Positions 1 to 64,000 of a DNA stretch of 64,000 bases are shown here, one piece after another. The position numbers were made by a program, and so were the translations under genes. The notes below the pieces were generated by a model that saw only the letters and a list, made by a program, of their open reading frames with translations, did not search any database and had not been told where the DNA came from. The DNA comes from Candidatus Poribacteria bacterium (GTDB lineage: Bacteria > Poribacteria > WGA-4E > WGA-3G): positions 3,680,001 to 3,744,000 of the forward strand of contig OZ243938.1 of NCBI GenBank assembly GCA_965214095.1, in the 5' to 3' direction. Position 1 is the stretch's first letter. The number at the start of each line of letters is the position of its first letter.

Positions 1-2224
1 CCGTTGCAGCAGCGAAGTAGTTATCACTGACCTGTGCTGTCATGAGGGTGTTTGTCCGTGTGTTTCTGACTGAGATAAGATAGCCATCATATTGTTGTGT
101 GTCATCTAATTGTCCACTCATAACGAATGCCCATGTTTCGGGTGCTGTTATATTTGGTGTTGCAGTCGGTGCTGCTGCACTGTCTTGTTGTGGGTTTGTC
201 CAACCTGCACCGACGAATGCGAATTCGCGTGCTTGTGGCACATTGACGATGTAGCCTTTTCCGCCTTCAATAGCGAATCCATCGTTAGGTGCGTTTGGTG
301 TCCACCCGACGAAACTCTGTTTCTCGGTATCCAGTGCTATAACAACCGTTGCACCAGTCAATCCAGCAAATGATTTTGCGTTCATTGGTGTTCGGGAAGC
401 TAAAGGCACAGAAAGCATGTTCAAACCTTTCGTCAACTTCACACTGTAGGCGTTGCCAAACAAGTCGCTCACTGCTTCGGTAGTAGGTTTAGCGATAAAT
501 CCGTGTCTACGTCCATCCGCTGACACATAGTTCCCGACAATAGAGCCATCCTGATTGATATTCCAACCCTCAGTGCTAACACTACCCGGGAATTCCAATT
601 CTTTGAGTCCGTGCTGGAATGAACCGGTTACGGTACCCACCACATCTCCATACCTTTTGGCTCTGCCTACCAGAGTCCCTACATCGTTGATTCCGTGCAC
701 AAAAAAGAATTCAAACGTTGCTGCTCGTGGCAATTCAATAGATATAAACCTTTCATCAGGGTTAAGCACATAAGGATGATATACCCCATCAGCATCCACA
801 TAACTACCTACGAGGCGACCACTCGCGTTTACAAAATTGGCATAAGTTGCAGATGCATCGGGAACTTCCACGATGTCGTCTCCTGTGAACCCGCGACGAA
901 CACCGGCTTCATCAATATAAGTCCCAGTCAATGCACCTGTCGCATCACTGATTCCATATATCTCTGTTTGCACAGCACCCGGGAAATCGTATTGCCGCAG
1001 TTCCCCATTTTCCAAAACGACACCATGATAGTTTCCGTCACTATCCATGTAGTGTCCAGCAGCGTTTCCATTATTACCGAGTGCATAGAAATGCGTTTTC
1101 TGTGAGTCGGGGAAATTATACCTCTTGAACTCACCATCAATTAGGGTAAATGCAACTTCTTTTTCACCATCAGCACTCAGTGTGTAACCGGCGTAATCCT
1201 CAAAGTCGCTACTTGCAGTCAACGCTAAGAAATCCACACCTGGAACATTAATACTTTCAAAGGTAAAGTTGAATTCGGTAGGCGTAGCAACAACAGGTTC
1301 GTCTTCAACTTCTGGAGCGATTCTGGCGATAAAGCCGTGTCTGTTACCATCTTCAGTGTCATAATGTCCGACAATAGAACCGTCTTGATTGATATTCCAC
1401 CCTTCCGTACTCACGCTGTCCGGAACCATAAACGGCTGTAGTCCATCCTGAAATGTACCGACAAATGTACTCGGAACACCGCCTTTACGTTTAGTCCGTG
1501 CAACGATGACTCTTGCATCGTTGATACCGTGCACAAAGAAGTATTCCAGAAATGATGCTTGTGGAAGGTCAAGAGAAACAAATCTGCCATCGGGTGTACG
1601 AATATAAGGATGATATAGACCTTCAGCATCAACGTAGCTCCCCACCATACCACCGCTTGAGTTCACAAAGTCAGCAAAAGTTTCCTGTGCTCCTTCAACT
1701 TCAATTATTTCGTCTCCAGAGAATCCGCGGCGAACACCAGAAGCATCTGTATAATTACCTGTCAAAGCACCAGTTGAATCACTGATACCGTAGATTTCAG
1801 TTTGAACGGAATCCGGAAAATCGTATTGCTGCAATTCGCCATTTTCATCCAAAACGACACCGTGTGTTAGCCCTTCACTGTCCTCGTAGTGTCCGGCAGC
1901 TTGACCATTATTACCGAGTGCAAAGAAATAAGTGTTTTGCGAACCCGGGAAATCATGCGTTGTAAAAACACCATCAATGAGTGTGAAGGCAACATTTTTT
2001 TCACCATCAGCACTTTTCGTGTAACCAGCGAAATCTCCAAAATCGTTACTCGCTGTCAACGCTAAAAAATCTACCCCCGGAACATCTATCGTCTCAAAAG
2101 TATAGTTGTCACTGGCAGATGCAGTCACATCTTGTGCAACAGTGTTCATCAAGAAAAATGAATTGAAGCACATCAACACTATAAGCATGTAAAAGAAAGG
2201 ACTCGTCTTAATCAATTTAGACAT
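1..2224 (-). CDS. Secreted repeat (HAF-like/beta-propeller) protein, paralog of 4260..6959; 3' end runs off the window
   Basis: Absent from the ORF track because it has no stop in the window. Manual translation from ATG at 2224 (RBS GAGGAG at 2233-2238) gives MSKLIKTSPFFYMLIVLMCFNSFFLMNTVAQDVTASASDNYTFETIDVPGVDFLALTASNDFGDFAGYT..., and the same frame reads ...NYFAAAT at the window edge, collinear with the 899-aa protein. Confidence 0.9.
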   Translation of the reverse strand, partial: MSKLIKTSPFFYMLIVLMCFNSFFLMNTVAQDVTASASDNYTFETIDVPGVDFLALTASNDFGDFAGYTKSADGEKNVAFTLIDGVFTTHDFPGSQNTYFFALGNNGQAAGHYEDSEGLTHGVVLDENGELQQYDFPDSVQTEIYGISDSTGALTGNYTDASGVRRGFSGDEIIEVEGAQETFADFVNSSGGMVGSYVDAEGLYHPYIRTPDGRFVSLDLPQASFLEYFFVHGINDARVIVARTKRKGGVPSTFVGTFQDGLQPFMVPDSVSTEGWNINQDGSIVGHYDTEDGNRHGFIARIAPEVEDEPVVATPTEFNFTFESINVPGVDFLALTASSDFEDYAGYTLSADGEKEVAFTLIDGEFKRYNFPDSQKTHFYALGNNGNAAGHYMDSDGNYHGVVLENGELRQYDFPGAVQTEIYGISDATGALTGTYIDEAGVRRGFTGDDIVEVPDASATYANFVNASGRLVGSYVDADGVYHPYVLNPDERFISIELPRAATFEFFFVHGINDVGTLVGRAKRYGDVVGTVTGSFQHGLKELEFPGSVSTEGWNINQDGSIVGNYVSADGRRHGFIAKPTTEAVSDLFGNAYSVKLTKGLNMLSVPLASRTPMNAKSFAGLTGATVVIALDTEKQSFVGWTPNAPNDGFAIEGGKGYIVNVPQAREFAFVGAGWTNPQQDSAAAPTATPNITAPETWAFVMSGQLDDTQQYDGYLISVRNTRTNTLMTAQVSDNYFAAAT

Positions 2225-2356
2225 AAAAAAAACTCCTCTTGGTAATTTCTATAAATCTCAACATCCCTGTCAAACAAAGTGTCTCATATTTGATTTGTAA
2301 ATATCTTAACAGTATCTAATTTTTTCAAGAAAAACACAAGTTAAATTGTCTGTATT

Positions 2357-2704
2357 CAGGGTTATTTAGCCTTAGGTTTATCTGGTGTTTCTTTCACGGA
2401 CGCTAAATGTCCCAAAACGGTAGGTGCGGTTTCCTAACCGAACCGGCTTTGTTCCAAATACGTTCATATAGGTTCTCGCACAGGTTCCGTGCGGTTAGGA
2501 AACCGCACCTACCGGCCTGGGGAAAACGCGTAGGATCCGGTTCGGTTAGGAAACTTTCACGGACGCTAAATGCCCCAGGCCGGTAGGTTCGGTTTCCTAA
2601 CCGAACCGGCTTTATGCCAAATACGTTCATATAGGTTCTTGCACAGGTTCCGTGCGGTTAGGAAACCGCACCTACCGGCCTTAGGTGAGGTTAGGAAACC
2701 GCAC
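2357..2704. repeat. MITE end (CAGGGTTATTTAG) plus cluster of six REP-like hairpins, including a ~130-bp direct duplication (2391.. and 2554..)
   Basis: Repeated GGTAGGTGCGGTTTCCTAACCGCACC-type palindromes in alternating orientation; left end matches 9479 and 29571. Confidence 0.85.
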
Positions 2705-2717
2705 CATAGGCGTCAAT

Positions 2718-4037
2718 TTAGTGATTTTTTGCTGCATTTTCAAGGTGTTCTAATGTTGTGTCTCTATTAGCACGTCTCTCAATGTAGCACCCATTTTGGA
2801 AAGCGTGTTTTATTTCATCAAAAGTTTGCCGAAAAGACATTATAGACTTGCGGAAACCTATTGCAAGTGTGCGTGCGAAGGTGCTAATAAGTTCTGCTGT
2901 TTTTGTTAGACTATGTTTTAGACATCGCCAACCGACCCTTAACATGATCCAGTGCCGCATAATTGCGACGATGAGTTTTGCATATAACTCACATAAGATT
3001 CTATATGGCTTGTCGCTACGGGAGGTATCAACTTTTCCAATGCTTTTGAAGCACTTGAACATCAACTCAACCTGCCATCGGATGCGTGCGACAGCACAAA
3101 TCTGTTCAGCAGTCAGATGGTCTACTTTTATATTAGTAATGTAGATATTCCATCTTGCGAGCTGAAGTCGTTTGGGTGAAGGTTTCGTATACTTCCGCTT
3201 TGCACGATGTTTTATCTCCTTAATACGCTGTTGGGTTTCTGTTTCTGAAAGTCTTTGAACAACTAATCGTGCTTTGAGACGCTTGTTTTTACCTATAAAG
3301 ATTTGTTTGTCCTTGAAGTTATTAGAACCCTTCTTGAGCCATTTTAGCAAACAAAAAGGGTCACCTGTTTCATCATAGAGAAAACACTGGACTTTGTAGC
3401 GTGATATCCAAAAGACGTTTGCATCGGAAAGTCTTTTGAAGGTATCAAGTGAATAATAGCCGAGGTCTGCGAGGCGCAAACTGCCGGCGGGTAGCATGTC
3501 AATCTGCTTTTCAATAGCACTATCAGCGGTGATACCATTGGTCAGTTCAAAGTGTTCAAAAGTGCCTGTGGCACTATCAAAACGCAGGTGGAGTTTCACG
3601 GCAGCTGTGTTCGGTTTATTCTTTTTGCTTCCACCTTCCCAAGTTTCGTGGAGCACATCAGGGAGTGTAATCCAAGAACTATCTTGTAAATAGACACCAG
3701 TGAACTTTTCAAGGAGCGGAAGCGTTTGCGGGTCGGCAGAAATAACCTTGGACGCAGTAGCATCAAGGATAACTTTCAGGGTCTCTGCTGCTTCAGATGT
3801 AAATCGTTGTTCAATGGCTTGTCGTGAGATTGAAATCCCCAGCACACCAGCGGTTTGCGCAAGTTGTGTATAGGTGGCATCTGGGTTTTCTAACCAAGTC
3901 CAAATGAGTATTTGAGCAAAACGACTACCGTTGAGTTTACAACTTCTTTTGACAAAACCTGTATTGAGAGCTGCATCATTGGCTATAGTTGTAAGAATAT
4001 GTTGCATTTCTTTGGGAACTTGTGATAATGTATTCAT
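2718..4037 (-). CDS. IS4-family DDE transposase
   Basis: Motifs LQDSS, LADLGY and RWQVELMFKCFK (YREK-like, Tyr replaced by Ala); stop codon lies inside the terminal inverted repeat. Confidence 0.92.
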   Translation of the reverse strand: MNTLSQVPKEMQHILTTIANDAALNTGFVKRSCKLNGSRFAQILIWTWLENPDATYTQLAQTAGVLGISISRQAIEQRFTSEAAETLKVILDATASKVISADPQTLPLLEKFTGVYLQDSSWITLPDVLHETWEGGSKKNKPNTAAVKLHLRFDSATGTFEHFELTNGITADSAIEKQIDMLPAGSLRLADLGYYSLDTFKRLSDANVFWISRYKVQCFLYDETGDPFCLLKWLKKGSNNFKDKQIFIGKNKRLKARLVVQRLSETETQQRIKEIKHRAKRKYTKPSPKRLQLARWNIYITNIKVDHLTAEQICAVARIRWQVELMFKCFKSIGKVDTSRSDKPYRILCELYAKLIVAIMRHWIMLRVGWRCLKHSLTKTAELISTFARTLAIGFRKSIMSFRQTFDEIKHAFQNGCYIERRANRDTTLEHLENAAKNH

Positions 4038-4041
4038 TAGG

Positions 4042-4097
4042 AAACACCTCTTTGTAGACCATAATAAATCTATATCTACATTATATATGAGGTGTTT
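4042..4097 (-). promoter_or_regulatory. Hairpin occluding the transposase RBS, with an internal -10 box
   Basis: AAACACCTC (4042-4050) and GAGGTGTTT (4089-4097) form a perfect 9-bp stem, with inner TGTAGA/TCTACA pairing; minus-strand TATAAT at 4080-4085. Confidence 0.6.
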
Positions 4098-4259
4098 TCA
4101 TTTTTACAGAAGTTTTATTTCATAATTTATACTTCCTCTGATTAAAAGTTGACACTTATCGGTCTTGGTGCATCCTTAAATTGACGCCTATGGTGAGGTT
4201 AGGAAACCGCACCCTACCAGCCTGGGGATTAACATAATCCTGAAAATCCTGGTTCAGAA

Positions 4260-6959
4260 TTACTTCAAAATAATTAACCGACGCGTTTGCTGGAAAGAAG
4301 GTGTCGTCAACTGGTAGAAATAAATACCACTTGCAACTTTTTCACCTAAAGTATTTCTGCCATTCCAATACGCAGCACGTCCGTGGTTATGATAGAATCC
4401 CTCCGATTGATAGCCGAGAGTAAGCGTCCGAACAAGTCCACCTGCCGTATCATATATTGATATGGATACAGGGGACGCAACCGACAGTTGATACGGTATC
4501 CACGTCTCAGGATTGAAGGGGTTCGGGTAGTTCTGCAACAACTGGTCTTTGTTCGGTTGACCGATGCTGTCAAGGGTGACAGGAAGCAAAGCATTCGCTA
4601 AGTTGTCGGGTGTCACCTTAAAGATATATTTCTCTGATGCGACATTCCCGATTATGTCAGACACGATTACTTCCAACGTATCACCAACTTGCACAACACT
4701 CCGATATGAAAGGTCTGCCGTAGCAGCGGCAAAGTAGTTATCACTGACTTTCGCTGTCATAACGGTGTTTGTCCGCGTGTTTCGGACTGTGATATGATAA
4801 CCGTCGTATTTCTGTGTACCTTGTAATTGTCCACTGACAACGAAAGCCCAAGCCTCACGTGCTGTCGCATTTGGAGATGCAGTCGGTGCTGCACTCGTAG
4901 GCATTTCATTTGTCCAACGTGCTCCGACGAAAGCAAAATCACGAACTTCTGGGACATTGACGATATAACCCTGACCACCTTCTATTGTGAAGCCATCATC
5001 AGGTGAACTTGGTGTCCAACCGATGAAACTTTGACTTTCAGTGTCAAGTGCTATCACCATTGTTGATCCTGTTATACCCGCCAGAGATTTTGCGTTCATT
5101 CGCGTTGTCGGTGCTAATGGCACAGACAGCATGTTTAGACCTTTGGTGAGTGTGACGGTATACGTGTTACCAAAATGATCACTCTCTTCCTGAGTACTGA
5201 GTCTTGCGACAAACCCGTGTCTACGTCCATCTGCTGAGACATAGTTCCCGACGACAGAAGCATCTTGATTGATATTCCAGCCCTCCGTGCTAACACTACC
5301 CGGATACTGCAATTCATGTAGTCCGTGCTGGAATGAGCCGACATAGGTGCGCGGCATGTCACCTACTGCTTTGGCTCTGCTAACGACAACGATGCCCCTT
5401 GCGTCTACATCGGCGACACCGTGAACGAAAAAGTATTCCAGATTGGTCGGATCCAGATAGTTCAGAACTGCGTATCTGCCATCCGGTCTATACGCGTATG
5501 AATGATATAGACCTTCAACGTCTACGTAGCTGCCGACGACAAGACCGCTTGCGTACACAAAATCGGCATAAGTTGCTGCTGCTTCAGGAGCCTCAACAAC
5601 TGTATCACCTGAGAATCCGCGACGAACGCCATCAGCACCTATAAAATTACCTGTCAGTGCGCCTGTTGCATCACTGATACCGAATATTTGCGTTTCGACG
5701 GCATCCGGAAAATCGTATTGGCGCAGTTCACCGTTTTCTAAGATGACACCGTGATAGAGACCGTCACTATCTTCGTAGTGCCCCGCAGCTTGTCCATTAT
5801 TATCGAGCGCATAGAAATATGTATTCTTAGAGCCGGGGAAATCGTAGGTGGTAAAAACACCATCAATCAGCGTAAAGGCGACTATTTTCTCGCCATCAGC
5901 ACGCCGCGTGTTACCAGCGTAATCTTCAAAATCGCTACTCGCTGTCAGATCTAAATAATCTACACCCGGCACATCAATGCTCTCAAATATAAAGTTGAAG
6001 TCGGCATCTGGTGTAGCGGGTTGCGTAGCAGTATCCGTTGTGGGTTTTGCGATAAACCCGTGTCTGTTTCCATCTGCTGTATCATAGTGTCCGACGATAG
6101 AACCGTCCTGATTAATATTCCAGCCCTCTGTGATAACACTGCCCGGATACTGCACTTCATGTAGACCATACCGCAGCGACCCGACATAGGTGCGTGTGAC
6201 ATCATCCACTGCTTTTGCTCTGCCAATGACAATCGTTGCATCGTTGATTCCATGCAGAAAAATGTATTCCAGATTGGACGCATCCAGATAATCCACAGTG
6301 AAGAATCTGCCATCCGGCGCAAACAGGTATGTATGATATAGACCTTCAACGTCTATGTATGTGCCTACGATACGACCGCTTGAGTTCACAAAATCGGCAT
6401 AAGTTGCTGTTGCATCGGGGTACTCAACGATTGTCTCGCCTGAAAATCCTCGGCGAATACCAGAAGTATCAATAAAATTGCCTGTCAGCGCGCCCGTCGC
6501 ATCACTGATACCGTATATCTCCGTTTGCACGGCACCCGGAAAATCGTATTGTCGCAACTCACCATCTTCTCCTAAGACGACACCGTGGTAGAGCCCATCG
6601 CTATCTTGGTAATGCCCCGCAGCTTGTCCATTATTACCGAATGCATAAAAATGAGTTTTCTGCGAATTGGGGAAATCGTAGGTCGTAAAAACACCATCAA
6701 TCAGTGTAAAGGCGACTTCTTTTTCTCCATCAGCACTCCGTGTGTAACCCGCATAATCCTCAAAGTCACTACTCGCTGTCACCGCTAAAAAATCTACACC
6801 CGGAACATCAATGCTCTCAAAGGTAAAGCTGGAGCCAGCGGACGCAACAGCGGATTCATCGTTATCTTGTGCAGTAGTTTCCCTTATGAAAAAGGAATTG
6901 AGGCACATGAATAACGTAAATATGTAAAACAGAAAACTGGTTCTAATTTGATTGCGCAT
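4260..6959 (-). CDS. Secreted protein with two tandem HAF-like/beta-propeller modules and a T9SS type A/FlgD-like C-terminal domain
   Basis: Signal peptide; internal duplication (F.FESIDVPGVD...GWNINQD.S.VG.Y...DG.RHGF.A twice); C-terminus QNYPNPFNPETWIPYQL...ASGIYFYQL...RRLIILK. Confidence 0.8.
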   Translation of the reverse strand: MRNQIRTSFLFYIFTLFMCLNSFFIRETTAQDNDESAVASAGSSFTFESIDVPGVDFLAVTASSDFEDYAGYTRSADGEKEVAFTLIDGVFTTYDFPNSQKTHFYAFGNNGQAAGHYQDSDGLYHGVVLGEDGELRQYDFPGAVQTEIYGISDATGALTGNFIDTSGIRRGFSGETIVEYPDATATYADFVNSSGRIVGTYIDVEGLYHTYLFAPDGRFFTVDYLDASNLEYIFLHGINDATIVIGRAKAVDDVTRTYVGSLRYGLHEVQYPGSVITEGWNINQDGSIVGHYDTADGNRHGFIAKPTTDTATQPATPDADFNFIFESIDVPGVDYLDLTASSDFEDYAGNTRRADGEKIVAFTLIDGVFTTYDFPGSKNTYFYALDNNGQAAGHYEDSDGLYHGVILENGELRQYDFPDAVETQIFGISDATGALTGNFIGADGVRRGFSGDTVVEAPEAAATYADFVYASGLVVGSYVDVEGLYHSYAYRPDGRYAVLNYLDPTNLEYFFVHGVADVDARGIVVVSRAKAVGDMPRTYVGSFQHGLHELQYPGSVSTEGWNINQDASVVGNYVSADGRRHGFVARLSTQEESDHFGNTYTVTLTKGLNMLSVPLAPTTRMNAKSLAGITGSTMVIALDTESQSFIGWTPSSPDDGFTIEGGQGYIVNVPEVRDFAFVGARWTNEMPTSAAPTASPNATAREAWAFVVSGQLQGTQKYDGYHITVRNTRTNTVMTAKVSDNYFAAATADLSYRSVVQVGDTLEVIVSDIIGNVASEKYIFKVTPDNLANALLPVTLDSIGQPNKDQLLQNYPNPFNPETWIPYQLSVASPVSISIYDTAGGLVRTLTLGYQSEGFYHNHGRAAYWNGRNTLGEKVASGIYFYQLTTPSFQQTRRLIILK

Positions 6960-7000
6960 AATGCAAACCTTTCTAAATTAAAGTGAGTTTGGCATAAACA

Positions 7001-7648
7001 GTTTCCTAACTGCACCTTATGTGTCAATTTAGTGTAAATTAGGCGTTTTCCCCAGGCCGGTAGGTTCGGTTTCCTAACCGAACCGAATACAAAAATTTGA
7101 TTTATCAAACTCACGTTATAGTGAATTATAAATATAAGTTGACACTTTCGACCCGCGGTAGGCGAGGTTTCCTAACCTCGCCGATGCAGAGTGTTCAAGT
7201 AATTTCAAAATCAAAGCAAAATATAGGTATTTTGCAAAACTAACTTAACGTCTTATAATTAATCATATTAAGACATTATTATATAATAATAGTTTATACA
7301 AAACTTATAACGTCTACATATTGATATTTTTTGTTTATGGTATTGGATTGAGAGGTGGTCTTTATGTCTCGCTTTGTGTATTTGGCACAAAGCCGGTTCG
7401 GTTAGGAAACCGAACCTACCGTCGTATGTAATAATTATGGTTTTTACTATAGTGGAATGGACAATTAATAGGACACGCCTCAGAGGGCGAGGAAACCTCG
7501 CCCCTACGATTTATAGTAAAATCTGAAATTAACAATACACTTTACATTTAGAAAAACGCGTTTGTAGTCGCGCAATTGATTGCGCCTCTTACATTGTATG
7601 AATATGCAATTGGGACAATATGTTTCATTAATTGTAAGTTTTACTATA
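7001..7648. repeat. Cluster of nested or abutting MITEs and REP-like hairpins
   Basis: Degenerate IS4-type end at 7016-7031; TATAGTGAATT MITE at 7117-7212; REPs near 7060, 7158, 7395 and 7486; TATAGTAAAA...TTTTACTATA MITE at 7512-7648. Confidence 0.8.
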
Positions 7649-7661
7649 GGTTAATTTGGTA

Positions 7662-8666
7662 TTATTCATCCCACGGCAGTGGCACACCGAGACGTTCACT
7701 TGCTGAACGTGCTGATGACTGTTCCATTTCACCATATCGTATCCCCTCACGTCGATGTATTTCTGTGCGTTCTTCTTCAATTGCCCCAGGAAGTAGTGCC
7801 TCGTCTGTTCCCGGCAGCGGTTCATAAGTCTCGCGTACATCATGCACTAAACGATCAACTTCTGCGTGGAATAAATCAGATGGCACAACGGATTCAATGT
7901 GTATGGCGAGTACCATGCCGCCATGCCTTGCCCCGCTCCATTTTGCTGTGTCTTCCGATGGTGCTTCAGTAAAACCTGTCAAAGCACCCCCAAGTAGACA
8001 TGCGACAGCAGTGTACCCGATACTCTTAAAGAATGCAGCTGGAATCACGGAAAGCAGTTCATCAAATTCTGGACCGCGTTGATAGTCTGCCATAATACAC
8101 GTTGCCGCATCTAATACGACCGGGGGTTCATCGCCAGACGTTATAGCAAAACAGATAGGCGGATTGCCGTAATACCCCAGTTGTGGTTTAGAATCACGAC
8201 CACCTGCGTTCCCGTGGTTCTGATACCCTTGCACCGAAAACCCGATGCAACCTGATTCATTACACAACCGAGCATAATGTCCCGCGGAACCGTAGTGTCC
8301 AATATACCGGACGAGTCCCATACCGATGCCGACCTCTTTCGCTTTAGCAATAGCATGCTCCGTGGCACGGACCATCGGAAGATAACCGAGTGTTCCATTT
8401 CCATCAAGCACAACAGCGGTGGGGGTTTCACGGATAACACGTATATTTGGATTGGGATTCAAACTACCTTTTTCAAAACCACCGCAGTACCCGCTTAAAG
8501 TCCGTGTTCCGTGGCTACGGACACCACGCAAATCCGAATTGACAAGCAAGCGACTGATCAGTGCGGCATGTTCATGGGTTATACCTGCTTTTTCAAAACA
8601 AGTTGTGCTAAACTTGAGAAGCCTCTCTTCATCTACACGAATGAATTCTTCTGGTGGTCTATTCAT
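7662..8666 (-). CDS. Ldh_2 (malate/L-lactate/ureidoglycolate dehydrogenase) family oxidoreductase
   Basis: SDLRGVRSHG, LDGNGTLG, GHYGSAGHY, GNPPICFA and LPGAIE motifs. Confidence 0.9.
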   Translation of the reverse strand: MNRPPEEFIRVDEERLLKFSTTCFEKAGITHEHAALISRLLVNSDLRGVRSHGTRTLSGYCGGFEKGSLNPNPNIRVIRETPTAVVLDGNGTLGYLPMVRATEHAIAKAKEVGIGMGLVRYIGHYGSAGHYARLCNESGCIGFSVQGYQNHGNAGGRDSKPQLGYYGNPPICFAITSGDEPPVVLDAATCIMADYQRGPEFDELLSVIPAAFFKSIGYTAVACLLGGALTGFTEAPSEDTAKWSGARHGGMVLAIHIESVVPSDLFHAEVDRLVHDVRETYEPLPGTDEALLPGAIEEERTEIHRREGIRYGEMEQSSARSASERLGVPLPWDE

Positions 8667-8844
8667 ATTGTTGCTCCTTTATGCTAATAATATGATTGTC
8701 AAGATGTTCTTATTCAAATTATTATATCACAATCTTGGTTTAGACAGTGGTCTAAATTTTGATGACAGGACAACCGCTGATCATCTAATGACATGTATGG
8801 ATATTGTTAGGATGATATGCTATCCTATAATGAGGAGGGATAAC

Positions 8845-9333
8845 ATGAAACATTTGTGGATGAAACGCACTATACAGATTATAGGGTGTGTTGTGCTTTT
8901 TAGCATCATTGCATGGGCACAAAAAGATGAGGAACTGACGAAGGAAGGTATTACCTTGACAGATCTCGGTGTGACAGCGGAACAGAAAACCCAAATTGAA
9001 GCCATGTGGAAACTAAAACGTCAGAAACATTTAGATGCAGTCAAAGACCTTAAGACACTGAACCGACTTGTTAAGGATTCGCTGATTGGAGATGAGGAAA
9101 TTCGGAAAACACTGGAGAATTTCCGAACGAAACGGAAGGAATTACAGAAGCAAATTGATAAGTCAGAGACGAAGTTAGTAGAAGTTTTATCCCCACGTGC
9201 ACAACTTCATCTGACGGTATTAGGTGTTTTGGAAAACGGTTTACCACGTAGAATTGTCAAGACACAAAAAGATAAATCAGCACCAGAAAAAAGCAGTGAT
9301 GTACCTACACCGCCTGAACAACCGACAGAATAA
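8845..9333 (+). CDS. Exported Spy/CpxP-like helical protein (true start ATG 8845)
   Basis: RBS GAGGAGG before ATG 8845; signal peptide ending AWA-Q; LGVTAEQKTQI and VLSPRAQ are LTxxQ-like motifs. Confidence 0.65.
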   Translation: MKHLWMKRTIQIIGCVVLFSIIAWAQKDEELTKEGITLTDLGVTAEQKTQIEAMWKLKRQKHLDAVKDLKTLNRLVKDSLIGDEEIRKTLENFRTKRKELQKQIDKSETKLVEVLSPRAQLHLTVLGVLENGLPRRIVKTQKDKSAPEKSSDVPTPPEQPTE

Positions 9334-9336
9334 AAA

Positions 9337-9412
<76 letters not shown>

Positions 9413-9478
9413 ACCTGCTTCAATTGTTTTAAATAATAACACATTGGGGCATGAAAAGCAAATTATTTTCGTCTATAT

Positions 9479-9697
9479 CAGGGTTATTTAGTTTTAGGTT
9501 TATCTTGTGTTTTTTTCACAAATGCTAAATGCCTCAAGCCGGTAGGTGCGGTTTCCTAACCGCACCGAATTTGTGCGAAAACCTTTCATAGTCATTATTC
9601 TTGTAGGTTCCAGTGCGGTTAGGAAACCGCACCTACCGGCCTGGGATTAACTTTCAGTAATCTCTATTCTGGAAAATACTTATAACTAATAACCCTG
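9479..9697. mobile_element. MITE with CAGGGTTATT...AATAACCCTG ends carrying an inverted REP pair
   Basis: 10-bp perfect terminal inverted repeat; REPs at ~9541 and ~9613; homologous to 29392..29571 and 2357.. Confidence 0.75.
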
Positions 9698-9856
9698 CCA
9701 CAACTCTGTTTCACCTTGACATAATTAATGCTACGATATATAATCCAATCATTGCACAAGTAAAGTTCTGATGAATAACAAAAGAAAATAATTCATGAGA
9801 ATTCAATGGTAATGATATCTCTAATCAAATAGTTAACTCAATATAGGTAAACCATA

Positions 9857-10222
9857 ATGGAACTATTAATTCATTTCTTTCTTAGAAGTATGACTCTTAT
9901 ATTGCAATTAGTATTTATGGCGTGTTTTCTGTTTTTATACATTAAAACAAAGTCTAAGGGAGTCATCCTGATTTGGATAACACTCCTTATTGGGAAAATC
10001 CTCCATTGGTTAACTTTCAGACTATACATAAATGTTTTCAGTAATAATTCTCGTATTGGTAGTATAAGCACTGTTGAGCTTTTCTCCATAACAAACCAGA
10101 TTATTGCTTGGTTAATTCTGTTACTATCTTCGTGTGGGATCATAATCATATATAATGAATGGAAGCAAGGTAAGTTTCAGAATACTTTGCCTATAGACAA
10201 ACCTGGAATTGATTTACGTTAG
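9857..10222 (+). CDS. Small AT-rich membrane protein (three predicted TM segments), function unknown
   Basis: 121-aa ORF with three hydrophobic stretches; AGGT RBS-like element upstream. Confidence 0.6.
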   Translation: MELLIHFFLRSMTLILQLVFMACFLFLYIKTKSKGVILIWITLLIGKILHWLTFRLYINVFSNNSRIGSISTVELFSITNQIIAWLILLLSSCGIIIIYNEWKQGKFQNTLPIDKPGIDLR

Positions 10223-10258
10223 AATCATATCAAACACAGAATTACCAATTGACCTTGA

Positions 10259-10939
10259 ATGAAAATCTTAGGTATTGACACCTCAACCCCTATCGGCAGT
10301 GTTGCTCTCATAGACGATGAGAACATAGTCGCCGAACATACCCTCAATATCGTCCAAGCCCATTCCTCCCGATTGATGCCTGCAATTGATACCGTTCTGA
10401 AATGGGGAGAGATTACCCCACACGAATTAGATGGTTGTGCAGTCGGTATTGGACCTGGTTCATTTACTGGCATCCGTATCGGCGTTGCAACAGCGAAATC
10501 ACTCTGCTACGCAGCAGACAAACCGATTGTCGGTGTATCAACATTAGAAGCAATTGCATATAATCTCCGATGGACTGATGGTCGTATCTGTCCGATTCTT
10601 GACGCACGACGTAGTGAAATCTACGGCAGTATCTTTCAAGGTGGCGAAAAATGGCAACGCGTTACTGACGATCTCTGCTTATCTATTGATGCATTTTTAG
10701 ATGAACTTGAAGGTCATATTTCATCGGACGCTACTCCCATTTTTGTAGGAGATGGACTTGCTACTTATGGAGATGTCATCCGTGAGCGGCTTGGTGAAAC
10801 GGTGCCGTTTGCAGATGCAATCTTTAATGTGCCACGTGGGTCAACTGTTGCGAAACTCGGCGCGCAACGTCTAAAACAAGGTGACACTGATAGTTATTGG
10901 ACTTTAGTGCCAAACTATGTTAGAATTGGGTTGTATTGA
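10259..10939 (+). CDS. tsaB: tRNA threonylcarbamoyladenosine biosynthesis protein TsaB
   Basis: ILGIDTST, HSSRLMPAI, GPGSFTGIRIG, DARRSEIY, LVPNYVR. Confidence 0.95.
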   Translation: MKILGIDTSTPIGSVALIDDENIVAEHTLNIVQAHSSRLMPAIDTVLKWGEITPHELDGCAVGIGPGSFTGIRIGVATAKSLCYAADKPIVGVSTLEAIAYNLRWTDGRICPILDARRSEIYGSIFQGGEKWQRVTDDLCLSIDAFLDELEGHISSDATPIFVGDGLATYGDVIRERLGETVPFADAIFNVPRGSTVAKLGAQRLKQGDTDSYWTLVPNYVRIGLY

Positions 10940-11010
10940 TTCTGGATACAAACCTACATTGATATTAATCTTGGATAACCTACCTGTGTTTCTCTTGATT
11001 CTACCATGAC

Positions 11011-12435
11011 ATGAACCGTATTCTAAAAAATACATCTACGTTGTTCGGTGCACACCTTCTCGGTGGCTTTAGTTCGCTCATATTAACGCTTTGGTTGATG
11101 CCTCAGTTTTTTTCGGAGAGCGAATTAGGTGGCTACTTTGTTGCAATCGCCTTAACCAACCTGATCGCAAGTCTAACAGAACTCGGCATACAAAACCCAT
11201 TAATCCGTGAAATGACACTCAATCTACCCCAAACGCGTCATTTTCTCGGTAACGCGCTTCTTGTGCGACTTGTCTTGTCTATTGTGGCATACACACTCAT
11301 GATTGTCTTCGGTATCATTTTGTGGTCTACCTCAACAATCGTTACAATGGTCGTCTATTTAGGGGTAGCAGAGATTGTCAATTCCATCGCACAACTCTAT
11401 AGATGCGTCTTCCGAGCGCATGAAGAGATGAAATACGAAGCATTTACAGTACTGGCAGAACGTGGAACACTATTTCTCGTGGGTGGTGGTGCAATCCTAC
11501 TCGGATACAACATTGTAAATGTATGTCAAGTTTGGTTATTAACAGGTTGTCTTAACCTTGTTCTGAGTATTGCATTTGCGCGATTCCGTTTCACACCGCT
11601 AAGTTTTAAACCGAGTCGGAAGGTGATAGTCGTACTGATGCAGCAAGCACTTCCCTTTGCAGTTGGTAACTTGTTCAATTTAGTCTATTTTCGGATTGAT
11701 GCAATCATGCTGTCAAAACTTAGTCCGGACGGCGTAGATGCGAACACTTGGTATGGATTAGCATATACGTTAGTCAACGCTTTAACAACCTTACCGGGCG
11801 CATTTCTGATGGGGGCAATGTTTCCTGTGCTATCTCGTTTGTATGTAAATGAACGCGATAGGTTACCGCAAGCATACACATTCGCTGTGCGGTGGATGGT
11901 AATATGTGGGGTGCCATTAGCAATTGGACTTGCCACACTCTCACACGAAATTCCAAATCTGCTGTTTTCTTATCGGTATACACCAGGGACTATAGAGAAG
12001 ATTTCCTCTGCATTATTATGGTTAAGTGCAACAGGTGGCATGGTTTTCTTGTCAACTGTCGTTATAACAATGCTTCGCGCTGCGGATAAACGCCGTGTGT
12101 TTTCAATACTTATGGGAACAACGGCACTCTTGAACATCGTATTGAACTTTATACTGATACCGCGCTTCAACCACGTAGGTGCAGCAATTGCAATGGTAAT
12201 CAGTGAGATATATCTGTTGATCATCGGGTTTAGTTACATTTCCAAACGGATCGCCAAACTGACTGAAATTGGATTTATATTCAAGGTTGTTCTCATTTCT
12301 GCTGTAATGGGAATAGGTTTGGTGTTGTTGAAGGGGATGTTGTCTATTTGGATTTTGATTCCGTTGGCGATGGTTTTCTATTTCGGTGCAATCGTGTGTT
12401 GGGGTGAGTTTTGGATTGGGTTTGAGTTTGATTAG
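11011..12435 (+). CDS. Wzx-type oligosaccharide flippase (MOP superfamily)
   Basis: ~14 TM segments; ELGI...IRE, YFRIDAIML and LNFILIPRF..VGAAIA motifs. Confidence 0.85.
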   Translation: MNRILKNTSTLFGAHLLGGFSSLILTLWLMPQFFSESELGGYFVAIALTNLIASLTELGIQNPLIREMTLNLPQTRHFLGNALLVRLVLSIVAYTLMIVFGIILWSTSTIVTMVVYLGVAEIVNSIAQLYRCVFRAHEEMKYEAFTVLAERGTLFLVGGGAILLGYNIVNVCQVWLLTGCLNLVLSIAFARFRFTPLSFKPSRKVIVVLMQQALPFAVGNLFNLVYFRIDAIMLSKLSPDGVDANTWYGLAYTLVNALTTLPGAFLMGAMFPVLSRLYVNERDRLPQAYTFAVRWMVICGVPLAIGLATLSHEIPNLLFSYRYTPGTIEKISSALLWLSATGGMVFLSTVVITMLRAADKRRVFSILMGTTALLNIVLNFILIPRFNHVGAAIAMVISEIYLLIIGFSYISKRIAKLTEIGFIFKVVLISAVMGIGLVLLKGMLSIWILIPLAMVFYFGAIVCWGEFWIGFEFD

Positions 12436-12522
12436 TGTAGGGGGAGTCACACGGTTCAGGAAATGCTGCGGAAATGAATGCATTTTAAGTATGTCAATAC
12501 ATTCCGATTGATGAATTACACT

Positions 12523-12843
12523 TCACGGTTCAATATAGACAATTTGTTGAGGTAGAATGGATTTTAGTACTTCGCGTAACTGTGGCATTAAGGGAAGTAA
12601 AGTATCCAACCTGTTCCTATATGTAACAAGTACAATAACGGCAATGTCAAAACGGTCAAGATTCTGTTGATATTCAATGTTTCTGTCGGCAGTAAGCCAG
12701 ACATCAAATTCTTTTTCTGCTAAGTGGAGCAAGTCACCATTTTCTATGCCAGACCAACCCTTTTCTTGAACGGTAAATACAGTATGTCCACGCAACTCTT
12801 GCTTAAGTCTTTTTGGTAGGCATTCATCAATCAGAATATACAT
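12523..12843 (-). CDS. DUF5615 family PIN-like toxin
   Basis: ILIDECLP...GWSGIENGDLL...LTADRN; overlaps the DUF433 gene. Confidence 0.85.
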   Translation of the reverse strand: MYILIDECLPKRLKQELRGHTVFTVQEKGWSGIENGDLLHLAEKEFDVWLTADRNIEYQQNLDRFDIAVIVLVTYRNRLDTLLPLMPQLREVLKSILPQQIVYIEP

Positions 12844-13078
12844 TTGCTTGCGAGAGTAGTATTTCCTTTGCTAATTCAAGTGCTTGGACCGCTTGCTTTC
12901 GGCTGACAGAAGGAAAATCTTCCAAAAATTCGTCTAGGTTATCACCTGCTTCCAAATAGTCAATAAGGTTTTTAATCGGAACACGCGTGTTTTTAAAGAC
13001 AGGCGTGCCACTCATAATCCGCGGATTACAAGTAATGAGGTTGTAAAATGCCTGAGTTGTCTGTTTATCAAAATTCAT
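12827..13078 (-). CDS. DUF433 family antitoxin
   Basis: IMSGTPVFKNTRVP...AGDNLDEFLEDFPSV. Confidence 0.9.
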   Translation of the reverse strand: MNFDKQTTQAFYNLITCNPRIMSGTPVFKNTRVPIKNLIDYLEAGDNLDEFLEDFPSVSRKQAVQALELAKEILLSQANVYSD

Positions 13079-13208
13079 GTGTGAATTCTCCTAAAGGGTT
13101 GTTTGGTGTTTATTAAAAATACCACAAAAACACAGAAATTGCCAACATTTGTTCATCTGACCTGAAGATCCGATATGATAACTTTTACCCCGTATAGAGA
13201 AATAATGC

Positions 13209-14480
13209 TCATGTATACAATTCCTGCAGCACTTCAAAATAATCTGGAAAAGTCTTACTAACGCAATCAGGGTCTTTAATCTGAATACCCGGTACTTTCA
13301 ACCCGATAAGTGAGAATGCCATCGCAACGCGGTGGTCACTATAAGTATCAATCGCTGTCGGAGTGATTGAGGAAGGTGAAATTTCAAGTCCATCTCGATG
13401 TTCAACCACATCTACACCTAATTTTTGTAGTTCCGTCACCATTGCGTGGATTCTATCTGTCTCCTGCCAGCGCGTATGCTCAATGTTTCGGATAGAGACT
13501 TTGCTATCGGCAAACGGTGCAATCGCAGCGAGGGTTAATGCGGTATCTGATATATCCTTCATATCCACATCAATACCCTTCAACCGATGCGGTCCCTGGA
13601 CAGTTATTCCTGCATCCGATACAGAAACCTGACACCCCATCTGCTCTAAGACGTGCACAAATTGCACATCACCCTGTACGGAATCTGTGGATATATGCTG
13701 GACAGTAACACAACCACCCGTGAGTGCAGCTGCAGCGAAAAAGTATGATGCACTGGACGCATCCGGTTCAATGTAGTATGCACGTGGTTGATACTGCTGT
13801 CCACCTGCGATATGGAAATGTCTATAGTCTTTGTGCGAAACCTGCACACCGAACGTTTCCATAACTGCCAGCGTAATGTCAATATAAGGTGTTTTTAGAT
13901 CTCCGATAACCTCTATCTCCATACCCGTTTCGGCGTAGGGGGCGACGAGTAACAATGCGGTTAGAAACTGACTGCTTTTGCTGGCATCAATTGTAGTTTT
14001 TCTTCCTTTTAGTCCATCTGCTTCAACGATGATAGGGAGATGACCGTTCTCATATTGCGAATAAGCGGAAACACCGAGTTGCGTCAGGGCATCAAGTAAA
14101 TCTGACATAGGACGGCTGTGACGCATCGGTTCATCACCATCGAGCACAAATTCTCCGTGTCCGAGAGAGACATAACTGATAAGTGAACGGGTTGTTGTGC
14201 CTGAGTTGCCTACATAGAGTTCCGCGCCGTGGACAGGTATATTCTCACCATTTCCTATGACGTTGAAGGTGGATTGTTCCCTATTTTCCGATATTTGAAT
14301 ACCGAGTTTACGGAGTGCGTTGCACATATAGTGTGTGTCATCGCTGAAAAGGGCACCAGTCAACGTGGAGTTTCCGTTTGCAAGTGCAGCGACTAACAAC
14401 GCACGGTTTGTAAAACTTTTGGAGCCAGGAACTGCGATTGTAACGTTAGGCGGGTTTTGAATCGGTTGAATTGCTCTCAT
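13209..14480 (-). CDS. aroA: 3-phosphoshikimate 1-carboxyvinyltransferase (EPSP synthase)
   Basis: PGSKSFTNRAL, GNSGTT, SSQFLTALL, ETDRI, DHRVAMAF, KTFPDYF. Confidence 0.97.
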   Translation of the reverse strand: MRAIQPIQNPPNVTIAVPGSKSFTNRALLVAALANGNSTLTGALFSDDTHYMCNALRKLGIQISENREQSTFNVIGNGENIPVHGAELYVGNSGTTTRSLISYVSLGHGEFVLDGDEPMRHSRPMSDLLDALTQLGVSAYSQYENGHLPIIVEADGLKGRKTTIDASKSSQFLTALLLVAPYAETGMEIEVIGDLKTPYIDITLAVMETFGVQVSHKDYRHFHIAGGQQYQPRAYYIEPDASSASYFFAAAALTGGCVTVQHISTDSVQGDVQFVHVLEQMGCQVSVSDAGITVQGPHRLKGIDVDMKDISDTALTLAAIAPFADSKVSIRNIEHTRWQETDRIHAMVTELQKLGVDVVEHRDGLEISPSSITPTAIDTYSDHRVAMAFSLIGLKVPGIQIKDPDCVSKTFPDYFEVLQELYT

Positions 14481-14498
14481 TATGTTTTGGCATTGTTC

Positions 14499-15398
14499 TT
14501 AGGACAATAATCCTAACTCGATGAGTAATTCTTTGAGTTCTGCTTTTTCTGTATCATTTAGTGGCAGCAATGGACTTGTGGTATATGCGTTGCAGACACC
14601 CAAAATCTCCAAGCAGGCTTTCATACCGCTTACACCTTGTCCGTAGGAATAAAGTTTACTAAGTTGGATCATCCATTTTTGTAGTCGGTCAACTTCATTG
14701 ATATTACGTGCTTTCGCGGCATTGTAGAGGTCAACAGATTCTTTTGGAGCGACGTTTGAAATGGAGATAACACCACCATCAGCACCGAATAACACTGCTG
14801 CTCCGATGATATAATGCGAACCGATGAAAATGGCGAAATCGTCTCGTTCACCGAGCAGGGAAAGTAGATTCAGACAGTTTATCCAATCACCTGAACTATC
14901 CTTCATCCCAACAATATTTTCACAATCATCTGCGAGTTGTGCAACAATCTGCGGTTTGATGGCAGTCTTAGCGGTAGATGGAATGTTATATATTAGAACA
15001 GGAAGGTCAGTGCTTGCTGCGATAGCTTGATAGAATTGTATAATGTCGGCATCATCAGTAGATGGATAATAATAGCCGGGTGTAGAAGCAACAGCATCTA
15101 CATCATATTGTTGTGCGATTTCAATGTTTTGGATCACCCGTTGCGTGCTTGTATCCATCACACAACAGATTATAGGCACGCGTCCTGCGACAGTCTTGGT
15201 TGCAATGTCTAATGCCCGTTCACGTTCTGCATTTGTCAATGTCGTAAACTCACCAGAAGAACCCAATAGATAAATGCCGTGAACACCGTTGTCAATAAGT
15301 CGGTTAAGTTGTTTGACAAAGCTGAGTTCATCAACAGATTCCTTTTCGTCAATCGGTGTTACTGTTGGTGTAAAAATACCTTCGTATCTGATATTCAT
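14499..15398 (-). CDS. DapA/NAL family aldolase or dehydratase
   Basis: GSSGE, YNIP and KDSS (Schiff-base Lys) motifs; substrate cannot be assigned. Confidence 0.85.
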   Translation of the reverse strand: MNIRYEGIFTPTVTPIDEKESVDELSFVKQLNRLIDNGVHGIYLLGSSGEFTTLTNAERERALDIATKTVAGRVPIICCVMDTSTQRVIQNIEIAQQYDVDAVASTPGYYYPSTDDADIIQFYQAIAASTDLPVLIYNIPSTAKTAIKPQIVAQLADDCENIVGMKDSSGDWINCLNLLSLLGERDDFAIFIGSHYIIGAAVLFGADGGVISISNVAPKESVDLYNAAKARNINEVDRLQKWMIQLSKLYSYGQGVSGMKACLEILGVCNAYTTSPLLPLNDTEKAELKELLIELGLLS

Positions 15399-15413
15399 AA
15401 ACCCTCTTTTATG

Positions 15414-15516
15414 TATAGTGAATTATAAATATAAGTTGACACTTTCGTCCCACGGTAGGCGAGGTTTCCTAACCTCGCCGATGCAGAGTGTTCAAGTAAT
15501 TTCAAAATCTACTATA
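15414..15516. mobile_element. 103-bp TA-bounded MITE (TATAGTGAATT...AATCTACTATA) with an internal REP hairpin
   Basis: Near-identical copies at 7117 (truncated), 31521 and 62573 (inverted). Confidence 0.85.
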
Positions 15517-15632
15517 TTATTGGATTAATGCTTGATTGCAGTTTAACAAAAGGGTAAATAAATGTCAATAAATTCTATAAATGTGCTATCATAAATATCG
15601 GACATTTAACCGAACTACGGGCAAATAAATCA

Positions 15633-17423
15633 ATGACTATCCGAACACAACTCACACTTAGCTACATAGGTATCGTTCTGCTGGTGCTATTAGGAATGGG
15701 TCTTTATCTCGGTAATGCACTTAGAGGTGTGTTGAGTGATCGCATTACGGACGAGTTGAAAGTGCAGGCGGCATTGAGCAGAGAATTTCTTCTCGTGGAA
15801 CTTCCTGAAACCGATAGTTTTTCTCATAAAGTAATAGATGGTCTTGTTGATAGACTGGGAGAGACAGGGAAGATGCGATTGACATTCATCGGTAAAGATG
15901 GTACCGTTTGGGGTGATACAGAACGAGATGGAGTATCACTAATTGAGATGGAGAACCATTTATCGCGACCAGAGGTACAGAAAGCAATTATGCATGGGTA
16001 TGGCATGACTGAACGTGAAAGTGCCACAACACAGACAGAATATCGCTATTTTACGCTTCCAATAGAAAGAGATGGAGAAACAATAGGTTTTTGTCGTGTT
16101 GCAATGCCGATGGAGACCATAAATACAGCACTCGGTAACCAGCGACGTATGTTGTTATACGCTACTATAGCAGGTTCTGTTCTCGCAATTATATTTGGGA
16201 TACTTAGCACTGGTGCAATTGTCAAACCAATTAAACGATTGACACAGACTACACAATCCATTGCTGCCGGAGAAACGACATCCAAGGTTGAGGTAAAATC
16301 TAACAATGAACTTGGACAACTGCTTCAAAACTTCAACCTGATGACTGATAGAGTGGAGCAGCAGATTGAACAGGTTTCAGTTGAAAACCAACGTTTGGAA
16401 TCCATTCTGAACAATATGGGTGAAGGGGTATTACTCGTCAACGAAGCATCTGAGATTACTTATGCTAATCCGGCATCAATTGTAATGTTAAACCTACCTG
16501 AAATGTATGTTGGAAGAGCTTTGATAGAAATCAATCGCATTCCTGAACTACAAGCGTTGCTCTCTGAGGCTGAGCAGACAAGTTCCGTTGCCTTTGCAGA
16601 GATACGTCTTGCAAATGTGCAAGCATCAGAAGCGGAGGTTACTATTGTACCAGTCGCTGCAAAGAGTGAGTATGTCATTGTTATTCATGATGTTAGTCAT
16701 GTTCGTCAACTGGAGCGGATCCGTGCTGATTTCGTTGCAAACGTCTCACATGAATTGCGAACACCCTTGACTACAATTCAGGGATACGCTGAAACCTTAC
16801 TGAACAGCGAGTCAAAAAAGAGCAAAAAACGCAAAGATTTTATTGTTAAGATACTAAATCATTCTAATCGTCTTTCACGGTTGGTTTCCGATTTGTTGGA
16901 GTTGGCACGATTGGAATCGGGAGACGTGGAATTGAAAGTAGCACCAAGCCATTTGAATGCTTTCTATGAACAGATTATGGATGTCTTTGAACCTGTATTG
17001 GAAGAATCAGAATTGGTTTTGAAATGGGATATTCCGGATGAGTTGCCTCATGTAAATATAGACCAACAGTTATTCATGCAGGTTTTTATCAATCTTATTG
17101 ACAATGCTATTAAATATACTCCGGATGGGGGTGAGATTGAAATTTCAGCGAAAATTCATCCAACAAACGCGGAAAGTGCTGATGAATTGGTCGTGCATAT
17201 AAAAGACTCTGGTATTGGGATTCCATTGGAGTCGCAATCTCGTGTTTTTGAGCGTTTTTATCGCGTTGATAAAGGACGCGCACGTAAGATGGGTGGCACG
17301 GGTTTAGGCTTGGCAATTACCAAACATATTCTGCTACGTCACAACGGACGGATATGGTTGGAAAGTGAGTTGGGACAAGGCACGGTGTTCTATTTTGCAT
17401 TACCAATCCTACCAACAGATTAA
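15633..17423 (+). CDS. PhoR-like sensor histidine kinase (TM-Cache-TM-HAMP-PAS-HisKA-HATPase)
   Basis: DFVANVSHELRTPLTTIQGYAETL, NLIDNAIKYT, FERFYRVDKGRAR..GGTGLGLAI; no adjacent response regulator. Confidence 0.9.
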   Translation: MTIRTQLTLSYIGIVLLVLLGMGLYLGNALRGVLSDRITDELKVQAALSREFLLVELPETDSFSHKVIDGLVDRLGETGKMRLTFIGKDGTVWGDTERDGVSLIEMENHLSRPEVQKAIMHGYGMTERESATTQTEYRYFTLPIERDGETIGFCRVAMPMETINTALGNQRRMLLYATIAGSVLAIIFGILSTGAIVKPIKRLTQTTQSIAAGETTSKVEVKSNNELGQLLQNFNLMTDRVEQQIEQVSVENQRLESILNNMGEGVLLVNEASEITYANPASIVMLNLPEMYVGRALIEINRIPELQALLSEAEQTSSVAFAEIRLANVQASEAEVTIVPVAAKSEYVIVIHDVSHVRQLERIRADFVANVSHELRTPLTTIQGYAETLLNSESKKSKKRKDFIVKILNHSNRLSRLVSDLLELARLESGDVELKVAPSHLNAFYEQIMDVFEPVLEESELVLKWDIPDELPHVNIDQQLFMQVFINLIDNAIKYTPDGGEIEISAKIHPTNAESADELVVHIKDSGIGIPLESQSRVFERFYRVDKGRARKMGGTGLGLAITKHILLRHNGRIWLESELGQGTVFYFALPILPTD

Positions 17424-18097
17424 ATTTCCCACTGTTGTTCTGTCCACGCCATTTCCCAGAACAGGTATTCATAACGACTGCTAAGGTGGAAATGGTGCTT
17501 TAGTCTCTCTTTTTCCGCTGGACTACTTTCTAATGTAATTTCGTTTAACAGCTGGCGCAGCCATTCACCTAATGAAAGGAATTCAGGAGAAGCATACATA
17601 TCAATCCATTCTTGGTATAGTGGTTCGGGAGAACCCCCTTGTTCAGCAAGGTTTGTGCCGATTTCTGCATAACCCCATTGACATGGCAGCACACCAGCAA
17701 TCACATCTGCTAATGTACCTGTTTGTGCGACGTTTAGTATGTGTCGCGTATATGCATGGGTTGTCGGTGCCATCGGTGCTGCTTCCATTTCAGCAGGTGT
17801 TATTCCGAATTTCTCGCAATATCCGCGATGCAAATCCATTTCGGTGTTCAAGGTTTCATTTAGCAATTTGGCAAAGAGTGCCATCGTCTTTTCATCAGGT
17901 GCTTTGATAACACCATGTGCAAACACGCGGCTATAATCCAGTAAGAACAGGTAATCTTGGATGAGGTAGAACTTGAATTTATCTTTAGGTAGGCTCCCAT
18001 CTGCGATACCACGGACGAATGGATGTTTTAGGTCTGCTTCCCAAATAGGTGCAGCATATTGACGTAGTTTATCGGTGAATTTGGTTTGTTGTGTCAT
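17420..18097 (-). CDS. tenA: Thiaminase II
   Basis: HPFVRGIADGSL, YLIQDYLFL, LPCQWGY (catalytic Cys), YEYLFWEMA; stop codon overlaps the kinase stop (TTAA). Confidence 0.93.
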   Translation of the reverse strand: MTQQTKFTDKLRQYAAPIWEADLKHPFVRGIADGSLPKDKFKFYLIQDYLFLLDYSRVFAHGVIKAPDEKTMALFAKLLNETLNTEMDLHRGYCEKFGITPAEMEAAPMAPTTHAYTRHILNVAQTGTLADVIAGVLPCQWGYAEIGTNLAEQGGSPEPLYQEWIDMYASPEFLSLGEWLRQLLNEITLESSPAEKERLKHHFHLSSRYEYLFWEMAWTEQQWEI

Positions 18098-18214
18098 ATA
18101 GTCTCCTTGAAAATGGAATAGGACTCAATTATAGATTTAATTATTTACACACTACGGTAGGTTCGGTTTCCTAACCGCTTCCCCAGGACGGTAGGTTCGG
18201 TTTCCTAACCGACC

Positions 18215-18386
18215 CATAAGCGTCAATTTAGCGTCCTTCCAAGTACCGGTAGGTTCGGTTTCCTAACCGAACCGGCTTTGTGCCAAATACCTTCATAGAG
18301 GTTCTCGCATAGGATCCGGTTCGGTTAGGAAACCGAACCTACCGGCCTGGGATTATAGCGTGATTCCCCTTAAATTGACGCCTATG
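18215..18386. mobile_element. 172-bp non-autonomous MITE with the same ends as the IS4 element and a 20-bp target duplication
   Basis: CATAAGCGTCAATTTAG...CTTAAATTGACGCCTATG, flanked by GTTCGGTTTCCTAACCGACC at 18195-18214 and 18387-18406; internal inverted REP pair. Confidence 0.9.
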
Positions 18387-18534
18387 GTTCGGTTTCCTAA
18401 CCGACCCGGTGTTTGTTCTGTCTCATAGTCAGGCAGAATGCGCGTATGGCATTCTGCATTGGTTAGGAAACCGCATCTACCGGGGAGTGTGCATGTATTT
18501 TTACATTTTACTATAATAACACGAGGATGTCAAA

Positions 18535-19455
18535 ATGTTTGAAAGACTTGGAATAGTTACCAATATCTGGGCGAAAGAGATGGAAGATGGTGCTCGTTTT
18601 GATGATTTGATGGTGCTGTTCGGAGAAAACGGATTTAGAGAAATGGAGGTACGTGAAGGTGATTATCTGCGTAACTCCGAATTCGGGGTTCTTATTACAG
18701 CACTTGAAGAAGCGATGCTTGTATATTCTGATAACGAGTTTAAATCTATCTGTGATGCAGTGTGGAACGGTCCTACTACTACCACTACTACAGATGGGTT
18801 TAATCTGAATGATACGGAACACGTCAAACTCTTTGAGGAGCTTGTGGATTTTGTTCAGAAAGCATCAGGATTGACACTCAGTTATGCCATGTCGCATCCT
18901 TGGCTTTCAGCACCACATGATATACAAGCAGATAATCAAAAGATAGTCATTGCCAAGAAATTGGCATATCTGTTGTGTCCAGCGCGGGCAAGGTTGCGTC
19001 TTGTTGATTTAGACACTGAAGGTGAGATTGACGAAAATATTGCGATTGATAACCTGAAACGATACAATACATTACTGCCTGAATATCCAACGGTTTTTGC
19101 CGTGGAAAACGCGCGTCAATCAGCAACGTTGACCTTGGAATTGGCTGTTACCGGTAGTGCAAAACTCACTTATGACGAAACAAATACATATCTTGCTGAT
19201 GGAACGACTATCAATTCACCAGAGGAATTCTGGAGAGAAGTGGAAATGGACGACCTAACATCAGTGCATTTCAAACAGAAAACTGAGGTAGGTGTTTTAT
19301 CAGAAGTAGGGGATGGATTCGTAGATTTTAAGGCTATTGCACATCATTTGCAATCTGGGAACTATACTGGTGATCTGTTGCTTGAAAATGCACCCACTAC
19401 ACAATCGTTGACCGATGCATTAAATAGTCGGGAGTATCTACTTGAATGCCTGTAA
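18535..19455 (+). CDS. Xylose isomerase-like/AP-endonuclease-2 TIM-barrel protein
   Basis: Metal-ligand pattern AVENA, TYDE, VHFKQ, VGDGFVDF, LLLE. Confidence 0.7.
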   Translation: MFERLGIVTNIWAKEMEDGARFDDLMVLFGENGFREMEVREGDYLRNSEFGVLITALEEAMLVYSDNEFKSICDAVWNGPTTTTTTDGFNLNDTEHVKLFEELVDFVQKASGLTLSYAMSHPWLSAPHDIQADNQKIVIAKKLAYLLCPARARLRLVDLDTEGEIDENIAIDNLKRYNTLLPEYPTVFAVENARQSATLTLELAVTGSAKLTYDETNTYLADGTTINSPEEFWREVEMDDLTSVHFKQKTEVGVLSEVGDGFVDFKAIAHHLQSGNYTGDLLLENAPTTQSLTDALNSREYLLECL

Positions 19456-19477
19456 AGCTATTTCATTTAATTTAGAG

Positions 19478-19507
19478 TTGCATTTTCTCAGCAACTTCTG
19501 ATATAAT
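19478..19507 (+). promoter_or_regulatory. sigma70-type promoter (TTGCAT; extended -10 TGnTATAAT) of the LamG gene
   Basis: TTGCAT at 19478-19483, TG at 19499-19500, TATAAT at 19502-19507. Confidence 0.6.
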
Positions 19508-19514
19508 GACAAAT

Positions 19515-19584
19515 GACATATCAAAATGATAGAAGATACATCAAAATGATAGAAGATACATCAAAATGATAGAAGACATATCAA
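19515..19584 (+). repeat. 20-bp tandem repeat x3.5 in the 5' leader
   Basis: GA(C/T)A(T/C)ATCAAAATGATAGAA units between the -10 box and the RBS. Confidence 0.9.
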
Positions 19585-19597
19585 TAAGGAGTTTAGA

Positions 19598-20371
19598 ATG
19601 AAATCAAGAATTTTATTAGGTGCTTTAATTCTACTATTTATAGGAATAATGACACTGCCAGCGCAATCCCTAGATATTGAAAATGGGCTTGTTGCCTATT
19701 GGGCATTCAATGAAAGTGCTGGTGACACCGCAAGCGACTCAACAGGAAACGGACATGACGGAACATTGATGGGAGACCCTCAATGGACAGAGGATGGCAA
19801 GTACGGCGGTGCCATTGAATTCGATCAGGCTGGCGATGAAGTGAACATTCCTTTTCATAAGGACCTCAATCAAGAAGCCTTTACCATCTGTGCTTGGGCA
19901 AATGTTGAACCGGGGAGTGCTAATCATCGTGCAGTGATTTCCTCTCGTCATGAACCCCCTACGAGTGGGTATATCATTTACGCATTACCCGCAAATACAT
20001 GGCAGTTTTGGACTGGTAATGGAGATCCAACATGGGTTACCATTCAGGGTCCAGCGGTGAATCTTGGTGATTGGGATCATGTTGCTGGTGTCTATGCCGA
20101 TGGCAAACAGATGTTTTATGTCAACGGAGAACTTGCAGGTGAAGTGGACTCTAATCCGAACTTTAATGCAGAACAAGAGTTCCTCATTGGTGCAGGTGCG
20201 AATGAACGTGCAGCCCATGAATATCTCTTCAAGGGAATAATTGATGAAGTGCGGTTATATAATCGTGTGCTTGATGAAGATGAAATCGCTGCAGTGATGG
20301 ATAGTGAGTCATTGGCAGTTGAAGCATCTGGTAAGATTGCTGTCACTTGGGGACAATTGAAAACAAAGTGA
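19598..20371 (+). CDS. Secreted LamG/ConA-like domain protein with C-terminal K-x3-WG-x2-K tail
   Basis: Signal peptide, GLVAYWAFNE, WDHVAGVY, FKGIIDEVRLYNRVL; ends AVEASGKIAVTWGQLKTK. Confidence 0.9.
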   Translation: MKSRILLGALILLFIGIMTLPAQSLDIENGLVAYWAFNESAGDTASDSTGNGHDGTLMGDPQWTEDGKYGGAIEFDQAGDEVNIPFHKDLNQEAFTICAWANVEPGSANHRAVISSRHEPPTSGYIIYALPANTWQFWTGNGDPTWVTIQGPAVNLGDWDHVAGVYADGKQMFYVNGELAGEVDSNPNFNAEQEFLIGAGANERAAHEYLFKGIIDEVRLYNRVLDEDEIAAVMDSESLAVEASGKIAVTWGQLKTK

Positions 20372-20415
20372 TTATGCTATAGTTCAGAACAATATAGAAT
20401 TGTTCAGTTTATATC

Positions 20416-20454
20416 TGCCTACGGTGAGAGAATATCTTTCATCGTAGGCATTTT
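20416..20454. terminator. Hairpin terminator between the convergent LamG gene and metH
   Basis: TGCCTACGGTGAGAGA-ATA-TCTTTCATCGTAGGCA followed by TTTT. Confidence 0.65.
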
Positions 20455-20468
20455 ACTTGCATACAATT

Positions 20469-20524
20469 GTAGCGCAAACTGCCAGTTTGCGTACACTACT
20501 GCACAAACTGGCAGTTTGTGCTAC
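20469..20524. repeat. Inverted pair of a distinct GTAG-REP family (GTAGCGCAAACTGCCAGTTTGCG)
   Basis: GTAG plus hairpin, and its inverted variant ...CACAAACTGGCAGTTTGTGCTAC. Confidence 0.7.
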
Positions 20525-20561
20525 GGCACAGTCTAGTGTTCTGTCTACCTTTAAGAAAATC

Positions 20562-23500
20562 CTATGTGAGTAATGGTCTTAGCCAACGTTGTGCGGTGTC
20601 AATGTCCATGCCAGTACGTTCGGCATAGTTTTCGACTTGGTCATCTCCGATTCTTGCAATACTGAAATATTTAGAATCGGGATGAGAAAAATACCATCCG
20701 CTAACAGATGCTGCTGGAAACATCGCGAGACTTTCAGTCAAAGAAATCCCAGTATTTTTTGTGACTTCCATTATATCAAACAATACTCGTTTTGGGTTAT
20801 GGTCAGGACAGGCGGGATATCCGGGAGCGGGTCGTATACCTTGATACTTTTCTGCTATCAACGCATTGTTGTCTAACTGCTCATCGGAAGCATACCCCCA
20901 TAGCGATGTTCTGACGTGTTGATGCATACATTCCGCAAACGCCTCTGCTAACCTGTCCGCCAATGCTTTTGTCATAATGCTGTTATAATCATCGTGTTGT
21001 TTTTCAAACTCAGCACAGAGTTCAGGGACACCGATACCTGTAGTTACGGCAAATGCACCGATATAATCGGGAATGGATGTTTCCTTTGGTGCGATAAAGT
21101 CACTAAGGCTCAAGTTTGGTCGTGTAAATGGTTGTTCTGTTTGCTGACGTAGATGGTGTATTGTTGCAATCGTCTCTGTTCTATCTTCGTCTGCATATAT
21201 CTCCGTATCATCACCTACACTATTTGCTGGAAAGATTCCGACCACAGTCTTTGCGCACAACCTGTTCTGTTCAACGATTTTGTGTAGGAGTTTTTTGCCA
21301 TCTTCAAAAAGTTCTCTTGCTTTCGATCCTATCTTTGGATTATCAAATATATTTGGGTATTTGCCTGTCATTTCCCATGTGATAAAGAAAGGTGTCCAGT
21401 CAATATAGTCAACAAGTTCATCTAATGGGTAATCGTCAAGAACCTTTATACCTATCATATTTGGTTCGGGTGGCAGATAGTTATTCCAGTCAAGTGCCAA
21501 CTTACGTTTTTGTGCAATACTAAAGGGTAATAATTTCGTTTTCTGTCGACTTTTTGCCCGGTTTTTACGAATGCTATCATATTCTTCGCGGGTCTGATCA
21601 ACAAAGTTTTTATGGTTTTCAGTGTTCAAAAGGTTGCTAACAACGCCGACACTCCGTGAAGCATCTTTGACGTGAATGGTTGGACCTTCATAAGCAGGTT
21701 CAATCTGAATAGCGGTATGCACCTTTGATGTCGTTGCGCCCCCTATGAGAAGCGGGATGCGGAGACCTTTTCGTTCCATTTCCTGTGCGACATGCACCAT
21801 TTCGTCTAATGAAGGTGTGATAAGTCCGCTCAATCCGATAATATCAGCATTTTCTTTACGTGCCGTATCTAAAATGTCTTCCGCAGATACCATTACACCT
21901 AAGTCTATGACATCATAATTGTTGCAACCGAGTACGACACCAACGATATTTTTACCTATGTCATGCACATCACCTTTAACAGTTGCCATGACGATCTTTC
22001 CTCTGGATTTGATTTCTCCATCTTCCTGTTCTCTTTCAATATATGGGATGAGATGTGCGACAGCCTTCTTCATAACCTGTGCACTTTTGATGACTTGTGG
22101 TAGGAACATCTTGCCATCACCAAAGAGTTCACCGACACGATCCATTCCATCCATCAATGGACCTTCAATGACATGTATTGGACGATCAAAATTGAGTCGT
22201 GCTTCTTCGGTATCTGCTTCAATGTGTTCAATGATGCCTTCAACAAGTGCATGACTGATACGTTGTTCAACAGGTAATTTTCGCCATTCTTTGTTGACGC
22301 GCGTTCTCTTACTTTTGCCTTTATGTGATTTTGCGAGTTCAAGCAGACGGTCGGTTGCATCTTCTCGCCGATTGAAAAGCACATCCTCAACTACCTCTAA
22401 TAGTTGCTTCGGCAGATCATCATAAACAGCGAGTTGTCCAGCATTGACAATACCCATGTCTAAACCTGCTTTGATAGCATGGTATAGAAAAGCTGCATGC
22501 ATCGCTTCCCGCACGGTATCATTTCCGCGGAATGCGAATGATATGTTGCTAACGCCACCGCTTACCATGGCATACTTACAAGTCTTTTTGATTTCTTTAC
22601 AAGCTTCAATAAATGCAACTGCGAATTCGTTGTGCTCAGGAATGCCCGTTCCGACTGTTAAGATATTTGGATCAAAAATAATATCTTCTGGTGGAAATCT
22701 GACTTCTTTAGTCAATAGATTATAAGCTCTTGTGCAAATTTCAATTTTTCGTTCAAACGTATCTGCTTGTCCTTGTTCATCAAAAGCCATCACAATGGCA
22801 GCTGCCCCGTATTTCCTGATGAGTCGTGCCTTCTCTAAGAAATCGGTTTCACCCTCTTTTAGGTAGATTGAGTTGACAACTCCTTTGCCTTGAACGCATT
22901 GTAGACCTGCCTCAATGACTTCCCATTTGCTGGAATCTATCATGATCGGCACACGACTGATATCTGGTTCAGCAGCGATTAGATTTAAGAATTTTACCAT
23001 TGCATTTTTAGAATCTAACAGCCCTTCATCCATATTGATGTCAATGATTTGTGCGCCGTTTTCTACCTGATCGCGTGCCACTTCTAATGCAGTTTCATAG
23101 TCTTCATTCTTGATAAGGGTTGCGAACCGTCTTGAACCAGAGATATTTGTGCGTTCACCTACATTTACGAAGAGAGATTCTGATGTGATGTTGAATGCTT
23201 CTAAACCGCTCAATCTGCATGCGCGTTTTTGGGGTTTTGGTTGACGAGGAGGGTACTCTGCAGCAGCTTTGACAACGGCTTCAATGTGCTCCGGCTGGCT
23301 GCCACAGCAACCCCCAACGATATTGACAAAACCGTTCTTCGCAAAGTCATGTATCCAATTCCCCATTTCTTGAGGTGTCTGTGTGTAATGTCCGAGTTCG
23401 TTTGGAAGTCCGGCATTGGGATAACAGACGATAGGAATGTCAGCAAGTTTTGACATTTCAGCTAAGAAGGGACGTATCTGTTCGGAACCGAAACCGCAGT

Positions 23501-24236
23501 TTAGCCCCGCCGCAAGTAGGTTTACATGTCTGATGGAGTTCCAAAATGCTTCAACAGTTTGCCCCGATAAGTTACGTCCGCCACCGCCACTTCTGTCTGA
23601 AGATACGATAATCGGTATGTTGATTTCTCGCTGTTCAAAAAGTGTTTGAATAGCAAAGAGAGCCGCTTTGCAATTGAGCGTATCCATCACGGTTTCAACG
23701 AGGAGGATATCCACGCCACCGTCAATTAGTCCTTCTACTTGTGTTGTATAGGAATCCACGAGTTCTGAAAATGTAATGTTTCTATATCCTGGGTCATTGA
23801 CATCCGGTGAGATGGAGCAGCTGCGGTTTGTTGGTCCAATACTACCAGCAACGAAGCGCGGTTTATCGTGTGTGGTGTATTTATCAGCGACTTCCCGTGC
23901 AATTTGTGCTGCCGCGTAGTTGATTTGATATGCTTGGTCTTGGAGTTGGTAGTCTGCCATAGAAACGGATGTGCTGGTGAAGGTATTCGTTTCTATGATG
24001 TCTGACCCTGCTTGACAGTAATTTGAATGAATTTCTCGTATAATCTGGGGTTGTGTGATAGATAGTAGGTCGTTATAGCCTTTGAGTTCATGGGGATGGT
24101 CGGCAAATTGTGTTCCGCGGAAATCCTCTTCTGTGAGTCTATAGGTTTGTATAAGAGAACCCATCGCACCATCAAGGACTAATATACGTTCATTTAGTGT
24201 TTTTTTTAGGTGTTGTGTCCGTTCAGTATCTATCAT
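20562..24236 (-). CDS. metH: Cobalamin-dependent methionine synthase (likely start ATG 24236)
   Basis: [28 protein letters not shown]12 motif, [12 protein letters not shown]. Confidence 0.97.
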
Positions 24237-24357
24237 GTTTTCCCCAATTTTGTTGGTAATTTGCTTCAATATTATACTACGTGATTGCCGATATGTCCAT
24301 TGCATTTGCGTGTAATCAGAGGTGTTTTAATTTTGCTATGGGTTTGTATTCCTATTT

Positions 24358-24847
24358 GTCTGAACCAGGATTTTCAGGATTAGTAGATTTTCAAGATAAG
24401 ACTTCTCATCTAATACCATTTCTCATAAAGAATAGTTCATTATGAGATTGTGAATTCAGCGGAATATTGTCTGGACCAAGATTTTCAGGATTATGCGTCT
24501 GACGTTTCAAAGTGCCGTTGGTGGGATAGGCTGAAACTTGATGTTGGCAAGAATGGGACAATCGGGGTTAGAGACCCTACCTAAAGATTAGTGTAGACAG
24601 AACACTACGGTAGGTTCGGTTTCCTAACCGAACCGGCTTTGTGCCAAATACCTTCATAGAGGTTCTCGCACAGGTTCCGTGCGGTTAGGAAACCGCACCT
24701 ACCGGCCTGGGGAAAACGCCTAATTTACACTAAATTGACACCTATGGTTCGGTTTCCTAACCGAACTGGTGTTTGTTCAGTGTTATAGATGCGGTTAGGA
24801 AACCGCATCTACCGTGGAGTGTGCCCGTATTTTTACATTTCACTACA
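24358..24847. repeat. Composite repeat region: two TCTGAACCAGGATTTTCAGGATTA-type repeats, a GTAGACAGAACACTA end, REP hairpins and a single IS4-type end (24731-24746)
   Basis: Sequence matches to 4234-4258, 39134, 7016-7080 and 18250-18515. Confidence 0.75.
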
Positions 24848-24872
24848 ATGTTAGACGATCAATTGAATGGTA

Positions 24873-25499
24873 TTAGTTTTTGTCGTTACCTAACCGAACA
24901 CCAAGTCCTATGACAGCTGAATATCCATTGTGATGCGTATTATCATACATCGCACGGTGGTACTGCAGTCCGAAACGCAGGTAATAATCGTCTTCAATAC
25001 GCCATTGGTAGCCACCACCTAATCCGATCCGTTGCCTGGAATCATCGTAGTTCTCAGTACCAAAACTATTTTGCCATGACATCCTCGCAAATAAGTAAGG
25101 CGTAGACACCGTATGACTTAAAGGAAAGTATGTCAGTTGACACCCTAAATTTATTTCATTTTGACTCCTGTTGTTTCTATCACCAAGAAATGTGTAGTTG
25201 TTTGTCACCCGTCTAAAATTGATTTCCGGACTAACAGCAAAATACTTATGTGGGAAAAACGAAATGTAGACTGATGCTGGGATACCGCCTACTGCTCCTG
25301 ATGGTGCTTGTAAAAACGTTGCTCTGGAATCTGAGTCTCGGTCAGGAGGTGTGATGTAGGATGATCCCATTTGTGTGCCGATCTCATATTCGAGTGCCAT
25401 AGCAGATGGGACACAGAGAACAGATAGGACAACTAATGTCATAACAATAATAGTGAGTGTTGATGTGTGTTTTTCTTGATATGTTGCTTGTGTGTACAT
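24873..25499 (-). CDS. Putative outer-membrane beta-barrel protein
   Basis: Signal peptide ending AMA-L; alternating beta strands (LGCQLTYFP, PYLFARM, GLGGGYQWRI, VIGLGVRL). Confidence 0.7.
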   Translation of the reverse strand: MYTQATYQEKHTSTLTIIVMTLVVLSVLCVPSAMALEYEIGTQMGSSYITPPDRDSDSRATFLQAPSGAVGGIPASVYISFFPHKYFAVSPEINFRRVTNNYTFLGDRNNRSQNEINLGCQLTYFPLSHTVSTPYLFARMSWQNSFGTENYDDSRQRIGLGGGYQWRIEDDYYLRFGLQYHRAMYDNTHHNGYSAVIGLGVRLGNDKN

Positions 25500-25679
25500 A
25501 AGGCTCCTTATTTTAATGGATTGTAGTGAATTATCTGAGATTCTGTCAATGTTTGTTTGGGTCTCGCTATACTGATATATTATGTGAAACGGATTACCTA
25601 CAAGGTAGGTTTACGATGCAGAAGAATTGTCTGAATTTGCTGTCAGATGATACATGAAAATTACTACACTCATAGTTCT

Positions 25680-25738
25680 GGTTAGGAAACCGCACCTACC
25701 GTGGATAGAAAGTGTAGATATAATTTAATACTTCACCA
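25680..25738. repeat. Partial REP with MITE end
   Basis: GGTTAGGAAACCGCACCTACCG...GATAGAAAGTGTAGATATAATT...CTTCACCA, similar to 34264-34329. Confidence 0.65.
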
Positions 25739-25768
25739 ATATTTTAGAAATGGTATAATACTGATTAT

Positions 25769-26209
25769 ATGACTGAAGGGAATTGTGAGGAAGTGATGTC
25801 TCTATATGCACATAGATACGCCATTCATTTTGATATATCACCCCAAATTACTTATCTGAATCATGAATTACCTATAATAATTGCGGATCTATTACCGCTA
25901 TTTCAAGGTTTTCCTGAAGATGTGTGGATATCACAACAATCAGTTGACGAAGGACTTGATTTTTGTAGAGTTCTCTTTTGGGTTTTTTCGGACTCCTCTG
26001 ATGCCATAAAATCCTTCAGTATCTGGTTTCAGGCACTATTTCGTGATGCCAAAATGGCATCAACATTGGAACGTATCGTAGTATGTTCCATAGATGATGG
26101 TGATGAGTTAGAGGTTGAACTTACAGATTGGACACGTGTTCATGCTTTGCCTAAGGATGTTCAGAATGCGGTGCAGACAGAATTGGATAAAAAATCCATT
26201 GACAGGTAA
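25769..26209 (+). CDS. Hypothetical protein
   Basis: 146-aa ORF after an extended -10 (TGGTATAAT); no family recognised. Confidence 0.6.
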   Translation: MTEGNCEEVMSLYAHRYAIHFDISPQITYLNHELPIIIADLLPLFQGFPEDVWISQQSVDEGLDFCRVLFWVFSDSSDAIKSFSIWFQALFRDAKMASTLERIVVCSIDDGDELEVELTDWTRVHALPKDVQNAVQTELDKKSIDR

Positions 26210-26227
26210 TATGTGTTATGGTAAACT
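26199..26227 (+). promoter_or_regulatory. sigma70 promoter of lolA-pgsA-thpR-recA
   Basis: TTGACA-17 bp-TAAACT with TGn extension. Confidence 0.6.
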
Positions 26228-26279
26228 TTAAGGTGCATATAGTGAATCCACGTTGTCTGCAGAAATCGGGAGATACCTA

Positions 26280-26996
26280 ATGAAAAGAAAATACTGCATT
26301 TTAATTGTAATATTTCTATGTATTGTCAACATTGGATATACCTATACGGTTGATGAGGTCTTCAAGAATTTCAGAACGGTGTATGAAAAGTGCCAGAACT
26401 TTAGTGCGGAATTTGAGGAGACAGCATTATATAAAACAAGAAAAAGTGTGAGTTTCGGCAGATTTACCTTTGGCATTCCCAACCTTTTACACATGGAATA
26501 TGTCTCGCCAAAAGACCCTGATAAAATAGTCAAGACAGTTGTCTTAGATGGCAAATATGTATGGTCTTATGTCCCACTTCTCAATGAAGTTAACAAACAG
26601 AAAATCCAAAACCCAGATAAGCGAGAGATACTACCTGGCACGGGTGCTTCACTTGAAGATCTATCAACAAACTGGAACATGAAGTTAGTGCCTGATGAAG
26701 CTGCAAAAGCAAAAGGTGTTCATTTGTTGCAGTTAACTCCAAAACCGGAACTATTAAATAGAAGACAAAATAAACCACAAGGTAGTGCAGATGTAAAAAA
26801 GCAGCTTGAGATCTGGGTTAAAGAGGGAGACTGGTTTCCAGTACAATTTGGATATGTGACACTGTTTGAAGATGGGACTCGTCGCAGCGTAATAATATCC
26901 TTGTCAAATATTCAAAGAGATCAGAAATTACCGTCGACTCAATTTAAGTTTGTTGTTCCTAAAGATGCCGAGGTAATTGATCTTTCATCAGATTAG
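26280..26996 (+). CDS. lolA: Outer-membrane lipoprotein carrier LolA family (start ATG 26280)
   Basis: FSAEFEE, G.FTFGIPNLLHMEY, VLDGKYVWSYVP, FKFVVPKDAEVID. Confidence 0.8.
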   Translation: MKRKYCILIVIFLCIVNIGYTYTVDEVFKNFRTVYEKCQNFSAEFEETALYKTRKSVSFGRFTFGIPNLLHMEYVSPKDPDKIVKTVVLDGKYVWSYVPLLNEVNKQKIQNPDKREILPGTGASLEDLSTNWNMKLVPDEAAKAKGVHLLQLTPKPELLNRRQNKPQGSADVKKQLEIWVKEGDWFPVQFGYVTLFEDGTRRSVIISLSNIQRDQKLPSTQFKFVVPKDAEVIDLSSD

Positions 26997-27002
26997 AAGT
27001 AT

Positions 27003-27590
27003 ATGAAATTAAATGACTATTTACGTACGGCGAATCTGTTAACATTTGCCCGTTTATTGTTAACTGTCCCTTTCATTCTCTGTTTTCAGGCAAAACTAAT
27101 GGGACTTGCTGCGATATGCTTTAGTGTTGCAGCCATAACAGACCTATTAGATGGAAAAATAGCCCGTAAACAAGGTGTAACGCAGTTTGGTAGTTTTCTG
27201 GATTCGTTTGTAGATAAGATATTGATAGGTGCTGCATTAATTTGCTTATATCTTTTTCAACATGAAGATTTAGAGGATGGTGTGCATCTTTTACCGTTAT
27301 GGATGGTATATGTCATCCTTGGGCGAGAGGTTGTTGTTACGGGATTTAGAATCATATTTGTAGCGAAACATGGTGAGGTGATCTCTGCTAATCGCTGGGG
27401 TAAATATAAGACTACGACGCAGGTTGTCGTAATTCTTATAGGCTTGGTTTTACTCACCTTTTTAAGTGATTCAAATTATGTAGTTCAACGGCACGGACCG
27501 ATTTACTTTTTGATGTATTTACCACTGATATTGACAGTTACGTCAGGATTAGAAATCTTATACGGAAATCTAAAGGCTCTCTCTACTTGA
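27003..27590 (+). CDS. pgsA: CDP-diacylglycerol--glycerol-3-phosphate 3-phosphatidyltransferase
   Basis: TDLLDGKIARK..VTQFGSFLDSFVDK, GRE, WGKYKTTTQ. Confidence 0.88.
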   Translation: MKLNDYLRTANLLTFARLLLTVPFILCFQAKLMGLAAICFSVAAITDLLDGKIARKQGVTQFGSFLDSFVDKILIGAALICLYLFQHEDLEDGVHLLPLWMVYVILGREVVVTGFRIIFVAKHGEVISANRWGKYKTTTQVVVILIGLVLLTFLSDSNYVVQRHGPIYFLMYLPLILTVTSGLEILYGNLKALST

Positions 27591-27625
27591 CATAAGATGA
27601 TTTTTCACTATAGAGGTGTATTTTT

Positions 27626-28204
27626 ATGAGACCTGGTTCTATAAGGTGTTTTGTTGCTATTGAAATACCTGATAGGATCCAGTCTATTTTATCTGAAGTT
27701 CAATCAGAGTTTCGTCCGAAAATAAGAAATGCATCGTGGACGCGACATGGTAATTTCCATTTGACCTTGAAGTTTCTTGGTGATGTTGAGAAATGTGATA
27801 TTGATAAGGTAAATTCTACGGTAGAAGGAATTGCGGAAAACCGCGAACCTTTTTGTATAGAAATTGGTGGCATAGGGACATTTCCGAATTTGTATCGTCC
27901 ACGAGTGTTGTGGGTGGGGTTGAGGCAAGGTGTTAAAGAAACGACACCCTTAGCGAATACTGTAACCCGTGAACTCATGAAGTTTGGATTTGCAAACGAG
28001 AAACGTTTTCATCCACATTTTACACTTGCGAGAATAAGAAAAAGTGTTAATATGAAGGCTCATACTGAATTTTTCAAGAAATTTGAAACAATTGCGGGGA
28101 CATTGATGAATGTTGAGCACATCACACTTGTCAGAAGTGAGTTGCATCGTAGTGGTGCAGTCTACACCCCGTTACATATCTATCCATTAGGCAGGAGAAA
28201 GTAA
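27626..28204 (+). CDS. thpR: RNA 2',3'-cyclic phosphodiesterase (2H family)
   Basis: RCFVAI, HLTLKFLG and HFTLAR (two HxT motifs). Confidence 0.93.
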   Translation: MRPGSIRCFVAIEIPDRIQSILSEVQSEFRPKIRNASWTRHGNFHLTLKFLGDVEKCDIDKVNSTVEGIAENREPFCIEIGGIGTFPNLYRPRVLWVGLRQGVKETTPLANTVTRELMKFGFANEKRFHPHFTLARIRKSVNMKAHTEFFKKFETIAGTLMNVEHITLVRSELHRSGAVYTPLHIYPLGRRK

Positions 28205-28207
28205 ATA

Positions 28208-29362
28208 ATGGCGAATGACGAGAATAAAAAACCGGAAACCGAATTAAGCGCGGAAGACAAGAAAAAAGCTGAAGCGAAAAAGAAGGCAGTAGATGATGCT
28301 ATATCTCAGGTAGAACGTGCTTACGGTAAGGGTGCTATCATGCGTTTAACAGACGACGAGGTCGTTCCTGTTAGTGCTATCCCTACAGGTGCACTTTCAC
28401 TTGATTTGGCATTAGGTGTTGGTGGTGTTCCGCGAGGAAGAATCATTGAAATCTTTGGTCATGAAGGCACTGGTAAAACCACATTGGCACTCCATATTGT
28501 TGCCGAAGCACAGAAGATGGGTGGCATTGCAGCATTTATTGATGTTGAACATGCGTTGGATACGACTTATGCCCGGAATATTGGTGTGAATTTGGAGAAC
28601 GTTTTGATTTCACAACCGGATTCTGGTGAACAAGCATTGGAAATTGTGGAAACCCTTATCCGTAGTGGTGCCATTGATGTTGTGGTTGTGGATTCAGTTG
28701 CAGCGTTGACCCCTCAAGCAGAAGTTGAGGGTGAGATGGGTGATGCGCATGTGGGTCTACTCCCGCGTTTGATGTCAAAAGCATTAAGAAAACTGTCGGG
28801 TGTGACGAACAAATCACAGACCTGTGTAATATTTACAAACCAAATTCGTCAAAAGATCGGTATAATGTTTGGCAACCCTGATACGACCCCTGGTGGACTT
28901 GCCCTGAAGTTTCATGCGTCAATTAGACTGGAAATTCGACGATCTACACAGATCAAAGAAGGGACAGAGGTGCTTGGAAATCGAGTGCTTATTAAGGTAG
29001 TAAAAAATAAGGTTGCACCGCCATTTAGAGAAGCGGAGTTTGATGTCACTTTTGGTAAGGGTATCTCGAAAGAGGGGACACTCTTAGACATTGCTGTTGA
29101 TGTCGGTTTCATAGAAAAACGGGGTTCTTGGTTCTCCTACAACAGTGAACGGATCGGTCAAGGTAGGAATAATGTAAAAGCTTATTTAGAACAGAATCCT
29201 GAAGTTGCTGCAGAACTGGATAGAAAAATCCGTGAGAATATTGGTGCTATTACCCCATCTGGTGCCGGAGAAATTCCGGGTGCAGATGTTGTAGGAGTTG
29301 ATACCGATGTTGAAGACACCTCAGACGCCTCTGATAGCTATGACGACGATGACGAGAATTAG
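28208..29362 (+). CDS. recA: Recombinase RecA
   Basis: [20 protein letters not shown]...[30 protein letters not shown]; acidic C-terminal tail. Confidence 0.98.
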
Positions 29363-29391
29363 CATAAGAGTCTGGTAATATCTTTTTATGA

Positions 29392-29571
29392 ACTGAAAGT
29401 TAATCCCAAGACGGTAGGTGCGGTTTCCTAACCGCACCGGAACCTACAAGAATACTGACTGTGAAAGGTTTTAGCACAAATTCGGTGCGGTTAGGAAACC
29501 GCACCTACCGTCTTGAAACATTTAGCGTATGTGAAAAAAACACAAGAAAAGCTGAAAACTAAATAACCCTG
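29392..29571. mobile_element. MITE of the CAGGGTTATT family (inverted, one end truncated) with a REP pair
   Basis: Reverse-complement homolog of 9479..9658. Confidence 0.75.
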
Positions 29572-29588
29572 GGGTATTGCGTTTTTAC

Positions 29589-29617
29589 TTGATGTATATA
29601 ATTCAACATGCTATACT
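29589..29617 (+). promoter_or_regulatory. Putative promoter of the Pup-proteasome operon
   Basis: TTGATG-17 bp-TATACT with TGn extension. Confidence 0.5.
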
Positions 29618-29703
29618 TTTATGCACTCAGGGTTAGTATAGCAAAACTGACCAATATTCTATGATACTATCAATCTTTTCAATAGAATGTGAGAATAATT
29701 CGT

Positions 29704-31500
29704 ATGACAGGTAAAAGAGAGACAACATCAGAGATATTGATAGGTTCAGAAATTGAAGACACTTCATCGGAACAGGTTAACTATCCGCAACTTATTCGTG
29801 AGTTGAATTGGCAGATAGAGATGCTTGAAAATGAGATCAGTGATCTGCGAAGACAACTCAGTAATACACCGGGAGATGATGTTGATGCGCGTCTATATGA
29901 CATGACGCGTGAACTGATGCAGGCACATCGTCAAAACCGCAAATTAAGAAATACCCTGCAAGAGGCAAAAGAGAAACTTGAACTTCTGAAAGAAAAGGTC
30001 AAGCAACTCAGTGCGCCTCCGAACAACTACGGTATTTTCCTGAGTGCTAATGATGATGGCACGATAGATGTTGACATCAGTGGTAAGAAATGGCGTGTCA
30101 ACCATGATCCCGCCCTTGACCTCAAGCAGCTACAAGTTGGACAGGAAGTCATAGTCAATAGTGGTTTAAATGTTGTAGCAATTCAACCCCCTGAAAAACA
30201 TGGCGATGTCGTCAAGATTAAAGAGATGCTTGATACTGATAGGGCTGTGATTAATGTCAGAACAGATGAAGAACAGGTTGTTCGTATATCTGAATCCTTG
30301 AAGGGTGAGACATTAAAATTGGGTGACAACGTTTTACTGAATCATACCAGTGGCATGCTGCTTGAAAAACTACCTAAACGTGAACTTGACGACCTTCTAC
30401 TTGAAGAAGTTCCTGATATTAGTTATGAAGATGTCGGTGGTTTAGATACACAGATAGAAGCCATCCGTGATGCGATTGAAATGCCGTATCTATATCCTGA
30501 TGAGTACAAGGAATTTAGTCTCACACCACCAAAAGGGGTACTATTATACGGACCGCCGGGATGTGGGAAAACTTTAATTGCACGTGCAGTCGCGAATTGT
30601 CTTGCTGAACGTATGCGTCAAGAGACTGATAGAGAAGATGTTAAAGGATATTTCATTAATATTAAGGGACCAGAATTATTGAATAAATATGTTGGGGAGA
30701 CAGAGCGAAAGATCCGAGAAGTTTTTTCCAAAGCACGCGAGAAATCCAAAGAAGGTTTTCCTGTTGTCATTTTCTTTGATGAAATGGATTCGTTGTTCCG
30801 TTCCCGTGGTACGGGTATTTCATCTGATATGGAGTCTACGTTAGTACCGCAGTTCCTTGCCATGATTGATGGTGTAGAGAATCTACGTGATGTAATTGTG
30901 ATTGGGGCAAGTAATCGTCAGGACCTATTGGATCCAGCAGTATTACGACCGGGAAGGCTTGATATAAAGATCAAGATTGATCGTCCGTGTATTGAAGGAG
31001 CAAAGGATATTTTTGCTATCTATTTAACGCCTGACTTGCCGTTTGCTAAGGAAGAAGTTGATAAATTTGATGGAAATACAGAAAGTGTTTCAGAACACAT
31101 CATTTCAGCTGCTGTTGATGAGATGTATGCGACTACTGATGAGAATAAGTTTATTGAAGTTACATACACTCGTGGTGAACGAGAGACGCTTTATTTCAAA
31201 GATTTCGTTAGTGGAGCAATGATTGAGAATATCGTCTCCCGTGCGAAGAAGATGGCGATCAAACGATTGATTAGTTCTGAAGGGAAAGATAAAGGTATTT
31301 CTCTTAACGATATGAAAACTGCCATTCGAGAAGAGTATCGTGAAAACGAGGACCTTCCGAACACCACTAATCCAGATGATTGGGCAAAGATATCTGGCAG
31401 GAAAGGTGAGAAAATCGTGAACATTCGGGCATTGATTAATGAACCTGAGCCACGTAGACAACCCGATGTTCGTGTAAGTAAAGGCGGTACATACCTATAA
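29704..31500 (+). CDS. arc: Proteasome-associated AAA ATPase ARC/Mpa
   Basis: N-terminal coiled coil, PP hinge, OB domains, GPPGCGKT, FFDEMD, EDLPNTTNPDDWAKISG, C-terminal GTYL (HbYX-like). Confidence 0.96.
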   Translation: MTGKRETTSEILIGSEIEDTSSEQVNYPQLIRELNWQIEMLENEISDLRRQLSNTPGDDVDARLYDMTRELMQAHRQNRKLRNTLQEAKEKLELLKEKVKQLSAPPNNYGIFLSANDDGTIDVDISGKKWRVNHDPALDLKQLQVGQEVIVNSGLNVVAIQPPEKHGDVVKIKEMLDTDRAVINVRTDEEQVVRISESLKGETLKLGDNVLLNHTSGMLLEKLPKRELDDLLLEEVPDISYEDVGGLDTQIEAIRDAIEMPYLYPDEYKEFSLTPPKGVLLYGPPGCGKTLIARAVANCLAERMRQETDREDVKGYFINIKGPELLNKYVGETERKIREVFSKAREKSKEGFPVVIFFDEMDSLFRSRGTGISSDMESTLVPQFLAMIDGVENLRDVIVIGASNRQDLLDPAVLRPGRLDIKIKIDRPCIEGAKDIFAIYLTPDLPFAKEEVDKFDGNTESVSEHIISAAVDEMYATTDENKFIEVTYTRGERETLYFKDFVSGAMIENIVSRAKKMAIKRLISSEGKDKGISLNDMKTAIREEYRENEDLPNTTNPDDWAKISGRKGEKIVNIRALINEPEPRRQPDVRVSKGGTYL

Positions 31501-31520
31501 ATTGGTGTTCAAATCTTGAC

Positions 31521-31623
31521 TATAGTGAATTATAAATATAAATTGACACTTTCACCTTACGGTAGGCGAAGTTTCCTAACCTCGCCGATGCAGAGTATTC
31601 AAGTAATTTCAAAATCTACTATA
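31521..31623. mobile_element. 103-bp TA-bounded MITE between arc and dop
   Basis: Near-identical to 15414..15516. Confidence 0.85.
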
Positions 31624-31651
31624 TTGACCAATTTGATATTGAAAGTGAAGA

Positions 31652-33133
31652 ATGACAGTACCAACAATAATCGGCACCGAAACAGAGTTCGGTATCTCTG
31701 TCAAGAATGCGCGTGAACAAGACCCTGTAGCGGCATCAACATTAGTTGTCAATGCCTATAAGAGTCGTAACATTCCAACGATTTCGTGGGATTATGCCCA
31801 AGAAAGTCCAATGTTGGACGCACGCGGGTTCACGGTGGAGAGTGAAAAACAACCAAGTGAAGATGTTAATAATAGTGTAATCAACGATATTCTTATCAAT
31901 GGTGGTAGGTATTATGTTGATCACGCACATCCTGAATATTGTACCCCTGAGTGTAGTAATGCACGCGATTTGGTAAAATATGAAAAGGCAGGCGAATTGA
32001 TTTTAGATTTGAGTCGTCTCGCTGCCGAACAGTTGTTGTTGGATAACCAAGAAATCATCATATACAAGAACAATACAGATTACAAAGGACATAGTTACGG
32101 ATCGCATGAGAACTACCTGATGTCACGTAAGATTCCGTTTCCGGACATAGTAAACGGTCTGATACCATTTCTCGTTACACGACAAATCATTACTGGCAGT
32201 GGAAAGGTAGGCGCGGAAAACGGAGCGGATGAAACCGAATTCCAAATTTCGCAACGGGCAGACTTCTTTGAAAAAGAGGTAGGACTCAGCACAATGGTTG
32301 AACGGCCATTGATTAACACTCGCGATGAACCACATGCAGATTCAAAGTTGTATCGCCGGTTGCATGTTATCGTGGGTGATTCAAATATGTCCGAATTCAC
32401 TATATATCTGAAGGTTGGTATAACTGCGATCGTTCTGCAATTGATTGAGAAGAGGGTGGTTGGTAAGCAATTTGCTTTACATGATCCTGTAGCGGTGATA
32501 AAATCAGTATCTCGGGATTTGTCATGTAAGCATGTCTATGAACTAAAAGATGAGCGCAAATGGACAGCAGTAGAAATCCAGCAGGCATATCTTGAACTTG
32601 CACATAAACACCTTACCACTGAAGAACGGACACCTGTAGTGGAAGATGTTTTGGAGAAATGGGAATTTGTGTTAGAAGGTTTGAAATCTGACCCGATGTG
32701 TTTAGGACACCATTTAGATTGGGTGATAAAGAAAAAACTGATTGATGCGTATATTACTCGACACGGCTTTAAATGGACAGACCCGCGTATCAGAATGCTT
32801 GACCTACAATATCATGACTTGCGTCCAGATAAAGGACTTTATAATCGCTTACAAAAAAATGGCCATGTGGAGCGCATATTAACGCATGAAGAAATAGTTC
32901 ATGGGATACAGCATCCCCCATTAGATACACGTGCTTATTTTCGTGGTACATGTCTGCGGAAATTCCCAGATAGTATTCACAGCGTAAGTTGGAATTCAAT
33001 TGTTTTCAACGGTTCAAACGGTTTTGATAAGATAATGATGGATCGTCCACACTTTGGCACCCAAGCGATTGTCGGTGAACTGTTGAATACTTGTACTGTT
33101 GATGAGCTTGTTGACAAAATCCGAAATGACTGA
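31652..33133 (+). CDS. dop: Pup deamidase/depupylase Dop
   Basis: IGTETEFGI, WDY..ESP..DARGF (Dop loop), YVDHAHPEY, NTRDEPHAD, RRLHVIVGD, TRAYFRG. Confidence 0.93.
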   Translation: MTVPTIIGTETEFGISVKNAREQDPVAASTLVVNAYKSRNIPTISWDYAQESPMLDARGFTVESEKQPSEDVNNSVINDILINGGRYYVDHAHPEYCTPECSNARDLVKYEKAGELILDLSRLAAEQLLLDNQEIIIYKNNTDYKGHSYGSHENYLMSRKIPFPDIVNGLIPFLVTRQIITGSGKVGAENGADETEFQISQRADFFEKEVGLSTMVERPLINTRDEPHADSKLYRRLHVIVGDSNMSEFTIYLKVGITAIVLQLIEKRVVGKQFALHDPVAVIKSVSRDLSCKHVYELKDERKWTAVEIQQAYLELAHKHLTTEERTPVVEDVLEKWEFVLEGLKSDPMCLGHHLDWVIKKKLIDAYITRHGFKWTDPRIRMLDLQYHDLRPDKGLYNRLQKNGHVERILTHEEIVHGIQHPPLDTRAYFRGTCLRKFPDSIHSVSWNSIVFNGSNGFDKIMMDRPHFGTQAIVGELLNTCTVDELVDKIRND

Positions 33134-33214
33134 AGTGAATCTTGTTGAATAGGAATTATGTTCATTATTTATAGATAAAGGTTATTCGTAACCGTAATTG
33201 TAAAGGAGCACACA

Positions 33215-33412
33215 ATGCCACGCGAAAAACAGCAAGAATACCGCGATCACCCCACCAATGAAAGTGAGGAGATCCAACCAAATCCAGAAATCAATGAAAA
33301 CGTTGATGATATAACGGATGATTTAGATGCCCTTCTTGATGAAATTGATGAAATTTTAGAAGAAGATTCGGAGGAATTTGTCGAGAACTATATCCAGCGG
33401 GGAGGTCAATAG
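33215..33412 (+). CDS. pup: Prokaryotic ubiquitin-like protein Pup
   Basis: 65 aa, acidic; DLDALLDEIDEILEEDSEEFVENYIQRGGQ; sits between dop and prcB. Confidence 0.95.
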   Translation: MPREKQQEYRDHPTNESEEIQPNPEINENVDDITDDLDALLDEIDEILEEDSEEFVENYIQRGGQ

Positions 33413-33414
33413 GA

Positions 33415-34206
33415 TTGCTCAAACCCGATGACTATGGCACGACCGATTTCTTACAGATCCTGAAGAGCAGATATCCCGATCAGGTTGCAGACTGGAACCG
33501 TCTCAATAAGGTGCAAGATGACTTTCCACACAATTATTTGGAAGGTACTACTGTCCTCGCGCTTGTCTATGATGCTGGTGTGATTGTTGCAGGAGACCGT
33601 CAAGCAACTGAAGGATATCAAGTAGGTGAACGTCGCATTCAAAAAGTGTTTAAGATTGACAGACACTCTGCAATTGCTGTTGCAGGTGTTGCGGGTCCCT
33701 GTTTTGAAACTGCTAAACTCTTCCAAGTCCAAGTTGAATTTTACGAAAAGATGGAAGGGGTGTCTCTAAGTCTAGATGGACAAGCGAACTATCTTTCAAG
33801 CCTTGTTAGAATGAATTTGAGTTTAGCTATGCAAGGTCTGATTGTCCTTCCGATTTTTGCTGGATACGATTTAAAACAGAAGAAGGGACGAATCTTTAAA
33901 TATGATGCTCTCGGTGGACGTTACGAGGAAGACACCTATTATTCCATCGGTTCTGGTGGTAAAGATGCACGTTCTACCTTAAAAAAGATGTATCGCCCTG
34001 ATATGTCTGAACAAGATGCTCTAACAGCGGTAGCAGAGGCATTATGGGACGCTGCGGATGAGGACATTGCAACGGGTGGTCCCGATTTGATTAGGAAGAT
34101 ATTTCCTACGTTGATTTCCATTACAGAACAAGGTGTTTCAGATGTTTCGGATGAGACTGTAGCCGGATTGTTTGAGGCATTGATTTCCAGATTGGAACAA
34201 AGATAA
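33415..34206 (+). CDS. prcB: 20S proteasome beta subunit
   Basis: ~44-aa propeptide then G|TTVLA, AGDRQAT, SIGSGG, DEDIATGG; TTG start 3 nt after the pup stop. Confidence 0.95.
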   Translation: MLKPDDYGTTDFLQILKSRYPDQVADWNRLNKVQDDFPHNYLEGTTVLALVYDAGVIVAGDRQATEGYQVGERRIQKVFKIDRHSAIAVAGVAGPCFETAKLFQVQVEFYEKMEGVSLSLDGQANYLSSLVRMNLSLAMQGLIVLPIFAGYDLKQKKGRIFKYDALGGRYEEDTYYSIGSGGKDARSTLKKMYRPDMSEQDALTAVAEALWDAADEDIATGGPDLIRKIFPTLISITEQGVSDVSDETVAGLFEALISRLEQR

Positions 34207-34263
34207 CTCCCCAACTTTTATGATATAACGGTAAATTATTGAATTAATTCTACACATTGATCA

Positions 34264-34329
34264 GACGAGGTTAGGAAACCTCGCCTACCGTTGATAGAAA
34301 ATGTAGATATAATTATATGCTTCACCATA
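34264..34329. repeat. REP hairpin with MITE end between prcB and prcA
   Basis: GACGAGGTTAGGAAACCTCGCCTACCG...CTTCACCATA. Confidence 0.7.
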
Positions 34330-34343
34330 GATTAGAGGAATAA

Positions 34344-35054
34344 ATGTCAACCCCTTATTACGTTTCACCTGACCAGATTTGGGAAGATAAAAAGGTATTT
34401 GTTGATCGCGGCATAGGACAAGCAAAGGAGGTGGTTGTTTTAGAATATAACAACGGTCTCCTGATGGTAGCAGAGAACCCGCGAAGAACTATATTCAAGA
34501 TTTCAGAAATATATGATAGGATAGCACTTGCTTCTACTGGTCGTGTTTCGGAATATGAAACACTGCGTGTAATCGGTATTCGTGAGGCAGAGGTGAAAGG
34601 ATATACCTATTACCGAGAAGATGTGACAGGTAAATGGTTGACGAACCTATATTCACAACACATGATGGCAATTGCACAAGCGTGGGATGTAAAGCCGTTG
34701 GAGATTGAACTACTCGTCTGTGAAGTGGATGGAGAACCGGATGTGAGAAGCCAGATATACAAGATCGGATTTGATGGGACTTATGAGGAAATGGAGAATT
34801 TCGCAGTTATAGGAGGAAGAGCAGAAGCCATAACCGAGAAACTAAATGAGACATACACAGAGGGGTTGGACTTAACCGAAGCGATGCAACTTGCATCAGA
34901 CACTTTTGAATCTATTGAAGTAGAAGAGTCAGAACCGTATCAGATAACACCGCAATCCATTGAAGTAGGGTGTCTGGATGCGACTTATGAACGTCGTAAG
35001 TTTCGTCGTTTCACCGTTGAAGAGATAGTAGAGATATTTAACCATGCATCGTAG
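34344..35054 (+). CDS. prcA: 20S proteasome alpha subunit
   Basis: PYYVSPDQ, AENP, KISEIYDRI, Y.REDVTG, KPLEIELLV, RRKFRR. Confidence 0.95.
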   Translation: MSTPYYVSPDQIWEDKKVFVDRGIGQAKEVVVLEYNNGLLMVAENPRRTIFKISEIYDRIALASTGRVSEYETLRVIGIREAEVKGYTYYREDVTGKWLTNLYSQHMMAIAQAWDVKPLEIELLVCEVDGEPDVRSQIYKIGFDGTYEEMENFAVIGGRAEAITEKLNETYTEGLDLTEAMQLASDTFESIEVEESEPYQITPQSIEVGCLDATYERRKFRRFTVEEIVEIFNHAS

Positions 35055-36405
35055 AATTTACGGATTGGAAACCGAATACGGCATAATCTGTACCCCAGAT
35101 AAGAACAGAGGAAAAAAACTTACTGTACAGAATGTTGTCATGTATCTGTTTCGTGAAATCATTTCGGGGCGTATGTATCCCGATGTGTTTTTGGAGAACG
35201 GTGCAAGATTTTATCAAGATATAGGATGCCATCCGGAATATGCTACACCAGAATGTGATGATGTTATTGAACTTGTTGCACACGATAAAGCGGGAGAACG
35301 TATTGTCACACGTCTCGCTACCACAGCAGAACGTAGAATGCGGACAGATGGATTTCGAGGAAAAATCTCCATCTTCAAAAACAATTTAGATACAGTTGGT
35401 AATACTTACGGCTGTCATGAAAACTACCTGATGGAACGCGAAAAGGTGAGTTTTCGGCAGTTAGCATCACAACTCATACCATTTTTTGTCACCCGGCAAA
35501 TATATTCAGGTGCAGGCAAAGTTAAACGAAGCGACCAAGGCTTCTATGAGATTTCTCAGCGTGCACAACATATCCGAGAAGAAATATCTATTGCGACAAC
35601 AACTGCACGTGGTATTATCAACACGCGAGATGAACCCCACGCAGACAGAGAAAAATATAGACGATTGCACGTCATCGTTGGCGATTCCAATATGTCCGAA
35701 TTGTCCACGTTTTTGAAAGTTGGCACGACAGGCATTATCCTACGAATGATAGAAGATCATTTCATTACCGAACGATTCGCACTCCGCAATTCTGTACAAG
35801 CTATTCATGATATTTCAGAGGATATATCGTGTAGACGTTTAATTGAGCTTGAGAATGGCAAACGTCTATCTGCTATTGAACTTCAATGGCAATACTTTGA
35901 ATGCGCGAAACGGTATCTTGAACAAGCAGAATCTGATCCTACTACAGATGAGGTTATGTCGCGCTGGGAATATGTAATGACACGGCTGGAGAAGGATCCG
36001 ATGCAATTGGACCGTGAGCTTGATTGGGTTATCAAGCGAAAGTGGCTTGAGGCTTATGTCAGCCGTAGTTCGGTAGACTGGAATTCTGCCGAAGTGAGAC
36101 GTTTAGATTTGGAATACCATAACATACGTCAAGATGCCAGTGTCTATTATAAAGCAGAAAAGAGAGGATTAACGGAAAGGATTTTAGATGAAAACCAGAT
36201 TCGCCAAGCGATGCATGTGCCACCACAACGCACTCGTGCAAAGTTTCGTGGAAGGTTTATCAAACTTGTAAATAATGGTAAAGTCTTGTGCGGTGTTAAT
36301 TGGAGTTATATCCAATTGTATGAACCGTATCAGAAACTATATTTATCTACGGATCCACTTGAACCAGAATTTGAAGAAGCGAGTAGAATGATTTATTCTA
36401 TATAA
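35044..36405 (+). CDS. pafA: Pup--protein ligase PafA
   Basis: RRIYGLETEYG, VFLENGARFYQDIGCHPEYATPEC, YGCHENYL, RGIINTRDEPHAD, TRAKFRG. Confidence 0.94.
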   Translation: MHRRIYGLETEYGIICTPDKNRGKKLTVQNVVMYLFREIISGRMYPDVFLENGARFYQDIGCHPEYATPECDDVIELVAHDKAGERIVTRLATTAERRMRTDGFRGKISIFKNNLDTVGNTYGCHENYLMEREKVSFRQLASQLIPFFVTRQIYSGAGKVKRSDQGFYEISQRAQHIREEISIATTTARGIINTRDEPHADREKYRRLHVIVGDSNMSELSTFLKVGTTGIILRMIEDHFITERFALRNSVQAIHDISEDISCRRLIELENGKRLSAIELQWQYFECAKRYLEQAESDPTTDEVMSRWEYVMTRLEKDPMQLDRELDWVIKRKWLEAYVSRSSVDWNSAEVRRLDLEYHNIRQDASVYYKAEKRGLTERILDENQIRQAMHVPPQRTRAKFRGRFIKLVNNGKVLCGVNWSYIQLYEPYQKLYLSTDPLEPEFEEASRMIYSI

Positions 36406-36499
36406 ATAGTCATGAGCAGTCTGTGATCGGCTAAATTCTGGATCATACTGTACTATACATGGTTTCAGAAAGCCGGCAAATTATAACAGGAGGAATTTA

Positions 36500-39133
36500 A
36501 TGTCACAACCAAAGTATGTTTACTTCTTTGGAGGCGATGAATCCGAAGGAAATGCAACGATGCGTCTCCTTCTCGGTGGGAAAGGTGCAAATCTTGCTGA
36601 AATGTCTACTCTCGGCATTCCAGTACCACCAGGATTCACCATCTCCACTGAAGTATGCAAATTCTATTATGATCACAATAATAAGTACCCGAGTGGTCTT
36701 GACCAACAGATAACCGAAAACATTCAGAAATTGGAAGATGTACTTGATGCGAAGTTCGGTGATACTGAGAATCCGATGCTTTTGTCAGTTCGTTCAGGTG
36801 CTGCAGTTTCAATGCCCGGTATGATGGACACAATCCTAAATCTCGGTTTGAATGATGATGCCGTGAAAGGACTCATTAATAAGTCTGGTAACGAAAGGTT
36901 TTCTTACGATGCATATCGTAGATTTGTTCAGATGTTCGGTAACGTAGTGTTAGATGTTGACCACGACGCGTTTGAACACCTACTTGAAGAAAAGAAAAAA
37001 GATAAAGGTGTTACATTAGATACTGAATTAGATGCATCCGATCTGTCAGACCTTGTCAAAGAATTCAAGACTATCATCAAGCAGAAAACGGGTAATGATT
37101 TTCCGGATGAACCCCGTCGACAGTTAGACATGGCACGTGATGCTGTGTTTGAATCTTCCGGTAATCCACGTGCAATTACGTACCGCCGAATCAACGATAT
37201 ATCTGAAGAGCTTGGACGTACCGCCGTGAATGTACAGGCGATGGTATTCGGTAACATGGGTGGCAGTTCTGGAACAGGAGTTGCTTTTTCACGGAACCCA
37301 TCTACGGGTGCGAATCAGTTCTACGGTGAATTCTTGATGAATGCACAAGGTGAAGACGTAGTTGCAGGTATCCGAACCCCGTTGCCAATATCTGAGTTGA
37401 GAAATATTAATTCTGAAGCGTACGATGAATTGGTAGGTATTGGTTTAAAATTAGAGAAACACTACAAAGATATGCAGGATGTGGAGTTCACAATTCAAGA
37501 TGGTACGCTTTATATGCTTCAAACACGGAATGGTAAACGCACAGGTCAAGCTGCTGTTCGTATCGCCGTAGAGATGGTTGAAGAAGGTTTGATAGACAAA
37601 GAAACCGCATTGACACGTGTTCCTGCGAATGATTTGGATCAATTATTACATCCAAGTGTTGACCCTGACGCATCTGTTGAGGTGATTGCTCAGGGATTGC
37701 CAGCATCACCGGGTGCTGCGCTTGGTAAAGTCGTCTTCACAGCACTGCGCGCAGAAGAAATGGCTGCTAAAGGAGAAAAGGTCATCCTCGTCCGTTCAGA
37801 AACTTCACCAGAAGATATTGGGGGTATGGATGCAGCAGAAGGTATTCTTACCGCACGTGGTGGTATGACAAGTCACGCAGCTGTAGTTGCCCGCGGTATG
37901 GGAAAATGTTGTGTTGCAGGATGTTCTGACTTGTTCATTAATGAAAAGTCATTAGAATTTTTTGCGGGTGGAAATCGTTACGCTGAAGGTGATTTTATCA
38001 CACTCAACGGATCCACGGGAGATGTGCTTAAGGGACAAGTATCACTCATACAACCTGAGCTGAGTGGACAATTCGGTATTCTGATGGAGTGGGCGGATGA
38101 AGTGCGCACGCTTGATGTTCGGACAAATGCCGATACACCCGATGATGCTAAGACAGCCAGAGAATTTGGTGCAGAAGGTATAGGACTCTGTCGGACTGAG
38201 CATATGTTCTTCGGAACTGGAATTGATGCCGTTAGAGAGATGATCCTTGCTGATGATACAATAGAACGCAAACAGGCATTGGCAAAACTGTTAGCACATC
38301 AGCGCACAGATTTCATCGGTATATTTGAGGCGATGGCTGGGTATCCCGTTACTATCCGTACACTTGACCCTCCATTGCACGAGTTCCTACCGAAAAATGA
38401 ATCAGAAATCAAAGAACTTGCTGAAAGAATTAATGTAGATGCACAGAAACTTCATGAACGTGTTGAAGAATTACATGAGTTCAATCCAATGCTTGGACAT
38501 CGCGGATGCCGACTCGGTATCGTCTATCCAGAGATAACCGAAATGCAAGCACGTGCTATATTTGAAGCTGCAGTTGATGTTTCCAAACGCGGTATAAAGA
38601 TTTTGCCAGAAATTATGATACCACTTGTTGGACATATCAATGAGTTCTCATTGCAACGCGAAGTCGTTGTTGACACTGCGGAAAAAGTATTCAAAGAAAC
38701 AGGTTCCCGTGTAGAATATCTTGTTGGGACGATGATTGAACTGCCGCGTGCTGCACTCACTGCAGACAAAATCGCTGCAGAAGCGGAATTCTTCTCCTAC
38801 GGCACAAACGACCTGACGCAAACAACATTTGGCATGAGTCGTGATGATGCTGTGAAATTCCTTGACGATTATGTTAAAAATGGCGTACTTGAATATGATC
38901 CATTCCAAGTATTAGACCAAGAAGGTGTTGGCAGTCTACTGCAAATCGGTTGTGAAAAAGGACGATCCGTACGACCAGAATTGAAGGTCGGTATCTGTGG
39001 GGAGCACGGTGGCGAACCGAATTCTGTGAAGTTCTGTTATGGATTGGACTTCAATTATGTATCTTGTTCTCCGTTCCGTGTACCGATTGCTCGACTTTCA
39101 GCAGCGCAGGCTGTTATTGAATCAAAAGCGTAG
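36500..39133 (+). CDS. ppdK: Pyruvate, phosphate dikinase
   Basis: LLGGKGANLAEM, SMPGMMDT, GGMTSHAAVVARG, GLCRTEHMF, GICGEHGG. Confidence 0.98.
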   Translation: MSQPKYVYFFGGDESEGNATMRLLLGGKGANLAEMSTLGIPVPPGFTISTEVCKFYYDHNNKYPSGLDQQITENIQKLEDVLDAKFGDTENPMLLSVRSGAAVSMPGMMDTILNLGLNDDAVKGLINKSGNERFSYDAYRRFVQMFGNVVLDVDHDAFEHLLEEKKKDKGVTLDTELDASDLSDLVKEFKTIIKQKTGNDFPDEPRRQLDMARDAVFESSGNPRAITYRRINDISEELGRTAVNVQAMVFGNMGGSSGTGVAFSRNPSTGANQFYGEFLMNAQGEDVVAGIRTPLPISELRNINSEAYDELVGIGLKLEKHYKDMQDVEFTIQDGTLYMLQTRNGKRTGQAAVRIAVEMVEEGLIDKETALTRVPANDLDQLLHPSVDPDASVEVIAQGLPASPGAALGKVVFTALRAEEMAAKGEKVILVRSETSPEDIGGMDAAEGILTARGGMTSHAAVVARGMGKCCVAGCSDLFINEKSLEFFAGGNRYAEGDFITLNGSTGDVLKGQVSLIQPELSGQFGILMEWADEVRTLDVRTNADTPDDAKTAREFGAEGIGLCRTEHMFFGTGIDAVREMILADDTIERKQALAKLLAHQRTDFIGIFEAMAGYPVTIRTLDPPLHEFLPKNESEIKELAERINVDAQKLHERVEELHEFNPMLGHRGCRLGIVYPEITEMQARAIFEAAVDVSKRGIKILPEIMIPLVGHINEFSLQREVVVDTAEKVFKETGSRVEYLVGTMIELPRAALTADKIAAEAEFFSYGTNDLTQTTFGMSRDDAVKFLDDYVKNGVLEYDPFQVLDQEGVGSLLQIGCEKGRSVRPELKVGICGEHGGEPNSVKFCYGLDFNYVSCSPFRVPIARLSAAQAVIESKA

Positions 39134-39275
39134 TAGTGTTCTGTCTACACTAATCTTGTAGGTCGGGTAGAGGGACGAAACCCGACATGCAGCCATTTAT
39201 CATTAATAAAGTCGGGTTTCGGTGCCTCTACCCGACCTACAATGTCCGAATGGACACTCCAGTAGACGCAACATA
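39134..39275. mobile_element. MITE with TAGTGTTCTGTCTAC/GTAGACGCAACATA ends carrying an inverted GTAGGTCGGG REP pair
   Basis: Imperfect terminal inverted repeats; the same end occurs at ~20534 and ~24593 (inverted). Confidence 0.65.
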
Positions 39276-39288
39276 TCTGATTTCTATA

Positions 39289-39322
39289 GGTGTGTGTGTA
39301 ATAAATTACATACACACCTTTT
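39289..39322 (+). terminator. Rho-independent terminator after ppdK
   Basis: GGTGTGTGTGTA...TACATACACACC followed by TTTT. Confidence 0.6.
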
Positions 39323-39418
39323 CTTTTATATTTATTGCCACATTAGAAAATCAGTTGAATTTCAATATCAAATTGTGGTAAATTGACATGAGAAAAAGAA
39401 ATCATAGGAGAACAAAAA

Positions 39419-39988
39419 ATGAATGCTCAGGAAGTACAACACATCACACCCAACAGTCTTCCACCTGATATTCCACAGATGACATTGGAGGAGTTCCTTG
39501 AAAGTGATTTAGAGGGATATGAATATATAAAAGGAGAATTAATTCCAATGGCACCAACATCTGTTGAACACGGTGACATTAGTATGAACTTAATTACACC
39601 ATTAAACTTACATGTTCGTGCAAATCAATTAGGTCGTGTGTATGCCCCGGATACAGGTTTTCAGGTTGGAGATAGGTTCCTAATACCTGATATCGCATTC
39701 ATATCAACAGATAAACGTCCTACAGACCGTAGCAAAGCGTTTAAAGTTCCACCAGACCTCGCTATTGAAGTGGTATCTCCCACAGATATATTACGTCGGG
39801 TTGAAGATAAGGTGTTTGCATACCTTGAGGCTGGGACCCAGTTAGTATGGGTGATTAGTCCGGGAGCCAAAACGGTAACTGTTTATCGTTCTGAAACAGA
39901 CATCACGCTGCTCACGCGGAATGACACACTTAGTGGTGAAGAGGTAGTTGCAGGATTTTCCTGTGAAGTTGCAGAACTTTTTGAATAG
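39419..39988 (+). CDS. Uma2 family (DUF820) endonuclease-like protein
   Basis: YEYIKGEL, PDIAF, PPDLAIEVVSP, YLEAGTQLVWVI. Confidence 0.92.
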   Translation: MNAQEVQHITPNSLPPDIPQMTLEEFLESDLEGYEYIKGELIPMAPTSVEHGDISMNLITPLNLHVRANQLGRVYAPDTGFQVGDRFLIPDIAFISTDKRPTDRSKAFKVPPDLAIEVVSPTDILRRVEDKVFAYLEAGTQLVWVISPGAKTVTVYRSETDITLLTRNDTLSGEEVVAGFSCEVAELFE

Positions 39989-40102
39989 AACCTATGAATA
40001 GATAGAAATTATCCAACTACAGCAATTAGAAATAGTGATATGATAAATTGAATTGTAAAAGAATTTAGATAAAAGCACAGCAACACATCAAGGAGAACAA
40101 AA

Positions 40103-40672
40103 ATGAATGCACAAGAAGTTCAATACATCACACCCAACAGTCTTCCACCTGATATTCCACAGATGACATTGGAGGAGTTCCTTGAAAGTGATTTAGAGGG
40201 CTATGAATATATAAAAGGAGAATTAATTCCGATGGCACCAGCGTCAGTGGAACATGGTAGGATTAGTGCTAAGTTAACTATTTATTTAGGATCTTATATT
40301 CATGAAAATCGGTTAGGATGTATTGCAGTTTCTGGTACAGGATTCAAGGTTGGTGAACGCGCACTGATACCAGATATTGCATTTATTTCAACTGATCGTA
40401 TCCCAGCTGACAGTAGCAAAGCGTCTCCAGTACCACCAGACCTTGCAGTAGAGGTAGTTTCTCCTTCAGACTCGTCTCATAAAGTTGAAGAAAAGGCATT
40501 TACCTATCTTGAAGAAGGCACCAAATTGGTATGGGTGATTAAACCGACCTCCAAAACCGTAACTGTATATCGTTCTGAAACGGATATTACACTGCTAACA
40601 CAGAATGACACACTAAGCGGGGAAGAGGTAGTTGAGGGATTCTCCTGTCAAGTTGCAGAACTTTTTGAATAA
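40103..40672 (+). CDS. Uma2 family endonuclease-like protein (tandem paralog)
   Basis: Same motifs and the same 189-aa length as 39419..39988. Confidence 0.92.
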   Translation: MNAQEVQYITPNSLPPDIPQMTLEEFLESDLEGYEYIKGELIPMAPASVEHGRISAKLTIYLGSYIHENRLGCIAVSGTGFKVGERALIPDIAFISTDRIPADSSKASPVPPDLAVEVVSPSDSSHKVEEKAFTYLEEGTKLVWVIKPTSKTVTVYRSETDITLLTQNDTLSGEEVVEGFSCQVAELFE

Positions 40673-40711
40673 AAAACATAAAATACTGTTCTATAAGAAA
40701 GGAAAACATTA

Positions 40712-41161
40712 ATGTTAATTGCAGATGTAAATGAAATTGAGGGGCGGACATATCCTGCCCGTAGACGCACCAGAAATCTTGTTGGTGGTGCATCCCCTAT
40801 TCAGATAAAGGAATTCAGCATGGGGTTCGTCGTTTTAGAACCGAATGGTGGACAAGTCCCATGGCACAATCACGAACAGGAAGAGATTTACTTTATTGTT
40901 GAAGGTGAAGGGGAAATGTGTCTTGGTGAAGAACGGCAAACGATTTCTGCTGGACAAACAGTTTTTATTCCATCGTGGGTTTTCCACCAGTTGACGAATA
41001 CCAGTGATGCACCTATGCACATGGTCTACTGCTATGGACCAGCAGGAGATGTTGATCATTGGAAACAGGAACTTGCTGGTACACTACCGAAAGCGGGAAT
41101 AGATGTTCCTGCACTCCCAGAAGGTGCAGCACCTCAATGTACGGACAAACCCAAGGATTAG
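40712..41161 (+). CDS. Cupin domain protein
   Basis: PWHNHEQEEIYFIVEGEG...GQTVFIP...HQLTN. Confidence 0.9.
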   Translation: MLIADVNEIEGRTYPARRRTRNLVGGASPIQIKEFSMGFVVLEPNGGQVPWHNHEQEEIYFIVEGEGEMCLGEERQTISAGQTVFIPSWVFHQLTNTSDAPMHMVYCYGPAGDVDHWKQELAGTLPKAGIDVPALPEGAAPQCTDKPKD

Positions 41162-41162
41162 T

Positions 41163-41298
41163 TATACCAATTCTAAAAATAAAGTTGCATTATGAGATTT
41201 ATTAGGCATTGTGAATGTCCGAGGCGCAATGAATTGCGCGGCTACAAGCGCGTTTTTTCTTAATGTGAAGTGTAATGTTAATTTTAGATTTTACTATA
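41163..41298. mobile_element. TA-bounded MITE carrying a GTAGCCGCGCAATTCATTGCGC REP
   Basis: Right half is the reverse complement of 7512..7580; ends TTTTACTATA. Confidence 0.65.
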
Positions 41299-41312
41299 AA
41301 TAAGGATTATTA

Positions 41313-42482
41313 ATGACCAACCATACCCCTAATACACATCGTGTGGGAATCATAATGAATGGTGTCACAGGTAGGATGGGAACAAATCAACACCTCATCC
41401 GTTCTATTTTATCCATTGCAGAAGATGGTGGTATCCCAATTGGTGATGGCGATGTGATTATGCCTGACCCATATCTTGTTGGGAGAAATCCAGCGAAACT
41501 TGAGAAACTATCTGAATCCACAGGTGTGGAAAAGTGGAGCACAGACCTTGACGTTGCCCTCGCTGATGATAACTATTCTGTCTATTTTGACGCACAAGTT
41601 ACATCGCTACGAGTGAAGGCAGTGCAAGCAGCGATTTCAGCTGGAAAACATATCTATTGTGAAAAACCAACTGCAACCAGCACAGATGATGCATATTCAT
41701 TATATGAACAGGCTGCAAAAGCAGGACTGAAAAACGGTGTTGTTCAGGATAAACTTTGGTTGCCGGGAATTCAGAAATTGAAACGTCTGATTGATGCTGA
41801 TTTTTTTGGTAGAATCATCGCTGTTCGTGGTGAATTCGGATATTGGGTTTTTCAGGGGGATGCAATTCCGACACAACGTCCATCATGGAACTATCGATCA
41901 GAAGATGGTGGTGGAATAATCCTTGATATGTTTAGTCACTGGCGATATGTTTTGGACAATCTATTTGGGGCAGTGAAAGGTGTTTCTTGTATTGCTACGA
42001 CACATCTACCGCAACGATGGGATGAGTCTGATGAGATGTATGAATGTACTGCGGAAGATGCCGCGTATGCTACCTTTGAAATAGAAAATGGTATAATTGC
42101 ACATTTTAACTCATCATGGGCAGTACGGGTAAGACGTGATGATCTGTTAACGATACATGTGGATGGCATAAATGGTTCTGCTGTTGCTGGATTGAGAGAT
42201 TGTTGGATTCAACCGATCTCTGGCACACCGCGTCCTGTCTGGAATCCCGATATTGAACAACCGATTGACTTTTTTGATGGATGGCTCAAAGTGCCAGAAC
42301 AGGAAACCTACGAAAATGCATTCAGGGCACAGTGGGAGTTGTTTCTACGTCATGTTGTTGCTGATGAACCTTTTCCGTGGACACTACTTGAAGGTGCAAA
42401 AGGTGTACAGTTGGCAGATAAAGGTATGGAATCTTGGCAGGCTCGAAAGTGGATAGAATTGCCTGAACTCTCAGCACTATAA
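41313..42482 (+). CDS. Gfo/Idh/MocA family oxidoreductase
   Basis: GIIMNGVTGRMG, GKHIYCEKP, GGGIILDM..H. Confidence 0.92.
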   Translation: MTNHTPNTHRVGIIMNGVTGRMGTNQHLIRSILSIAEDGGIPIGDGDVIMPDPYLVGRNPAKLEKLSESTGVEKWSTDLDVALADDNYSVYFDAQVTSLRVKAVQAAISAGKHIYCEKPTATSTDDAYSLYEQAAKAGLKNGVVQDKLWLPGIQKLKRLIDADFFGRIIAVRGEFGYWVFQGDAIPTQRPSWNYRSEDGGGIILDMFSHWRYVLDNLFGAVKGVSCIATTHLPQRWDESDEMYECTAEDAAYATFEIENGIIAHFNSSWAVRVRRDDLLTIHVDGINGSAVAGLRDCWIQPISGTPRPVWNPDIEQPIDFFDGWLKVPEQETYENAFRAQWELFLRHVVADEPFPWTLLEGAKGVQLADKGMESWQARKWIELPELSAL

Positions 42483-42701
42483 ACGAAGGTAGTGAAGATT
42501 TTCGTGCCATCCTTCTCATCTTTACGTTTCCATTTACAAAAATCCGCGTCCTCTGTGTCTTCCGCGATTCAGACAAAATGTTGCGTACTCCAGAGAGATA
42601 TCGTATAATAGAATCTGACTTAAACATTCTGTTGTAGGTGGGATGTGCATTGAGTTATAACGTTTCCTACACTCAAATTTTTTCTAAGGAGAGTATCTTA
42701 C

Positions 42702-43307
42702 ATGGCGTATAGCAATTTTACCTTAGAGGAAGCGTGCAAGATATTTCACCTCAAAACAGACGAAGCTGCTGGCATCTTTGCGAATGTAGAACCTGTTCCC
42801 CCAAGTACACTTCTCACCACGGTGTTGGAGCGAAATGTGCCATTAGCGTTTGCTATAGGCACTGAGAAGGCAAAATCAGAACTGATTGTTGCCTTCGTTC
42901 TGGTTGAGCTCCGGGAACACTTTGAGCGACGCATCAGTTTTTTTTCTGGGATTGACTTTAACGTGGATGCCGAAGACGGGCTCACCGGGGTTTGCGATTT
43001 TTTGGTAAGCTTATCTCCGGAACAGTTTTATTTGGAAGCCCCTGCCCTAATCCTCGTTGAGGCAAAAAAGGATGATCTGACATCAGGACTCGGTCAGTGC
43101 GTTGCGGAAATGGTCGCTGCACAACGTTTTAACGCAGAAGAAGGGAATGACATCGCTTGCATTTATGGAACCATCACATCCGGGATAGATTGGCTTTTCC
43201 TCAAATTGGAGGGAAAGAAACTCTACATTGACATGAATGCCTATCAAATTTCACAGTGCGATACGATCCTGGGGATTCTCGCAAGTATGGTGGCACAAAA
43301 AGCGTGA
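42702..43307 (+). CDS. Conserved hypothetical protein with a PD-(D/E)XK restriction-endonuclease-like motif
   Basis: MAYSNFTL..., G.CDF...LVEAKK...GLGQC.AEM.AAQ.FN, IYG.ITSG..W.FLKL. Confidence 0.7.
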   Translation: MAYSNFTLEEACKIFHLKTDEAAGIFANVEPVPPSTLLTTVLERNVPLAFAIGTEKAKSELIVAFVLVELREHFERRISFFSGIDFNVDAEDGLTGVCDFLVSLSPEQFYLEAPALILVEAKKDDLTSGLGQCVAEMVAAQRFNAEEGNDIACIYGTITSGIDWLFLKLEGKKLYIDMNAYQISQCDTILGILASMVAQKA

Positions 43308-43346
43308 GAAAAATAAATAATAAAGTACACAGTGGAAAGGACCATC

Positions 43347-44801
43347 ATGGCACAAAACATAACACTCCAAAAAATAGATGATTACAGGTGGCGTATTCCT
43401 AAAAGTTATATGAAAGGTATGCGTGTTGACGGAATTATCTATGCCAATGAGAAACTTCTGAATCAGGCAAAAAGTAATGAAGCATTGCAGCAAGTTGCAA
43501 ACGTCGCACATCTTCCCGGTATCGTTAAACACTCACTTGCCATGCCAGACTTACATTGGGGATACGGGTTTGTGATTGGTGGCGTGGCAGCAACGGATCC
43601 AAAAGCCGATGGTGTTGTTTCTCCCGGTGGCATCGGTTATGACATTAATTGCGGGGTGCGATTAATCCGAAGCAACCTTAATGCCAAACAATTAGAAGGT
43701 AAAACCAAAGGACTCATCGGTGAACTCTTTGACAATGTCCCTTGCGGTGTGGGTTCCAAAGGTAAGATTCAACTCTCACTCAATGAAGAACGGTATATGT
43801 TAGAAAAAGGTGCAAGTTGGGCAATTGAGCGAGAATACGGACATCCGCAAGATCTGCAATATACTGAAGCATCTGGTTTTCTTGATCACGCCAACGCAGA
43901 CGCTGCGAGCCAGCGCGCTTTAGAACGTGGTAAGAATCAACTGGGTACTCTCGGTTCAGGTAATCATTTCCTTGAGGTACAAGTGGTTGACCGTATCTTT
44001 TACCGTGAAGCTGCGGATGCGATGGGTTTGAGTGAAGGCAACGTCTGTGTCATGATTCATACCGGTTCACGTGGATTCGGTTATCAGATTTGTGATGAGC
44101 ATGTTAAGAGTTGGGTTCAGGTTGCTGAAAGGTATGGGATAAACCTACCTGACCGTCAACTTGCTTCTGCTCCAATCAACTCGCCAGAGGGACAAGATTA
44201 TATTACTGCTATGGCGTGTAGTGCGAATTATGCGTGGAACAATCGGCAATGTATTATGCACCTTGTTCGACAGACCTTTATGAAGTATTTTGATACGACA
44301 GAAGATGAGCTCGGTTTGGAACTTGTCTATGATGTCGCACACAACATCGGTAAGTTTGAAAAGCATAAAGTTGATGGTAAGGAACGCGAGTTGTTTATCC
44401 ACCGCAAAGGTGCGACCCGTGCGTTTCCTGCTGGACATCCAGAAATACCTGCAAAATATCAAAAGGTCGGACAACCTGTGTTGATACCTGGTGATATGGG
44501 AACTGCATCTTACGTTTTGGTGGGTAATCCGGGTGCGATGGCTGAGACATTTGGCACAACATGTCACGGTGCGGGTAGGGTGCTCTCACGCAGGAAAGCG
44601 ATAGAGTTGACTAAAGGAAAATCCATCAAGGATGATCTTGAGAAGAAAGGGATCTATGTGCGTGCCGAAGGCAAACGCACCTTACAGGAAGAGGTGTCTG
44701 AGGCATATAAGGATGTTGATGAGGTAGTGCGAGTTGTTGATGAAGCGGGATTATCTCGTCGTGTTGCGCGCCTTCGTCCGATTGGGGTTGTGAAGGGGTA
44801 A
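43347..44801 (+). CDS. rtcB: RtcB RNA ligase (long, archaeal/eukaryote-like type)
   Basis: MPDLHWGYGF, GYDINCG, LGSGNHF, HTGSRG, HRKGATRA, CHGAGR, AYKDVD. Confidence 0.95.
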   Translation: MAQNITLQKIDDYRWRIPKSYMKGMRVDGIIYANEKLLNQAKSNEALQQVANVAHLPGIVKHSLAMPDLHWGYGFVIGGVAATDPKADGVVSPGGIGYDINCGVRLIRSNLNAKQLEGKTKGLIGELFDNVPCGVGSKGKIQLSLNEERYMLEKGASWAIEREYGHPQDLQYTEASGFLDHANADAASQRALERGKNQLGTLGSGNHFLEVQVVDRIFYREAADAMGLSEGNVCVMIHTGSRGFGYQICDEHVKSWVQVAERYGINLPDRQLASAPINSPEGQDYITAMACSANYAWNNRQCIMHLVRQTFMKYFDTTEDELGLELVYDVAHNIGKFEKHKVDGKERELFIHRKGATRAFPAGHPEIPAKYQKVGQPVLIPGDMGTASYVLVGNPGAMAETFGTTCHGAGRVLSRRKAIELTKGKSIKDDLEKKGIYVRAEGKRTLQEEVSEAYKDVDEVVRVVDEAGLSRRVARLRPIGVVKG

Positions 44802-44877
44802 ATATATCAAATATTTGTTTTATTTTAAGACGCGCATACGATTCATCCTAATGATTCTGTATGAAGAAAACAGGACC

Positions 44878-45357
44878 TTATTCCATATAAAACAGATGGC
44901 TGCGTTCAAAAACACCATCAAGTTTTACCTCTACAATCCAGTAACCTGATGCAAACCGTTCCCCACTCAATCCGCCTGTCGGAGCATCAATATAAAACCA
45001 TGTGATCTTCTCTCCTGTTGTGGAGGAAAAAGTTCTTTTTTCTGTATGATATGGGGGATCGTCCAAATCATCAGCAGGAGAGATCCATGATACCTCCACT
45101 TGGTGTGTATCATCAATATTTCCCCATAAAATCCATAAGAACACCTTATCATCTAATTCTGAATCAAATGAATCAGTAATATCTTGCGGTCTGTCATTTG
45201 TAACTTCAACAGCCATAACAGAGTCTATTATTTTCGGTTCGCCTCTTGCAACATCAATAACCCCGCTACCGCCAGATGTAGTTTCTTCACAACCCGTCAA
45301 CACAAAGGTAAATGCAACCAACAGTATTGCGCTAAATGTAATATAGTAAGACTTCAT
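44878..45357 (-). CDS. Lipoprotein of unknown function (Ig-like beta-rich)
   Basis: Lipobox LTGC; G.W.VEV.LDG strand. Confidence 0.7.
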   Translation of the reverse strand: MKSYYITFSAILLVAFTFVLTGCEETTSGGSGVIDVARGEPKIIDSVMAVEVTNDRPQDITDSFDSELDDKVFLWILWGNIDDTHQVEVSWISPADDLDDPPYHTEKRTFSSTTGEKITWFYIDAPTGGLSGERFASGYWIVEVKLDGVFERSHLFYME

Positions 45358-45472
45358 TTTAAATTCTCCTACAACAATAGTATATTCTGATTGTTAACAC
45401 ATATAAATGTAAACGTAGTTTGTTCTTTTAGGTTTACATACCAATATTCATTTTCAAGTGTTATATTATTGA

Positions 45473-45501
45473 TTGACAAAGACAATCATAAGATGTAAAA
45501 T
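45473..45501 (+). promoter_or_regulatory. sigma70 promoter upstream of the ThuA-PhyH-argH-pyrF-sulfatase run
   Basis: TTGACA-17 bp-TAAAAT. Confidence 0.65.
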
Positions 45502-45558
45502 TAAGGAAAATATATTGTCGTTTATAGGATTATACACAATAAGAATCAAGGAGCGTAT

Positions 45559-46362
45559 ATGTCAACAAAAACAAGAATAGTGTTCGTTGCTGGTGGTGCA
45601 AGTCATGGAAGTGGTTCGCATGAACATCCAGGCGGATGTGAATTTTTAGCAGATCAATTGAACAAAGCCATTGAAGGTATGGATGCAGTTGTTCATCAAG
45701 GATGGCCCTCAGAACCAACGATTTTTGACAGGACAGATGCCATAATTGTCTACTCGGATGGTGGTGGCGGACATCTATGTATTCCTCATCTTGAACAGAT
45801 TTCAGAATTAACATCTAAAGGCATGGGGCTTGCAATGCTTCACTATGCCGTTGAAGTGCCGAAGGGTGATCCGGGGAATTGTTTCCTTGATTGGATCGGT
45901 GGTTATTTTGAGACACATCTGTCTGTGAATCCACACTGGACAGCAGAATTCACATCATTTCCAGAACATCCAATAACACAAGGATTGAAGCCGTTTTCTT
46001 CGGACGATGAATGGTATTATCACATGCGGTTTCGTGATAATATGAACGGTGTAACACCTGTCTTGAGTGCAATTGCTCCAGATTCAACAATGACAAGACC
46101 TGATGGTCCTCATAGCGGCAATCCACATGTTCGTGCCTCCGTTGCGAACAAGGAACTACAACATCTTGGGTGGTGTGTAGAACGTCCGGATGGTGGACGC
46201 GGATTCGGTTTTACAGGTGGTCATTATCATAAGAATTGGGGTGATGATAACATTCGTAGGTTTATCCTCAACGCAATTGCTTGGACTGCAAGCGTGGATA
46301 TTCCAGAAGGTGGTATCTCAACATCTACTCCGACAGAAAAAGAATTGAATTCGTATCTGTAA
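45559..46362 (+). CDS. ThuA-like (class I glutamine amidotransferase-like fold) protein
   Basis: SHGSGSHEH, HPITQGL.PF...DEWYYHMRF, GRGFGFTGGHYH.NW. Confidence 0.85.
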   Translation: MSTKTRIVFVAGGASHGSGSHEHPGGCEFLADQLNKAIEGMDAVVHQGWPSEPTIFDRTDAIIVYSDGGGGHLCIPHLEQISELTSKGMGLAMLHYAVEVPKGDPGNCFLDWIGGYFETHLSVNPHWTAEFTSFPEHPITQGLKPFSSDDEWYYHMRFRDNMNGVTPVLSAIAPDSTMTRPDGPHSGNPHVRASVANKELQHLGWCVERPDGGRGFGFTGGHYHKNWGDDNIRRFILNAIAWTASVDIPEGGISTSTPTEKELNSYL

Positions 46363-46435
46363 TAGTTGTTTATTTGTAACGGTATCTGAGAAAAGGATAG
46401 GGTCAAACCCATGTTTGGCAACTCAGGAGTTAAAT

Positions 46436-47290
46436 ATGGATCAAGAACAACTTGATTATCTATTTGATCTACAAGGTTATCTTGTTTTAGAAAATGCAAT
46501 TTCCCAAGAGGATCTTGATAAGATAAACGAATGGATTGATGCACATTGGGACTATGTTGAGGAACCGTGGGAACCAGACTCTGATAATAGACGTATTCCG
46601 AAATGGATTGGCAATATTGAAACGCATACCTATAACATTGAGAATGGTGTCAATTTTCAGAATATCATTGAGGGTGGCGAGGTATTTGAAAAATTAATTG
46701 ACCATCCCGCGTGGGTAAATCACATTAGGAAATATGTTCATGAGGTGAATGGTTTATCCATACACGAGAATTTCCTGAATGTGCGTGGTCCCGGTGGTTT
46801 CATTCATATTCACTGCGGGGGACATGTGCCGTTGAGTTATTTGACATTTCGTCAAATCAATACAGGTGAATGGCTTGTTGGACAGATTAATGTCTTGATG
46901 GCAATTAACGATATTGGCCCCGGAGACGGTGCTCCTGTATTAATTCCCGGTAGTCATAAATCTGCTGAGATTCACCCGCGTTTGAAACATGATGGGAAAG
47001 GCATAGTCTACGATGGCATTAGCGGAAAACCTGCTGGTACTGCCTTTGCTACACAAGAGGTGCATTTGAAGGCAGGGGATGTTGTGATGTTCACAGATGC
47101 CATTACACACGGCTCTGCAGAACGGACTAATCCTGGGTATCGTAGGTCAATTGTCTATCGTTATTCACCTAAATATGTCCGTGAACGTTTTGACTATCCG
47201 CATTCACATGAGTTGTTAGGTCGATTGACACCTGATCAACGTAAGATTATCCAACCGAATGCGCCACGTAGACCTCCGCAAGTTGGGTAA
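46436..47290 (+). CDS. PhyH-family Fe(II)/2-oxoglutarate-dependent oxygenase with atypical HxG metal motif
   Basis: FDLQGYLVLENA, PGGFIHIHCGG, DG...LIPGSHK, AGDVVMF...ITHGS...R; RBS AGGAG before ATG 46436. Confidence 0.88.
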   Translation: MDQEQLDYLFDLQGYLVLENAISQEDLDKINEWIDAHWDYVEEPWEPDSDNRRIPKWIGNIETHTYNIENGVNFQNIIEGGEVFEKLIDHPAWVNHIRKYVHEVNGLSIHENFLNVRGPGGFIHIHCGGHVPLSYLTFRQINTGEWLVGQINVLMAINDIGPGDGAPVLIPGSHKSAEIHPRLKHDGKGIVYDGISGKPAGTAFATQEVHLKAGDVVMFTDAITHGSAERTNPGYRRSIVYRYSPKYVRERFDYPHSHELLGRLTPDQRKIIQPNAPRRPPQVG

Positions 47291-47302
47291 GACCTGATAA
47301 AC

Positions 47303-48793
47303 ATGAAAACCTCACATAAAACACTTTGGAGTGGACGATTTAGTTCAAATCTTACTTCAGAAACAGTCGCCTTCACACACTCTATTGAAGCAGATATACG
47401 TCTTATCGGATACGATATATGGGGAAGTCAAGCACATGCGATTATGCTTGCCCGGCAAAATATTATATCCGATGCTGATCTAAAAGAGATACTCTATTGG
47501 CTACGCAAAGCAGAGGATGATTACCAAAACGGAACATTAACTCTTGATCCAAATAAAGAAGATGTGCACATGAATGTGGAGTCTTATCTGATAGAGAATG
47601 CAAGGATTGAATTCGGTGGAAAGTTGCATACTGCACGGTCTCGTAATGATCAAGTACTTGTTGATGCGCGACTCTATATTCGGGATGAGATTCTGAATGT
47701 CAATCGTGGTATTTCTACACTGTGTGATGCATTTCTAAGTATTGCAAAAGAACATGTTGATACGGTCATGCCGGGGTATACGCATACGCAACACGCACAA
47801 CCGATAAGTCTCGGTTTCTGGGCAACTGCTTATGTGAGTATGTTTCTCAGAGACCAAAAACGTTTACAGGCAGCTTACGAACTTGTCAACACAAATCCTC
47901 TTGGTGCGTGCGCGCTTGCTGGTACAACCTTCCCTATTGACAGAAACATTACCACAGATCTACTCGGTTTTGATTCCACACATGAACATGCACTTGATGT
48001 TATCAGTAGTCGGGATTTCATTGCAGAAACGCTCTTTGCTTTGTCTCTTATAATGGCAAATTTATCACGAATTAGCGAAGAATTAGTCTATTGGACAACT
48101 TACGAATTCGGTATTGCAGAACTTGACGATGCGTATAGTTCGGGAAGTTCCATTATGCCGCAAAAAAAGAATGCGGACATTGCGGAACTGACGCGCGGAC
48201 GTACAGGACGTGTTTATGGGGCATTGATGGATCTGTTGACCAACCTAAAAGGATTGCCTTTAGGTTACAACCGAGATTTTCAAGAGGATAAACCACCACT
48301 GTGGGAAGCGTTTGATATTGTGAAGGCATGTCTCGGTATTCTACCAAATCTGCTCAATACAACTGAATTCAAGACGGATCGTATGACCGATTTAGTAAAT
48401 GCAAACTTTGCTACTGCCACTGAGTTAGCAAATTATCTGGTGAAAGAGCATCAGATTAGTTTCCGTGAGTCTCACGAGATTGTAGGGTGGATTGTTGGGG
48501 AGTTGGTTCAACAAGAGCAGACGTTCTTGGATTGGGAATTAACCCAAAACCTTCTGAAACAGAAAGATATAGATTTACCTATATCTGAACTGCAGCAGAT
48601 TTTGGACGCAGAATTGGCAATTCAGAATAACCAGAGTCTTGGTGGCACTTCACCCGCGGAGGTGTCTCGGATGATAGATAGTTTTGAGGAACAACTGAAC
48701 GAGAATGCAAAGCACATCTACACTTGTCAGACGCAAATTGAAAATGCGATAAACGAGACACAACGAATCGTAGAAGAGACATTAGCGGAATAA
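47303..48793 (+). CDS. argH: Argininosuccinate lyase
   Basis: LWSGRF, HTARSRNDQV, MPGYTHTQHAQP, GSSIMPQKKN. Confidence 0.97.
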   Translation: MKTSHKTLWSGRFSSNLTSETVAFTHSIEADIRLIGYDIWGSQAHAIMLARQNIISDADLKEILYWLRKAEDDYQNGTLTLDPNKEDVHMNVESYLIENARIEFGGKLHTARSRNDQVLVDARLYIRDEILNVNRGISTLCDAFLSIAKEHVDTVMPGYTHTQHAQPISLGFWATAYVSMFLRDQKRLQAAYELVNTNPLGACALAGTTFPIDRNITTDLLGFDSTHEHALDVISSRDFIAETLFALSLIMANLSRISEELVYWTTYEFGIAELDDAYSSGSSIMPQKKNADIAELTRGRTGRVYGALMDLLTNLKGLPLGYNRDFQEDKPPLWEAFDIVKACLGILPNLLNTTEFKTDRMTDLVNANFATATELANYLVKEHQISFRESHEIVGWIVGELVQQEQTFLDWELTQNLLKQKDIDLPISELQQILDAELAIQNNQSLGGTSPAEVSRMIDSFEEQLNENAKHIYTCQTQIENAINETQRIVEETLAE

Positions 48794-48808
48794 ACTCTAT
48801 ATGGAGAA

Positions 48809-49528
48809 ATGAAATTGAAGAACAAATTGATAGTTGCACTGGATATGGATGACGGTGAAGAAATTGATTGGCTATCTGGAACGCTCATGGATATAGTCGG
48901 TTGGTTTAAGATGGGCTTTCAAGCGTTCAGTACGCTTGGTATGGAAGCTTTTCCATGGTTCAAACAGAACGGATATAGAACTTTTGTTGACCTGAAATTC
49001 CACGACATCCCGAACACAGTAGCGCGTGATGTCGGCATGATGACGAAACATGGCGCAAATATGATTAACATGCATGCTTCCGGTGGACTTGAGATGATGC
49101 AAACTGCAAGAAGCAGCGCAGATGATGCCGCATACAAAGCAAGTATTCCAAGACCTATTCTACTCGGTGTGACAATTCTGACGAGTATTGATGAAACCGG
49201 ATTTCAGCAAAATTTCGGTTCAGAACGGCAACTGACAGACCAAGTAGTCTTTCTCGCACAATTAGCACAGGCAGCCGGATTAGACGGTGTTGTGGCATCC
49301 CCGTTGGAGATTGAACCGATACGAAAAGCATGCGGTGACAAATTTTTGATAGTCACACCAGGGATACGACCGGAATGGGCAGAGATAGGAGATCAACGGC
49401 GCATTACAACACCTGCTGAAGCCATAAATCGTGGAGCAGACTTCATTGTTGTTGGAAGACCGATTATTGAAGCTGATAATCCGTCAGAGGCAGCTGAAAG
49501 AATTTTAGATGAAATGAAAGGGGTATAA
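48809..49528 (+). CDS. pyrF: Orotidine-5'-phosphate decarboxylase
   Basis: IVALD, DLKFHDIPNTV, VTPGIRP, VVGRPI. Confidence 0.97.
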   Translation: MKLKNKLIVALDMDDGEEIDWLSGTLMDIVGWFKMGFQAFSTLGMEAFPWFKQNGYRTFVDLKFHDIPNTVARDVGMMTKHGANMINMHASGGLEMMQTARSSADDAAYKASIPRPILLGVTILTSIDETGFQQNFGSERQLTDQVVFLAQLAQAAGLDGVVASPLEIEPIRKACGDKFLIVTPGIRPEWAEIGDQRRITTPAEAINRGADFIVVGRPIIEADNPSEAAERILDEMKGV

Positions 49529-49532
49529 CTGT

Positions 49533-50969
49533 ATGAATATTGTATGTATCTGTTTAGACACTTTTAGAGCAGACATCATCGGTGAAGGCAAGAAGTTCAG
49601 TCATGTGCAGACACCGAACCTTGATGCGTTTGCCTCGGACAGTGTCCGTTTTACGCGCGCTTTTGGTGAAGGTCAACCGACGTTACAGATACGAAGGGGT
49701 AACTTCACTGGCATGCGGAGTTTTCCGTGGAAATATAACTTTGATCGTCGTGGACATTGGCATCACGCACCCGGTTGGCACAAAATACCACCCGAACAGG
49801 ATACCATCGCTGAGGTGCTTTTGGAACGCGGGTATCTGACGGCTCTGATTGCAGATACGTATCACATGTTCAAACCGACAATGAACTTCTCTCGCGGTTT
49901 TGCACATTTTGATTTTATCCGTGGACAGGAATCAGATAATTGGCATAGCGGGGATCCGAGGCTGATTGAGGACACTCTCAAAAAGCATGTTCGCGAACCT
50001 ATCAACTGGCAACGACATGTGGGAATTGTGAATTATCTTTTGTCGCAACGGCATCGTCAATCGGAAGACGACTATAGTTGTGCTCGTGTTTTCCGTGCTG
50101 CTGCTGATTGGCTTGAAGATAATCACACTGTCGGTCCTTTCTTTTTATGGGTGGATAGTTTCGACCCGCATGAACCTTGGGATCCACCGAAATCCTATGC
50201 AGATATTTATATGCCGGACTACACAGGTAAAGACTTTATCACTCCCGGCAGTGCGAATGAAGGTGGCGGACCTTCTGAGGAGGAACGGGACAGGATTGAA
50301 GCACTCTATTTCGGTGAAGTGACCTTTGTGGATAAATGGGTTGGTGTGTTGTTGGATAAGATTGAAGCACTTAATATGCGTGATGAGACGATTATTGTAG
50401 TTATGTCTGACCATGGAACGCAAATGCGCGACCATGGGAGTTTTGGTAAAGGTGCGAACAAACTCCATCCTTTCAATACACAACTAAACCTGATGATTCG
50501 TCATCCTTCAGGACCGCATGACAAGGAGATATTTGCTTTTGTGCAAAACCACGATCTGATGCCGACACTGCTCAATCTTGTTGGCATTCCATGCGGATGG
50601 ACTGATGGTGAGGATATGTGGCAACTCGTTACGCAAAAGAAAGCGTATCTACGTGAACGTATCATCAATGGTTGGGCAGGTTTTGCAACTGGCAATGCAG
50701 TTGGACGTGTGAGTGTGCGAGATGACCATTGGAATTTCTGCACTTCTGTTGGATATAAAGATAATAAAGGAGATGAACTTTTTGACATTCTAAACGATTC
50801 TGATGAAAGGAATAACGTTGCGAGTGATCATCCTGAAGTTGTATCTGAACGTCGTAGAGATATAGAAGCATTGATAGGACAACAGTTGCCGGGACATTTC
50901 ATTGAGGTTTGTGATCCTGGACATGCCCCGATGCGGGTGTGGTTGCAGAAGAAGTTGGCTGAGATGTAA
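49533..50969 (+). CDS. Sulfatase-like hydrolase (alkaline phosphatase superfamily) lacking the C/SxPxR motif
   Basis: LDTFRAD, TPNLD, DPHEPWDPP, SDHG; active-site segment reads PTLQIRR. Confidence 0.85.
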   Translation: MNIVCICLDTFRADIIGEGKKFSHVQTPNLDAFASDSVRFTRAFGEGQPTLQIRRGNFTGMRSFPWKYNFDRRGHWHHAPGWHKIPPEQDTIAEVLLERGYLTALIADTYHMFKPTMNFSRGFAHFDFIRGQESDNWHSGDPRLIEDTLKKHVREPINWQRHVGIVNYLLSQRHRQSEDDYSCARVFRAAADWLEDNHTVGPFFLWVDSFDPHEPWDPPKSYADIYMPDYTGKDFITPGSANEGGGPSEEERDRIEALYFGEVTFVDKWVGVLLDKIEALNMRDETIIVVMSDHGTQMRDHGSFGKGANKLHPFNTQLNLMIRHPSGPHDKEIFAFVQNHDLMPTLLNLVGIPCGWTDGEDMWQLVTQKKAYLRERIINGWAGFATGNAVGRVSVRDDHWNFCTSVGYKDNKGDELFDILNDSDERNNVASDHPEVVSERRRDIEALIGQQLPGHFIEVCDPGHAPMRVWLQKKLAEM

Positions 50970-51004
50970 TTTAACGTGAGTTTGACAATTCAAATATATT
51001 GAAT

Positions 51005-51032
51005 CGGTACGGTTAGGAAATCGTACCTACCG
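51005..51032. repeat. Single REP hairpin between convergent genes
   Basis: CGGTACGGTTAGGAAATCGTACCTACCG. Confidence 0.75.
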
Positions 51033-51046
51033 AGTTATTGATCAAT

Positions 51047-53035
51047 CTAATTGTCATTCAACCGTTGCTGAACTTTTTCCCAATCCCAAATTAAGATTAC
51101 ACCAGAATCCCTGCCACTAATCAGCAAATTGTTTTCTACAGACAATTTGACTATACTTGTGAACTGTGGGTTGATTGTAATAAGTTTATCCGAATGTAGA
51201 TCGTATAATTTCAGACCATCCCGTGCTGCGATAATGAGGATGTTCCCATCAGGTGAAAAAGTTAACTCTTGGATAATAGCATTTTTATGTTGTTTGATGT
51301 GCTTGAGTTGCGTTCCCGATTGGACATGCCACAAAAATAGTTGATAACTTCCACTTGCAAGGACTTGATTATTCGGAGAGAAGGCGAAAGCGTTTACACG
51401 CCATCTGTGTCCTTCAAGCGTATGTATAGTCCTTGCATTTTCCACATCCCATACCCGAAACTCTTGGTCTCTACCACCCGTAGCAAGCTTTGTTCCATCT
51501 GGTGAAAACGCTAATGACCAGACCATTTGTGTATGTTCCTTTGCTGTGAATAGAATCTGTGGTGGTTGTTGCTTGTCAATAATATTCCAGACATGCACTG
51601 AATAGTCTTCCCCTCCTGCAGCCAACATACTTCCATCATTAGAGTATGCAAATCTGACATTCAATCCACTTCTCGGATAGTCTGCCAAGGAGAAATTTGA
51701 CAATCTTCTTAATGATTTTTCTGTGATTTCCCATAAAGCACAATTTCCAGATGTGCCGTGAGTTACACACGTCTTTCCATCTGGTGATACAACCAACGTA
51801 GATCCATCTATGTGTTTTTGATATGTTGAAGACAATTGGACACCAGTGTTGATATCCCATCGTCGTTGTTGAAAAACACCTGGAGGGTTGTATGGTTGAT
51901 TTAGCGTGGTAATGGAATCACCATCTTCAGATAGAGCGATATCCCTGATACCTTCAAGGTGACCTGTGCAAGTGTAAAGCTGATCTCCAGTGGTAGTATC
52001 CCAAGCCTGAATTGTTCCGTCTTTACTGGCAGTGAGTAATGTTTCTTCATCTGGAGAAAACGCGAATTTGTAGATATAATCCTCATGTTCTCTTAAAATC
52101 CTAATGCTCGTATATTCTCCGATAGTATCTCTTCGTGGGACGTTGACATCTGGTTTCTTTTGCCACAGTCTGACCCCGTTATAATGTCCACTTGCTATGA
52201 ATCTGCCCTTTGGTGAGTATGCCAGAGAGTGTGTTGATGTTCCTCTTCTCCATTTCATTGTAGACTTTATTTTTCCTGTTTCGGTGTCCCACATAAGAAT
52301 GGATTCATATTCGTCTCCACTTATGATTGTCTTACTATCTGGAGAGAAAGCGAGAGATTTGATCCATCTTTTATGACCATTGAGTGTGTACAATAGTCTA
52401 CCAGTGGATGCCTCATATAATTCGACTGGATATTCTTTGTGTTGCCAATTTGGTATTGCGATTGCAAGATATTGTCTATCTGGTGAGAGCTTCACCAACC
52501 ATGAATCACCCCAACTGTTATATGCTAATTTCATTTCTGTAATCAGAATTGGTGGAGCATCTGTGACTATCTCCCATATATTAACTATACCAAAATATCC
52601 AGCACAAGCGAGTTGTGTTGCATCATCTGAAAAGAAAAGTGAAGATATTCCGATAGGTGAAGGCATAGATGCAATGGCTTTATTCTCAGTGATGTTCCAT
52701 AATTGTACTTCTCCACGTCCTGACATACCTGTTGCAATTGCAAGGGTGTTTCCATCAGGTGAGAATGCAATTTTACCGACTCCTTTTCCTTCCTGTTTAA
52801 ACAGAGAAATTTCTTTTCCAGTATCTGCATTATAAATCCATATACCGATATTTGTGGAGGCGGCAAATTGTGTGCCATCTGGTGAAAATGTAATGTCATT
52901 TGCTCTGCCTTTTCCAATTCGCATTGTAGCACCATCGGGTAGATGCCATTTTGTGTAGTCTTGAGCAAATCCGATTGTATTGATTGCCGTTAAAAGGAGA
53001 ACAAATGCTATTTTGACAAGAGTCGGTTTATACAT
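51047..53035 (-). CDS. Secreted WD40-repeat protein (start ATG 53035)
   Basis: Signal peptide, AQDYTKWHLPDGA, many GH...LAFSPDG...WD repeats. Confidence 0.92.
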   Translation of the reverse strand: MYKPTLVKIAFVLLLTAINTIGFAQDYTKWHLPDGATMRIGKGRANDITFSPDGTQFAASTNIGIWIYNADTGKEISLFKQEGKGVGKIAFSPDGNTLAIATGMSGRGEVQLWNITENKAIASMPSPIGISSLFFSDDATQLACAGYFGIVNIWEIVTDAPPILITEMKLAYNSWGDSWLVKLSPDRQYLAIAIPNWQHKEYPVELYEASTGRLLYTLNGHKRWIKSLAFSPDSKTIISGDEYESILMWDTETGKIKSTMKWRRGTSTHSLAYSPKGRFIASGHYNGVRLWQKKPDVNVPRRDTIGEYTSIRILREHEDYIYKFAFSPDEETLLTASKDGTIQAWDTTTGDQLYTCTGHLEGIRDIALSEDGDSITTLNQPYNPPGVFQQRRWDINTGVQLSSTYQKHIDGSTLVVSPDGKTCVTHGTSGNCALWEITEKSLRRLSNFSLADYPRSGLNVRFAYSNDGSMLAAGGEDYSVHVWNIIDKQQPPQILFTAKEHTQMVWSLAFSPDGTKLATGGRDQEFRVWDVENARTIHTLEGHRWRVNAFAFSPNNQVLASGSYQLFLWHVQSGTQLKHIKQHKNAIIQELTFSPDGNILIIAARDGLKLYDLHSDKLITINPQFTSIVKLSVENNLLISGRDSGVILIWDWEKVQQRLNDN

Positions 53036-53196
53036 TATTGAGTTCCTTCTACTGTATGATAATTCAAAATCCATCGGGTTAGAAACCCTTCCTACAAGTG
53101 TGATCACGAATAGGTAGCAACTTAGGTTATACTATCCATTTCTGAACATGGTAATTAGACATTTTATCTGCATATATATTTATTGATATTTGATAT

Positions 53197-55149
53197 CTAC
53201 TTGACATGACTTACGTCCCACACAAGAATTGTTCCATCTCTACTGCCGCTTGCAAGAGTTTTTTTGTCTTGTGAAAATGTGAATTGAGTTACTTCATCTG
53301 AATGTGCAGAATGATTGAACCATACCCGTGACTGAGTTTCTACATTCCATAATTCGACCTCACCCGATGGTCCACCTTTGGCAATGAATTTGCCGTTAGG
53401 AGAGAATCTCAAGGCTTTAATGGTTCCTCTTGACTGTTTGAAATCAACTAAGTGTTGATAGGTGTTAACATCCCACAATTGAAACCCTCCACTCCAATCG
53501 CCACTTGCGATCAAACGTCCATTAGGTGAAAAAGTTAGTGCATAGAAATCTTGTTTTTTAGAAGGATGCCACCAAGTTGATTTGGATTCTAATGTGTTTA
53601 CTTCGCCTGATGGTAGTTCCCACAGATTAATTTCGTTAGTTCTTACTGCAAATGCATATCTTTTGAGGTCTAGTGAGAATGCATAAGCATTCGGGATGAG
53701 ATTAGATGATTTGGCTCTTGGCAATTTGTATAATTCCCTTCGCTTTTCAACATCCCACACAATTGTCTCACCCCAAAAACTCACACTGCCAAGCGTCTTT
53801 CCATCTTCAGAAAATTGCAGGTGTTTGAACACACTACCATGTGTGTGTCCAATCAAAGTTGCAATTTGTGTGCGTGTGTCAGCATCCCATAAACGAATTA
53901 TGCCATCAACACTTCCAAGCGCGATTGTTTTTTCGTTTTTAGACATTGCAAGTGCAAACACGTGCCACTTTTGTTTTGTAGGAAATAGTTGCTCAGTTCC
54001 CTTTTCCGAGTCCCAAAATCGAAATGTACCATCAGCACCACAACTGAACAGAGTCTTACCATCTTGTAAAAACTCTAAGCATTTAACTGCCGTTGTGTGC
54101 CCATGTATAGCAAACTCCTGTTTCATATTCGCAACATTCGATATTCTAACAGTGCTATCTGAACTACCACTTGCAAGAAATCTGCTGTTTGATGTAAAGT
54201 CTAAGGATTTAATTGGTAATGAGTTGTGTTCTGTAATGGTTGTTGGTCCTGAATTGTTTATCAGAGGAAGATTCCATAGCGAAATAGTTCCTGCATAATC
54301 ACCTGTAACAAGTATTTTTCCATTTGGAGAGAATGTCATTGCCCCCGCAACACGCGGTATTGTCGGTAATGCTCCCAATTCTTCACCACTTTCTACATCC
54401 CATAGTCGGACAGTCGTACGTCCACTCGCAAGCATCTTTCCATTAGGTGATAACGCTAATGTCTGCGCCAATGAAGTATTCCTTGGAACACCAACATCTT
54501 CATCTAACGTATGGAGTAAAAGGTTTTTATCAATATCCCAAATCCTGACAGTATTCCCACTTGCAGAAGCAAGGAGATTCGTATCTTGTGAAATTACTAA
54601 AGGTGTATGAATGCCACCACTTGATCTCTGATCCCCTGAAAAACTAAGTATTTGACTACCTGTTGGGATCTTCCATGCAGTGAGTTTGACATCTCTTTGT
54701 AGATGTGCACAAAATAGATTGATGCCATCATCTGAAAACTTCAATACCTTAATTGTGCCAATTTCATCATCTATTAGAAAACCGGACTCCCCTGAAGTTG
54801 TATCCCATAACTGAATGGGACCACTAAACCGCCAGAGGGTGCTTGCAATGGTTTTACTATCGGGTGAAAAGGCGATCGTACTTGCATATCTGTGACCTAT
54901 CCGTTTTTCCTTCAACAAAGCGATTTCTGCACCGGTTTCTGCGTCGTAGAGCCACACGCCGATTGAAGTTGCTACTGCTAACAACTTGTCATCAGGTGAA
55001 AATTTAATTTCATTAATAGATCCTTTACCAAGTCGTGCTTTAGCGTTATCAGGTAAACGCCACTTAGAGTATTCTTGTGTATAACCGTATGACAATAACA
55101 AATTCATAGTGATAATTATTAATATGTAGAACAATAAAGATTTTCTCAT
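53197..55149 (-). CDS. Secreted WD40-repeat protein
   Basis: Signal peptide, QEYSKWRLPDNAKARLGKG, FSP(D/N)G/WD repeats. Confidence 0.92.
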   Translation of the reverse strand: MRKSLLFYILIIITMNLLLSYGYTQEYSKWRLPDNAKARLGKGSINEIKFSPDDKLLAVATSIGVWLYDAETGAEIALLKEKRIGHRYASTIAFSPDSKTIASTLWRFSGPIQLWDTTSGESGFLIDDEIGTIKVLKFSDDGINLFCAHLQRDVKLTAWKIPTGSQILSFSGDQRSSGGIHTPLVISQDTNLLASASGNTVRIWDIDKNLLLHTLDEDVGVPRNTSLAQTLALSPNGKMLASGRTTVRLWDVESGEELGALPTIPRVAGAMTFSPNGKILVTGDYAGTISLWNLPLINNSGPTTITEHNSLPIKSLDFTSNSRFLASGSSDSTVRISNVANMKQEFAIHGHTTAVKCLEFLQDGKTLFSCGADGTFRFWDSEKGTEQLFPTKQKWHVFALAMSKNEKTIALGSVDGIIRLWDADTRTQIATLIGHTHGSVFKHLQFSEDGKTLGSVSFWGETIVWDVEKRRELYKLPRAKSSNLIPNAYAFSLDLKRYAFAVRTNEINLWELPSGEVNTLESKSTWWHPSKKQDFYALTFSPNGRLIASGDWSGGFQLWDVNTYQHLVDFKQSRGTIKALRFSPNGKFIAKGGPSGEVELWNVETQSRVWFNHSAHSDEVTQFTFSQDKKTLASGSRDGTILVWDVSHVK

Positions 55150-55172
55150 TTAATTCTCCTGAATGTATTCTG

Positions 55173-56957
55173 TCAATTAGTACCAATATCCTTAATACAC
55201 TTCTCCCAATCCCATAAGAGTATAGTTCCATCGTCACTTCCACTTGTCATGGTTTTGCCATCTGCGGAAAATGCCAGATTTCTTATCCAACCGTTGTGTC
55301 CAGATAGTGTTGCAATTGGAATATCTATTTCAGATTTTGCATTCCATAATTCAATTCTGTTATATCTATTAGTACTTACAACAGTATTGCTATCTAATGA
55401 AAAAATGACATCGATAATAGCAAATGAATTTCCAAGTTTAGCAATCTGTTTTCTGGTGCCGAGATCCCACAACCGCAATGTACTATCCCAACTGCCACTT
55501 GCTAACATTTTTCCATCGGGAGAAAATGCTAAGGATTCAACCCTCTTAGTGTGACCGGTGAGTGTGTATAATAGTTTTCCATTGCTTGTGTTCCAGACAC
55601 GAATATCTCCTTCCTTTCCTGCTCCTGCTAACATTTTTGTATCAGCAGAAAAAGCTAAGTCAATGATTACTTCCTTAAAACCGGAACGGAACTTTAATAT
55701 TTCATCTCCTGTTGAAACATTCCACAATCGAATTTTCCTATCTGTAGACCCATTAGCAATAAAAGAATTGTCTGGAGAAAACGTTGTGCCAGGATAGCCT
55801 CCTTTGTGTTTCTTAAAAGATATGTATGATATTTCTCTATTTGTCGCAACATCAGTAATTGTCAGTTTGAATCCGTCAACGCTAAATAGTTTCTGACTAT
55901 CGTTTGAAAAAACTAATTTTCTTATTAAGCCATAAGATTTCATCTTTTGTGTCGGTTTCTCGCGACCAGTTTTGATATGCCATAGACTGATTACACCTCG
56001 AGATGTGCCTGCGACAGAATTTGCATCAGGTGCTAATGCCATTTCTTCAACAAAGTGAGGATGTCCTTTAATTATACCAATCTGTTTACCTGTAATAGTG
56101 TCCCACACTCTAATTGTTGCATCCCACGACCCACTTGCTAACATTTTACTATCAGGAGAAAATGCAACTGCCTGAATTGCATCCGTATGTCCTCTGAATG
56201 TTAGGATTTTATGTTTTGTTTCAACGTCCCATAGATATAAACCACCACCAAAATTTCCATTTGCAACCTTTTTGCCATCCTGACTGATAGCAATCGCATG
56301 AGATGGTGAAGATGTGGTAAGTGTCTGTTTGCGTTTTTGTGTGGCTACATCCCATAAATGGATACCTCCATCTTCACTTCCACTGACCAGAGTGTTTCCG
56401 TCATAAGAAAATGCTGTAGCAAAAGAAGGTCTGGTATGTGCTTTTAAATTTGCATTACGTTGACCACCTTGTAAATCATACAAAGTTATTGAACCACCCA
56501 TTGATCCGTTAGCAAGTAGTTCACCGTTAGGTGATAAGGATGGTCCCATTGCATATCCTAATCTTGTAGAATGACTTAGTATTTGGGGAATGATAGGTTT
56601 TGTTGGAGGCGTTTGTGTATTCAACTTCCAAGTCAATGTCGGTCCAAGTTCGCTTGCAGTTATAAGCGTTTCACCATCATCAATAAAAGAAATTGCATTA
56701 ATAGTATCTCTCTCAGATCTCATAAAGGTAATTTCTTTAAGGGATTGAACATCATAAATCCAAATCCCAATGCTTGTTCCGACTGCTAATTGTTTTCCAT
56801 CAGGTGAAAACTTAATGTCGTTTATTTCGCCCTTCCCCAACCGCATTTTTGCACCATCGGGTAGATGCCATTTTGTGTAGTCTTGAGCGAAGCAGTATGA
56901 AAAAAACAGGTTTAGAACTAAGAAAAATACGATGAAGAGAAATAATATATTTTTCAT
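55173..56957 (-). CDS. Secreted WD40-repeat protein
   Basis: AQDYTKWHLPDGAKMRLGKG; canonical GH..AFSPD..LASGSWD..WD repeats. Confidence 0.94.
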   Translation of the reverse strand: MKNILFLFIVFFLVLNLFFSYCFAQDYTKWHLPDGAKMRLGKGEINDIKFSPDGKQLAVGTSIGIWIYDVQSLKEITFMRSERDTINAISFIDDGETLITASELGPTLTWKLNTQTPPTKPIIPQILSHSTRLGYAMGPSLSPNGELLANGSMGGSITLYDLQGGQRNANLKAHTRPSFATAFSYDGNTLVSGSEDGGIHLWDVATQKRKQTLTTSSPSHAIAISQDGKKVANGNFGGGLYLWDVETKHKILTFRGHTDAIQAVAFSPDSKMLASGSWDATIRVWDTITGKQIGIIKGHPHFVEEMALAPDANSVAGTSRGVISLWHIKTGREKPTQKMKSYGLIRKLVFSNDSQKLFSVDGFKLTITDVATNREISYISFKKHKGGYPGTTFSPDNSFIANGSTDRKIRLWNVSTGDEILKFRSGFKEVIIDLAFSADTKMLAGAGKEGDIRVWNTSNGKLLYTLTGHTKRVESLAFSPDGKMLASGSWDSTLRLWDLGTRKQIAKLGNSFAIIDVIFSLDSNTVVSTNRYNRIELWNAKSEIDIPIATLSGHNGWIRNLAFSADGKTMTSGSDDGTILLWDWEKCIKDIGTN

Positions 56958-57012
56958 TTTTTGTCTACTAATGTTTTAGTGATAATTCCTTTTAAAGTAT
57001 TGTATTTTCCGA

Positions 57013-59061
57013 TTAACGATCAGGAGCAATTTTCTCCCAATCCCAGAGAAGAATTGTGCCATCCCTGCTTCCACTGGCAAGAATTTTGCCGTTAGGAGAG
57101 AATTTCAATTCCGACACCGCCCCTATATGCCCCCTAAAAAATGGAATAGGGTCTTCCTTTGAGATGGAATTCTTCAATCCGTTGAGCATTGACGATAACA
57201 AATTTACAAGTGGCAAATTGTAATTAATGTCTATGTTCGCAAGATGAATCGTTCCATTCCACTTGCCAATTAATAATGTTTTGTCATCCGGAGCAAACTG
57301 TAAAGTTTTTACTCCGTTTTGGTTTCTGATAACAGAAATTTGAGTGGCGTTGACCGTGTTCCATAAACGAATTGTAGAGTCATTACTTGCAGACACGAGA
57401 ATTTTTCCATCAAGTGAGAACGCTAATGTCTCAACTCTATTTCTATGTTTTGTTATAGTGTGTAATGGTGTTCCATCAGTCATGTTCCAGATGCGAATTT
57501 TAGACTCCCAATTTGTAGCGTTCCAACTGCTGGAAACCAAAGTTTCTCCATTCGGTGAAAATGCTAATCTCCAAATTGGTGCAGTATGCCCTTTAAGAGT
57601 GTATTGAGGCATGTTCATATCGGAATTGGTGGTATCCCAAACTCGAATAACTGTATCTCTACCACCACTTGCAACGATCTTACCATCAGATGAAATTGTC
57701 AATTGGTTATGTGGATCCCTTGTCGGTTGTCCTTTTAAAATAGTGATCTGCTGTTTGGTTTGAACATCCCACACATCTAAAGAACCATCCCAATTATTGT
57801 AAACGACAGTTTTACCGACAAGTGAAATTGTACCACTGCCCTTGATATCTAAGTATTCAGTAAAAAGTTGTTCCGCCAGATTCATATCCCATTGTTGTAT
57901 TCGGATGTTTCCCGAACCTGAATAGCTGGTGAGTACATGGGTAAGCGCACCATCTACCTTGGAAAACTTAAGCCTCTTTATGGAACGCAGATGTTTTGTC
58001 AAACAGAACGCTTGGTCCCAGGTAATAGTGTTCCACGCCCTGATTGTACCATGACTACTGACAGCAAGCAGCGTGGTTTCGTCTGGTGAAAACGCCAACT
58101 TATGAATATCGTTTTTACCTTTATTGAGTATTAGCTGGTGATTATCTTCGCCTATAACTGGTGTCCATGGTGGCTTTCGTTCAACTGCTTTTTTCCACAA
58201 CCTCACACCATCCCCATGGGCAGTAGCAAGGAACCTGCCTTTTGGTGAAAAAGTTAATGTAATAAATCCACTATTAGTAGGTCGAATAGAAGTTTCCTGA
58301 CGTTTAGCAAATTCCAAATTTGCAAATCGAATAGCTCCGATGTGACCGCCGCTTGCAAGGATTTCACTATCAGGTGAAAACACAAGTCCTGTCCTATGTT
58401 TATCGTTACTGGTTACAGATATCAGGTACTTCCCAGTTTTAATGTTCCACACTCGAAATTGATATGCTCGCTGGGCAAAAAATACTGCAGCCAATAACTG
58501 ACCATCTGGAGAGACCGCAACCGACTTGAACCATGAACCTATCAGATACTCTGAACCAAACTTTATATCCTCAAATTCCATTTGCGTTTTTTTGGTGCCG
58601 AAATTCCATACGCGAATCTGTCCCTCATTTCCAACACAAGTGAGTTTTGTTCCATCCGTCGAGAAAGATAAGATTTTGATTCCAGCGGGGGCGGTTAAAG
58701 TCATAAAGGGTTTTTCTGCATCTATATCCCACAGTAGCACTTCACTCCCTGATGCGCTGGCGATCATGTTACCATCAGGCGAAAATGTCACTATGTTGAT
58801 TCTATTGTCTGGTGTGTTTAGAAACTTGATATCTTTGCCTGAGAGTGCATCATATATCCAAATTCCTATAGAAGTCGCGACAGCAAACTGAGATCCATCT
58901 GGCGAATATTTGATGTCGTAAACTAATCCTCTGCCGAGACGCGCGATCGCTCCCTCAGGCAAGTGCCACTGGGTTGTGTAATCTTGTGCCAGGCTTGCAT
59001 CTAATGTAAACAAGTTTACAATCAACAAGGGGACTGCATAGATAAAGTAACATCTTTTCAT
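57013..59061 (-). CDS. Secreted WD40-repeat protein
   Basis: AQDYTTQWHLPEGAIARLGRG; WD40 repeats; ends SGSRDGTILLWDWEK. Confidence 0.92.
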   Translation of the reverse strand: MKRCYFIYAVPLLIVNLFTLDASLAQDYTTQWHLPEGAIARLGRGLVYDIKYSPDGSQFAVATSIGIWIYDALSGKDIKFLNTPDNRINIVTFSPDGNMIASASGSEVLLWDIDAEKPFMTLTAPAGIKILSFSTDGTKLTCVGNEGQIRVWNFGTKKTQMEFEDIKFGSEYLIGSWFKSVAVSPDGQLLAAVFFAQRAYQFRVWNIKTGKYLISVTSNDKHRTGLVFSPDSEILASGGHIGAIRFANLEFAKRQETSIRPTNSGFITLTFSPKGRFLATAHGDGVRLWKKAVERKPPWTPVIGEDNHQLILNKGKNDIHKLAFSPDETTLLAVSSHGTIRAWNTITWDQAFCLTKHLRSIKRLKFSKVDGALTHVLTSYSGSGNIRIQQWDMNLAEQLFTEYLDIKGSGTISLVGKTVVYNNWDGSLDVWDVQTKQQITILKGQPTRDPHNQLTISSDGKIVASGGRDTVIRVWDTTNSDMNMPQYTLKGHTAPIWRLAFSPNGETLVSSSWNATNWESKIRIWNMTDGTPLHTITKHRNRVETLAFSLDGKILVSASNDSTIRLWNTVNATQISVIRNQNGVKTLQFAPDDKTLLIGKWNGTIHLANIDINYNLPLVNLLSSMLNGLKNSISKEDPIPFFRGHIGAVSELKFSPNGKILASGSRDGTILLWDWEKIAPDR

Positions 59062-59222
59062 TTACAGACTCCTTTTCACAAGATTCATTCCTGAGATGTC
59101 TTTCTCATTTTTGTGATTAGTTTAACACGTGAACCCTCTAAAAAACAAGCAGTATTTCATAGCTTCAAGAATTCATTTGATGTTTGTCATAGATTCATAA
59201 CTAAGAAAAAAAGAAAAAATAA

Positions 59223-59251
59223 TTGATATAGACTTTGGGATTTAGTATAAT
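59223..59251 (+). promoter_or_regulatory. sigma70 promoter of the ferredoxin-NADP reductase gene
   Basis: TTGATA-17 bp-TATAAT. Confidence 0.65.
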
Positions 59252-59298
59252 ATATGGTAGTTTAACAGAACCGAAATAATAATTTGAAGGATAAGAAT

Positions 59299-60069
59299 AT
59301 GCAAAGAAAAAGTTCCAGATCGCGATACTGTATTGGTGAACTCATTGAACGTGAAGATTTTTCTGAAGATTTAGCGGCTTTTAAATTCAAAACGGATCAG
59401 CAACTCCCCTTTATTCCCGGGCAATATGCGACTATCGGATTTGAAGTTGACGAGAAGATTGTCCAACGTCCCTATTCTATAGTCTCATCTCCGCATGAAC
59501 CTTTTATGGAAGTTTTTGTTGAGTTGGTGCCTGAGGGTGCTACAACTCCACTTTTTTGGGAGTTGAAACTGGGTGATACTGTTTTCATCAGGGATCGTCT
59601 TGTAGGGAAATTCGTGATGGATACTGAAAGTGGAATGACTCGTCATGTGATGGCGGGGACTGTCACTGGTGCTGCACCTTATATCAGCATTGCCCGCACA
59701 CTGAAAATTGAACAGGAACAGGGAAAAGCAAGTCCACATGAGATTATTTCTATCGTGGGTGCGAGTCGTTCTTGGGAACTCGGTTATTATATGGATGAAT
59801 TGAATGAATTGGCTGCTCAAGAGGAGTGGTTCACTTTTGTTCCGACTGTGAGTCGTCCTTGGGAAGACCCGGAATGGGAAGGTGAAAGTGGTCGTGCTGA
59901 GGATGTTATTCGGAAATATGGTGATCAGCTGGGGTTTGACCATACGAATTCGGTTGTGTATGCGTGCGGTCATCCGCAGATGATTGAGAATTCTAAAGCG
60001 ATCTGGGCGCGTGCGCGTTTTCCTGAAGAACGGATTAAAGAGGAGAAGTTTTTTGTGATTAAGGAGTAG
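59299..60069 (+). CDS. fpr: Ferredoxin--NADP(+) reductase (bacterial FPR type)
   Basis: FIPGQYA, RPYSIVS, TG.APYIS, VYACGHPQMI, EKF. Confidence 0.85.
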   Translation: MQRKSSRSRYCIGELIEREDFSEDLAAFKFKTDQQLPFIPGQYATIGFEVDEKIVQRPYSIVSSPHEPFMEVFVELVPEGATTPLFWELKLGDTVFIRDRLVGKFVMDTESGMTRHVMAGTVTGAAPYISIARTLKIEQEQGKASPHEIISIVGASRSWELGYYMDELNELAAQEEWFTFVPTVSRPWEDPEWEGESGRAEDVIRKYGDQLGFDHTNSVVYACGHPQMIENSKAIWARARFPEERIKEEKFFVIKE

Positions 60070-60106
60070 GGTAATTAAGCAACATTTATATATCAACATA
60101 AATAGT

Positions 60107-60147
60107 AAAACCCCGTGCTTCTAAATTTGGAATGGCACGGGGTTTTT
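60107..60147. terminator. Rho-independent terminator (bidirectional-looking)
   Basis: AAAACCCCGTGC...GCACGGGGTTTTT. Confidence 0.75.
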
Positions 60148-60469
60148 GCATGATTATATTATCGTATGAGTGTTTATCTAACTTTGAAAAATACATTAAA
60201 CTACATTATAGGTCAAGTTCTGACACGTGTTTTGTGACAGAACCGCTAAAGCCGAGATTAAGCAATAGAGAATCTCGAAAATTGAAAGACTCTGCAAACC
60301 CCAAAACACTAATCTCTATCTTGACAGAAAATCTACTATCTGATAACATAAGCACAGTCTCAAAACAACCCTAAACCAAATATGTAATCCAAACAAATGA
60401 TTTTGAATTTACATATCGTAGGGTATTTAGAAATCACAACATATACCTTCAGTATAGGAGGGAAGAAAC

Positions 60470-61267
60470 GTGTATTTAAAGCCATTGAATAAAAAGCAAA
60501 TGAGTTTCGTAGTCATCACAATTATGGTGTTTGTTTGTATCTTTTCATCATACGCATCTGTAGATAGAAATACCGTTGCAGTGTGGCTGTTTGAAGAAGG
60601 AGGTGGGAATACAGTCCGAGATGCTTCTGGCAATGGACATGATGGAAAAATAAACGGTAAACTCAATTGGGTCGATGCAAAGATTGGAATTGGTTTGGAA
60701 TTCCCCGGCGATGCGAGTGGTTATATCGCCGTTAATTCAACTAACAAATTGGAATTAGAAACGCTTAGTATTGAAGCGTGGGTTAAAGTTACATCTGCTA
60801 CCGGGAAATGGCAAGGGATTGTTTGTAAACAGCAAGCAGGATGTACAAACCGAAACTATGGGATTTGGGTACATAATGTTGAGAGTGTCTTACATGCACA
60901 GATAGGAGCAAATGGAGGATGTGCATTTAATATGAATGCGACCACTGTGATTACAGACAACACGTGGCATCACCTTGCATTTACGTTTGATGGGAACACG
61001 GCTCGGGTTTATGTAGATGGTAAATTAGAAGGTCAACAGGCAAATGAGGTTACATTTCAAAGTAACGATGCGATTACTATAGGTGCACCACAGAAAGATA
61101 ATCCTAACGGACTTCTGGGAATTATTGAAGAGATCCGTATTTCTGACATCGCCCGATCAGAAGAAGAAATAAACAAGGCAATGAATGTCGGATTAGCACA
61201 AATTTTGAGTGTTGACCCACGATCAAAACTAACTACACGGTGGGGTTATATCAAACAGGTTCGGTAA
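60470..61267 (+). CDS. Secreted LamG domain protein with C-terminal K-x3-WG-x2-K tail
   Basis: VAVWLFEEG, WHHLAFTFDG, GIIEEIRISDIARS; ends SVDPRSKLTTRWGYIKQVR. Confidence 0.9.
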   Translation: MYLKPLNKKQMSFVVITIMVFVCIFSSYASVDRNTVAVWLFEEGGGNTVRDASGNGHDGKINGKLNWVDAKIGIGLEFPGDASGYIAVNSTNKLELETLSIEAWVKVTSATGKWQGIVCKQQAGCTNRNYGIWVHNVESVLHAQIGANGGCAFNMNATTVITDNTWHHLAFTFDGNTARVYVDGKLEGQQANEVTFQSNDAITIGAPQKDNPNGLLGIIEEIRISDIARSEEEINKAMNVGLAQILSVDPRSKLTTRWGYIKQVR

Positions 61268-61285
61268 ATCAATCAGGAGACCCAT

Positions 61286-62524
61286 TTGAGAGCATTTAAG
61301 TATACGACGTTATTATCACTGTTCTGTTTTTGTCTACTTGCTTATGGATCTGGTCCAGATATCCCTGAATATGGTCTTCCGGTGGCAGTACCAGAGGACG
61401 TTGGTGTTTCAAGTGAGAAACTTAAGGTAATCGCACCTACGCTGCAAGGTTATGTTGACAAAGGACAACTTCCGGGTTTCTTGACTGTCATTGCACGGAA
61501 AGGGAAAGTTGTCCATTTTGAACCTCTCGGTATGCAAAATGTTGAGAGTAAAAAACCGATTAAATCGGACACGATATTTCGAATCTACTCCATGTCAAAA
61601 CCGATTACCAGTGTTGCTGTGATGATACTGTACGACGAGGGACACATTAGACTTGATGACCCAGTTGAGAAATATATTCCAGCATTCAAAGACATAAAGG
61701 TTTTTAATAATCAACAGACACAAACCCATACCGCCAAGAATAAGATGACGATAAAGCATCTACTCACACATACTTCCGGACTGACTTACGGGTGGGGTGA
61801 TAGACCTGTTGATAAACTTTATACCAAATTAAAAGTATTTGACAGTAATTCAACATTAGCAGAAAAGATAGAGAAACTTAGCAAAATCCCGCTTGTATTC
61901 GAACCCGGTAAACGTTGGAAATACGGTGTTTCTACGGATGTTCTCGGTTATATTGTGGAAGTTGTTTCTGAAATGCCATTTGAAGAATTCTTACAAAAGA
62001 AGATTTTCAAACCGCTTGGTATGGATGATACAGGGTTTTCAGTACCACCATCAAAAGTGGGAAGATTTGCAGGGATATATAGAGCTACTGAAGCAGGTGG
62101 ATTAAATCTTGTGGGTAAACCTCCTCTTGCAACTGATAATATGACATTCTTTCCTTCTGGTGGCGGTGGACTTGTTTCAACTGGTGTGGATTACCTCCGT
62201 TTTTGTCAGATGTTACTCAATGGTGGTGAATTGGATGGTGTGCGCATTTTAAAGACAGAAACCGTTGAATTAATGCATTCTCCTCATCAAAAATATCATA
62301 GAGATGGATGGTCTTATGGATTTGGATTCCATGTTGTTACACGAAAAAACCAACGGTCGACTGGAACATTTAGTGGTGGTGGTTTGGCTGGGACTAACTT
62401 TTGGATTGACCCAGAAAAAGAACTCATTGGGATTTTGATGACACAGATTCTCAATAACCAACATCCATTTCAAGGCGAATTCAGGAAATCCGTCTATCAG
62501 GCTTTGATAGACTCAGAGAAATAG
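61286..62524 (+). CDS. Serine hydrolase, beta-lactamase class C-like
   Basis: FRIYSMSKP (SxxK), LLTHTSGL, PG.RW.YG, GGGGLVST. Confidence 0.9.
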   Translation: MRAFKYTTLLSLFCFCLLAYGSGPDIPEYGLPVAVPEDVGVSSEKLKVIAPTLQGYVDKGQLPGFLTVIARKGKVVHFEPLGMQNVESKKPIKSDTIFRIYSMSKPITSVAVMILYDEGHIRLDDPVEKYIPAFKDIKVFNNQQTQTHTAKNKMTIKHLLTHTSGLTYGWGDRPVDKLYTKLKVFDSNSTLAEKIEKLSKIPLVFEPGKRWKYGVSTDVLGYIVEVVSEMPFEEFLQKKIFKPLGMDDTGFSVPPSKVGRFAGIYRATEAGGLNLVGKPPLATDNMTFFPSGGGGLVSTGVDYLRFCQMLLNGGELDGVRILKTETVELMHSPHQKYHRDGWSYGFGFHVVTRKNQRSTGTFSGGGLAGTNFWIDPEKELIGILMTQILNNQHPFQGEFRKSVYQALIDSEK

Positions 62525-62572
62525 CGTAATCTGTGAGAAAAACCATACCTAATTTTAATGTGTAATTGATCT

Positions 62573-62712
62573 TATAGTAGATTTTGAAATTACTTGAACA
62601 CTCTGCATTGGCGAGGTTAGGAAACCTCACCTACCGTGGGGCGAAAGGCGAGGTTAGGAAACCTAGCCTACCGTGGGGCGAAAGTGTCAACTTATATTTA
62701 TAATTCACTATA
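62573..62712. mobile_element. TA-bounded MITE (inverted) with an internal 37-bp duplication of the REP
   Basis: 103-bp unit plus a duplicated GGCGAGGTTAGGAAACCT..CCTACCGTGGGGCGAAA gives 140 bp. Confidence 0.85.
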
Positions 62713-62727
62713 TCAAAGGAGAACAAC

Positions 62728-63981
62728 TTGAGAATATTTAGATATACATTATTGTCGCTATTTTGCATCTCTATATTCGCTTGTGGAGCTGCTACATACT
62801 CACCAGAACATGGTTTACCATTGGCAGAACCTGAGAAATCCGGTTTTTCCAGTGAAGGTCTTGCTAAAATTGCACCAAAGTTGCAAGAATATATTGATAA
62901 TGGACAACTCCCGGGTTTCTTGACTGTTGTAGCGAAAAATGGAAAGATCGTCCATTTTCATTCACAGGGAATGCGTGATGTTGATGCACAAAAACCGGTA
63001 GAAGCAGACACGATATTCCGAATCTACTCCATGTCCAAACCGATTACAAGTGTTGCTGTAATGATACTATATGACGAGGGAAAACTTAAACTTGACGATC
63101 CTGTGGAAAAATATATTCCTGCGTTTAAGGAACTGAAGGTCTTTAACAAAGAGCAGACAGAAACGCAGGATGCACAGAATAAGATGACAATACAACATCT
63201 CCTTACACATTCTTCAGGATTGACTTACGGATGGGGTGGCAAACCTGTTGATAAGCTTTATGGCGAACTAAAAATATTCCAAAAAGGGTCGGGATTAGCT
63301 GATATGGTAGAAAAACTGGCGAAAATCCCGCTTGTTTTTGAACCCGGTGAACGGTGGAACTACGGTGTTTCCACGGATGTTCTCGGTTATCTTGTAGAAG
63401 TTGTTTCGGAAATGCCTTTTGAACAATTCTTACAAACCAGAATCTTCCAACCACTCGGAATGAATGATACAGCGTTTTCGGTGCCAAAAGCAAAAGTAGA
63501 ACGTTTTGCAGCACTCTATAGACCTACCGAAGAGGGAGGACTCAGACTTGCAAGAAACGTCCCACTTGCAACCGATGATCTCACTTTTTTCCCTTCTGGT
63601 GGTGGGGGACTCGTATCAACTGCAGCGGATTATCTGCGTTTCTGTCAAATGCTACTCAACGGTGGTGAATTGGATGGAAAACGAATACTAAAATCCGATA
63701 CCGTTGAACTTATACGCTATCCACATCTACAATACCGCAAAGATGGTGCTTTCGGACTCGGTTTCCATGTTGTCACGCGTAAAGATACCGAGAAAGACAA
63801 AAGAGCTACAGGATCATATAGTTGGGGTGGCGCGGCTGCAACCACTTTCTGGATTGACCCTGAGAACGAACTTGTCGCTGTTCTAATGACACAGTTAATG
63901 AATAATCGCCACGGTTTTGCAGGAGACTTTGAAAGGTTAACCTATCAGGCAATGGATAGTTCTGGTCAATCTGAAAACTAA
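62728..63981 (+). CDS. Serine hydrolase, beta-lactamase class C-like (tandem paralog, probable lipoprotein)
   Basis: SxxK motif YSMSK, WGGAAAT.FWIDP; lipobox-like IFAC. Confidence 0.9.
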   Translation: MRIFRYTLLSLFCISIFACGAATYSPEHGLPLAEPEKSGFSSEGLAKIAPKLQEYIDNGQLPGFLTVVAKNGKIVHFHSQGMRDVDAQKPVEADTIFRIYSMSKPITSVAVMILYDEGKLKLDDPVEKYIPAFKELKVFNKEQTETQDAQNKMTIQHLLTHSSGLTYGWGGKPVDKLYGELKIFQKGSGLADMVEKLAKIPLVFEPGERWNYGVSTDVLGYLVEVVSEMPFEQFLQTRIFQPLGMNDTAFSVPKAKVERFAALYRPTEEGGLRLARNVPLATDDLTFFPSGGGGLVSTAADYLRFCQMLLNGGELDGKRILKSDTVELIRYPHLQYRKDGAFGLGFHVVTRKDTEKDKRATGSYSWGGAAATTFWIDPENELVAVLMTQLMNNRHGFAGDFERLTYQAMDSSGQSEN

Positions 63982-64000
63982 AATAATTGGATATTCTAAA

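Follow-up and report, generated by a model that had tools for sequence, protein, structure and literature searches.

Each transposase family is taken to have its own, fixed length of target duplication, a fingerprint that follows from how far apart the two active sites lie on the target. The IS231 elements, for example, which are partnered by non-autonomous MIC231 cassettes, belong to the IS4 family. In the part of the IS4 survey used here (De Palmenaer 2008, PMC2266710), that family is delimited by a single-frame DDE transposase, the motif Y-(2)-R-(3)-E-(6)-K, ends beginning with 5'-CA, and a duplication of 7 to 13 bp. For the IS231 subgroup, Table 1 of this source gives the end signature CAT-------AA--TAA (PMC2266710). 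Members of the subgroup have a 10- to 12-bp duplication and include many transposase pairs above 50% identity. The sole IS4-related elements reported there with duplications far above one helical turn are IS1634 and IS1549 of the IS1634 family, which was formerly placed in IS4.

Insertion into REPs has also been described. In the sections of Tobes and Pareja 2006 (PMC1525189) that we consulted, copies of ISRm22, an IS4-family element of Sinorhizobium meliloti, lie in REPs at a palindromic consensus, and site-specific REP insertion is given for IS1397 and ISKpn1 (IS3 family) and for IS621, ISPpu9, ISPpu10, and ISPa11 (IS110 family). These sections define a type 1 association as one in which all copies lie inside REPs. 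IS4/IS231-type elements and REP-targeting insertion sequences are known already; the element presented here differs from those described in its 20-bp duplication of a whole hairpin. The evidence for its transposition comes from sequence comparison.

The insertion, its transposase, and its short relatives

The window, the whole stretch of DNA analyzed, comprises 64,000 nucleotides of a Candidatus Poribacteria genome (contig OZ243938.1, positions 3,680,001 to 3,744,000). A complete insertion sequence (IS) of 1,488 bp occupies positions 2705 to 4192 on the minus strand and is one of 13 genomic copies sharing 98.25 to 100% identity. Its left end, CATAGGCGTCAATTTA, is a 16-bp terminal inverted repeat at 2705-2720 (plus strand), which forms the transposase-downstream end and encloses the stop codon of the gene (2718-2720). 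The exact reverse complement is found at 4177-4192 (minus strand), at the transposase-upstream end, 155 bp before the start codon at 4037. The transposase gene itself is a single open frame of 439 amino acids (2718-4037, minus strand) with a conserved DDE triad.

The element is flanked by two copies of one 20-mer, GTGAGGTTAGGAAACCGCAC, at 2685-2704 and 4193-4212, each copy forming a single REP hairpin whose stem contains an A/G mismatch. Neither the window nor the 5.2-Mb genome as a whole holds any further occurrence of this 20-mer, so the flanks represent a duplication and not two independent REPs. The repeat is direct, not inverted, and its loop and mismatch share one orientation. To the left of the insertion lie four further REP hairpins in two inverted doublets (2424-2671), and the doublet core of about 110 bp corresponds to the interior of the MITEs described below.

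The transposase scored 80.5 bits against Pfam DDE_Tnp_1 (PF01609; cutoff, 23) and 195.9 bits against the NCBIfam IS4 model NF033592 (cutoff, 115); the score for the NCBIfam IS1634 model was 29.2 bits (cutoff, 100). As in the IS4 family, the protein is of the DDE_Tnp_1/IS4 type, in a single frame without a frameshift, and the 16-bp inverted repeats begin with CA. The complete Y-(2)-R-(3)-E-(6)-K motif and the one-turn duplication are missing. In an alignment of 11 relatives, D, D, and E are conserved, and the family motif of the focal protein reads A-R-E-K in place of Y-R-E-K, with R, E, and K kept. The position of the Y is occupied by A in the focal protein and in the relatives at 84 to 90% identity and by V in L011 and L035; L007, L026, and the distant relatives have the Y. 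A PDB sequence search with the transposase gave no match at E values up to 1. The transposase-upstream end, CATAGGCGTCAATTTAA, fits the IS231 signature, and the opposite end has a G at position 17. All 13 copies are at least 98.25% identical and hence young, and the IS-to-flank depth ratios from four runs of public short reads (13.2, 16.8, and 11.9) fit the copy number. Jointly with the mechanism proposed below, we consider it probable that the element is IS231-like, belongs to the IS4 superfamily, and is active.

At three or fewer mismatches, the end motif has six matches in the window, compared with 0.64 expected from shuffling. A non-autonomous MITE of 172 bp with the same termini lies at 18215-18386, its interior made up of two inverted REP hairpins and a center of about 45 bp. 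Its 20-bp duplication, GTTCGGTTTCCTAACCGACC (18195-18214 and 18387-18406), has its hairpin loop reversed relative to that of the focal repeat and occurs genome-wide only at these two flanks. A solo end with one mismatch (24731-24746, minus strand) directly adjoins a hairpin (24747-24766), also in the same register, and a degenerate end with three mismatches (7016-7031, plus strand) adjoins a decayed hairpin. Across the genome, 39 short paired elements, mostly of 170 to 173 bp and without a transposase, have termini in common with the IS, which presumably mobilizes them in trans. Their duplication is 20 bp in 20 cases, 19 bp in 3, 21 bp in 1, and unrecognizable in 15, the last owing to nesting or recombination.

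Much of what the original prediction had read from the window alone was therefore confirmed: the 16-bp inverted ends with an exact direct repeat of one whole REP hairpin at 2685-4212, the IS4-family membership, and the further junctions at 18214/18215, 18386/18387, 24746/24747, and (degenerate) 7015/7016.

Constancy and origin of the 20-bp duplication

An exact 20-bp duplication flanks all 13 full copies genome-wide, outside the IS4-family range of about one helical turn (7 to 13 bp). Ten of these copies lie in REP hairpins, all in one register, and three lie in unrelated, nonpalindromic 20-mers. The latter leave CATAGG as the only possible termini and 20 bp as the only possible duplication length, so the range of 18 to 22 bp, which had been considered formally possible because of the palindrome, no longer applies. 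Among the element ends that adjoin a hairpin, 90 of 91 are in one exact register, with the reservation that ends and hairpins are members of repeat families and such counts are not independent events. A strong preference for REP hairpins is thus supported. The idea of an intergenic safe harbor is only partly correct, because two of the three non-REP copies disrupt genes, namely, a WD40 gene and a ResIII/helicase gene.

With 668 REP hairpins in the genome, often clustered, the hairpin might instead be part of the element, or the repeats might stem from recombination between tandem REPs, with nothing duplicated on insertion. However, the flanking 20-mers vary among copies and match within each copy, including rare variants found only twice genome-wide, and the co-oriented loop and mismatch of the focal repeat are not those of an inverted repeat. 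In addition, abutting tandem hairpins without an intervening element were found nowhere in the genome, and the non-REP sites behave alike. We consider this explanation next to impossible.

Empty sites were compared as well. Paralogous empty sites contain one hairpin in 84 cases and two in none; the pair of tandem hairpins that would have spoken against a duplication is absent. For the three non-REP sites, all 15 relatives' loci align through the junction with a single 20-mer, and a one-copy model beats a two-copy model by 20 to 24 at every one of them. At the focal site, the orthologous spacer of genome G005 (L068, 3750-4070) contains neither REP nor IS and is uninformative on one versus two hairpins. 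Contigs of the four read runs on window positions 2300-4600, searched for an empty focal allele, break at repeats, have joint sides of 20 to 34 letters, and include none that skips exactly the element plus one repeat.

The duplication length varies among relatives. All 6 close relatives have 20 bp, and poribacterial relatives have 17, 18, and 19 to 20 bp. Of two plasmid copies from Chloroflexota, one has 19 bp and the other 20 bp. In relatives at 47 to 57% amino acid identity, the target stem measures 7 to 15 bp and the 17- to 20-bp duplication begins within it, with cuts 4 to 8 bp inside the longer stems. Among distant relatives, the duplication is 11 bp in 4 of the 5 in which it was callable, taking the form GGG-5 bases-CCC in L046 and L051. 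The end-finder detected no ends in the IS231-type copy of Bacillus mycoides (L165), which hence could not be used as a positive control.

In the sister genome G003, the duplication was 19 bp at 7 of the 9 hairpins of 19 nucleotides and 20 bp at 13 of the 14 hairpins of 20 nucleotides (Fisher P = 0.001); the other two 19-nucleotide hairpins gave 20 bp, with one flanking base included. Whether 19 or 20 bp are duplicated in G003 depends on how far apart the two end motifs lie. For this hairpin type, such length tracking is also predicted by a rule of cutting at the hairpin base.

Hairpin classes, end motifs, and the proposed mechanism

The four REP classes compared are GTTC..GAAC (264 hairpins, the commonest genome-wide), GCGA..TCGC (108), GTGC..GCAC (82), and ATGC..GCAT (70). 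The focal hairpin, which had been taken for the commonest REP, belongs with the GTGC..GCAC class as a variant with one mismatch. Element ends are concentrated on two of these classes, with 45 on GTTC..GAAC and 11 on GTGC..GCAC (56 ends on 346 hairpins). They are found on none of the 108 GCGA..TCGC hairpins and on 1 of the 70 ATGC..GCAT hairpins, whose loop, inner stem, and length are the same as in the used classes (Fisher P = 1e-7). Similarly, the 64 GCGA-class hairpins present in sister genome G039 carry no junctions, compared with 72 on GCAC, and in G037 the counts are 0, with 64 GCGA-class hairpins present, versus 6. A REP-associated tyrosine transposase (RAYT) was considered as the maker of these REPs and rejected: the five genomic Y1_Tnp matches are four copies of a 1.8-kb IS200/IS605-like element and one fragment, none of them hairpin-flanked.

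The 64 unique non-REP flanks have C at position -1 in 54, A at -2 in 38, and G at -20 in 47, and the middle of the target is without information. The sole feature common to the non-hairpin targets is 5'-GKK...MAC-3' at the ends of the duplication. Palindromy as a general feature of 52 non-REP targets was rejected (inner seven pairs, 1.65 versus 1.76 for random DNA; P = 0.78). Some non-REP targets, such as L041 and GTGCGGTAAAGGCACCGCAC at C1:1881012, are nonetheless palindromes. A weight matrix trained on non-REP sites only assigned scores of 57 and 224 to the used hairpin classes and 4.5 and 3.0 to the unused ones.

These data bear on the central claim of the original prediction, namely, that stem-loop geometry sets the duplication length because the transposase recognizes an extruded hairpin or cruciform, at the base of which it cuts. 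The base of the 20-nucleotide hairpin does delimit all but one of the adjoining ends, the length does follow the hairpin in G003, and REPs are used far in excess of their end motifs (see below). However, the same duplication, 19 to 21 bp, is made at the non-REP sites of 3 of 13 IS copies and of 14 of the 24 MITEs in which it is recognizable, which already contradicts a length set by structure. The tabulated ends thus include nonhairpin sites, as a refutation would need, but with 19 to 21 bp and not with short duplications. As a group, these targets are no more palindromic than random DNA, and their empty one-copy state is confirmed in relatives. Isostructural GCGA..TCGC hairpins are unused in three genomes (0/108, 0/64, and 0/64), relatives cut within their stems, and two 19-nucleotide hairpins of G003 still gave 20 bp. 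A transposon specific for structure would require a hairpin and treat hairpins of equal shape as equivalent, and the focal element does neither. The model as a whole is accordingly very unlikely, and the dependence of length on the hairpin holds for G003 but not for relatives with longer stems.

Instead, with a probability of about 0.8, a 20-bp stagger together with base-specific reading of two end motifs explains the element, the hairpin structure being neither needed nor sufficient. The transposase would cut the target with a stagger of roughly two helical turns, namely, 20 ± 1 bp, and repair of the gaps would leave a 20-bp duplication at all types of site. The cut positions would be set by reading two short, symmetry-related motifs, 5'-G K K ... 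M A C-3', at the duplication ends. The GTTC..GAAC and GTGC..GCAC REPs would offer both motifs exactly 20 nucleotides apart, at the outer end of the stem, and for this reason the whole hairpin would be duplicated and the register kept constant. The chemistry is probably cut-and-paste, and each half of a transposase dimer may read one of the two motifs.

In the end-motif matrix, REPs account for 0.7% of the genome-wide weight yet hold 10 of the 13 IS copies (P = 9e-20), about 100-fold above the prediction. A factor beyond the outer four bases per side thus favors REPs and could be sequence, DNA shape, extrusion, a host protein, or the loss of harmful insertions. One possible account is that the transposase and the end motifs set length and register and that palindromy adds the 100-fold preference, by transient extrusion, lagging-strand hairpins, an intrinsic bend, or a REP-binding host protein. 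The excess itself and the palindromic non-REP targets named above are in keeping with it, and IS231A is said, by the title of Hallet 1994, to prefer bent targets. However, palindromy is not generally enriched in non-REP targets, structure brings no advantage to hairpins whose outer bases are wrong, and contacts with the inner stem sequence or removal of harmful insertions could yield the same excess; we regard this contribution of palindromy as rather doubtful. Selection alone, with insertion wherever weak end motifs occur and REP copies merely tolerated, would agree with the two disrupted genes and with the youth of the copies, from which harmful ones may still be leaving. By scaling arithmetic, however, REPs would account for a share of about 7% instead of 77% even if no more than one-tenth of the genome were tolerant and its weight alone were counted, and 14 of the 24 MITEs persist outside REPs. 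Survivorship as the only cause is extremely unlikely.

Returning to the two-motif stagger, we tentatively suggest, at somewhat less than even odds, that an IS231-like clade of Poribacteria and Chloroflexota moved from a one-turn to a two-turn stagger (11 to 17-20 bp), with cuts placed by two separately read motifs, and that this family spreads its own landing pads through the REP doublets inside its MITEs. With the end motifs read separately, the duplication would stretch or shrink by one base with their spacing. If this is true, REP doublets with the best motif pair inside the element's own MITEs would lead to nested, mostly harmless insertion. Among the published accounts compared here, we know of no characterized DDE transposase that behaves in this way.

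Meaning and comparison with known elements

Here, a branch of a well-studied family works at twice the family length, constant across hairpin and nonhairpin sites and flexing by one base. It thereby provides a natural system for studying how Tn5-like complexes grip the target DNA. The four isostructural hairpin classes, only two of them used, amount to a natural compensatory-mutation experiment that separates a sequence reading from a structure reading. In practice, IS annotation tools that expect duplications of at most 13 bp will misplace the ends of such elements. The 20-bp direct repeats may also, speculatively, ease the precise loss of an insertion.

Among the elements described previously, ISRm22 resembles the focal IS as a REP-targeting member of the IS4 family. 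In the consulted text, however, ISRm22 has 6-bp repeats at the palindrome axis, whereas the focal element cuts at both outer ends of the hairpin and duplicates all 20 nucleotides. Moreover, unlike ISRm22 as described there, it is also found in non-REP sites (3 of 13 copies), which sets it apart from a type 1 association with all copies in REPs at one position. IS1397, ISKpn1, and the IS110-family elements differ in transposase family and chemistry; as reported in the same sections, they insert at a single position within the REP, their repeats being 0 to 4 bp long, and none duplicates the hairpin. For IS1634 and IS1549, the part of the IS4 survey used here gives repeats whose length differs from copy to copy, ranging from 8 to 514 bp, in contrast to the tight 20 ± 1 bp of the focal element.

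IS231 of the Bacillus cereus group shares with the focal IS the single-ORF DDE transposase, the subgroup signature at the termini, and a symmetric target with G-rich and C-rich ends, a form also seen in the 11-bp duplications of the distant relatives L046 and L051. Like IS231 and MIC231, the focal IS and the MITEs form a pair of autonomous and non-autonomous partners. The focal element differs in its 20-bp duplication (10 to 12 bp in IS231), in a transposase only 24 to 28% identical in amino acids to the Bacillus plasmid copies, in the A for Y in the motif, in its poribacterial host, and in its preference for a REP hairpin.

Focal element and its genomic copies

The focal element, an IS231-like insertion sequence (IS) of the IS4 family, is 1488 bp long (window 2705-4192) and is bounded by perfect 16-bp terminal inverted repeats (CATAGGCGTCAATTTA). 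A 439-aa transposase frame occupies window 2718-4037 on the minus strand, and its stop codon lies inside one of the inverted repeats. The protein matched Pfam DDE_Tnp_1 at 80.5 bits and the NCBIfam IS4 model NF033592 at 195.9 bits (cut-off 115). The IS is flanked by the 20-bp duplication GTGAGGTTAGGAAACCGCAC (window 2685-2704 and 4193-4212), a one-mismatch variant of the small hairpin repeat termed REP. This is a direct repeat, with loop and mismatch oriented alike left and right, and it was absent elsewhere in the window and in the 5.2-Mb genome. The predicted arrangement of 16-bp inverted repeats inside a 20-bp direct repeat was thus confirmed, both by its coordinates (exactly 2685-4212) and by the genome-wide uniqueness of the duplication. 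The further predicted junctions were all real: a 172-bp MITE (window 18215-18386) with an exact 20-bp duplication of its own, a variant found at only those two places; a solo element end at 24746; and a degenerate end at 7016. Window 4260-6959 (minus strand) encodes an 899-aa secreted-looking protein with a big internal duplication, a member of tandem paralogue arrays in the genome under study (G000; e.g., G000:C1:4658901-4667709) and its relatives.

The closest named relatives of G000 are Candidatus Poribacteria MAGs. Thirteen full IS copies, with a mutual identity of 98.25-100%, were present in G000. The depth of the IS contig relative to that of the unique flanks (window 2300-4600) was 13.2, 16.8, and 11.9 in the public sequencing runs X6, X9, and X7, and this ratio of ~12-17 agrees with 13 genomic copies. 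An exact 20-bp duplication was found at all 13. Ten of the copies were located in REP hairpins, always limited by the base of the 20-nt hairpin, which bore out the predicted REP targeting with duplication of the whole hairpin. The sequence context in which hairpins most often occur is a repeat as well, for which G000 contained 84 copies with one hairpin between identical arms versus 0 with two; abutting hairpins without an intervening element were found nowhere in G000. A true duplication therefore survives the check for tandem hairpins at empty sites.

Duplication length at hairpins, other sites, and in relatives

The remaining three full copies were located in unrelated 20-mers without stem-loop potential: one in a WD40-repeat gene, one in a ResIII/helicase gene, and one within a 289-aa frame with no Pfam match. 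In the orthologous DNA of relatives, 15 of 15 loci aligned across the junction with a single 20-mer; 13 were wholly ungapped, and two had small indels at least 30 bp from the target 20-mer. Among the 39 short paired elements of G000 (mostly 170-173 bp), the duplication was 20 bp in 20, 19 bp in three, 21 bp in one, and unrecognizable in 15, and 14 of the 24 with a recognizable duplication were at non-REP sites. Because the same length was obtained at REP and non-REP sites, for the IS as well as the short elements, the length of ~20 bp belongs to the transposition reaction and not to the hairpin.

Close relatives of the transposase (84-90% amino acid identity, two other Poribacteria) had 20-bp duplications in 6/6 cases, including one at a non-REP site. 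At 55-57% identity the duplication was 19 or 20 bp, at 49% it was 18 bp, and at 47% it was 17 bp. The target of these 47-57% relatives was mostly a second repeat, whose hairpin has a stem of 7-15 bp. Folding of their reconstructed sites placed the start of the duplication not at the stem base but at a GGT/ACC pair 4-8 bp further in. Within one element type, the length tracked the GGT/ACC spacing, with 19 bp in 12/12 of the 19-nt variants and 20 bp in 5/6 of the 20-nt variants (P 0.0007). The second repeat family (stem GTAGGTYGGGT/ACCCRACCTAC, 13-14-nt loop; loci L018, L009, L037, and L036) is present in G000 too (G000:C1:5180447 and 2273889).

For the sister genome G003, 40 end regions were taken from the listed portion of its 391 ends, and 39 were usable. 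Among these listed ends, 25 of the 39 regions had a callable duplication, and 23 resulting pairs were on GTGC-type hairpins; those with a 3-nt loop (19 nt) had 19 bp in 7/9 and those with a 4-nt loop had 20 bp in 13/14 (P 0.001). The claim that length follows the target thus held within one base, between 19- and 20-nt variants. All length cases together are best accounted for by the end motifs, whose position in GTGC-type hairpins is also that of the hairpin base. In G003, a 1470-bp sister IS (L111, L114, L115, and L122) had duplication halves split between copies, some inverted, which marks past recombination or inversion involving pairs of IS copies.

Distant relatives (26-30% identity, Clostridia and Bacteroidota MAGs) had related CATAGCC ends and an 11-bp duplication in 4/5 callable cases (e.g., GGGTTAGACCC), the other being 7 bp; no callable duplication was found in two further distant relatives. 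In Chloroflexota, two plasmid copies (34-35% identity; Herpetosiphon aurantiacus pHAU01 and "Ca. Chlorohelix allophototropha") had duplications of 19 and 20 bp, so the long stagger is a clade trait that extends past Poribacteria.

Sequence and structure in target choice

Hairpins defined as N4-GGTT-loop-AACC-N4 numbered 668 in G000, with four main classes that have compensatory outer stems (GTTC..GAAC, 264; GCGA..TCGC, 108; GTGC..GCAC, 82; ATGC..GCAT, 70). Of 180 element ends, 90 adjoined a hairpin in exact register, one was shifted by one base, and 89 were elsewhere. The adjoined hairpins were GTTC..GAAC (45), GTGC..GCAC (11), and variants, with ATGC..GCAT adjoined once and GCGA..TCGC never (Fisher P 1e-7, overstated since the repeats are kin). 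The unused classes match the used ones in loop, inner stem, length, and flanks. The compensatory-stem comparison proposed in the original prediction therefore exists naturally, and it went against a reading of shape. Likewise, the 64 GCGA-class hairpins of sister genome G039 had 0 junctions versus 72 on GCAC, and the 64 of G037, a further sister genome, had 0 versus 6.

In 64 unique non-REP flanks, position -1 was C in 54, -2 was A in 38, -3 was C or A, -20 was G in 47, and -19 and -18 were G or T; no signal was found between these two end motifs. Complementarity of the inner 7 pairs in 52 non-REP targets did not exceed that of random genomic 20-mers (1.65 versus 1.76; P 0.78). A weight matrix trained on non-REP sites only gave likelihood ratios of 57 and 224 for the used hairpin classes and 4.5 and 3.0 for the unused ones. 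Taken together, the class selectivity, non-REP signature, lack of excess inner complementarity, and matrix show that hairpin structure is neither necessary nor sufficient for targeting; the transposase instead reads the bases at the outer ends of the duplication.

The mechanism in which structure sets the duplication length was thus rejected on account of the non-hairpin sites with ~20 bp, the barely used isostructural classes, and the starts inside stems in relatives. We favor instead a transposase that would read two end motifs and cut the target with a stagger of two helical turns. REP hairpins hold 0.7% of the genome-wide matrix weight, yet 10/13 IS copies are there (P 9e-20), and some further REP feature favors them about a hundred-fold. 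This excess could come from more sequence, a bend in the DNA, transient extrusion, a protein bound there, or the loss of harmful insertions. IS orientation relative to the asymmetric hairpin loop was biased, at 9/10 copies in G000 and 4/5 in the 84-90% relatives (pooled, 13/15 REP-borne copies; binomial P 0.007), and an asymmetric feature of the loop or flanks seems to matter.

Inside the MITE, two of these GTTC/GTGC hairpins form an inverted doublet of ~110 bp; G000 has 172 such doublets, 31 with IS-type ends on both sides. At least 24 of 90 hairpin junctions were situated within a further element of this kind or back-to-back with one. The element family therefore contains the very target that it prefers, and nesting of insertions is common. 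At G000:C1:2057240-2057414, outside the window, four 58-bp units lie in tandem, each a 38-bp MITE end plus a 20-bp hairpin; they have the appearance of either serial insertion into duplicated hairpins or unequal exchange between them. Short elements of a second type combine the same IS-type termini with another interior (G000:C1:2136659-2136924, 266 bp; G000:C1:3407505-3407791, 287 bp). An IS200/IS605-like element (~1.8 kb, 141-aa Y1 transposase) occurs in four 98% identical copies (L061-L064; G000:C1:81623, 2170036, 2385609, and 4230081). These copies lack flanking REP hairpins, so G000 has no evident REP-associated tyrosine transposase. Contig C2 (32,066 bases; 64% G+C versus 41% on the main contig) could be either a replicon of foreign origin or a contaminant introduced by binning.

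Relation to known IS4-family elements

Full-text searching of open-access papers and bioRxiv retrieved neither a paper describing an IS with a fixed ~20-bp duplication nor one dealing with IS elements in Poribacteria. In the available part of De Palmenaer et al. 2008 (PMC2266710), the defining features of the IS4 family are DDE, YREK, one frame only, and a duplication close to one helical turn in length (7-13 bp), and the only long duplications named are those of IS1634 and IS1549, variable at 8-514 bp. Tobes and Pareja 2006 (PMC1525189) already list ISRm22, an IS4-family element that is located in REPs and has 6-bp repeats at their axis. For IS231, the former source gives the end signature CAT-------AA--TAA with 10-12 bp. 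The focal ends fit this signature, but the element departs from IS231 and IS4 in its 20-bp duplication and in having A for the Y of YREK.
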